Positions 1-64,000 of a stretch of DNA of 64,000 bases are shown here, in pieces (position 1 is the stretch's first letter; the number at the start of each line of letters is the position of its first letter). The notes under the pieces are model-generated. The model made no database searches and had not been told where the DNA came from. It saw only the letters and a list, made by a program, of their open reading frames with translations. Where the stretch lies: assembly GCA_964016885.1 (NCBI GenBank), contig OZ024743.1, positions 104,470,001 through 104,534,000 on the forward strand. The letters are read 5' to 3'. This DNA comes from Eledone cirrhosa (taxonomy: Eukaryota). The translations under genes and the position numbers were made by a program.

Positions 1-969
1 AGAACGTCTCGTCCTGACTATGAGGTCACTAATTTTGAGTCTATGTTGAGAGGTGCATTCTTCATGGGGGAGGGATTTAGTGTTTACAACAGACACTCTG
101 TCACGTCTTCTGGTAAGGATATAATCTACCTGGCTGGTATGTTCCCCTGATCTGTAGGTGATCAAGTGATTGTCTCACTTTTTGAAGTTAGTGTTACAGA
201 TATTTAGGTTATTTGCATCACAGAATTCCAGGATTCTGGAGCTTTCCTCATTTCTAGTACCAAACCCATAGCCTCCATGGATTCCGTCATAGCCGTCACA
301 ATGTTGTCCAACGTGACCATTTAGGTCGCCAGCAATAATTATATAGTCACTGTCGGTTATTTGGGAGGTAGTGAGCATCAGTGTCTCATAGAATCTGTCT
401 TTTATAGCGCCAGGCAGTCCGGATTGGGGTGCGTACGCAGATATTACTGTCACAGTAGTTCTATTTAGAACGAATCTTATTTTAATTATTCTGTCGTTCA
501 CTCTATTTACGTCTATTATCTTATCCACCCATTTTTCTGCTAACATGATTCCTACCCCACCCAGCCCATTGTCATTTCCCACCCAGAAAAGCTTATAGCA
601 TCGTGTTTTACCCACAATGAATCTAGCAGACCCGCCCCTCCACCTGGTCTCTTGGATACAGCAAAAATCAACCTCCTTACGTTCAAGCATTTCTACAACC
701 TCGTTAGAGCGACCTTTTAAGGTGCCTACATTCATCGTACCAACTCTGAAGTTTTGGATTGCGTTTGGTGGGTGGGGCGCGGGGAGGAGGGAGGGGGAGG
801 GGGTTGGGGTTATGTTGGCCATCCGCGGCCGAAACAAAGAGAAGGAGTCCTTGCCCTTTCGTCCAGCAGCATGAGGTGAATTTGTCGTTATCTTTGGCAT
901 TGTCTCTGAGTGTCCAGATTCTTCAGACTCTCCAGAATTCCTTAGTCCATCCATCATATCGAAAAGCAA
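1..969 (-). mobile_element. RTE-clade LINE 5' part (AP endonuclease), pseudogenised, runs off window
   Basis: ORF 175..969 has APE motifs GTMNVGTL, CIQETRW, SAYAPQ, GDLNGHVG. The frame continues past TGA at 175-177 (DNHLITYRSGEHTSQVDYILTRRRD...SQHRL). Bases ~1-100 match the start of the RTE copy at 20377. Confidence 0.9.
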
Positions 970-1371
970 CCAGAAGTGATAGCATAGGCCGCTGACTTAT
1001 GATTGGTCCAAATAATAATGGCGGAGAGTGGGGGCGGGCGGGAGGGGTATGGGGTAGTTAGCGAGCGAGAAGGTTTTAAATAAAGCATATAACAGTAACA
1101 AGCGATATACTGGGATTTTAAAATACACAAGATTATTTAGAACAGCCAGACAGAATTATAGAATAGCATTGAGAAAGTAGGATTGGATTCTGGGCGATTA
1201 TACAGATATATGGATGAATGAACCGAAGGGTGGGGAGACAAGAAGAAAATGGTATTTTTACATTACATTTCGTAGAAGTGTATATATGAATGTATATATA
1301 TATATATGTATGTGTATATATATAGATGTAATCTGAATTGTATGGTAGAATATTAAGTGTTAAATGTAAAT

Positions 1372-1410
1372 TGAACAAGTACTTTCATGTTTTCGCATTC
1401 TTCAGGTTCA
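1372..1410 (-). ncRNA. Minimal type-I hammerhead ribozyme in Penelope pLTR
   Basis: Minus strand reads TGAAC-CTGAAGA-ATGC GAAA ACAT-GAAA-GTAC-TT-GTTCA: stem I, core, stem II and a palindromic stem III. Confidence 0.75.
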
Positions 1411-2333
1411 TATTCTGTGGTGACAGTCAAGTTTTCAATTTTCAACTGTAATGAGATGGGTAAATTTTGTGCCTTATATACAGTGAAAAGCGGCTACAGA
1501 ATGCTAAATTTTGCAAACTATTTCGACCAATTGGTGTGTAGTTTCACTGGATTACTGAAGCTGATTGGTTTAGGCGTCATGGTTGGTTGAGCATGTCTAA
1601 CGACTTCTATTTGGCTCTATCCAAAGCATCAATTGTTTTGCTATTTTTAGAAATGATGTAAATAGCATTTCCTAGGGTTTTTATACCCCTAAGAATTATT
1701 ATTGTTCATTTAGCTTGGGTTGGAATTTATCAATAAAATTCTTTTCTTTGATTTTTCTCTTGATTTCACTTGGCCTGTGTAATTTGTAGAATGGAAATAT
1801 TATAAATATTTTCTGACCACATGTTGCTAGATGGTTACTCAGGGGTATCTGACGGACATTTGGGTCTCTGATTTGCTGTCGGTGCACCCGTGCACGTTCC
1901 GATAGTGCATTTCCAGTTTGACCGACATATAGTTCTTCACAATTCGGGCATTTAATGCAGTAAATTAGATTTCTGCTTTTGCAGTTCATATTTGCATTTG
2001 GGAATATTTTTCAAAATTCTAACCCAAGCTAAATGAACAATAATAATTCTTAGGGGTATAAAAACCTTAGAAAATGCTATTTTCATCATTTCTAAAAATA
2101 GCAAAACAATTGATGCTTTGAATAGGGCCAAATAGAAGTCGTTAGACATGCCCAACCAACCGTGATGCCTAAACCAATCAGCTTCAGTAATCCAGTGAAA
2201 CTACACACCGATTGGTCGAAATACAGTTTGCAAAATTTAGCATTCTGTAGCCGCTTTTCACTGTATATAAGGCACAAAATTTACCCATCTCATTACAGTT
2301 GAAAATTGTAAACTTGACTGTCACCACAGAATA

Positions 2334-2372
2334 TGAACCTGAAGATTGCGAAAGCATGAAATTACTTGTTCA
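2334..2372 (+). ncRNA. Minimal hammerhead ribozyme, inverted pLTR copy
   Basis: TGAAC-CTGAAGA-TTGC GAAA GCAT-GAAA-TTAC-TT-GTTCA. Confidence 0.7.
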
Positions 2373-2518
2373 ATTAACACTTAACACTTAATATTCTACC
2401 ATACTATTTGATTCTAATACCATTATAATTTTAAAGGATTGTAAATAAAACGAGTAAATCAGACAAAGTTGGAATTCCTTTTATTAATATAATCTTCTAT
2501 ACACAATCATACAGACTC

Positions 2519-2598
<80 letters not shown>

Positions 2599-2787
2599 CT
2601 TTTAAGCTATTTTGTAGTATCTCTGTTCAGGAACACACCACTTATATTAAATTTATCTCCCTGGAGCTTTGTAAAAGTCTGAGAGATTGGCTACATATGT
2701 TTTATATATATTTTTTTTTGTTTAGATGGAAGACAAAACAAAGATGAATACAAAGATGAAGAAGAGAAAGATAAAGATGAAGAACCT

Positions 2788-3528
2788 CACTGCACCGCAC
2801 TGCACAACACCACACTGCACCGCACCGCACCACACCACATCGCAGTGCACCGCACTACATCACACCACACTTCACCACACCACATAAAAACATACAACAC
2901 TACGCCACACTACTCCACACCACAACACAACACACCACTCCTCACTACTCCACTCCACATAAAAACACACCACAACACACCACTCCTCACTACATCACAC
3001 CACACTACTCCACTCCACATAAAACACACCACTCCTCACTACATCACACCACATTAGAACACACCACAACACAACACACCACTCCTCACTACAACACAAC
3101 ACACCACCCCTCACTACAACACACCACACTACAACACACCACACTACTCCACACCACATAACACCACAACACAACACACCACACCTCACTACATCACACC
3201 ACACTACTCCACATCACATAACACTACAACATAACACACCACTCCTCACTACATCACTCCACATAAGAACACACCACACTACTCCACATAAGAAGACACC
3301 ACACTACTCCACACCACAACACAACACTCCTCACTACAACACAACACACCACTCCTCACTACAACACACCACACTACTCCACATAAAAACACACCACACT
3401 ACTCCACACCACATAACACCACAACACAACACACCACACCTCACTACATCACACCACATAAAAACACACCTCACTACATCACACCACATAAAAACACACC
3501 ACACCACTCCACACCCCATAAGACCCAA
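2788..3528. repeat. Degenerate pentamer (CACAC/CACTA) satellite
   Basis: Visible 5-bp periodicity; similar tracts at ~4585-4850, ~5145-5210 and ~5870-6080. Confidence 0.85.
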
Positions 3529-3529
3529 C

Positions 3530-4583
3530 ATTTTTTCCTCATCTTTTTTTCATGTGTTATCAACTAATCCGAACTCCAAGATGTTTGTTATTGACTCTCT
3601 CTTCATGGAAAACTTAGGTGGATGGACTTCTCTCATTTAACCCCAGAGTTTTCTCTAAGATTTTTCGTATGTTATCAACAAATATGACCTCCAAACCAGT
3701 TGGAAATGATTAGTTGTTCTAGGAAAAGGGAGGGGTAAAGCAGGTGGAAAAACCATTGTCGTTTTGTAGATATATACCCTAATGATTTTTCTTCGGTCTT
3801 CTTTTGAGTGCTATCAACTAATCTGACCTTTTAGTTGCTCTGAATCAATTTTTTTTTTCTGGGATTTGGAAACTAAAACTAAATTAAACATAAAATTAAA
3901 TCTAGCCCCAACCCTAAACTCTAAATCTAAACCAAACCAAGCTAAATCTAAATATAAACATTACCCCGACCCTTAAACTAAACCCTAAACTATACCCCAA
4001 CCATAAAACTAAACCCTAAACATTACCCCAACCCTAAAACTAAACCCTAAACTTTACCCCAAACCTAAAACTAAACCCTAAACTTTACCCCAAACCTAAA
4101 ACCAAACTCTAAACTTTACCCCAACCCTAAAACTAGACCCTAAACATTACCCCAACCCTAAAACTTTACCCTAAAACTAAACCCTAAACCTAACCCAGGG
4201 AAATAAGTTGATTGGAAGCATCTAGGAGGTCAGATTAATTAATAGCACAGGAAATAGCATAGGAAATAGCATAGGAAATAGCACAGGAAATATACCGAAA
4301 ATGATTAAGTCCCACAACATGTGAGTGGGGTGTAGATCTGCAAAACTCTTCCCCTCTCCCTCTCCTCTTTCTCCAAAGCTAGTTGTTTTTGACTGGTTTG
4401 GAAGTCATATTCACTGATAACGCATGAAAATAGAATCAAAGAGAAAATTCTGAGTAAGCAGGAGTTATCCAGGTGAAGGGGGAACCACCTCACTCCGCCG
4501 TTTTCCTGGGGGGAAAAAGTCAGTTTCAAGCATCTTGGAGATTGGATTAGTTGATAGCACATGAAAAATAGGATGAAAAAATT
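3530..4583. mobile_element. Foldback-like element with diverged ~330-bp inverted arms around a TAAACCC-rich array
   Basis: 3535 'ttttcatgtgttatcaactaatccgaactccaagatg' is the reverse complement of 4530 'catcttggagattggattagttgatagcacatgaaaa'. 3780-3865 mirrors 4195-4305. The centre (~3870-4195) is a ~24-bp 'aaaactaaaccctaaactttacccc' array. Confidence 0.6.
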
Positions 4584-6124
4584 TCACATCACATCACACC
4601 ACATCACATCACATCTCGTCTCGCCTCGCCTCATTTCATCACATCACATCACATTTCACCACGCCACGCCACGTCACATTTCATCACATCACATCACATC
4701 ACATTTCACCACGCCACGCCACATCATATCACATGCTACCACACCCCACTACACCATATCCCCCACCCTACAGTGAACCACACTCCACTCCACCACACTC
4801 CACTACACCACACCACTGTCCACTACACTACACCACACCACACCATTGTCTATTCGACTGTTTTCTATTTCGTAGGTATGTCCAGTTACAGTAAGAGAAA
4901 GTTATTTCAAAGGATCTGAGTAAGTAAACACTTCATTGACCATCATTTTAAGCAGAATCTCAGTGTAGTTTTAAATTGACCTTTTCATGTGGTTACACCT
5001 CAGTCTTAACTTAATCACCTGTAGATGGATGCTACATGTAATGTTAAAATTAGTTAAACACTGTTTCCCTCCTCTCATCACATGTGGATGCTACATGTGT
5101 ATTGTTAACATTAATCTAACGTTGTGCCCCCCCCCCCCCCGCCTCACCATATCATACACCACATCACACCATGTTGTACCACACCAGACCACATAACACC
5201 ATGCTATACCATATATGTATATATATGAGCTCCCCACTCGTTATATTAACTGTATCTCCTTGGTGTTTCGTGAAAGTCTGAGAGATCAACTATATATTTG
5301 TTTACAATTTTTTTTTATATTTAGATGGAAAAGAAGAAAAAGACGACGAAGCAGATGACTAAAATGAAAATGACAACAAAGACAAAGAAGACACGGGAAA
5401 CGAAGATGACGAAAAGAAGAAAGTATAATCTCAGTTCAGTCTAAACCTAATGATTTATAGATATGATCTTAGTTCAGCCTTAACCTAATGACCTGTAGAT
5501 ACGATCTATTTAGGTTTAACTTAAACATTCAAAGATATTTGTATATACTTTTGTTGATGTTTGACATTGTTTTTTTAGTTATGAAATAGCTTATAAGCTA
5601 CATTATAGGATCACAGTGCATGAGCACACTGCTCTTTAAATTAACTTTATCTCCTCAGCACTTTGTAAAGTCTGAGAGATAGGCAACATATATGTTTTAC
5701 ATTCTTTGTTTTTGGTATTTAGATGGCAGAGGAGAAGATAAAGGCACAGAAGAAGTCAAAGGCACAGAAGAAGTCAAAGGCACAGAAGAAGTCAAAGAAA
5801 ATGAACAAGAAGAACAATTATTATTACTATTATTATTGTTATTATTATTTGTATTATTATAATCAAACTAAGCCACACTACATCAACCTATACCATACCA
5901 TGCCACACCACACTGACAAACATTATACTATACCACAGTATCCAACACCACACTACGAAACACTCTACTCACATCAGACCATGCTATGAAACAATATACC
6001 ATACTACACTATACAACAATAGACAACACCACACAAGACTATGAAACACTATACTTTACCACACTATATCACACCACTCAAGTTAGAGAGGATCAACTTT
6101 TTTCCTGGAAAGTAGAAAACCTAA

Positions 6125-9100
6125 CTTTAAGCTAAAACCGAACTTTAAAAATAACACTTACCCTAACACTTGCACTCACACATGCTCTAACAGTGAACTT
6201 AGCGCTAACATGAAAACTAACACAAACACAAAATCTGAAAACTAACATTAAATAGAAAACTAACACAAACACTAACCTGAACACTAACACTAAAACTGAC
6301 ACTAACACTAACCTGAACACCAGCACTAAAACTAACACTACCGTAAACACTAATACAAACACTAACACTAACCTGAACACTTACACTAAAACTAACATTA
6401 GCACAAACATTAGCCTGAATACTAGCACTAAAACTAACACTACCATAAACACTAACACTGACCTGAGCACTAACATTAAAAGTAACACTAACACAAACAC
6501 TAATCTGAAAACTGATACTAACCAGAAAACTAAGCTAACATTAACTTCAACACTAAAACAAACACTAACGCTAACAGAGATACTAACACAAATATTAACT
6601 CAAAAACAAACACTAACACAATCTCTAACACTAACCTCAACACTAAAACTAACATTAACTTGAACACTAACTCTAACCTGAAAACTAAGCTAACATTAAC
6701 CGGAACACTAACATAAACACTAATGCTAACACTAACAGAAATACTAATGCTAACATTAATGCTAACCTTAACACAAAAACAAAGACTAACGCTAACACAA
6801 TCGCTAACACTAATGGAAACATCAAACACTAATGCTAACAGAGATACTAACACAAATATTAACACAAAAACAAATACTAACACTAACACAATCTCTAACA
6901 CTAATCTTAACACTAAAACTAACACTAACATTAACTTGAACACTAACACTAACCTGAACACTTACACTAAAACTAACACTAACAGAGATACTAACACAAA
7001 TATTAACACAAAAACAAACACTAACACAATCTCTAACACTAAAACTAACATTAACTTGAACACTAACACTAACCTGAAAACTAAGCTAACATTAACCTGA
7101 ACACTAACACAAACACTCATGCTAACACTAACAGAAATACTAATACTAATGCTAACATTAACACAAAAACAAAGACTAACGCTAACACAATCCCTAACAC
7201 TAATGGAAACATCAATAATACTAACACAAAAACAAACACTAACACAATCTCTAACACTAACCTTAACACTAAAACTAACATTAACACTTACACTAAAACT
7301 AACATTAACCTAAATACTAGCACTTAACACTACCATAAACAGTAACACAAACACTAACACTGATCTGAGCACTAACAGTAACACTAACACTACCATAAAA
7401 ACTAACACTAAAAAAAACACTAACACTAACCTGAACACTAACACTAAAACTAACACGAAAATTGATACTAACCAGAAAACTAAGCTAACATTAACCTCAA
7501 CACTAAAACAAACACTAACATTAACAGAAAAACAAAGACTAGCACTAACACTAATGAAAACACTAACACAAACATTAACACAAAATAAAACACTAACACT
7601 AATGGAAAAAATAACACTAACACTAAAACTAACACTACCGTAAACACTAACACTAACCTGAACACTAACACTAAAACTGACATTAACACGAATATTAACC
7701 TGAACATTAACACTACCACTAAAACTAACACTACCATAAACCACTAACCTGAACACTAACACAAACACTAACACTAACCTGAACACTAACACAAACACTA
7801 ACACTAACCTGAACACTAACAAAAATGCTAACACTAATACAAAATCAAACACGAACACTAATGGAAACACTAACGCCAACGCTGACACTGACGAAGATGG
7901 TTATGCTGGCACAAACGCTAGCGCAAATGTTGACACAATCGCTTACGCTGACACAAACACTAACGTGAATACTGATGCAGGTGCAAAGGCGAATGCTGAC
8001 AAAGACTCTGACGCACACGCTGATGTAAATGCTACACAGACTCTAACGCTGACGTGGACACTGACACAAATACTCACGCTGATGCAAACACTAAAGCAAA
8101 TGCAGACACTAATGCAAACACAGACGCAAATGTTGATGCAGATGTTAAAGCAAACGCAAATGCTGACGCAAACGATGACAGCGATGCTAATGTAAACCTT
8201 AACGCAGACGTAAACATTGGCGTAGAAGCTAAAGGAAACACTAATGAAAATGCTGATGCAGACGCTGACACAGACGCTAACACACGTTAACACAGATGCT
8301 AACGTAAACACTTACGCAGATGCTAATATAAACACTGATGCAGACGCTAACATAAACGCTGACACAGATGCTAACACACGTTGACACAGACGCTAACATA
8401 AACGATGACGCAGACGCTAATGTAAACGATGACGTAGAAGCTAACGTAAACGATGACGCAGACGCAAATGTAAACGCTGACCCTGATGTAAATGTAAATA
8501 CAGACACTGACACAGACGCTAACACAAACGCTGACACAGACACTAATGTAAGCGCTGACGTAGAAGCTAATGTAGATGCTGACGTAGAAGCTAACGTAAA
8601 CGATGGCGTAGATGTTAACGTAGACGCTGACGTAGAAGCTAACGTAGATGCTGACGTAGAAGCTAACGTAAACGCTGACGTAGAAGCTAACAAAACGCTG
8701 ACGTAGTTGTTACGTAGAAGCAGGCGTAGAAGTTAGCGTTTATCCTTACCGCCGAAGCTGATCTCTAAAACGTAATTGCTGATGCGGATTGCTGAAGCCA
8801 AAGCCAAGCTAACGCTGACGCAAATGTCGAGGCAGTTTTGCCGGCGCTGACGTGTATGCTGACGCTAACGCAAATGCTGATGCGGACGCTAGGGCTAAGG
8901 CTAACGCTAATGCTGACGCAAATGCTGAAGTTAACGCTTACATGGGATATGCAGACGCTGCAATGATGCGGACGCCACAAGAAAGGTTAATGGAAACGCC
9001 AATGCTAACGGAAACGCTGACGTAGACGTTACGGAAACGCTGACGTAGAAGCTAACGGAAACGCTGACGTAGAAGCTAACGTAAACGCTGACACAGACGC

Positions 9101-9600
9101 TAACGTAAACACTGACGTTAACTGAAACGCTGACGCTGATGTAGATGTAAATACTGACGCTGACACAGACGCGGTCGGAAACGCTGACGTAGAAGCTAAC
9201 GGAAACACTGACATAGATGCTAACGGAAATGCTGACGTAGAAGCTAACGGAAATGCTGACGTAGAAGCTAACGGAAATGCTGACGTAGAAGCTAACGGAA
9301 ATGCTGACGTAGAAGCTAACGTACACGCTGACACAGACGCTAACGTAAACGCTGACGTAGAAGCTAACGGAAACACTGACACAGACGCTAACGGAAATAC
9401 TGACAAAGACGTTAAAGGAAACGCTGTCGCAAACGCTAATGCTAATGTAAATGCTGATGCAGATGCTGACGCAAATGCTAACCCCTACACAAATGTAAAC
9501 GCTGATGCTAACACTGACTCAAACACTAATGCAAATGCTGACGTGCACGCTGATGCAAACGCTGACACTGAGGGAAATGCTGACACTGACACAAGTGCTG
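6125..9600. repeat. 3.5-kb degenerate hexamer-phase satellite (ACTAAC grading to GCTGAC/GCTAAC, with 12-24-bp higher-order units)
   Basis: Visible 6-bp periodicity; produces spurious LV-, TN- and AD-rich ORFs in many frames. Confidence 0.9.
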
Positions 9601-9854
9601 ACACGGACGAATTACCAGCCGAATTACCAGCCGAATTACCAGCGCCTTGCTGCGTGTCACATTTTTTTGTAAGAAAATGATGATTGATTTTAAATCAGTG
9701 ATATAATTTATGGAGAAAAACTCAATATTACTCAATGTAAAATATAATGCATGAACATTGGAAAACATCATTTTTTGTAATATATCAAATCAAAATTGTA
9801 TTATTAAATCTTATTCTTATTTTGTTTCTAGTAAATAATTTTTTTCAAAATATC

Positions 9855-10462
9855 AATTGAAAACTTTTGTGAATAGGCATCATATCTTGTCATTTACCTA
9901 TGGTTTAAGTTTCATATAAATCGAAAGGGAAAAGTTTTCAGCGGGGGTTTGTACCCCCGGGGAACCCTAATAGGGGGTTTAACCACCATTAAGGTGTCTT
10001 ATAGTATTGAAATTTTGTGAATAGGCATCATATCTCTTCATTTATCTATGGTTTAAATTGCATATAAATCGAACCGAAAAAATTTTCAGCGGGGATTTTG
10101 TGCCCCCTGGTGAACCCTAATAGGGGGTTTAACCCCCATTAGGGTATTGTAATTTTATTGAAATTTGCTGAAATGATGTGAATAGGCATCATATCTTGTC
10201 ATTTACCTATGGTTTAAATTTCATATAAATCGAAGGTAAAGTTTCAGCGGCGGTTCTGTTCCCCCGATGAACCCTTTGATTAAAATGAAATATACTTATA
10301 CAAGTACCCTGGGCAATGTAGTTTCAGAATATATATGGTTGTGGGGGTCTATCTCCAAAACCATAGGAGGAGTTCGTAAAATCTTGTTCCATTTATTGGC
10401 CAAACTTTTCATTATAGGGCGTTTAACCCCCATTAGGGTGTCTTAATATTATTGAAATTTGC
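9855..10462. repeat. ~150-bp diverged tandem repeat (probably internal to a DNA transposon)
   Basis: 'gtgaataggcatcatatcttgtcatttacctatggtttaa..tcatataaatcgaa..ttcagcgg' recurs at ~9868, ~10017 and ~10178. Confidence 0.7.
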
Positions 10463-10478
10463 ACACACACACACACAC

Positions 10479-10623
10479 ATGAAAATATGTGACGTCTTCG
10501 TCAACCTTCCCCTACTTTTACTTCTGACAGCTAATACCATGAACTATATTTTTACAGTTCATGGTATTAGCTGTCAGAAGTGAAAGTAGGGGAAGGTTGA
10601 CGAATGACGTCACATATTTTCAT
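10479..10623. repeat. 145-bp near-perfect hairpin (MITE-like palindrome)
   Basis: atgaaaatatgtgacgtc...ccatgaact / agttcatgg...gacgtcacatattttcat with a short AT loop. Confidence 0.8.
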
Positions 10624-10668
10624 AGTTATGGTTATCAATATAAAAAACAAGTCATTTTCACCAACAGT

Positions 10669-12043
10669 GGAGTTAACTTAAATGAAAATATAGGTGGCCC
10701 TTAAAAGGGTCAAATTATGGTTATCAAATTTTTTTCACCAATCCTATATATTTATGAAGAAATGTTTAGAAAACAAATTATTTTCACCAACCTTATTCAA
10801 AAGCATGGATACAGTGCCCATGGAGACAAGCGATAGTCCCCATGGAGACAATCCCCACCAATCAGCAACAATCATCACTAACACCACCAACACCACGTGT
10901 AAATAAATAAACTTTAATCTTCACTTTGTGATAATACACGCATCTGCAAGTTGAAAAATGAGTTCTATAATATATCCAAGTGTTAAGGGAATTAACCATC
11001 GCGATCTTTCCATCGCTACCGCTACTACAGCAGATATCGTCAATTGGTTGAAAATTCAAGGACTTCTGAATACACAAAAGGTCTGCCCTTCATGTGGTCA
11101 ACGTATGCTGGAAGTAGCGAAACAAAATGTGTCATGGGATTATCTGGTCATGTAAAAGACCTTGTAGAAAACAGGTTTCTATTAGAAAAGGCACATTTTT
11201 AGAAAATAGCAATTTGAAGTGTGAACAAATAGTTGATATATTATATTTTTGGGCAAAAGAAGATTTAGCCAAGAAGATTTCAGAGGAATGTTGTATCGCG
11301 AATGTGGCCGTAGCAGATTGGCGAAATGTTTGCCGTGATGTATGTGCAGAGTACTATGTGGCACAAAACATTGAGCTTGGCGGGCCAAACCGAATTGTCG
11401 AGATTGATGAAAGCGCATTCGTGAGAAGGAAATACCATCGTGGCCATTCTGTGAAAACACAGTGGGTTTTTGGTGCTTTGGAAAGAAGTACCAGAAGGTG
11501 TATTTTAGTAGCAGTAGAAGAGAGGACAGCGGAGACACTTTTAACCATTATACAGGGTCGTATATTGCCAGGGACAACCATAATATCTGGTCTATGGCGT
11601 TCCTATAATACGATCGATCAGCTAGGCTTTCAACATTTGACGGTGAACCATTCGATCAATTTTGTTGATCCAGTAACATTTGCCACAACGAATCACATAG
11701 AATGCTTGTGGAAACACGTAAAAAATAGGAATAAAAGGGAAAACGAGACAGCCAGAAATTAGCTTCAAACCCATCTCATTGAATTCATGTGGCGGTATGA
11801 ATTTAAAGGAGAAATTTTCCAAAAGTTATTAGAACATATCCGTCATCTGATTCCATGCATTTGAATAAGGTTGGTGAAAAAAGTGTTTCTAAACATGCTT
11901 TTGAATAATGTTGGTGAATAATGAAAATATAATTGAATAAATCAAATTTATTTGATAACCATGACTTGTTTTCTAATTAACTTAAATTTGTTTTCTAATT
12001 TGGCCCTTTTAAGGGCCACCTATATTTTCATTTAAGTAACTCC
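10669..12043 (+). mobile_element. Merlin (IS1016/IS1595-like) DNA transposon, transposase disrupted
   Basis: Frames 10958..11155, 11127..11762 and read-through to ~11864 give CPSCG, VEIDES..RKYHRG, WVFG, GTTIISGLWRSY, HLTVNHS..FVDP, TNHIECLW, HLIEFMWR. Inverted repeats at 10669-10717/11996-12043 and 10762-10809/11852-11896. One frameshift and one stop; outer ends and TSD not resolved. Confidence 0.9.
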
Positions 12044-13285
12044 TCTTACATCGATATCCTTTATAACCATGACTTGTTTTCTATTTGTTTTCTAATTTGG
12101 CCCTTTTAAGTCTTCCCTCTCTCTCTCTCTCTCAGTTCCCTCCCCCCTCTCTCTTTCCCCAAAACGCGTGAAAACTCCACTTACGCGTGGTAGTAATACG
12201 GAAATAAACGATGTTTGACGAGTGACGTCTCCTTCGCCTGTTTCCATCGGCTGCTTGGACTGACAGCTAATAGCGTTGTAGTGCCGAAAATAGAGTTTAT
12301 AAAATATGTCCTGAAATACGTTCTTCTCAAAGCAAGAACAAAAACAAACAAACAAAAAGGTTACCTAAAGAAGTTGGTCCAAAAATTTCCCTCGAGGATT
12401 CAGAATATTCTGAAAACTCCTACTTATGAAACTAGTACATTTTTGGAAAACAATTTAAGTTGCTTGCTATAATGGCTTGATAACGAAACGCAATTCAAAG
12501 TATCAGTAAACCATGTAAAACCGATTTAAAGTATATTTGATATACGAAGACGATAATTCAGAATTCACAGCAAGCAGAAGCTGGTTTTAAAGAGGATGAA
12601 GAACTAAGATGTCATCTGGTGCATGAAAGATCTCCACCTACGGCCTTAAGGCATTCAATGTATTTAGAATAAAAAAAAATTATAAGTAAATTTCTTTAAA
12701 AATTCACTGCAAATGTAAACATTAAAAATTGTTTTTTACGTACCGAAAGAGTGTGAATGACCTAACTCAAGTTTCACGGGAAAAATACGTTAAGCAAGAC
12801 ACATTTTTATATATGCATTTACTTATATGTATATTCTTCTATGTGTATTTAATTAGGCATTTACACAGATTCTGTTTTTGTATACATATATGTATTTATC
12901 ATATATCTCAGGTGTTTAACGCATAATTTAATAACTAATTGAAACAGCTATCAGTGCAAGCGCTAATAATAATTTTGCAAATTGGTCCTCGCTCTCCCAG
13001 CTGGCTGATACTGCCATTAGCTACGTATTTTTCTTCCGACTGAGCTGAATTTAAAACTTGAGTCAGATTATTCACTCATTTTGGGGTGTAGTGAGGGCAT
13101 GGAGAAATAATTACATTTAAGTAGTTTTGGTTAAATCTTATATTGTCACTGTACAGATATGCATAGATATTGTTTTGCAGTTTTAAGAGTTTATATTTAT
13201 TTCAATGTAAATTATTTTTCACTTTCATTTGTTCAACTTGTCAGTCGGTTTCAATGTGTTAGACAGACAATACTAGAAATCACTT

Positions 13286-13460
13286 GGCAGTATCGGTAGA
13301 AAGTCGGACACCATGCTTTGCAGCAAAGAGTTATGGCCCTTAATGGTCTGAGTTCAAATCCCACCGAGGTTAACTTTGCCTTTCGGGGTCGATAAAACAA
13401 AGTACCAGTAATGTACTGCGTAATTGCTAGCCTTGTGCCAAAAGTAGAAACAATTATTAC
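13286..13460 (+). mobile_element. tRNA-derived SINE with Meta-type central domain
   Basis: A-box-like TGGCAGTATCGG, B-box GAGTTCAAATCCC, then 'gcctttc(atcct)..ggggtcgataaaa..aagtacc'. Confidence 0.75.
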
Positions 13461-26546: not shown

Positions 26547-27395
26547 TATTAACCCATATGTCGGTATAGTGTATTCATCCATCTGTCAATACTATATATT
26601 AACCCATGTGTCAGTACCATATATTAACCCATGTGCCAGTACCATATATTAACCCATGTGCCGGTACTATATATTAACCCACGTGTCAATACTATGTATT
26701 AACCCATGTGTCAGTACCATATATTAACCCATGTGTCAGTACTATATATTAACCCATGTGTCAGTACTATATATTAACCCATCTGTCAGAACCATATATT
26801 AACCCATGTGCCAGTACCATATATTAACCCATGTATCAGTACCATATATTAACCCATGTGTCAATACTATGTATTAACCCATGTGCCAATACTATATATT
26901 AACCCATCTGCCAGTACTATATATTAACCCATGTGTCAATACTATGTATTAACCCATGTGTCAGTACAATATATTAACCCATGTGTCAGTACTATATATT
27001 AACCCATGTGTCAGTACTATATATTAACCCATCTGTCAGAACCATATATTAACCCATGTGCCAGTACCATATATTAACCCATGTATCAGTACCATATATT
27101 AACCCATGTGCCAGAACTATATATTAACCCATGTGTCAGTACCATATATTAACCCATCTGTCAGTACAATATATTAACCCATCTGTCAGTACAATATATT
27201 AACCCATGTGCCAGTACAATGTATTAACCCATGTGCCAGTACAATGTATTAACCCATGTGTCAGTACCATATGTTAACCCATGTCAGAACCATATATTAA
27301 CCCATGTGTCAGTACCATATATTAACCCATGTATCAGTACTATATATTAATCCATGTGCCAGTACTATATATTAACCCATGTGTCAGTACAATTT
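26547..27395. repeat. 22-bp minisatellite (ATATTAACCCATGTGTCAGTAC + 2 nt), ~38 copies
   Basis: Direct inspection. Confidence 0.95.
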
Positions 27396-27410
27396 ATTTA
27401 CCCTTTAGAT

Positions 27411-27628
27411 TTAACCCTTTAATGTTCAAACTGGCCAGAATTCTCTACCTCTTTCTGTTGAAACTGGCTGTAACTGGCCACTCAAACTTATGTTACGGTA
27501 TTGTTCTCAAAATAAATACTTTCAAAATCTCACAGATTCGATATTATATGAGATAATTATGCGAGGTAAAGCCTTTACCATGAAAATATAATAGTATATA
27601 TAGAGTAATGTGAATGCTAAAGGGTTAA
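27411..27628. mobile_element. piggyBac-like MITE followed by a partial tandem copy (to ~27825)
   Basis: TTAACCCTTTA ... CTAAAGGGTTAA. Confidence 0.75.
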
Positions 27629-29469
27629 ACCGGCCGTATCCAGTCAGAAATCTCTCATCTCATTTTGTTCAAACTGGCCATGACTTGCTGCTCATACTGA
27701 TGTTAAGGTATTCTTCTCAAAATAAATAATATCAAAATTTCATAGACTCAATATTGTGTGAGATAATTATGTAAGATAAAGCCAGTATGATCTATTAGCC
27801 TGAATACTGGTACCATGATATACAATGCACCCAGTACACTCTATCAAGTAGCTGGTATTAGGAAGGATCCAGCAGTGGAAACCATACCAAAAAGAGTTGA
27901 GAAAACATTTCAGTTGTGTCAAATGCATAATAACCTCTCTACTGTTGGTGGTAGGAACTGTCATTCAACTACAGAGGTTCTGTCAAACAAAGGGTTCAGA
28001 GCACTCTTCAGCTGCGTTGAAGACATGACAATCTTACTAGTGTTTATGTCACAATAAAATATACTTCATGCAGTCTGTAGTCTGCAAGAATGTATATATA
28101 CAAGAAGCAAGCCCCATGTCTATCTGAGAGGTTAATAGCTCCAATTAAGTACTGACTTGGTCTGTGACAACCTATCCAACCATTACTAGCAGGGAAAATA
28201 GTCATTAAATGTGATGATAATGATGATGATGATGATAATATATTTATATACATATATGTTTATAAACTACTGTGTATATTTAACCGTTCTTGCCACCAAG
28301 CAACTAATTATTTATGGACTTCAGCAGGCACTTATTTTTAATTACTATGCTCTTACTGTGGAACGTAAAAGGCAACATGTCTAAATACTTTCTGATCAAA
28401 TAACTTCAGAATGTAATTGTGGTGCTTCTGTGTTTCCATAATTCCCTACTTGGTCACCAAGAAGAAAGAAAAAAGACAAAAAGACTGAAAAAAAGGGAAA
28501 GAAAGGGCTAACTAAACAAAAGGAACAATGTACAAATAAATAAAAGTTTGTGTATATATATATATATGTCTGTGTGTGTGTGTCTATGTATATGTGCGTG
28601 TTTATGTATGTATGTATGTACACACACTCACATATACACATATATATGTACAGACACTCAAACACATACATACATACACACGCATATATATATATATATA
28701 TACACATATATATATATATATATATATGATTGACCGGAAATGGTTTGTCATTATATTTCACTGTTGACTTAACCAAACGGATGTGTAATCCAGTAGTAAT
28801 TCAAACAGACAGACTGTTGAACAATAAGAATAAGGAAATTACAATGAAAACAAACAATAAAATAGAAAATCAATAAAACAGTGAAAGAATATTATTATGA
28901 AGTTATTTCAATGGATATTATCTAATAAAGGCAATGTTATATTGTTTAATATGACCAGTTCAGTATATGTTCAGATTTGTTTTGTTTTTTGTTTCAATAG
29001 GATTTGTTCATATTTTATTCTTTTCATAGAAAAAATAACACAACTTGTAACTCCTGACAGAATATAAAATTCCAAATTAATCTATTAGACCCCGTATAGC
29101 TTGGTGTTTTCCTTTCTCCTGCCTTGTCGTAGTATATGTCTTGTATACACAAAAAGTTAATTAGTCAATCATTTAGCTTCATTTAAGAAATACTAATCTC
29201 TAGGTAAATATAATTGAACACTGTCTATAAGGAAAGTCTAACTTCAAAGAAAGTAATATCTAACGTTCAATAAAACAAATAAAACAACAATAAATCAAAC
29301 AACAGCAACAACTAGGAGACTGGGTCTCCTCCACCCCCTCTCCCTCTTTCTCCTACTGGCAGGTTCAGCTACCCCTTCCCTCCACAAATTGCCATGATAG
29401 AATTATTATGTCTCAACAACAAACTTTTGACCAATCCTTGTGACAATCACTTTTACCATATATGGAATT

Positions 29470-29565
29470 ACCCCTTGAGAAGCTCGGCTATTCAAATACC
29501 AGGATAAAAATTTTCATTTAGTCCAGAATTAGCCGTCGAAACGGCTTGAGCTCAGCCGTCGGGGT
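29470..29565 (+). ncRNA. Type-I hammerhead ribozyme, U3-A8 core, full stem III
   Basis: ACCCC-TTGAGAA-G..CGGCTATTC...GAAT.TAGCCG.TC-GAAAC GGCT tgagctc AGCC GTC-GGGGT, followed by a short tail and (TA)n. Confidence 0.75.
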
Positions 29566-29599
29566 CCTACTCGTTCCTATATATATATATATATATGTA

Positions 29600-31255
29600 T
29601 CAAAGAGATCACAGGTAGGAAGAGGTGTTCAAGTCAGATCCAGGGAACAGGGCTTGAGGATAGGAAGAAGAAATGGCTGCACCATTTTAGGACCCTACTA
29701 GGAGAGCTGCCCTCCACAGCCCAGAACACTGGGAGATCAGGCGGCTGTTTGAGGAACTGGATATTCAGACAGGACCCTTCACCAGAGAGGAGCTTCAGAG
29801 AGCCAAGAAGAAGATCAAGGAGGGCAAGGCTCATGGAGAAGATAGAGTGGCATCAGAGGTGATGAAGAGGTGTGATTTTGATGATATCATCCTGTAGTTC
29901 TGTAACCATGCACTGGAGAAAGGAGTTGCCTCGAATCAGTGGAGGATCAGTAAGATCGTCCCAGTGCCAAAGAAGGGAGATCTCTCTAACACCAACAACT
30001 ACAGGAGGATCTCACTGATGTCACTTTTGGCAAAGACCCTCAACAGGATGATTCTTAACAGGATCCAGCCCGAGATGGAGAAGAAGCTCAGGGACAACCA
30101 GAACGGCTTCAGAGAGGGAAGATCAACCACCAGTCACATCCTAATGCTGGGGAGGATATTAGAGGGAACTAGAGCAAAGTGCCTTCCTGCAGTCATGGTT
30201 TTCATTGACTTTAGGAAAGTCTTTGATTCTGTGGACCATCACTGCCTGATGAAGATCTTACAGGCTTATGGAATCCCCAAGAAGATAGCGGACCTGATAT
30301 CACTGCTTTACACCAACACCAAAGCCCAAGTCATTACACCTGATGGGATGATAGAGTTCTTTGAGACACTGGCTGGAGTGCTCCAGGGAGATACATTGGC
30401 TCCCTACCTTTTTATCATCATAGTGGACTATTGTATGTGCCTTGCACTGGAGAAACACCAGGACTCTGGCTTTACTGTAACACCGGTTCAGAGCACCAGA
30501 GTTAAGGCAAAAAAGATATCGGATGCTGAATTTGCTGATGACATAGTTCTGGTGACAAACACAGTGAGGAGGCAGAGGATATGATGCAGGAGGTGGAGAC
30601 TGTGTCGATGAGTGTGGGGCTGAGAATGAATGAGATTAAGACAAAGTATCTGGTAGAGAATATTAAGAAGCCAGAGAAGATTACTAATGTAGGCGGGAAG
30701 CCGCTAGAATTGGTTGACTTCCTGTATTTGGGAGCAAAGGTTGGGAATACGGAAGATGATGTGGTCGAGAGGAAGAGCAAAGCTTGGGCGGCGTGCCACA
30801 GCTTGAGATTGGTGTGGAAGTCGGACCATCTCTTTGTTGCTGTAGTGGAGTCTGTGCTGCTGTATGGGTCTGAGATTTGGACACTGACCAAGAAACTCAC
30901 TCAGATGGTGGATGGGTGCTACACGAGAATGCTGAAGATGGCTTTGAACATTAATCAGTATACACTGAGGATGAAGAACTCAGAGCTGTACAGGAGCCTC
31001 CCAAAAGGCAGCTCGAGAGTAGCCCAGAGGAGACTGAGGTTAGCTGGACATGCTCACCGACATCCAGAGTTGACACTGCACGCAGTGCTCCTGTGGGAGC
31101 CCCTGCATGGTCACGCTGGATGAGGAAGACCGAGGTTAACATATGTTGATGCCCTAAGGACAGACACTGGTCTCTTGAAGACGCAGTGATAATGAGGGCA
31201 GAGACCGCTGGAGAGAACTCATCCATGGATCTCGGGAATTTTACCCACCCTAGAC
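29600..31255 (+). mobile_element. RTEX/RTE-like LINE RT fragment, decayed
   Basis: PKKGDLS..NNYR.ISL, QNGFREGRST, FIDFRKVFDSV, GVLQGDTLAPYLF, FADDI, VESVLLYGSEIWTLT, RLRLAGH. Confidence 0.9.
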
Positions 31256-31272
31256 ATATATATATGTGTATA

Positions 31273-31324
<52 letters not shown>

Positions 31325-32011
31325 TATATATATATAGAAAGAGAGAGAGAGCTGTTCCACATTTTGAGTTCAAAGAATAAGTTACTCAACAATAAAATCG
31401 AAAGATCAATTTATTGTAACCATAGACTCAAAGAAAAGTTTTCGCACTACAAGTGCAAATCGAACCCTTAACCTCTTACTACCAACTGACAAACTGCATA
31501 TACTTAGACTTTATACCCTCTTATTGTATTTAACCCATTTAATTACCCACAAAAACCAATACCTATATCCCTCCCTTCTCCTTCATTCCTCTTCTATTTC
31601 TTCGTTTTCTTCCTTTCTTCCCTCCCCTTTTTGGCTATCTTTTCTTTTCTTCTTTCTCCCCGCTTCTTTACTTTTATTTTTATCATTATTATTTTTATCT
31701 TTATTTTTTATATATATATTTATCTCTTTATATCTCCCCCCCCCCCACTATGATCAATTTAATTCTCTTTAACTCACTACAATAGACGACATATCAAAAC
31801 TGATCAATGAATCCTTCCACCTCTACCCCTCCCTCCATCTCAGTTTGTCAATTTACTTCCTAACTCTTCTCCCCCTTCCTCTCTCTCTATACTATTCCGT
31901 TTGTCCCCTCACTTTCTAATTCATCTTCCTCTTTCTCTATACTAGTAAATACAATTCCAAAAAAATGTTTTCTCTATATATTAAGAACTATTTCAAGAGT
32001 AACTTACTCAC

Positions 32012-32112
32012 TATTTTGAAAATTTGGACGTGAACAACAATTATAATTGAGTGGCTGCTATTTGTAGTTTAGCAATATAAGGCTGCACTTACCAATGAAA
32101 CGGTCGTAAATA
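32012..32112 (+). ncRNA. Degenerate hammerhead (U3-A8 core, extended stem II)
   Basis: TATT-TTGAAAA-TTTGG...CCAAT-GAAAC-GGTC-GTA-AATA. Confidence 0.45.
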
Positions 32113-32159
32113 CCTGGATAAAATCCTTCTCTTAATGCTTACCTGTGTTTTCTCTTTTA

Positions 32160-32217
<58 letters not shown>

Positions 32218-32519
32218 TAAAAGAGAAATCACAGGTAAGTATTAAGAGAAGGATTTTATCCAGGTATTTATATATATATATATATGAAAAGAGTTAGGAC
32301 CCCAACGACTGAGCTCCGGCCGTTTCAACAACTAGATCCGATCCACTCTACCCTAAGTATCGAGTACTCTGGTGTGTTTTGATCCACCTGGTATCTTACC
32401 ACACTTTCTTTGTTCTTTATATATATATATGTCCTACCCATGCTAGCGTGGAAGATGGATGTTAAACGATGATTATGATATATAGCATCATCATCATCAT
32501 CACTGTTATATATATACAA

Positions 32520-32696
32520 GAGTCGGGTATGAAGGAGTAATACTAAAGCTGTGAAATCTTACATGCATTAATTTCAACTCTTCTTATTAATAATTGCATT
32601 GTTTCTTTCCAGAGACTATGTTGTAAAATAAACTTCATATGGTCATTCCATGAAAGTATTTAAGTCAGCCTATGAACTTTTCAGCCTACTCTCATA
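32520..32696 (+). mobile_element. MITE derived from the mariner family at 58518-59750
   Basis: Left part (taaagctgtgaaatcttacatgca..) and right part (gtcagcctatgaacttttcag) match the reverse complement of the two ends of that element. Confidence 0.65.
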
Positions 32697-32786
32697 TATA
32701 TATGTGCATGTGTGTACCAGACTGCCAACATCGAATTCCATACTATCGTGAACATATCAAAAACAAAATAACATTACACCTAAATA

Positions 32787-32857
32787 CCTATCTGAAGACA
32801 ACATATCAAATAATAGTTACATGACGACTTTGATGTCTATGAAATGTGCATAACAGG
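32787..32857 (+). ncRNA. Hammerhead motif, decayed
   Basis: CCTAT-CTGAAGA-..ACATATCAAA..TTTGATGT..-GAAA-TGTGCA-TA-ACAGG; stem III is related to TGCGCA at 37371. Confidence 0.55.
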
Positions 32858-33045
32858 ATGATGTATTCAACTGAAGATCTATACATGATACTGTCTCTCT
32901 TCTTTTTATAATACTAACACTCCATCTGATACTATATAGGTAATACCTTAGGGTACTCATGTTGTGGATTGCTTACGTCTGATTACACCATGATTGGTTG
33001 ATTGCTTGATCGACCAGCACTGATTACTTGGATTTATATATATAT

Positions 33046-35870
33046 CATCATCATCATCACCGTTTTACGTCCGTTCTTCCACGCTAGCATGGGTTAGACG
33101 GGTTGTCCTGTTGTGGGCAGTGTCCGGTCGGCTGACATTGTCTTGCTCATACGAGAACTGATTCTGGCTTGATTTCTGCAGCTGAATGCCCTTCCTAACA
33201 TCAACCTCATTTACAGTGAGTGCTGGGTGCTTTTTTTTCTGTGGCGCCTACACGTCCATTTTACAGTGTGGGCTGGGTGCTTTTTTGCCATTGCACCTCC
33301 ACGACCACTTTGCAGTGGGAGGGTGTGGGGGCATATTGTCTATATGCTTCAGCTTCGGCTTGAACCTATGGGGGGATCGGGTCTTCTGCATTACTGCGTG
33401 ACGCCAGAGGTCACGGTCGTGTGTCATCACCTTTGAGAGGTGTAATTGGGTAAGGTCGGCTTTTATCACCTCATCCTAGGTCTTCTTCGGTCTCCCCACT
33501 CCGCGGTTTCCATCGACTTCTACTGCTCTGCACCTTTTTATGCACATCCTTCATACACATCACATGTCCATACCAACACAACCGCCTCTCCTGCACACAG
33601 CATTTGATTCCTCTTATGCTCTCTCAATTCATTTATGCATTGCCGTTCGCGTATATTACTATTACACATCCATCGGGGCATGCAGGCTTCGTTTCTTTCT
33701 AATCTACGCAAGTCTTCCACAGACAGCGCCCAGGTCTCACTACCATGTAACATTGCTGTTCATATACACGCATCATACAGTTTGCCTTTTATTTTAAGGG
33801 AAAAGCCTTTTACAGCTAGCAGTGGCAGTAGCTCTCTGAACTTCTTCTATCCCGTTCTTACCCTAGTTATTGTACTTTCCGAACACCCACCTCCGCTGCT
33901 AATTCGGTCACCTAGGTAGCAGAAGCTGTCTACTGTTTCTACAGAGCCCTCCCAGAGTTTGGTGGTACTTGTTTCCTGTGGCTGTTTGCTGCTTGCTGTC
34001 CCAGCACAGCTGCTACATGTGAAGCCTACATTCTTAGTTAAGCTTCCTGAGATCTCGCTACATCTCTTGTATACCCATTGTTTGCATTTGGGGCTGAGAA
34101 TGGAGTTCCTACCTACACCTTTCCTACAAACTGAGCAAGGCCATTTCTCTGAGGGGATCTGGGTTGTTTTCTCGTCTACCTACAAGGACCTTAGTCTTTG
34201 TCAGGTTGACTTTGAGACCCTTTCTTTCTAGTCCCTGCTTCCAAGTTTGGAATTTCTTCTCTAGTTCTACCATAGATTCAGCTATAAGTGCGAGGTCATT
34301 TGCATACAGGAGTTCTTAAGGGCATCCGGTCTTAAACTCCTCCGTTATTGCCTGCAGGACTATGATGAACAGGAGCGGGCTAAGAACAGAGCCCTGGTAG
34401 ACACCGACCTGTACGCTAAATTCCTGACTATACTCATTGCTAATCCTAACTTTGCTGACTGCTCTCCTATACATGGCTTGTACAGCTTTCACAAGCCATT
34501 CGTCTACTCCTAGTTTTCTAAGAGCCCACCAGATTATAGCACGGGGAACTCTGTCAAAGGCTTTCTCGAGATCGACGAATGCCAGGCATTCGTCGATCTC
34601 GAGAAAGCCTTTGACAGGTAGAGTGGCTTACTTTTAGCTAGGTACTTTTCCTGTAACTGCCTCACAAGGAAGAGGGCATTAGTCATGCCTCTTCCTGGCA
34701 CAAACCCAAATTGCATCTCATCTAGTTTCACCCGCTCCCTAATCAAATGTACTATAACTCTTTCTGTTACTTTCATGACCTGGTGCATCACCTTTACCTT
34801 TGTAGCAGTTGACAATGATGCTACTGCACCAATCCTTTGGTATGACACCTAGTATTACCTGGTTAACAATACGTGTGGTTATAGTGTGACCTACCGAACC
34901 AGATGCCTTCAGCATCTCGGCAGCTATACCCGATGGACCGGTTGCCTTCCTCGTCTTCATATCTTTGATTGCCTTACTTATTACGCTGCTGCTGACTTGT
35001 ACTGCTGGCCCCTCTATAGGGTCTACTTGGGGTAGGGTCTCTTCTTCCCATGCATTCTCCTCATTTAGTAATCTATCATAATGGCTCTTCCACGCATCTT
35101 TCTTCTCAGCACTTGTGAGGGCAAGCTCACCTTTATCATTCCGGATACACTTCTCTCCAATGACATCACAATTCTCTCTGACACACTGCCTCGCAATCTT
35201 GAACACCTGTTTCTGGTCCTCACGTTGCAAAACATGCTTGCATTTTCTATCCTCAGCTTCCCTCCTAGCTAAGTATACTTCTCGCCTAGCTTCCCTCCTG
35301 GTCTCTATGTAATGTACCCTGCTTCCCCCGTTCTTTCCATGCCTGTCTCTTGGCCTTAACTGCCTCATCTACCTTATTGTTCCACCGATTGGGGTGCGTA
35401 AGCTGATATTGTTGTGGTAATTGTTTTATTCAGGACTAGTCTGAGTTTAATGATTCTTGCATTCACCCTGTTCACTGAGATTACCTTATCTACCCACTTG
35501 TCAGCTAGTAGAATACCTACACCACTCATCCCATTGTCATTTCCCACCCAGAAAAATTTGTAGCACTGACTTTTTCCTACAAGGACTCTAGCAGACTCTC
35601 CTCTCCATCTAGTCTCTTGCACACAGCATACATCAATTTCCTTTCACTCTAGCATCTCTACGATTTCTCCTGCTCTTCCTTTCATTGTTGGTACCAACTC
35701 GGAGTTTTGGGCATTTGTCAACATTTGTGGGAAAGGGTCGATTTTTGCAGGGATGTGTGTATGCTTCCTGTCTCTGAATTGAAGCTTCACATGGGTGCTT
35801 GGTAGCTTGCAGATTCATATTCATTTTCATATTAATTCAGGGTTGCTCCATTTATTCTCAACTCATCCAT
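33046..35870 (-). mobile_element. RTE LINE, near full extent but deleted and frameshifted
   Basis: APE (QETRW, SAYAPQ), RT pieces (QFGFVPGRG, HGSETW), and a 3' tail ending ggacgtaaaacggtgatgatgat. Confidence 0.9.
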
Positions 35871-36076
35871 ACATAACGGTAGAATTCAGGGCTAGAAGAA
35901 CAGTGGTGGTGGTAATAATGGCAAGGTGTGTTGGGACTGGGATGGGTGAGGAGAGAGGTAGGTAGTAGAAGTAATGGCAGAGTTTGTTGGGGTTGATAAT
36001 GGGTGGAGGGGGGCATGCTGAGGTTTGATTGGTCGAATAGGCTATGGTGGTGTGAGGGGGAGGGAAGTTGTGAGAT

Positions 36077-36716
36077 AGGTAGCCATCATGGCCTATAGCA
36101 TCTCATGGCAAAATAAACCGATACGAGTACCTATATTAGACAAGGCGAAATGTTAATGTTAGGATTTCGAAGGGAGTAGAGAGACAGCGAAATGATAAAT
36201 ACAACAACACTAATAATAATGTAAGAGAGAGGAAGGGAGTAGATGACTTCGTAGAGAGACAGCATGGGAAAAGAAAACGAGGGTAAAAAATAAATGTGTT
36301 GTGGAGGCTAGTGAAACGATAGATACAACAATAATAGTGTGAGTGGAACATTTGCAATTGGGAAATAGAGGGATACCTGGAAGATATATATGGATGGATG
36401 GCTGGAACGTGGTTTAGCAGCTCTAGTGATTCATTTTAGCCTTTCAGAATCAAGTGTGTCTTATCTCTTGAAGAACTTCAAGATGAGTGAGGAATGAATT
36501 AATGAAAGGGAAAGGGAGGTAATAAGTGGCTTAGAGAGATAGATAGATAGAGGGGGGGGGGGTAGCCATCATGGCCTAGAGCATCTCATGGCAAAATAAA
36601 CCAATACGAGTATCTATATTAGACAAGGCGAAATGTTAATGTTAGGATTTCGAAGGGAGTAGAGAGACAGCGAAATGATAAATACAACAACACTAATAAT
36701 AATGTAAGAGAGAGGA
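36077..36716. repeat. ~160-bp direct repeat pair (36077-36235, 36561-36716)
   Basis: 'ggtagccatcatggcct..agcatctcatggcaaaataaacc..gtaagagagaggaa' occurs twice. Confidence 0.8.
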
Positions 36717-37038
36717 ATAAAATAAAACATGAAAATGAAAAAGCACAGAAATATTTTTATAGCTTCTTTTTTCTTTAATCTGACAATATAAATATTTCAA
36801 TATGTGTTACATTAAATAAATTTAAGTTTTATCTAATATTATCAGTTTCAGTTGGTTACTCATGAAATATTGATTATTTTGAATAGAAAAATAACATAAT
36901 TTAAAAAAATAAATTAAAGATCCAAAATGCCATTTAGATTTCTATTTTGTATAGAGAAAGAATTTTCTACTTGAATCAGTAGAAGTAAATCAATTAAATT
37001 CAACCTGTTAAACCCTATTTCCATTCATACCATCCCAG

Positions 37039-37080
<42 letters not shown>

Positions 37081-37088
<8 letters not shown>

Positions 37089-37510
37089 AGATCAAAAGAT
37101 GGTTAAAGGAGTTCCATGTATTTTATTATGCGCATTTCAAAAACAAACATCATCATGCAATAATATTTGTGTTTTCATCAGATAAAACAGGAGAACATGA
37201 TATGAAGGCTAAAAAACACTTATGGATAGTGCAGTTTTAAATCAACATATCAACATATGTTGATTTAAAACTGCACTATCCACAAGTGTTTTTTAGCCTT
37301 CATATCATGTTCTCCTGTTTTATCTGATGAAAACACAAATATTATTGCATGATGATGTTTGTTTTTGAAATGCGCATAATAAAATACATGGAACTCCTTT
37401 AACCATCTTTTGATCTTATATTATGTATACTCCAGTCCTACAAACTGTAGAGTGCTTCTTATCCGATATCTGCATTGCTTTATTGTACTACAATAAAACT
37501 CACCTCCTAC

Positions 37511-37512
<2 letters not shown>
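37081..37512. mobile_element. 344-bp palindrome plus unique tail in (TA)n; Penelope-type terminus with divergent hammerheads
   Basis: Arms 37081-37250 and 37255-37424 are nearly identical; hammerheads at 37316-37386 (+) and 37119-37189 (-). Confidence 0.75.
37316..37386 (+). ncRNA. Type-I hammerhead ribozyme with ~16-bp stem II
   Basis: TGTTTTAT-CTGATGA-AAACACAAATATTATT gcat GATGATGTTTGTTTTT-GAAA-TGCGCA-TA-ATAAAATA. Confidence 0.8.
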
Positions 37513-37571
<59 letters not shown>

Positions 37572-37776
37572 GAAGTAAGATATAGATATATATATATATA
37601 TGAGAAGAAACTTTGAGAGAAAATACTCATGTTTAACAACTTACAAAATATGAGAACAGACTTTTTTTATTTGACAAGATTGACATAACCAATTTGATAA
37701 AACTTAAATTCATTTAATGTAACAAAATAGAAATATTTATTCTGTTAGATTAAAGAAAAAAAAAAATCTTTAAATA

Positions 37777-38751
37777 TACAAGAGTGCTTCAAAAAGTTTG
37801 TGAAAAAATGTCAGTTGGAAAAAACGGTTTAAGTTATTTTTCAACATATGCTCCATCTAGACAAGGCATGGGCAACCTTTTTTGAGAAGCAGGTCGCATG
37901 AGATATGGCTCATCATCATTAAAAAAAAAGCGCAGTAACTCAGGTTGTTTTGATTCAGAAGTCGTATACGTTGTTTTCCTCGATCGTAAAAATGATAGAA
38001 AGATAAATTACGACCGAAAAGTTGGGATAAAAAAATCAGAAATATTTCATTTAGGTGACTTCCATTCAGAAAGCTTCACGGGCCGTAGGTTACCCATGAC
38101 TGATTTAGATCAATGCACTTCTGCGAACATTGATACCCTTTAGCATTTACATTACTTTATATTTACTATTGTATTTTCATGGTAAACACTTTATCTCACA
38201 TAATATCAGATCTATGAAATTTTGATATTATTTATTTTGAGAACAATACCTTAACATAAGTATGAGCAGCTGATTATGGTTGGTTTGAACAGAAACAGAT
38301 GAGAGAATTCTGGCCGGATATGGCTGGTTTTAATGCTAAAGGATTAAGTCTATTTGTGTAAAACTGAGGGCCATGTGATTTAAACAATGTCAAAGCAGCT
38401 TTTTTTACATCTTCAACCTCATCTCTTTCACTCCTAAAATGACTTATCTATCTGTAGGTTATTGATTTCTTTGGGGGTATTGTCCCCATAAACTTGCTCC
38501 TGAACGTCAATGATTTGGCTGCTCTTTCACCCTAGCTTCACCATGAATTTGATGTCTTGATGCAGATCATGTTGCTCAAGCGGATGCTGACCTCTGACTG
38601 GCACTGCCGATTTGCAACATGCATATAAGGGTTTATATTAGAGCATGTTATGATACGTTAGTATGAAAACATACAGGTGCATTGAGATCAAAATACCTGC
38701 ATATGATTTTTAGCTATGTACTTTTCCATAAACTTTTTGAAGCCCCCAGTA
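37777..38751. mobile_element. Old mariner-like relic with nested hAT and piggyBac MITEs
   Basis: Ends TACAAGAGTGCTTCAAAAAGTTTG / AAACTTTTTGAAGCCCCCAGTA. Nested hAT MITE at 37863-38102 (AGGCATGGGCAACC / GGTTACCCATGACTG, TSD-like atctagac/atttagat) and piggyBac MITE at 38136-38348. Confidence 0.55.
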
Positions 38752-39099
38752 TTTTCCATTTTTCTTTTTACCTATAATCTTCGATTTGTATGGAACTTTA
38801 CTCCCTTTTTTAACTATATCTCAAATCATCCCTGAAATTGGTAAATCAATATTTTTAAACATACCAATTATTTTATGCATGAGCCCCATAGTGGATTTTA
38901 TAGATTTTGTTTTGTTCACTATCATATAAATTGATTGTATTTTGTTGTATCTCTTGTATTTGTTTATTTATTGTTGTATTTGCTGTATTTATTGTCTGTG
39001 GTCTGGATTTAATAGTGTGTTTATATTGTTCTGTCACTTCAAAATAAACAGTTTTGATTTGTAGAACCAGTGGCCATTTCAAGTGGTTTAGTATCGAAC

Positions 39100-39525
39100 A
39101 TAATTTAACAAAGGTTTTTACATAGAATTATGATGAAAGGTTTTTAGATAAATATAAACACTTTCAAATAAAGGTTTTTACATAAAAATATGATTGAAGG
39201 TTTTTTAGATAAATATAAACACTTTAAAACAAAGGTTCTTACATAAAATCACGATGGAAAGTTTTTAGATAAATATAAACAAGCACTTTAAAAGAAACAG
39301 TTTTATATCAAAGAAGCAGGAGTGGTTTCAGGGGGTTTAGTATCAAATGTGTTAGACTGTTGTTTGGAACATAACTTACATAAAAATTATAATGGAATGA
39401 TTTTAAATAAATATAAACACTTTAAAAAGGTTAAGCTGGTGTTTAGAACATAACTTAAAGGTTCTTACATTAAATTATGATGGAAGATTTTTAGATAAAT
39501 ATAAACACTATAAAATAAATACTTT
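39100..39525. repeat. ~60-bp AT-rich diverged tandem repeat
   Basis: 'ttttagataaatataaacacttt' recurs 5 times. Confidence 0.7.
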
Positions 39526-39964
39526 TATACAGTAGCACCAGCGGTGGCTTCAATCATTTTCAGACATTTTCAGGCAATTTGGTATCAAAGGAGTTAAGCA
39601 AATTACATTAATCAAATTGAATCGAAACAATAAATTGGCATATCTACTTAATTTTTGCTGGATGCTAATTAACAAACCTACCATTTTATTTTGCTATTTC
39701 GATGAATTAAATTCATGGGATAATAATTGAGCTTAATTATTAATTTTCCTAGAAATAAGATATGTTGAATGAATTAGATAATTAATATAATATAAGAGAT
39801 AATAAATGGAGTTACTTCCTTCTATTTACCTCATTCAAAACCTGTTGTGGTGGTGGAGAAGGAAAAATAATTTGGAGTTGATTGAATTTGATGCCTATTT
39901 TCCACTTGTGTCTATATTAGAAATTATTGTTATTATTATTATTGCTACTATTACTATTATTTTG

Positions 39965-40400
39965 GTTGTTTGGCAGAATTCTAAGAACATCCAGCAAAAT
40001 GTTTTGTGGCATATAGTTACGTCCCTTTACGTTCTGAGTTCAAATCCAGACGAGGTTAGCTTTGCCTTGCCTATCATCTTTACAAGGTCAATAAAATGAA
40101 GTACCAGTAATACACTGCGGTTGATTTAATCGACTTCCCCTCCTCTTCAAATTGCAGGCCTTGTGCCTGAATCTGAAACCATTATTATTATTATTTTGGT
40201 TGTTTGGCAGAATTGTTAGAGAATCCAACAAAATGCTTTGTGGCATAGAGTTACGTCCCTTTACATTCTATGTTCAAATCTCGCTGTAGTTAACTTTGCT
40301 TTTCATCCTTATGGGCTTGATAAAGTAAAGTACCAGTCGGGTCAATTTAATCAATTTTCCCCTCCCCCAAAATTGTTGGCCTTGTGTCTAAATCAGAAAC
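39965..40400 (+). mobile_element. Two tandem, older Meta-type SINE copies
   Basis: 'tggcagaatt..gagttcaaatcc..tttgcc..tcatcctt..aagtaccagt' occurs twice. Confidence 0.7.
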
Positions 40401-40429
40401 CATCATCATTATTATTATTCATATTCTTT

Positions 40430-40900
40430 CACATCTCTGTTTTGGTTCATTAGATAACTTATGCTCAACTTCATTTATCCATCTTGCATCTTTGTTGTAC
40501 TCTTTTGCAATTTTCCATAGATTTGACCAAAATTGTGTAGATTCTTCAGCACTACGAGCAACTTCTGCACCATTTTCCTGATTTGCAGAGAAAAATCTGT
40601 TCGTATTGTTTTTATCTATTTGTATAGCAACTAACCTGGTTAGATTTTGCCTTAATTCACTGGTTTATTTCTTCTATCACTACATTCAAACCTTTCAACT
40701 TTATTTTATACCTCATGTCGATGCCCCATTTCTCCCCCACTTTAGCCTTTTTCCATTTTCCTCTATGCCATGCATCCATTTTACCGAGATCTTTTCTAAA
40801 CTGAATTATATCACCTTCCAATCTTATCTTCCACCTGGGTTCCATGCATTTTTTCTTTCTGTTTGCTTAATACCTAATTACTTAACTCTTTTGATACCAA
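40430..40900 (-). mobile_element. R4/Dong-like (REL) LINE fragment, pre-RT region
   Basis: EPRWKIRLEGDIIQFRKDL...YKIKLKGLNVVIEEINQ*IKAK...EESTQFWSNLW..EYNKDARWINEV resembles the region upstream of RT in R4-clade elements (family assignment from recall). Confidence 0.6.
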
Positions 40901-41799
40901 ACCATAATTTGATGTAAAAACCTCTAAGTTTTGTCTAACCCTAGCCTAACCATAATCCTTTTGAAACCCCCATAAGTCTATGATGCAAGACTGTTTATTT
41001 TAAAGTGTTTATCATCATCATCCATCTATTTTCCCTGCAGATGAATATATATATATCTAAAAACTTTCCATCATAGTTTTATGTAAGAACCTTAGTTAAG
41101 TTACGTTCTAAACACCATTTTAATAATGAGGATGCACATTTATTTTGTGTCTTCTTTTAAATGCTGCTAGTTAGGTTTATGGTCATAAACACATTTAATG
41201 TATTTGATTACATAGTGTCAAACTCTGTGCAAAGCTAGTAATAGACCCAGGCCAGATGGAGAATATACCTTACCATCAATGCTGGATCAAGGGAGCAGGT
41301 GACAATAGCTAGGGTCTCTACAATATTTAAAGGGCTTTAAATGATTTCAAAGAAATTTTACAGTCAGGTGCTCCATGCAAGTTTAATCAGCCCTTGCTAC
41401 CCACACAAAACTGGTAATAACTTCAGACCAGATATGAAATGTACCCCCACCCAATCCACAAGATAGTAATAGGTCCAGGCTGCACAAGAAATATAAGCTC
41501 CCATTTTAATATATTGATTAATTATTTTAGTAATCACTGCCTTTGACCTGGAAGGAGAATACATGCTAGAAGCCAGGAGAAGATAGGCAGTGATGTGGTC
41601 ACCATTGCTGACCCAACAAGGAGAGGGTGTTAGAGTTAAGGGTTGAAACACCCAATGAACATTAGGCACCATCAGATGTTGTCAACTACTCCTTGTTAAG
41701 GTTGTATTCACCAAAGGTGAATGAATCTGAAGCATTTTCTTTAAGATGTAATTATACTTACATGTATTTATGGGTTACAGTAATATACACATACACCAC

Positions 41800-42065
41800 A
41801 ACATCCAGTCCGAAACAAATGAGGTCGTGTGGGTGTCACAACAAAAATACACACAGTCCACGCTGTAATGTGGCCGTGTAGGTAACACGGTAAAAACCTC
41901 CCAGTCCACACTGTAAACGTGGTTGGTGTTAGGAAGGGCATCCAGCCGTAGAAGACCCGCCAGACAGTCCTATACGAGCAGGACAACCAATCTTGTCTCA
42001 AGTGGGAAACTCCCGTCCAAACCCATGCAAGCGTGGAAGATGGACGTTAAACGATGATGATGATG
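41800..42065 (+). mobile_element. RTE 3' tail fragment
   Basis: Near-identical to 22600-22985; ends gttaaacgatgatgatg. Confidence 0.8.
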
Positions 42066-42907
42066 TAGTGTACATGATGAACTTAGAACTAATAGAACAC
42101 AATAAAAGAACTAGAAGTTGAGGAGAGTAGCCCCACCTTAAAAGCATAGGCTTATGCCAACTGGCCTATCTGCCCTCACTCTGTTCTGCTTTCATTAAGC
42201 AAGGTAAGCAAAATGTGAGAAAACAGTGTCATTACCATTTTGGTAAAATAGACATTGGAAGGGAAAAAATTGCACACTTTTACTCGTACACTGGTTACAA
42301 GCAGATGTATGTAGCCACACTGGAGCAATGTCATGTATTTATAAAATTTATTTTGTCCTTCACACATATTCATCAAATCAAATTAATTAATTTTTTTCAC
42401 CTTCCATTTCTCTTCAGTTTTGTTAAAAATAATTCTTATGGTTTCCTGTCTAGTTACACACTGCTCATAGGTAAGACGGAAATTTACTGGTCATTAGTAT
42501 AACTTTGATAAACAGTGAAGGAAGTCATCATATAAGATACCATACAGCAGAGGAAGTAGTTCTTTAAATGAAAGTATATTTTACATACTTAATTCAGAAC
42601 ATGTGTTTCATAGGTAGATGGATAGATAAGTAGATATATTTCTTTATTAGCCACAGGGGCACAAAAGAAGGGGACAAATACAAGGGGGGAAGTTTAAGTA
42701 GATAGATAGATAAGTAGGTATATTTCTTCTCGAGGAGCGTGTTGTGCAAGTGCTCCTTTCTTCCTTTTATGGAATGGTGGATGGAAAGACACCTAGATAG
42801 AGAGAAGGGTGTGTGAATAGATAGATGGGTGGATATATAGGTAGGGAGGTAGACATATAGATAGATAAATAGATAGATGAAATGGTGGATGGATAGATAG
42901 ATAGATA

Positions 42908-43540
42908 TGTTTCTTTATTAGCCACAGGGGCACAAAAGAAGGGGACAAATACAAAGGGGGAAGTTTACATACAATAAAAACGTGTAAAATATTATCACAA
43001 ATGTAATTTAAAAATTAGTCGATTTTCCACAATAGAGGGAGACATTTCATATGGTAGGTTTTGTTGATTTTCTAAGTAAGAAATCAAAAATTTATTGTTA
43101 AATTTATTACTATTTTATAGCTTAACCCCACGTCTGGACTTTCAGACGGTGGGTCAAGTCATCTTCACCCCTCCCTGGGGTGAAATTTTCGTTTTGAAAA
43201 AAATTTCGCCGGTGAAAAAAAAGTGTAAACAAACCTTGCATTCAGTCATGAACGCTGCGTTCATAACTAGAAGTGGTGGAGAGGCGGTAAGAGTGTTAAG
43301 CTCGCAGTCACCTCCTCTCACCACCTCATTGACAGACATCGAAAATGTCGTCAGTTTTGAAAACACGATGTTGGAGGTTGATTGTAACATCAACACCAAT
43401 AACATGCAAAATAGAAACAACACCAACCAGAACAACAAGAACAACAACAGCAACACGAATAACTCCACAAACAAGGAAAAGATTTCTTTTGTTCAAACCA
43501 TCCAAAAGACAGAACTGTTCATATACCTTGACATTTCCAA
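42908..43540. mobile_element. Tx1-family remnant: minus-strand 3' end (42908-43052) fused to an inverted plus-strand 5'UTR/ORF1 start (43055-43540)
   Basis: The 3' part matches 49470-49610 and 43570-43630. The 5' part encodes MNAAFITRSGGEAVRVLSS..KISFVQT, homologous to 48947-49132 and the ORF1 start. Confidence 0.7.
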
Positions 43541-43782
43541 TGCTAGGGAGATAGATAGATAGATAGATTTCTTTATTTACCATAAAGGCATAAAAAGAAG
43601 GGACAAATACAAAGGGGGAGTTTACATATAATCGAGTAAAAAGGGTGTAACATGAAAATAATCGAAAATAACCTCAAAAGGGAGGGGACGTGATGGGGGT
43701 TGCACACACCCCCGAAAAAGTGTGCAATCCTTTGCCCGGGGAGCACATGGAGAAGGTGCTCCCCTCTCCTTTACTTCTTTAC

Positions 43783-46700
43783 CTACAGGATGGTATACAG
43801 AGAAGGCCCATTTACACGAGCCATTCTCGCCACTATCACCCACCTTTCATAAAACTGCCTGTGGCCAAGCACCTCTCTCTCCATTCTTATCCTCCTTCCG
43901 AAGTGATATCGGAAGAAGTAGACCAGACTATGGCCAGAGAGGAAGTTGCCTGACCTCAGACCTTTCAATCGTGTCCACCAAACAACCTCTTTCAACATGG
44001 CTATTACGCACAGAAAAACCGCCTTTGCTTCCTTTGTGAAGAGGGGAGGCGGTTTGATTGTCATCACGGACTCGGCGGTCAATTTAATCGGCGCCACCCG
44101 CGACAGCAGTTGTTCGGCGTAGCCCCACAGATCAGCCACGCCCGGACATTGCACCAATGCATGCGCCACGGTTTCTTCGTGACGCACGCATCTAGGGCAA
44201 ATCTTTTTTGAGGGATCCCTGCCCGGGCGCCCGTGTCTGTAGAGCCTCTCTCGAACGGGTAGAGCCCCTCGGTAGCACTGCCAGGCCAGTGACTTCTGGA
44301 AGTTGTCCATTGGTCCTGGGCCGAAAGTCCTACCGAACAGGCTGGCCAGTTCGTCTTCTTCCATGTCCAGCGATTCCCCAAGGGTGTCATCGCCCCTGCT
44401 AGCCACCAGCCCTCTATAGAATGATGAGGTGGATTCTCCACCGATGGCCCGGCCCGCTTGCCAGAGAGCCCTGAGCGCCTGAGCACACTCAGTGTGCCAG
44501 TCTCCCAGTTTTCCGGATCTTTGCTTGACCCAGGACTGTAGCTCGGTGAGTGAGACGAGTCTCGGAAAGGCTCGTTTCACGAACGGAGCCCACACCGGTT
44601 GACCAGTGAGGAATACCTGTAGGTGCCGTAGCCTTAATGCGTGCCTACGCATCATCAACCACGGCATCCCCAGCCCTCCTTTCGAAGGTTGTTGGCAGCA
44701 GATGGATCTTCTCACCATAGGAGGACGCTTCTTCCAAAGAAATTGGAAGAGCATGCGTTCCATGGTGGTGAGTGTTTCCTTAGGGCAAGGCACGACAGTC
44801 AGGCGGTAGTAAGTGACGGACGCTATGTAAATGTTCGCCACCTCCGCCCGGCCTTTTAGGGACAGCTTACACTTGGCCCATTTCTGGGTTAGTGCAAACA
44901 CCTTGTTCGTAACCTCGTTCCAGTTCTTTTCCACCTGGAGGTCCGGTCCAAACCAGACCCCAAGCAACTTTACCGGGCCCTCCGTCCAGTGTCCGACGAC
45001 ACCGTCAGGAGGCATCGGTCTGCCTCTCCACGTTCCGAGTTGCAGCCCGATGGATTTTTCCCGGTTCAGTTTCGCTCCTGACAACCTTTCGTACTCCTCC
45101 AGTAAGGTACCGATCACCTCGATCTCCGAGTCGGTTGATACCATTACTGTTACGTCATCGGCGTAGGCCGACACCGCTTTGCTCAATCCTGGTTCCAGGG
45201 GGATACCCTGCAACAACTCCAACTTCCTCAGTAAAGGCTCGAGAGTCAATACGTACAGAAGGGAGGAGAGAGGGCACCCCTGTCGAATGGATCGTGTGAT
45301 TTCGAACGGCTTCGAAAGGTAGCCGTTCACCTTGATCCTAGAACAGATGTGGTTGCTATGTAGGGCAGTGATCCAGCCTCTGAAAACAGGACCGAACCCA
45401 GCCGCCGCTAGCACCGCATCCAGGTAACCATGGTCGACCCTATCGAAGGCCTTAGACTGATCCAAGTTGATCAGGGCCCCACCGAAGCCGGGTTTGTTGC
45501 CAACCCTCTCTATGATGTATCGCATGAGGTGGAGGTTATCGTGAATGGACCTGGATGGGATAGCACATGTCTGCGCATCTCCCACCAGGCCACCCACGAC
45601 AAGCGCCAACCTCTTTGCTAACACCTTGGCCAAAATCTTTAACTCTGTGTTTAGCAGGGTTATGGGCCGAAAATTATTTATACTATCCCCCTTGTTCTCG
45701 TCCTTCCTCACCAGCGTGACTACGCCCTTGGCTACAGAACAAGGAATTCTCCCGTTCTGCTGCCAATTGCAGTAGACCGCTTCGAGGAGTTCGGAGAAGA
45801 AGACCGGCATTGCTAAATAAAGTTCGTAAGGTATACCATCGAGACCTGGAGATTTGCGTCTGCTACATTGGCTCAGCGCATCTCCGATCTCATCAGCCGA
45901 GATTGGTCCCTCGCAGGACTCTGCCTCTTTGTTCGAGAGACGCGGCAGGCCGTCGAGGTATGGACCGAAATCCACGCCCCGGCCCGGACCCTCGCCTCCC
46001 CCGAACAATCGGGCAAAGTGCTTTTGAAAGGCCTCGCACATCTGCTTAGGCTCCCGGATCACTCGTCCATCTTCGTCTTGCAACGACCGGATGGTGGATC
46101 GATTTCCACTTTTAGCTTCTGTCACGCGGGCCCATCCAACGGCTTTGGCCCCCTCATTACCTAGAGCACGTATTTTACTTCGAATGACGCAGCCTTCATG
46201 CTTTGCATCGAAAAACTGGTTCAAGGCCGTCCTCGATGCCAGCACTCTGGCCACATCTTCGCTCTTGATTGCCTCTTCTAATTTACCTGTTAATTCTTTC
46301 TCGTTTCTATTCCTATTGGCAGCTAACATCTTGCTATAACTTATTGATTCTGTTCTAATCTCTCTTTTGAGAGATGCCCACCATCGGTTGTTGACGATTG
46401 CACCCGTCAACCTCTCCTTAACTAATCTGCTAATCCGGTTTCTGTAAGTCTCTTTTGCCGGTAAAGACAAATTAAGTTTCCAGTAACCGGGACCCTGTCT
46501 ATGTGTTTTCTCGAGATTGACCACGCAGGTCACTAATTTGTGATCCGTGTAGCCAACCGTGCGCATTTCTGGACAGCTTAATATGTCCCTATCCTTACTT
46601 CTAACTAAGAATCTATCTAAGTACGATCTAGCTTGACCACTGTGGTTTCTCCAAGTCCAGGTAGGCACAGTTGGAAAATCTAGTCGATATCTATCGACCA

Positions 46701-47220
46701 AGTTAAAACGGTCGAGTAACCCCTTGAGGCTGTTACACCCCCCTCTATTAGGACATGCTCCTGCATAGTCCCAACGTGCATCCAGGATGTCATTCCAATC
46801 CCCCGCTAGAAGCAGGGAACGCGACGTTCCCAGAAAAGTCTCCAAACGCTGGAAGAAGTCGGGCCGTTCAGCTCCGAAAGGGGAGTAGACGGCGACCAGT
46901 CTCAAGGCCGCACTTTCACTACTGCCAACGTCTAGCACCAACAAACGACCCTCCGGGTCCGAGTGCACAACCTGTACGGCAAGACCCAGGTGTTTTTGCA
47001 GCAGCACGACAACCCCACCCCCACCTCCAGGTTGACAGAGAGATGCATGCACCTCAAAGTCATCGAAGGTGGGGGCCAGCTGCCGCATGACGCTGATTCG
47101 AGTCTCACAGATAACCATTACATTTATACTACATGACCTGAGGTCATTTAGAAGCTTTGCTTGCTTCCAAGTTGAGCCCAGGCCACGTGCATTCAAACAT
47201 CCTACTCTTAACACATCCAT
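43783..47220 (-). CDS. Tx1/L1 ORF2: AP endonuclease, reverse transcriptase and C-terminal CCHC
   Basis: 1145 aa uninterrupted: LNARGL, GDWN, LDRF, TDHK, WKLN, KSPGLDG, FRPITLLN, DQSKAFDRVDH, RQGCPLS, AYADD, CPRC..ETVAHALVQC. Confidence 0.95.
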   Translation of the reverse strand: MDVLRVGCLNARGLGSTWKQAKLLNDLRSCSINVMVICETRISVMRQLAPTFDDFEVHASLCQPGGGGGVVVLLQKHLGLAVQVVHSDPEGRLLVLDVGSSESAALRLVAVYSPFGAERPDFFQRLETFLGTSRSLLLAGDWNDILDARWDYAGACPNRGGCNSLKGLLDRFNLVDRYRLDFPTVPTWTWRNHSGQARSYLDRFLVRSKDRDILSCPEMRTVGYTDHKLVTCVVNLEKTHRQGPGYWKLNLSLPAKETYRNRISRLVKERLTGAIVNNRWWASLKREIRTESISYSKMLAANRNRNEKELTGKLEEAIKSEDVARVLASRTALNQFFDAKHEGCVIRSKIRALGNEGAKAVGWARVTEAKSGNRSTIRSLQDEDGRVIREPKQMCEAFQKHFARLFGGGEGPGRGVDFGPYLDGLPRLSNKEAESCEGPISADEIGDALSQCSRRKSPGLDGIPYELYLAMPVFFSELLEAVYCNWQQNGRIPCSVAKGVVTLVRKDENKGDSINNFRPITLLNTELKILAKVLAKRLALVVGGLVGDAQTCAIPSRSIHDNLHLMRYIIERVGNKPGFGGALINLDQSKAFDRVDHGYLDAVLAAAGFGPVFRGWITALHSNHICSRIKVNGYLSKPFEITRSIRQGCPLSSLLYVLTLEPLLRKLELLQGIPLEPGLSKAVSAYADDVTVMVSTDSEIEVIGTLLEEYERLSGAKLNREKSIGLQLGTWRGRPMPPDGVVGHWTEGPVKLLGVWFGPDLQVEKNWNEVTNKVFALTQKWAKCKLSLKGRAEVANIYIASVTYYRLTVVPCPKETLTTMERMLFQFLWKKRPPMVRRSICCQQPSKGGLGMPWLMMRRHALRLRHLQVFLTGQPVWAPFVKRAFPRLVSLTELQSWVKQRSGKLGDWHTECAQALRALWQAGRAIGGESTSSFYRGLVASRGDDTLGESLDMEEDELASLFGRTFGPGPMDNFQKSLAWQCYRGALPVRERLYRHGRPGRDPSKKICPRCVRHEETVAHALVQCPGVADLWGYAEQLLSRVAPIKLTAESVMTIKPPPLFTKEAKAVFLCVIAMLKEVVWWTRLKGLRSGNFLSGHSLVYFFRYHFGRRIRMEREVLGHRQFYERWVIVARMARVNGPSLYTIL

Positions 47221-47253
47221 GTGGGCGGCAGAGCCAAAGGAGAGTGTAGAGAC

Positions 47254-49132
47254 CTACCTTTCCGCTTCCCGGGGTTCGGGTTGCACGACTTCCATGGGGT
47301 CGGGGGTGTTGGGTGAAGGGGTGTCTTGTGGTGGTGTGGGGTCGTCGGTGTGTGGTGGGGTTGGGGTGTTTGGAGTTGTGTTGGGGAGGGGAAGGGGAGG
47401 GGGAAAGCTTTTTAGTAGGACGCGGTTTATGGGTTTGACAGAGGGTGGTCCTACGTCCTCCTTAAAATCCTTTTTTAGTTTTTGGTAGAGGTTCATTGGG
47501 ATTTTTATTAGTTTTAAATGTGGGTGGTTTTCTGATGAAACAAAGTTTACACCCTCGGTTTGTACCGAAGGATTATTGTATATGAGTTCATTTAATTTAT
47601 TATTGTTTCTGTTGATGTAAGTATAGTGTAATGTCTTTTTTTCCGATGGTGTGAGTGTTTCGAAGAGGGGAGGGGCAGGTTTGGTTTTGTTTGTTGCTGG
47701 AGGGGTGTTTTCTGTTTTGTTAGATTGTGTTGCGATTTGGGTGGGGGTTGTTTGTCCTTGTGTGTTTTGCACATGTTTTCTTTTTTTCCTTTTAATCTGT
47801 CTGAAGGACTCCGTTTCTTCCTCCGAATTCGTTGGGTTATCTTCAGTGTTGGAGGGAAGAGGTATGTTTGCTGGTAATGTTTCCGTGTTGGTTTTCTTTG
47901 TGGGGGAGATGGATGTCACTATGTTAGACTGTGTTGTGTGTTGTGTCTGCGGTGGTTGTGTTGTTTTATTGAGTGAGAGGTTGGGTGGGCCTGTATTTTG
48001 TTTTGGGGTAATGTGTTGTGACTGTTTGTGTTGTGGTGGTGTTGTGGTGTTACTGAGGGACGGGTTGGGTGGGACTGAGTTTTGTTGTTTGTTTATCTGT
48101 TGTGGTGGTGGTGGTGGAGCTGGTGTTGGTAGCAGGGTTTTCTTTTTGTTGAGTTGGGGACAAGCGGCCTTCAGGTGCCCTCTGCCTGCACAGATATGGC
48201 AGGACGGCCTTCTCCCCTCCACGCTAATGTTTATATACCCGTGGTCCTCTAATAGGATTCTGTCGGGTATTTGGGCGATGCGTTCAGGCTTCATTTGTAC
48301 TACCAGCTCTATACCTGTTCCACTGAACGCATTGCCTGTGGTTTTCCCAATGGAAATCACGTTGTCATTCATTGGATCGATGAAGCCAGCTATGAGCCAG
48401 CAGTAGTCCACATCTGGCATCATTGCATCCAGCCATATGCGTTGAGTTTTTTTTCCCATATAAGATGGATAAAAGGTGAAATTTTTCGAACGAATCGGTG
48501 ACAAAGCACATTTTTTTGCCGCCGATTCGTTCTTCATGATAATTGCTAGGCTTCCATACAGTCTGTCTTTTCTTATGAAAGTTGTTTCATTCAGTACTTC
48601 TGCGAGTACTGTTTTGATATCTGCTTGAGAAGGCTGTTCAGGTTTTTTTGTACTGTTGTTGATGGTCCGAAACTTGACCGTTCGGCTTTCAATGTCTTTC
48701 GTGAATTCTTGAGGCATTTTTACCAATAAAATACCATTCTCACCTTCACTTATGTATTGTTTTGCGTCCGTGATCCTTCGTACCACATCTGAAATGTTTT
48801 CCGCTATATAAGTCAAAGATTTCTTTGTTTTCTGTGCAAATGAAATCTTGTCGTCTGCTTTGTTTTCTGATATGATGTTATTTTCAACTGTTATTTTTTT
48901 GTTTGTTGTGTCTTTGTTTGTGTTATTAGTATTGTCATGCAATTTTTCAAATTTTTTTTTTTTCGTTGTTTTCGTCATTTAATTTTTTCTCCGCAGATTC
49001 GTCCGTTTTTATTTTCATTTTTCCTTCCTTCTCTATGACGTTAGTTGGGAAGGAAGGGAGGACTAAAGCGTGCGAGCTTACAACTCTTACCGCTGTCCCC
49101 CCACCACTATTTTCGTTCGCTGCGTTTAACAT
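47254..49132 (-). CDS. Tx1 ORF1 (zinc knuckle, Pro/Thr-rich tail); N-terminus split by a frameshift in an A-run near 48955
   Basis: CHICAGRGHLKAAC (CX2CX4HX4C) in 47254..48978. Upstream frame 48947..49132 matches the contiguous N-terminus of the sister copy at 43248. Confidence 0.8.
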
Positions 49133-49465
49133 TTCTGTTAGACGATTGAAATTGTTTACACAAAATTTTTTTTAAAACAGGTTTTTCACCTCTAGGAGGG
49201 GTAAAGATGAGCTGACCCACCGCCTGACAGTTCAGACGGAGGGTCAAGCTACACAATTGTATCAAAATTAAGTTTGAACTCACAAAATTTCCTCAATAAA
49301 TTTGAACAAAACTTCTGTGCGAAGTGAATGACATCCACACTGTAGAACAGACGATGACTAGATCATGGGGGGGGGGGGGGGAGGTAAACACATAGATATT
49401 TCGGTAGATAGATAGATAGATGGATGGGTAGATAGATAGGTAGGGAGGTAAACACATAGATAGAT

Positions 49466-49790
49466 ATGTTTATTTATTAGCCACAGAGGCACAAAAGAAG
49501 GGGACAAATACAAAGGGGGAAGTTTACATACAATAAAAACGTGTAAAATATTATCACAAATGCAATTTAAAAAATTAGTCGATTTTCCCCAATAGGGGGA
49601 GACAGTTCATATGGGTAACACATACCCCCGAAAAAAATGTGCAACCCTCATCTCCAGGAGTACGAAGAGTTTGTATTCCCTTCCTCTCCTCCGCCTTTTC
49701 CTCAACCTACAGGCTGATATAGAGAGAAGGCCCATTCACTCGGGCCATTCTCGCCACTTTCACCCACCTTTCATAAAAATTGCTGGGGTA
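49466..49790 (-). mobile_element. Tx1-family 3' end fragment
   Basis: Matches 43570-43860 (end of ORF2, 3' UTR, AATAAA); flanked by GATA repeats. A shorter piece lies at 42636-42695. Confidence 0.8.
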
Positions 49791-50172
49791 AACACATAGA
49801 TAGATAGATAAATGAATACTTAAAGGAATAGATGGATGGGGGAATTGATAAATAAGTAGACACATCATCATCATCATCGTTTAACGTCTATCTTCCACAC
49901 TAGCATATAAATGGATAGATAGATATATAGGTACGCAAATAGGTAAGCACATGAATAGATAGATATAGTAAGCTGGCCTGATAGATAAATAGATAGATAG
50001 ATAGAGACATAGTGAGGGAAATCAAAGATATATCAAATAATAACATTGAATAATGTGGATTGTTTCACCAGAAGATAATTCCTTTCTGAGCAGCTGCTAA
50101 CTTTACATAAAACACACATTCTGTTATTGGTTTAATCAATCTTATATATGTGCATATTTATTCTTTTAATAC

Positions 50173-50388
50173 TTTTCGAAATTCCTCCGATAAAGAAAGA
50201 GATGTTCTTTATAACTAAGAAACAAGTCTGCATTGTTAGAATATAGAGAACAATAGCCATATAGAATCACATGTTTGTCTCTAGAAATGCTTTGCTGATT
50301 TCTAATATGTCTGCTTACAATGGAAAGGAGCCGATTGTCATATTGGACCAAGGAAACATTGTTTCTATTGGTCATTCCATTGCTGAAG
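50173..50388 (-). other. Candidate host coding exon (216 nt, symmetric phase)
   Basis: Non-repetitive, stop-free frame FSNGMTNRNNVSLVQYDNRLL...LYRRNFE bounded by ag|...|gt. No family recognised and the pyrimidine tract is weak. Confidence 0.3.
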
Positions 50389-50400
50389 CTATATATGTAT

Positions 50401-50438
<38 letters not shown>

Positions 50439-50439
50439 G

Positions 50440-50990
50440 AAATATTAAAAAAATAATGAATAAAACAATGAAACAGTTCCTTATATTAAACAAAAAAAGT
50501 TCATTATTTAACTATCGTTTCTGGGATATATATGTGTTAGAATTGGCATGTATATTTAACAGATCTATGTACAAAATTATACAAACTATCAAAATTAAAT
50601 ACACATACCAACTCATATATATGCCGTCTTCAGAAATAATATTATTTCTGAAGACGGCATATATATGAGTTGGTATGTGTATTTAATTTTGATAGTTTGT
50701 ATAATTTTGTATAATTTTGTACATAGATCTGTTAAATATACATGCCAATTCTAACACATATATATCCCAGAAACGATCGTTAAATAATGAACTTTTTTTG
50801 TTTAATATAAGGAACTGTTTCATTGTTTTATTCATTATTTTTTTAATATTTTATCTTGACTCTGTATTCCGTTTATCTTTCACCGAAAGTGATTTTTCAT
50901 TGCATCTCTTCTTTCCATGATGATATCCGGATTACATTGAGTTCTTCATACGGATTGGACACTACCGTAAACTCTTGGTAAATTTATCTA
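50440..50990. mobile_element. ~410-bp spacer-less palindrome plus tail in (TA)n, with divergent hammerheads
   Basis: Arms 50440-50640 and 50641-50851 (10-bp duplication in the right arm); centre aaataat|attattt. Confidence 0.75.
50641..50788 (+). ncRNA. Type-I hammerhead with ~115-nt stem II domain
   Basis: ATTATTT-CTGAAGA-cGGcATATATATG-AGTTGGTATGTGTATTTAA...TTAAATATACATGCCAATT..CATATATATcCCa-GAAA-CGATCG-TT-AAATAAT. Confidence 0.7.
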
Positions 50991-51181
50991 CATATATATA
51001 TATATATATATAAGCATGTGTATTCAGTTTAGAATAGGTGCATTGAATTCTTGTGTTTTAAGAAGTAACTAAAAGGGTTGGTGACAGAAAGAGCACCTGG
51101 CTGTAAAACATTGCCTCAAAAAGTCCCATCCAACCCATGCCAGCATGGAAAAGTTGACATAAAAGTGATGATGATGATATA

Positions 51182-51900
51182 CAGGGTGCATCAGTCTTTT
51201 GAGGACACCTTTCTTGAGCTTTAACTTTCTAATTACTAATTTGTTTTTTTACATTTTTCAGATAAATAATGCCAGACATTAAATTGACTCAGCAAATGAA
51301 ATGTCATGCTGTAATTGTTGCCTTAAAAGCTCAGCATAGTGATACATTGATGGCTTCCTTCTGGGAAGTTGCCCAATCTTTTGTCATCAAAGTTGGAAAG
51401 GATCTGGAAGTTACTGACGGGATCCAACATTAGCAGCCAAGCGCAAAATTCATGCATAAGGACCTACTACAATCAGAACGCCTAAGTTTGTAAAATCAGT
51501 TAAAAAATGAATTGATAAAACCCCAGAAAAGTCAATCAGAGCCATCGCAAAGGACATTAAGGTTTCAGAATTCTCCATCAGAAGAGTTGTCCACGAAGAT
51601 ATCTGATACAAGTTGTATGTGACACGGAGAGGCCAGTTTATATTGGCTGTGACAAAAGAAAATCATTTGGTCCATGCAAAGCACTTACTGAATAAAATAA
51701 AACATCAAGAAGCTGGGATGCTTTGGGTCTTTTTTTGATCAGAAAAAACTTTAATCAGGACCAAAAGATAAACTGAAGGAACAATAGATGGCTAAGCAGA
51801 GACCCATATGAGGTTCCTACGGTCATCCACTCCAAATTTCCAGCAACTGTGATTGTTCTGGGTGTCATCAACAATGACCTAAAAAAACTGATGCACCCTG
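51182..51900 (+). mobile_element. Internally deleted Tc1/mariner (maT/DD37D-like) element
   Basis: TA|CAGGGTGCATCAGT ... ACTGATGCACCCTG|TA; relic frames ..QDQKIN*RNNRWLSRDPYEVPTVIHSKFPATVIVLG. Confidence 0.8.
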
Positions 51901-51989
51901 TATATAGGCTAGACTGTATAATGCTTGCATGGGAAATGTAATGCTATATGGTAGTGAGTCATGGGCTTCAACTGGAGAAAACCTAAGAA

Positions 51990-53465
51990 GGCTAGAAAGA
52001 AATGTAACAAGTATTATCTGTTGAATGTGTCATGTTAGTGTGTGTAAATGGCATAGCATAAGTGAACTGAGAGAAAAGCTTGGCAAAAGTGGAATTGGAT
52101 GTAGTGCGCAAAAGAGAAGGCTACATTGGTATGGACATATGATTCATCAGTAAGATGATAGCTGTGTTAAGAAGTACAGAGAAATGTCTGTAAATGGAAC
52201 TCTTGGAAGAGGCACACCCAAGAAGATGTGGGAAGAGGTAGTGAGGACTGACCTTAAGAAGCTGAATGTCACAAAAGAGATAAAGGATCATGAGTATGGT
52301 TGATGTGCTGTACTGGTGATGACCTGCCTATCACTAAAGACCTGATCCAGCCATCATCCCCACTATCTCCCGCAATCACCTCTTAGTAGCTATCTTCACT
52401 ATCACTGCACCCCAACAAAGCTTTCCTACTCCATCTCCCTACAAAACACCACACCATAGTAGCTATTCTTATCTACACTACACACACATATCGCTACTCT
52501 ATCCAAGATCACCTCCGTACCTCCTAAATTCTAATACCCACAATCTATCAAGGGTTAAATTCTACCTCCCACTCCACTCTAGGTTCCTTTCCTCAAAAAC
52601 TCTGGACATACCAGTTATAGGTCCAGAGTAGCTGCTATCCCCACATTACCCCTCCTCCACCATGCCCAAGGTCAGCCTTCCATTCCCGCACAGTACCCCA
52701 CTCACAATCAAATCCATCCAAACTTGGCATGCTCAGGTGACCTAAATACCACTTGTCTAAAGGGTAAAGATGGCTCTTCAGTTGAGTCAGTTACTGACAA
52801 CCTACCTAGTGCTGGTGATCTACAAGATAAATTCACCCTGTACACTCTATAATATGGTTGGTGAAAGGAAGAGCATCCTGCTGTAGAAAACTACCCCACC
52901 CCCCCTCCCCTAAAATAAAAGGGCTGGTAGCACTCTTCAGTTGTGTCATAGATATAATATCTTACATAGTGGCGGTGATCTACATCAGTGGGTCCAGCCT
53001 TTTTTATACCACGGACCGGCTTCATATCAAACAATCTTTCCGCAGACTGGTAGTTGCACATATTGTTATTTAAGTGCATTTCGATAAAAAGAGTAATCTA
53101 TTAAAGGGAAGAAAAAGTGTATAATCTTTTGACTCTCATGTAAATCTTTTAAAATAAAAGTCCAATATTCAATTTATCTATTATATAATTTTAAATTAAT
53201 TATTTCTTTACAGCCCAGTAGCAAATGATCTGTGGCTCGGTGGTTGGAGACCTCTGATCTACATGATAAACACACCTAGTATACTATGCAAAGTCGTTAG
53301 TGCTAGGAAGAGCATTGAGCCATAGAAAACCTGTCAAACAAATTTTCAGGAGGACTTTTCAGCTGTGTCAAAGACAACTTCCATTGTGTTGGTATCTCTA
53401 GACTCAGAATGTGACAACCCATCCAACCCATATCAGTGTGAAAAACACGTAAAATGATGATGATA
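51990..53465 (+). mobile_element. Old RTE 3' fragment and RTE-tailed SINE pieces
   Basis: ..RRLHWYGHM..GRGTPKKMWEEVV..DL..; tail motifs at ~52850 and 53280-53465. Confidence 0.6.
52986..53256. mobile_element. hAT (Charlie-like) MITE with perfect 8-bp TSD
   Basis: ATCTACAT|CAGTGGGTCCAGCC ... GGTTGGAGACCTCTG|ATCTACAT. Confidence 0.8.
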
Positions 53466-54539
53466 CTCACACACACATACACGCGTGCGTGCGTGCACAC
53501 GTTTTGTTTGTGCCAGTCGGAAGGCAATGATATCTTTCATACACTTTGTTTTCCATTTTTTTTACTACTTTGTTTCCTAGTAAGAATTTTATTTATAGTT
53601 ATTGGCACAACTAGAATAAGTGGCACTACCTTTTAGGACCCAAAATCACAAGAACCTCAATATGATAGCTGATGAAGAGAATTTTTATGTTTATATTAGT
53701 TTCTGTTATCCTCTGAGTTAATTTTCTTAACATCTAGTGCCTTTTATTTTTCATATTTATATTAATACGGCTAAACAGACATTGTACTATAATTTCATAT
53801 TTTTATTATCTGAGATTCTGATTACACACACGCACACACGTACATGCACACACACACACACACATCTTTTTGCTGCCTTGTTTTCCTTCCATCGCCCATC
53901 ACTTTCTTTCCTTTTTCTTTTCATTTCTCTCTCTCTTTCTCTCATTATCGTCTTTAATACTTTACCAGCAACAAGCTGGCTAACAAAACACCACCACGAC
54001 CAGTTCAACACCAACATGGACCCTCCCCCAACCACCGTATCATACCCCAAACCCAATTCTCTAATTCCATGATGTCATATATCAAATTAGGTCAAGCAAT
54101 TATTTGTTGTTTCTTAATTAAATCAGAACAACAACAACAAAACAACAACACCAGCATGCATAGCAAAAGTGATGGTGATGATGACGGTGATGGTTGTGAT
54201 GGCTGTTATGGTAATGGTTGTGGTGACTATTATAGTGATGGTAATAGTAATGACCATGGTGGTTGTGATGATAGTGGTGGTGTGGTGGTGGTGGTGGTGG
54301 TGATGGGGATAATGGTGATGGTGATCATGCTGGAGATGCTGATGACAGTGGAAATGTTGAGGATAATGGTAGTGATGATGATGATGATGGTGGTGGTGGT
54401 GATGATGATACTCAAAATGCTGATCATAATGATGGTGATGATGTAAAAACTGGTGATAGCAACATTATCAACAACAACTTGAACAATATCATTACCACCA
54501 CCATTACTAACAACAGCAACAATCAGTAACCTAACCAGC

Positions 54540-55720
54540 ACCATCATGAACAACAATACTACTACCACCACCACCACCAACAAACACATCAACAACAGAA
54601 CAATCACCACCACCACCACTAATATCACCAACAGCACCACCACTAACACCACCAACAGCAGCGCCAGCCTCACCACCACCATTGCCACCACCACCACCAC
54701 CACTAACACTGCCAACAGCAGCGCCAGCCTCACCACCACCACCACTAACACCGCCAACAGCAGCGCCAGCCTCACCACCACCATTGCCACCACCACCACC
54801 ACTAACACCGCCAACAGCAGCGCCAGCCTCACCACCACCACCACTAACACCGCCAACAGCAGCGCCAGCCTCACCACCACCATTGCCACCACCACCACCA
54901 CTAACACCTCCAACAGCAGCGCCAGCCTCACCACCACCATTGCCACCACCACTAACACCACCAACAGCAGCGCCAGCCTCACCACCACCATTGCCACCAC
55001 CACCACCACTAACACCGCCAACAGCAGCGCCAGCCTCACAACCACCATTGCCACGACCACCACCACTAACACTGCCAACAGCAGCGCCAGCCTCACAACC
55101 ACCATTGCCACGACCACCACCACTAACACTGCCAACAGCAGCGCCAGCCTCACCACCACCATTGCCACCACCACCACCACTAACACTGCCAACAGCAGCG
55201 CCAGCCTCACCACCACCATTGCCACCACCACCACCACTAACACTGCCAACAGCAGCGCCAGCCTCACCACCACCATTGCCACCACCACCACCACTAACAC
55301 TGCCAACAGCAGCGCCAGCCTCACCACCACCATTGCCACCACCACCACCACTAACACTGCCAACAGCAGCGCCAGCCTCACAACCACCATTGCCACGACC
55401 ACCACCACTAACACTGCCAACAGCAGCGCCAGCCTCACCACCACCATTGCCACCACCACCACCACTAACACTGCCAACAGCAGCGCCAGCCTCACAACCA
55501 CCACCACCAACAAAAATAACTACACCACCATTGCTACCACCGCAATGACCACCCCACTCCACCACCACTACCAACCCACTCCACCCCACCACTAACACCA
55601 CCAACAGCAGTGCCAGCCTCACCACCACCACCAACAAAAATAACTACACCACCACCAAAACGACCCCCCCCCCCCCCACCACCACCACCACAACCAGCAG
55701 CAGCAGCAACAACAACAGGC
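54540..55720. repeat. 36-54-bp ACC-rich minisatellite (mostly 51 bp)
   Basis: 'aacagcagcgccagcctcaccaccaccattgccaccaccaccaccactaacactgcc' ~18 times; open in multiple frames on both strands. Confidence 0.95.
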
Positions 55721-55794
55721 ACCTAATCAAACATGAAGGAACAATAAAAGATATCTTATTCTAAGAAATTTCCGGACAGTAATTGGAAATGTGA

Positions 55795-56735
55795 TGGTGG
55801 TAATGGTAGTGGTGGTGTTGGTAGTGGTGGTGTTGGTGAGTTGATGGCGGTAATGGTAGTGGTGGTGTTGGTGAGTTGATGGTGTTAATGGTAGTGGTGG
55901 TGTTGGTGAGTTGATGGTGTTAATGGTAGTGGTGGTGTTGGTGAGTTGATGGTGGTAATGGTAGTGGTGGTGTTGGTGAGTTGATGGTGGTAATGGTAGT
56001 GGTGGTGTTGGTGAGTTGATGGTGGTAATGGTAGTGGAGGTGTTGGTGAGTTGATGGTGGTAATGGTAGTGGAGGTGTTGGTGAGTTGAAGGTGGTAATG
56101 GTAGTGGTGGTGTTGGTGAGTTGATGGTGGTAATGATAGTGGTGGTGTTGGTGAGTTGATGGTGGTAATGGTAGTGGTGGTGTTGGTGAGTTGATGGTGG
56201 TAATGGTAGTGGAGGTGTTGGTGAGTTGATGGTGGTAATGGTAGTGGTGGTGTTGGTGAGTTGATGGTGGTAATGGTAGTGGTGGTGTTGGTGAGTTGAT
56301 GTTGGTAATGATAGTGGTGGTGTTGGTGAGTTGATGGTGGTAATGGTAGTGGTGGTGTTGGTGAGTTGATGGTGGTAATGGTAGTGGAGGTGTTGGTGAG
56401 TTGAAGGTGGTAATGGTAGTGGAGGTGTTGGTGAGTTGATGGTGGTAATGGTAGTGGAGGTGTTGGTGAGTTGATGTTGGTAATGATAGTGGTGGTGTTG
56501 GTGAGTTGATGGTGGTAATGGTAGTGGTGGTGTTGGTGAGTTGATGGTGGTAATGGTAGTGGTGGTGTTGGTGAGTTGATGGTGGTACTGGTAGTGGTTG
56601 TGTTGGTGAGTTGATGGTGGTAGTGGTGGTGTTGGTGAGTTGATGGTGGTAATGGTAGTGGTGGTGTTGGTGAGTTGATGGTGGTAATGGTAGTGGTGGT
56701 GTTGGTGAGTTGATGGTGGTAATGGTAGTGGTTGT
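55795..56735. repeat. 30-bp minisatellite
   Basis: 'gtgagttgatggtggtaatggtagtggtggtgttg'-type units ~30 times. Confidence 0.95.
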
Positions 56736-58517
56736 GATGTGGTGGTAAAAATAGTGGTGGAAGTGGTTGTGGTGGGGGAGATGATGATTTTGTTGGTGGT
56801 CATATATATATAGCGGATGTAAAAAAAAACCAAATATATATATATATATAAATATATATATAGTGGAGTAAAAAAAAATATATATATAAATATAACAAAG
56901 GAAGTGTGGTAAGAAAACAGGTGGACCATAACGCACCAGAGTACTCAGAAATAGCTGTCGAAACGGCTTGAGCTCTGACATCGGGGTCTTGAACATTTTC
57001 CTATATATAAATATATATATATATATATTATATTTATTGTGTGTGTGTATAGATTTGGAGCGACAATATGTCTAGTTAATTAACTTGTCTTTTTGTTTTA
57101 TTTTCACGTAGTCACCTTTCATCTGTGAAAGGACACACAACACCATGTCTTCTCTGTAAATTTCTCAGATATTGCAAATGGTAGATCAGTATAAACCTGC
57201 TAAATGAATGACACCATGCCCTCTCTGTAAACTTCTCAATTATTACAAATGTTACACCATGTTCTCTCTGTAACCTTTCCAAATGAAACAGATGTTAAAC
57301 CATTATAGCTTTTGAAGGACTCCATGTTCATTCTGTAAACTTCACAAATATTACAGATACAAAACATCGTAATATCAGATGTGAGACATCACAATGTTAT
57401 GATGATTAGGTGTGGTATTTGTTCCAGCTTTTTATGTTTTGAGTTCAAATCCATTGAGGTCAACTTTCCTATTACCAGTGTTGATAAAAATTACGTGACA
57501 GCCAGCTACTGGGAGTGGAGGATGATATAATCAAGTTACCCCTTCCTTCAAATTGTTGACCTCGTTCCTAAATTAGAAACTTCTATATAACATATCTAAA
57601 ACTGGCTTGTTCTTCTTTAGTAACACAAAATACCTTTACCACAGAAGGATTTCTGACAAATTATCTGCAATTCACAGGTGTGGTTCATGTTAGATTACTA
57701 CTCATGTATGTGTGACACAACAACTGCTATAAACATATTTTTTTCGGTGGTTGCTTCCTTTTAATCCCTGACATTAGCTAATGAGGAGTGGGTGGACTTT
57801 ATACTGTCCTTAGACCTGCTAGAAATAGCAGTGACATCTTTCTCAAATTACACCTTACCCTCTTAAATAGATGTGGTTCTTAGTCAACTTAAAATAAACA
57901 TTTAAGTCTGCCTCCATAAAAGACCATCTGACTAATTTCCAAACATTCACACTGAAGCACACTACAAGAGATGTGCATAAATTTCACACTACCAAGGACT
58001 CCTTTTACTTAAATGAGTTCCCCTTGGGTCCTTCTCTTTAAGTACTACTCATATATATATATATATGACATAATAATCATAAACCTATGACATAACAACT
58101 GCTACATGTGTAAATATCTTAGTCAGCATCCACGAAAAAGACCATCTAACTGATTGCTATTCAACTAGTACCACACTACAACAGATGTTCCCAAAGACCC
58201 TTTTAGTTAAATGAATTCTCCTATGGACCCATCCCACAACTTTAATTCCTCCCCTCTCTGATTGTTTTTCGTTTATCTCATGTTAGATCAGTATAGTGTT
58301 TGGAAAGACAGATGACACCATGTCCTCTCTGTAAAATTCTGAAATATTACTGATGCTGGAGATCATTATTGTTAAGAACCAATGCACTACAGCCATTAAA
58401 TTTCCTCTGTCTCTTCTACCATGATTTAATCTGTTTTTCTTTTTCTGAGCTGGCCAACTGTATACCAGGCCTGAGTAACTAATGGATGGCATTTGAGTGA
58501 AATTAAGGGTATCTATG

Positions 58518-59750
58518 TACCAGGATCGACTGAAAAGTTCATAGGCTGACGAAGATACTCTCATGGACTGTGACCAAATGTGGTTTATTTTTCAAAATAG
58601 TCCCTCTTGCGGTAAACGCACTTCTTCCATCAGTATTACAGTACTCGGATCTCATTGGTGAAGAAGCTTTCATCCTGTTGGTAAAAAAAGTCATCACAGT
58701 AGATATGATGTTATCATTATTGCCATACTGGTGCCCAGCCAAGTGATTTTTCATGTTGGATGTTAGGGAACATATGATAATCAGATGGGGAAAAATCAGG
58801 AGAATAGGGAGGGTGATCAACCAGTTCAAAGCCACAGTCATGCATAGCAACCATTGAAACCAAGGACAAGTGTGCTGGAGCATTGTCCGCATAAAACAAA
58901 ACCCCTTTCATCAGTTTCTCTTGGCATTCGGTCTTGATAACCTTTTGTAACTGCCTTACCCAGCTGGCATAGTACTTTCCATTGATGGTGTGGCCTGTTT
59001 AAAGATATTCAATAAACACAATGCCTTTTGCCTTCCAAAAAAAAAACCTAAGGATATTACCTTCTCTGCAGATGAAACAACCATGGCCTTCTTTGGAGCA
59101 GGTGAAGAAGGTCGTTTCTACTGCATGAATTGTCTCTTTGTCTCTGGCTCAAAGCGATGAACTCAACACTCTTCCTGAGTTAGAAAACGTTCAAGGTAAC
59201 TAGCTGGTGTAATCAGCCTCATGCACTTTTGATCAGGTGTCAGAAGACATGGCATCCACCAAGCAAAAATCTTTATCATGCCAAGTTCATTGTGCAGAAT
59301 ATTCTCAACTCTCTCACAGGATATGCTAATAGCATTGGCTATTTGATTTATAGTCAATTGCCTGTCATCCATCACTATATGCTGATCATGATCAATGGTT
59401 TCTTCAGTGATGGTAGTTGCAGGACCTCCATACCTTGGGCCATCTTCCTCCTTCCCCCTCCTAATTTCAGCTGCATACTTTTAACCTGTTATTAAAGCTG
59501 GAGCATCATCCCCTAATGTAGCAACCATGTCAGCATGAATGTCCTTGAGGGCTAAACCCTTTTTCTGTAGGTACTTGATAACACCACGATGCTAAATTTT
59601 GTCCATTTTTCAAGAGAAGTCACTGCTAGTTCTGACATCTTCTTTGAACAGTCAGATATCAGTTTACCTGAAAAGAAGCAATGCAGTTATCAATAAAAAG
59701 AGATGAAATGAATGCATGCAAGATTTCACAGCTTTAGCATCATTCATGTA
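58518..59750 (-). mobile_element. Decayed mariner transposon
   Basis: DNAPAH, HPPYSPDFSPSDY, DRQLTINQIA..IS..ILHNELGM.K..AWWMP..LTPDQK; many frameshifts. Confidence 0.88.
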
Positions 59751-59802
59751 TATATATATAATAGTGATAATGATGATAATATATATATATATATATATAT
59801 AT

Positions 59803-60225
59803 ATACGTGTGTATGCCCCGTCTTGCTTAGACTCCACAGCAGCTCTGAAGAAATTCCTTTTCAGTTTGGCCGGCAGGTTTGATTTCCATATCTTTTCCAT
59901 GCTGCTTTAAACGTGTCTTGGAGGGAACACCCAACAAATAAGGATCTCTATGGCAATATACCACCTATCAGCAGGTCAATATGTGGACAGAGACTCAGAT
60001 TTGCTGGCCACTGTTGGCGCAGCAAGGAAGAAATAGCAGGTGATGTGTTGTTATGGAGTCCATCTCATGGAGCAAGAAACGCTGGTCGTCCCAAGAAGAC
60101 ATACGCCAAGCAACTTGAGGACGATACTGGATGCACTGCGGAAGAACTAGCAAACGCTATGAGAGACAGATGGTTGGGGGAAGCGTGTCGTAGAAAGCCG
60201 AGCAAGCTCGACCTGATGTTGATAT
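59803..60225 (+). mobile_element. RTEX-like LINE 3' fragment with 5' inversion
   Basis: Minus 59803-59900 encodes KIWKSNL..FFRAAVES..DGAYTR. Plus from ~59901 encodes AALNVSWREHPTN..QRLRFAGHCWR..GRPKKTY. Confidence 0.8.
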
Positions 60226-60261
60226 ATATATACCAATGCTCTAACCACTAAGCCATGTTGG

Positions 60262-60590
60262 CACATGGCTTAGTGGTTAGAGCATTGGCCTTGCAATCGA
60301 AAGGTTGTGAGTTCATTTCTAAGAGTGGGTGATGTGTTGTTTCCTTGAGCAAGACACTTTATTTCACATTGCTCCAGTTTACTCAGCTGTAGAAATGAGA
60401 TGATAGGGACTGGGGTCCATATCATTCCACTGCAAAGTGGTCGTGGAGGTGCCACGGAAAAAAAGCACCCAGCACTCACTGTAAATGAGGTTGGTGTCAG
60501 GAAGGGCATCCAGCTGTAGAAATCAAGCCAGAATCAGTTCCCGTCCCACTCTTGCAAGCAGGGAAAAGCGGACGTAAAATGGTGATGATA
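60262..60590 (+). mobile_element. tRNA-derived SINE with CORE/V-like middle and RTE-type tail
   Basis: TGGCTTAGTGGTTAGAGC A-box, GTGAGTTCA B-box, 'tccttgagcaagacact', tail 'ggaagggcatccagctgtagaa..ggacgtaaaatggtgatgat'. Confidence 0.75.
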
Positions 60591-60595
60591 TATAT

Positions 60596-60905
60596 ATAAA
60601 TGTAATCTGAGTTTTTTGAATATTAATAACAACATTCGATTCGTTTGCAATTTTGCAAACAAGCCTCAATTTTATAGCCATGTCAGTAGAATGAACACTT
60701 CATTCTTGCTCTTGTGTTGGCATGCGAACATGCAGTTCTGTTTGCATGCCAACACAAGAGCAAGAATGAAGTGTTCATTCTACAGACATGGCTATAAAAT
60801 TGACGCTTGTTTGCAAAATTGCAAACGAATCGAATGTTATTATTAATATTAAAAAAACTCAGATTACATTTATTGTATTCAGCCATGTAGAGCGAAATTT
60901 TCTTA
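60596..60905. repeat. 278-bp palindrome plus short tail in (TA)n
   Basis: Arms 60596-~60730 and ~60739-60873 with few mismatches. Confidence 0.8.
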
Positions 60906-60982
60906 TATATATATATATATATATTTCACTGCTATAGAATCACTCCTTCATAGCCCCCAATTAACATTTCAGCCCACCCACG

Positions 60983-61260
60983 TACCAGGACTGGGTAACT
61001 AATATATAACACTTGAGTTACAATGGGGGGTATCTATGTATCTGGACTGGGTAACTGGTGTGACCCTTGAGTCACAATGGGGGGAGGGGGGGTATCTATG
61101 TACCAGGACTGGGTAACTAATATTTGACACTTGAATCTCATTGTGTGTATCTATATACTAGGCCTGCGTGATTAACTAGGGGTACTTGAGCCACATTGGG
61201 GGGTCTCTAAATACCAGGCCTGAGTAACTGATGAGTGGCACTTGAGTCATATTGAGGCCC
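60983..61260. repeat. ~55-bp diverged tandem repeat
   Basis: 'taccaggactgggtaacta..cttgagtcacaatggggggtatctatg' ~5 times; another unit at 58462-58520. Confidence 0.7.
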
Positions 61261-61277
61261 TCTGTGACTCTCTACAT

Positions 61278-61615
61278 CAGTGCTTCTCAAACTATCTGAT
61301 GTGACGGACCGGCATTTTTTTTTTCAATGTGCCACGTACCGCTAATATTTCGTAGTAATATTAATTTATACCGGAAACGATATATATAATGAATATAATA
61401 AAAGTTGACCATTTTTTTATCTTCTATTTATTTTGTAAACAAATAATACAATATCAAAACATATAAAAAAGCAATAAAAAAATAACAAGCAGTTTATTAA
61501 CACAAAAATAAAAATTATATAACCTTAATCTTTACTAGTATGAAAGGCCGCGTCCCGGTAGCTGATGGCTCGCGTACCGGCACCGGTCCGCGGACCATCA
61601 CTTTGAGTAGCACTG
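61278..61615. mobile_element. hAT (Charlie-like) MITE
   Basis: CAGTGCTTCTCAAA / TTTGAGTAGCACTG; flanks ctctacat / cgttacat. Confidence 0.8.
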
Positions 61616-62558
61616 CGTTACATGATATCTATAATGACATGATATTACTTTTTACTGAAGTTTTATAACACAATCCTATTTATGTGTCTCTGTTGCCTTC
61701 TATCCCTCTCTACTCCATTTTCTCCCCTTGTCTTTCTCTTTCTCACTTCTCCCTATTTCTCTCTCTTTCCCCAATTCCTCTTCGACCCTCTTTCTTTCTC
61801 TTCTCAACTCTTCTCCCACACTGTTTCAGTTTCTCTCTCTGTGCCAGTCTTTTTCTCCTCTCTCTGTCTCTCAATACCCTCACTATCTCATTAAATCTCT
61901 CTATCTCCCTCCATATCTCTCTTTCTGTCTGTCCCTCTCTCTCTCTCCTACCACATCTCCCGTCCTGTCATCTCTCTCTCTCTTTCTCCCCTACCGCATC
62001 TCCCGTCACCTCTCTCTCTCTCTCTTTCTCCACTACTGCATCTCCCATCATCATCTCTCTCTTTCTCCCCTACCGCATTTTTCGCCATCTCTCTCTCTTC
62101 CCTCCCGCATCTCCCGTCATCCCTCTCCACATGTCTCCCGACTCTCTCAATATTTCCTCTACAGGGAGGAAATATCTGAAGACATGCTATAGAGTATCAA
62201 GGAACAGTTCTGTCTTGTTGTCTCTCTGTTGAGAGTAGAAGGTGGCAGATACATTACGATTGTGTTTATAATCTTCCATCTGTTTATATGTGTTATTTAG
62301 TAAAATGACAGCATGACGTTGACCGATATATAAAAAAATATATTTTAGATGATACACTCTAAAAGGACATAGACATTTCTACTGTTTAGCTAGCATATTT
62401 CTTGCATGATGTATACTTTTTAATAAATCCAGGGTATATTTTAAGGAAAGTTTAGGATGGCACATGTCTTTGAAGCAGGTGCCATGATGCAATGATATAT
62501 TCTATGAGTCTGAGAAACATTTGTAATATAATGGGGTTATTTTGACATTTTATGAATG

Positions 62559-62778
62559 TTTAACCTTTCAGCATTTAAACTGGCCATAATTCTCTCACTT
62601 CATTCTGTTCAAACCAGTCATAACTTGTCACTCATACTGAAGTTAAAGCATTGTTCTCAAAATAAATAAGATCAAAATCTCATAGATTCCATATTATGGG
62701 AAATAAGTAAGTGAGGGAAAGCCTGTACCACGAAAATACAATAGTATATACAGAGTAATGTAAATGCTAAAGGGTTAA
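62559..62778. mobile_element. piggyBac-like MITE
   Basis: TTAACCTTTCAGCA...TGCTAAAGGGTTAA; a related host repeat lacking the insert lies at ~24450-24630. Confidence 0.75.
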
Positions 62779-63242
62779 AGTCTTTTATCCGTCATTTACC
62801 ATGTAAGTGCATGTAGTATTTGATAGAAAATATAAATTTACTGCAGAAAATTACATCTAGAAGTACAGAAGCATGTGTGAACGACAGAAAATTAGATTTA
62901 CATTTACAACTACACAAACAGGTGTCAACTGCAGAAATTAGATTTACAACTACACAAGCGGGGATCAAATATGATGTTAAAATATTAACCGATTAAGTTG
63001 TTAATAATGAGCATAAGGCATTTCAAAGGTTTGAATACAAAATGGTTTTGAAAACGGTTATTATTTTATTATTTTTGTTTATCATGTATTAAAATAATAA
63101 TTGTCACAGCTTTAGAAAAGAGTACGGACATATGGTCCTATATTCAATTACTTGTGTATATAAAAAAAATAAAATCGCACGCGCACACACACACACACAC
63201 ACAGAGGACCTTGAGATTGGAAAGTGAACTTATTGTAGTAAA

Positions 63243-63552
63243 ATGGAGCTAAAGGCGAGTGAGGCACTGTCTCCTGGAGCAGATACAAACTATGCAGTGT
63301 GGAAATGCCTAAACAAACTAAGATCTGGTGTTGGACGTGCAAAAGTGACTCATGCAAAATGGGGATACTTAAAGGATGGAGACGTTGTGTGTGACTGCGG
63401 CATCGAACCACAGATTATGCAGCACCTCCTGCGGCCACACTCCTGTACAGTATTGAACATGGCAAAGTTGAAAGGACAGCAATGTGTTCAGGTGTGGAGG
63501 AACCACATCTAGCCAAGCTCTGTAACTGTCACTGTTATGGACATGACAAGTA
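63243..63552 (+). mobile_element. Ingi/Vingi-like LINE 3' end
   Basis: WKCLNKLRSGVGR...KWGY...CDCG.EPQIMQHLL resembles the C-terminal zinc-finger region of Vingi-type LINEs (from recall). Confidence 0.6.
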
Positions 63553-63659
63553 AAATGACTTGGTCGCTACAGAAGTAGAAGATTGAATATTATTGTTTTT
63601 TGTAACTAAAACCAGACCTGGTGTTGTTGTCAGTGTGGTCATAGATGTCGTTATCAACA

Positions 63660-64000
63660 TCGTCAATGGTTTTGTTGTTGTCGTTAATGTCAACGCCGTC
63701 ATCAATGTTGTTGTTCTTGTCAATGTCGTCATCATATTTGTTGTTCTTGTCAATGTCGTTATTATATTTGTTGTTGCTATCAACACTGTCATCATATTTG
63801 TTGTTCTTGTCAACATCGTCCCCGTTGTTGTTATTCTTGTCAATGTTGTCACCATATTTGTTTTTGCTGTCAATATCGTCATCGTTGTTGTTGTTCTTGT
63901 CAAAGTCGTCATTATATTTGTTGTTGCTATCAATATCGTCATCGTTGTTGTTCTTGTCAAAGTCGTCATCACATTTGTTGTTGCTGTCAATATCGTCATC
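63660..64000. repeat. 27-30-bp minisatellite, runs off window
   Basis: 'gtcatcatatttgttgttcttgtcaat' units. Confidence 0.9.

Follow-up and report, generated by a model that had tools for sequence, protein, structure and literature searches.

Inverted pseudo-LTRs of a Hydra-clade Penelope-like element are probably primed from both ends of one target cut on a single sense RNA

It is likely that both ends of a single cut in an (AT)n microsatellite served as primers for reverse transcription of the same sense RNA, each copy running off at a probably capped 5′ end, to give the head-to-head pseudo-LTRs (pLTRs) of the Penelope-like element (PLE) described here. The palindrome from which this reading starts lies in a 64,000-nt stretch of Eledone cirrhosa DNA (contig OZ024743.1; hereafter the window), and copies of three families were sought by running patterns against the contigs of a 3.0-Gb animal genome. 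In the proposed series of events, an internal promoter would start the RNA at TTC↓A (+1, window 50641; arrows mark the turning point), and the endonuclease of the element would cut both strands of (AT)n. One DNA end would then prime at the end of the tail (~+349) and the other at +214. The +214 copy, having the shorter path, would usually reach +1. The +349 copy would either stop early, leaving an L1-like non-overlapping inversion, or displace the other copy and reach +1 too, leaving a palindrome. Copying of the cap would often add a C (G on the sense strand), and the cDNA ends would finally be joined bluntly, as in the window, or by 1–4 nt of microhomology.

The earlier note on this DNA had described a spacer-less palindrome whose axis is the first base of hammerhead stem I, a stem II of about 115 nt with imperfect closing pairs, and a stem III change in the left copy, and all of these observations hold (Table 1). 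The left arm, read in reverse, is complementary to 50641–50854, the axis lies between 50640 and 50641, where ATTATTT begins, and 201 base pairs are possible between the arms. In the alignment 204 nt on the left face 214 nt on the right with one 10-nt gap: the left arm lacks one of two 10-nt TATAATTTTG repeats, and the form with both repeats is the norm in family 1, to which this palindrome belongs. The only substitutions are the C-to-A change in left stem III and one at the tip. The two arms share rare markers, one found in none of 63 other arms and one in a single arm. The junction carries no extra G, and read-through copies show TTC↓ATT at the equivalent position. The right arm, which has many genomic copies at 98–99%, continues as an unmirrored tail and then (AT)n. 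As a locus this is nothing out of the ordinary, a dead stub that a young Hydra-clade PLE left in (AT)n.

Table 1. Features of the family-1 palindrome, in window coordinates.
Feature	Position	Strand	Basis
Left flank: (AT)n target microsatellite preceded by a (CA)n run	50421..50438	.	sequence
Inverted arm, covering element +1 to +214 in outward reading; lacks 10 nt, with C>A at 50513 and a tip change at 50439	50437..50640	-	alignment
Hammerhead motif of the left arm, with a 105-nt stem II; stem III self-complementarity lost	50503..50640	-	sequence
Two 5′ ends joined bluntly head-to-head at element +1; putative transcription start	50640..50641	.	end pile-up
Forward arm from +1 to TCTAC, the 3′ end of the family; solo pseudo-LTR of a Hydra-clade Penelope-like element	50641..50991	+	genome copies
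Type I hammerhead motif	50641..50788	+	stem I 50641-50647/50782-50788, core 50648-50654 and 50770-50773
Hammerhead stem III; predicted cut after 50781	50773..50780	+	motif reading
115-nt stem II hairpin, family-wide	50655..50769	+	114-116 nt in 53/55 arms
Position +214, where inverted arms have their fixed 3′ end; putative second site of priming	50854	+	31/38 inverted arms
One-sided tail of ~135 nt between two putative priming sites	50855..50991	+	alignment, genome copies
(AT)n target microsatellite, right flank	50992..51012	.	sequence

The parent element was characterized at eight fetched loci where the sequence continues past the family-1 tail. An ORF of 807–830 codons stands behind the element sequence in five of them, two others have a 759-codon frame and one a split frame; intact ORFs of 811–830 aa thus exist in the family. 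The unit, consisting of two forward copies and the long ORF, measures 6.4–7.1 kb in five loci and 4.9 kb in one broken copy, and the hammerhead lies in the same sense as the ORF. As in endonuclease-bearing PLEs, this single ORF encodes PLE-type RT motifs along with a GIY-YIG domain at its C terminus. Pfam and PDB searches of the protein returned no direct match; it has 118 homologues, and Atlas clusters match it at 0.96–0.98, with HTH_animal and in some cases GIY-YIG or RVT_1. The motifs read by eye in protein P0001 (RWR, DKT, CNCRNKANC, CRLC, and CNH) agree with the Hydra-clade list of RW(K/R), DKT, CxCx5C, CxxC, and CxH around E and N (PMC8557442). Hydra-clade PLEs, as described there, likewise combine RT with a C-terminal GIY-YIG, a hammerhead in the pLTR and a (TA)n target (Craig et al., 2021). 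In family 1 partial tandems forming a pLTR, a 5′-truncated inverted copy and a one-sided tail are all present, and (AT)n stands on the tail side in 81 of 90 sampled copies, most of the others being read-through copies. By these features we class the parent as a Hydra-clade PLE. Its length and microsatellite-rich 3′ region contrast with the <3 kb general in that clade, a tendency rather than a diagnostic trait, and its tail with one of 30–40 nt (PMC8557442). The kind of element and inverted pLTRs with a tail were known already, while the long unit, the long tail and the very long stem II are unusual.

Family 1 is abundant. A 32-base tail pattern has 4,613 matches genome-wide, and the read-through form has 1,339, often as outward-facing pairs 1–12 kb apart. 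Palindromes turning within ~15 nt of stem I account for 416 pattern matches, and both of the two subfamilies turn at the axis position of the window. A count by eye gave 26 different junction strings for the first 50 palindromes listed: the arms overlap by 2 nt (AT) in 7, a single G or C separates them in 6, and the others have filler. These are many independent events. One locus (L059, G000:C1:34130879-34133910) carries the palindrome doubled, its two axes being identical and spaced by 268 nt.

The 5′ ends of these insertions concentrate at one position. The family-1 sample was the first 90 of the tail matches by position on contig C1; since it was drawn from tail matches by position, it is independent of the axis. 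With 26 forward arms running past the reference and 8 ending beside the anchor left out, 36 of 94 5′ ends fall at −2 to +3, against 0.74 expected, and the earlier note's prediction that axes would pile up at stem I is thus borne out in this family. Both arms start at the hot spot in 11 of the 90 insertions. Family 2 includes a second hammerhead palindrome in the window (axis ~37252) and has 10,770 tail matches genome-wide. Its sample was the first 70 of these by position, with 12 forward ends excluded on the same grounds; TTTC↓ATATG, 69 nt ahead of the core, takes 37 of the 92 ends, where 0.78 are expected. Family 3, seen nested in locus L002, has 1,716 tail matches; in the first 30, with 5 ends left out, 5 of 39 ends lie at AATC↓ACT, 64 nt before the core (0.48 expected), and further ends are spread over +1 to +23. 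Common to the three hot spots is TC↓A, which coincides with stem I in family 1 only; those of families 2 and 3 lie 57–61 nt upstream of stem I. The family-2 stub in the window (37083–37510) is also head-to-head, with a C adjoining the +1 of its left arm (G on the sense strand), and L002 contains a family-3 palindrome ~700–1,000 nt upstream of the matched copy.

We infer that +1 is a capped transcription start. TC↓A is an initiator-like context, and an initiator at +1 together with a DPE at +28 to +32 forms an internal promoter consensus of Pol II. Arms that start at +1 after a non-template base number 1,470 in family 1 and 4,247 in family 2 genome-wide. The template base at −1 is C, and the base found before +1 is G in 9 of 28 family-1 and 14 of 41 family-2 sampled arms, that is, in 23/69 sampled arms vs 4/50 at other 5′ ends (p = 0.002). 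Counted by eye among the first 100 rows listed, G precedes +1 in 31 (family 1) and 41 (family 2). In matched contexts an untemplated G occurs 169 times, vs 111 arms that start with the templated C at −1 (p = 6e-4). Of the listed G junctions, 7 among the 31 and 8 among the 41 are symmetric and could reflect a templated C on the other arm, and some of the rest could likewise derive from the partner arm. At loci L034 and L155 the extra G stands on both arms with filler between them. The extra G could also be the work of terminal-transferase activity at any run-off end; in L1 and SVA an untemplated 5′ G has been read as cap copying (PMC4859970). The pLTR of Drosophila Penelope contains an internal promoter (PMC2377424), and that element has a splice acceptor at helix I (PMC4209133). 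A splice acceptor at +1 was rejected here, no AG preceding +1, as was homing into an older copy at +1, the junctions running 5′-to-5′. A DPE-like AGTTG at +28 to +32 of the window copy fits only 7 of 56 arms and is absent in family 2, and the DPE was dropped as promoter support. Four +1 arms (G000:C1:212708791, 220282568, 224492089, and 234417553) have an identical 12-nt 5′ neighbour, which suggests a re-mobilised derivative.

The alternative that survives best, though an unlikely one, accepts two-sided priming and makes +1 a processed RNA end, where a 5′-3′ exonuclease is halted by a terminal stem or a protein footprint, the RT adding G as it would at any run-off end. Such a stop would suit family 1, where +1 is the base of stem I. 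Moreover, families 2 and 3 allow short pairings to be drawn by eye close to +1, pairing at +1 is predicted in family 2, and the DPE is not conserved. However, the predicted folds at +1 differ among families, all three hot spots sit on TC↓A, which is initiator-like by the general consensus, and TATAAA stands at −31 of the family-3 hot spot.

Two-ended priming from a capped start also agrees with the other ends of the arms. Each family has a single site at which its inverted arms end, in 31 of 38 cases in family 1 (22 at +214 and 9 at the same site in the numbering of the second subfamily), 28 of 34 in family 2 and 11 of 14 in family 3, as scored for arms that are adjacent and inside the 500-nt reference, long ones being missed. 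Forward arms end at a different fixed site. An inverted arm at +1 accompanies a forward arm cut at +100 or later in 10 insertions, and the reverse case occurs in none (p = 0.002). Where the two arms of one insertion overlap, they differ by 0.16%, vs a median of 3.3% between insertions (21 pairs, family 1); this near-identity and the shared rare markers fit a single template, and gene conversion at a later time could also have made the arms alike. A candidate recognition motif for the RT, CTAC↓AT(A/T)A..TTGCTCC, is common to families 1 and 2 at the end of the tail (L121 and L136, immediately beyond it).

The same arms bear on self-priming, the mechanism preferred for inverted pLTRs in PMC3846280, which asks for further experiments; the treatments of inverted pLTRs in PMC2377424 and PMC8557442 offer no mechanism beyond it. 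Here an antisense template or finished cDNA would fold back at the RNA end and copy itself, the arms becoming unequal by later deletion. Arms nearly identical within insertions, and the many junctions that are small palindromes, are what self-priming would give. Nevertheless, 6 of 38 family-1 arm pairs share no sequence at all, and they cannot be fold-back products, since fold-back cannot copy what the first strand lacks; the fold-back that the earlier note had offered as a cause fails on these pairs. Truncation that is one-sided and an inverted arm that stops at a fixed site also speak against self-priming, and the extra G on both arms at L034 and L155 is as expected for joined free ends. Altogether we regard self-priming as improbable, slightly more so than a processed RNA end.

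On the reading of two-ended priming from a transcription start, the axis would lie at stem I in family 1 because the family-1 transcript, as inferred, begins with stem I. The motif in the right arm has the type I order of ATTATTT (5′ strand of stem I), CTGAAGA, stem II, and GAAA, followed by ACGATCGT as the self-complementary stem III, the GUU cleavage triplet, and AAATAAT; CUGANGA, GAAA, NUH, and stems I–III are thus all present. As the reading in the earlier note requires, the core is retained, being intact together with stem III in 53 of 56 family-1 arms, and position 17 is A (91) or C (1) among the 92 intact rows listed. Stem II folds at −38.5 kcal/mol (z = −7.4), with none of 200 shuffles as good, and lacks the G10.1-C11.1 pair. 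Among its variants nine keep pairing, mostly via G-U, four break it and one is a two-sided change; owing to the TA periodicity, controls slid by ±2 score equally. At its energy minimum (−41.3 kcal/mol) the monomer does not adopt the hammerhead, whose fold at −35.9 kcal/mol lies 5.4 above it. As a dimer, stem III is predicted to form an 8-bp duplex at −10 kcal/mol; the two back-to-back copies of the window lie on opposite strands, and therefore no dimer pairing is possible within one RNA. An Rfam scan of the window gave no hammerhead match here, only microRNA-hairpin matches below threshold. Dimer-type hammerheads of PLEs, as described by Cervera and de la Pena (2014; PMC4209133), have the same type I topology, a self-complementary stem III suited to dimers and, like family 1, an extra base on the 5′ side of stem II; in contrast, their stem II has 4–8 bp and is closed by G10.1-C11.1. 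A non-LTR retrozyme was rejected, as this would need a head-to-tail tandem of non-coding hammerheads and the copies here are head-to-head, partial pLTRs of a coding element.

Judging from where the ends lie, the putative ribozyme cleavage does not set the palindrome axis. The predicted cut site was rejected as the source of the 5′ ends, with 1 of 94 there in family 1 and 1 of 92 in family 2; there may be a small excess of ends at the cut. The earlier note had suggested that complementarity of stem I guided a fold-back or template switch and so fixed the axis. Besides the position of the family-1 axis, one locus (G000:C2:128973991) recommends this idea, joining a +1 arm to a +142 arm through a 7-nt stem I match, the one clear join of this kind among 100 rows listed. 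Such a switch would nevertheless join +1 to +142, not +1 to +1, and +142 starts appear in 8 of 100 listed rows (of 563), vs the arms at +1 counted above. At stem I family 2 has 1 of its 92 ends and family 3 has 1 of its 39, the pile-ups lying 69 and 64 nt upstream of the core; turning so far from stem I, these families contradict stem I as the cause of the axis, and we consider the suggestion very improbable.

Perfect palindromes are a known type of sequencing artefact, but an assembly chimera, or one master palindrome copied many times, is hardly credible when the arms in the window differ by substitution and a 10-nt deletion, the junction strings are so varied, both subfamilies turn at the same place, and public contigs of four sequencing runs have loose ends at +1, one of them a mirror junction in a second organism. 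A depth drop at +1 in contigs from runs of unspecified kind is a hint only. The search of sequencing runs listed no RNA run among those carrying the sequence.

In L1 twin priming, reportedly described by Ostertag and Kazazian in 2001, a second DNA strand is said to prime on the same RNA and to leave an inverted 5′ piece. The insertions described here resemble the L1 case in having an inverted 5′ piece from second priming, and in the extra G, which is found on full-length L1 copies. Unlike in L1, the second site is fixed, and the first copy often runs through it, giving a palindrome. In vitro, the purified Penelope protein of Anolis Poseidon cuts both strands and extends them, the tail is defined by two internal RT start sites, and ribozyme cleavage is not needed (Frangieh et al., 2024; PMC11167929). 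Poseidon belongs to a different clade, however; its start sites lie in the ORF, 30–40 nt apart, and are used without strand difference, whereas each arm has its own site here. The relevant sections of that paper contain no account of inverted copies and no mapping of their 5′ ends. Published insertions with an inverted pLTR and tail show the same 5′-truncated head-to-head pair, one-sided tail and junction palindromes (PMC3846280, PMC2377424, PMC8557442). Their arm lengths are described as variable, in contrast to ends that pile up at one base with an extra G. Our literature search, which covered few subscription papers, found no paper tying palindrome axes to a capped start or to twin priming at a fixed site.

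The origin of inverted pLTRs in PLEs is called open in the Discussion of PMC3846280 and in PMC8557442, and thousands of young copies in three families now allow a base-precise, testable model of it. Two-ended priming on one RNA agrees with the in vitro work of 2024, opposes antisense self-priming and, if true, lets transcription starts be read from DNA alone. More broadly, and with chances that we put only a little above even, PLEs may integrate by default in this way, as a two-ended reaction that copies one capped sense RNA from two start sites specific to the family. Each head-to-head pLTR with its tail would then be one event, its axis would map the promoter to the base, and +1-to-tail stubs would be promoter-plus-priming units that the protein of the element can move again. 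Furthermore, hundreds of near-perfect palindromes could yield dsRNA if transcribed through, and it is physically plausible, as the earlier note proposed, that read-through of the window palindrome would give a substrate for ADAR or Dicer.

The window holds several other features. An inverted repeat at 32105–32268 is centred on an (AT)n run. A LINE on the minus strand (43783–48978) has an open endonuclease-RT frame of 1,156 codons and an upstream frame of 574 codons. At 10487–12041 an ISXO2-like transposase fragment (11118–11762) lies between oppositely oriented, histone stem-loop-like Rfam matches at 10671 and 11997, which are possibly terminal inverted repeats. A Methylase_S match on a 35-bp satellite was discarded as arising from the repeat, with no passing stretch. 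This satellite (55810–56736) and one of 57 bp (54731–55503) have opposite strand skew.
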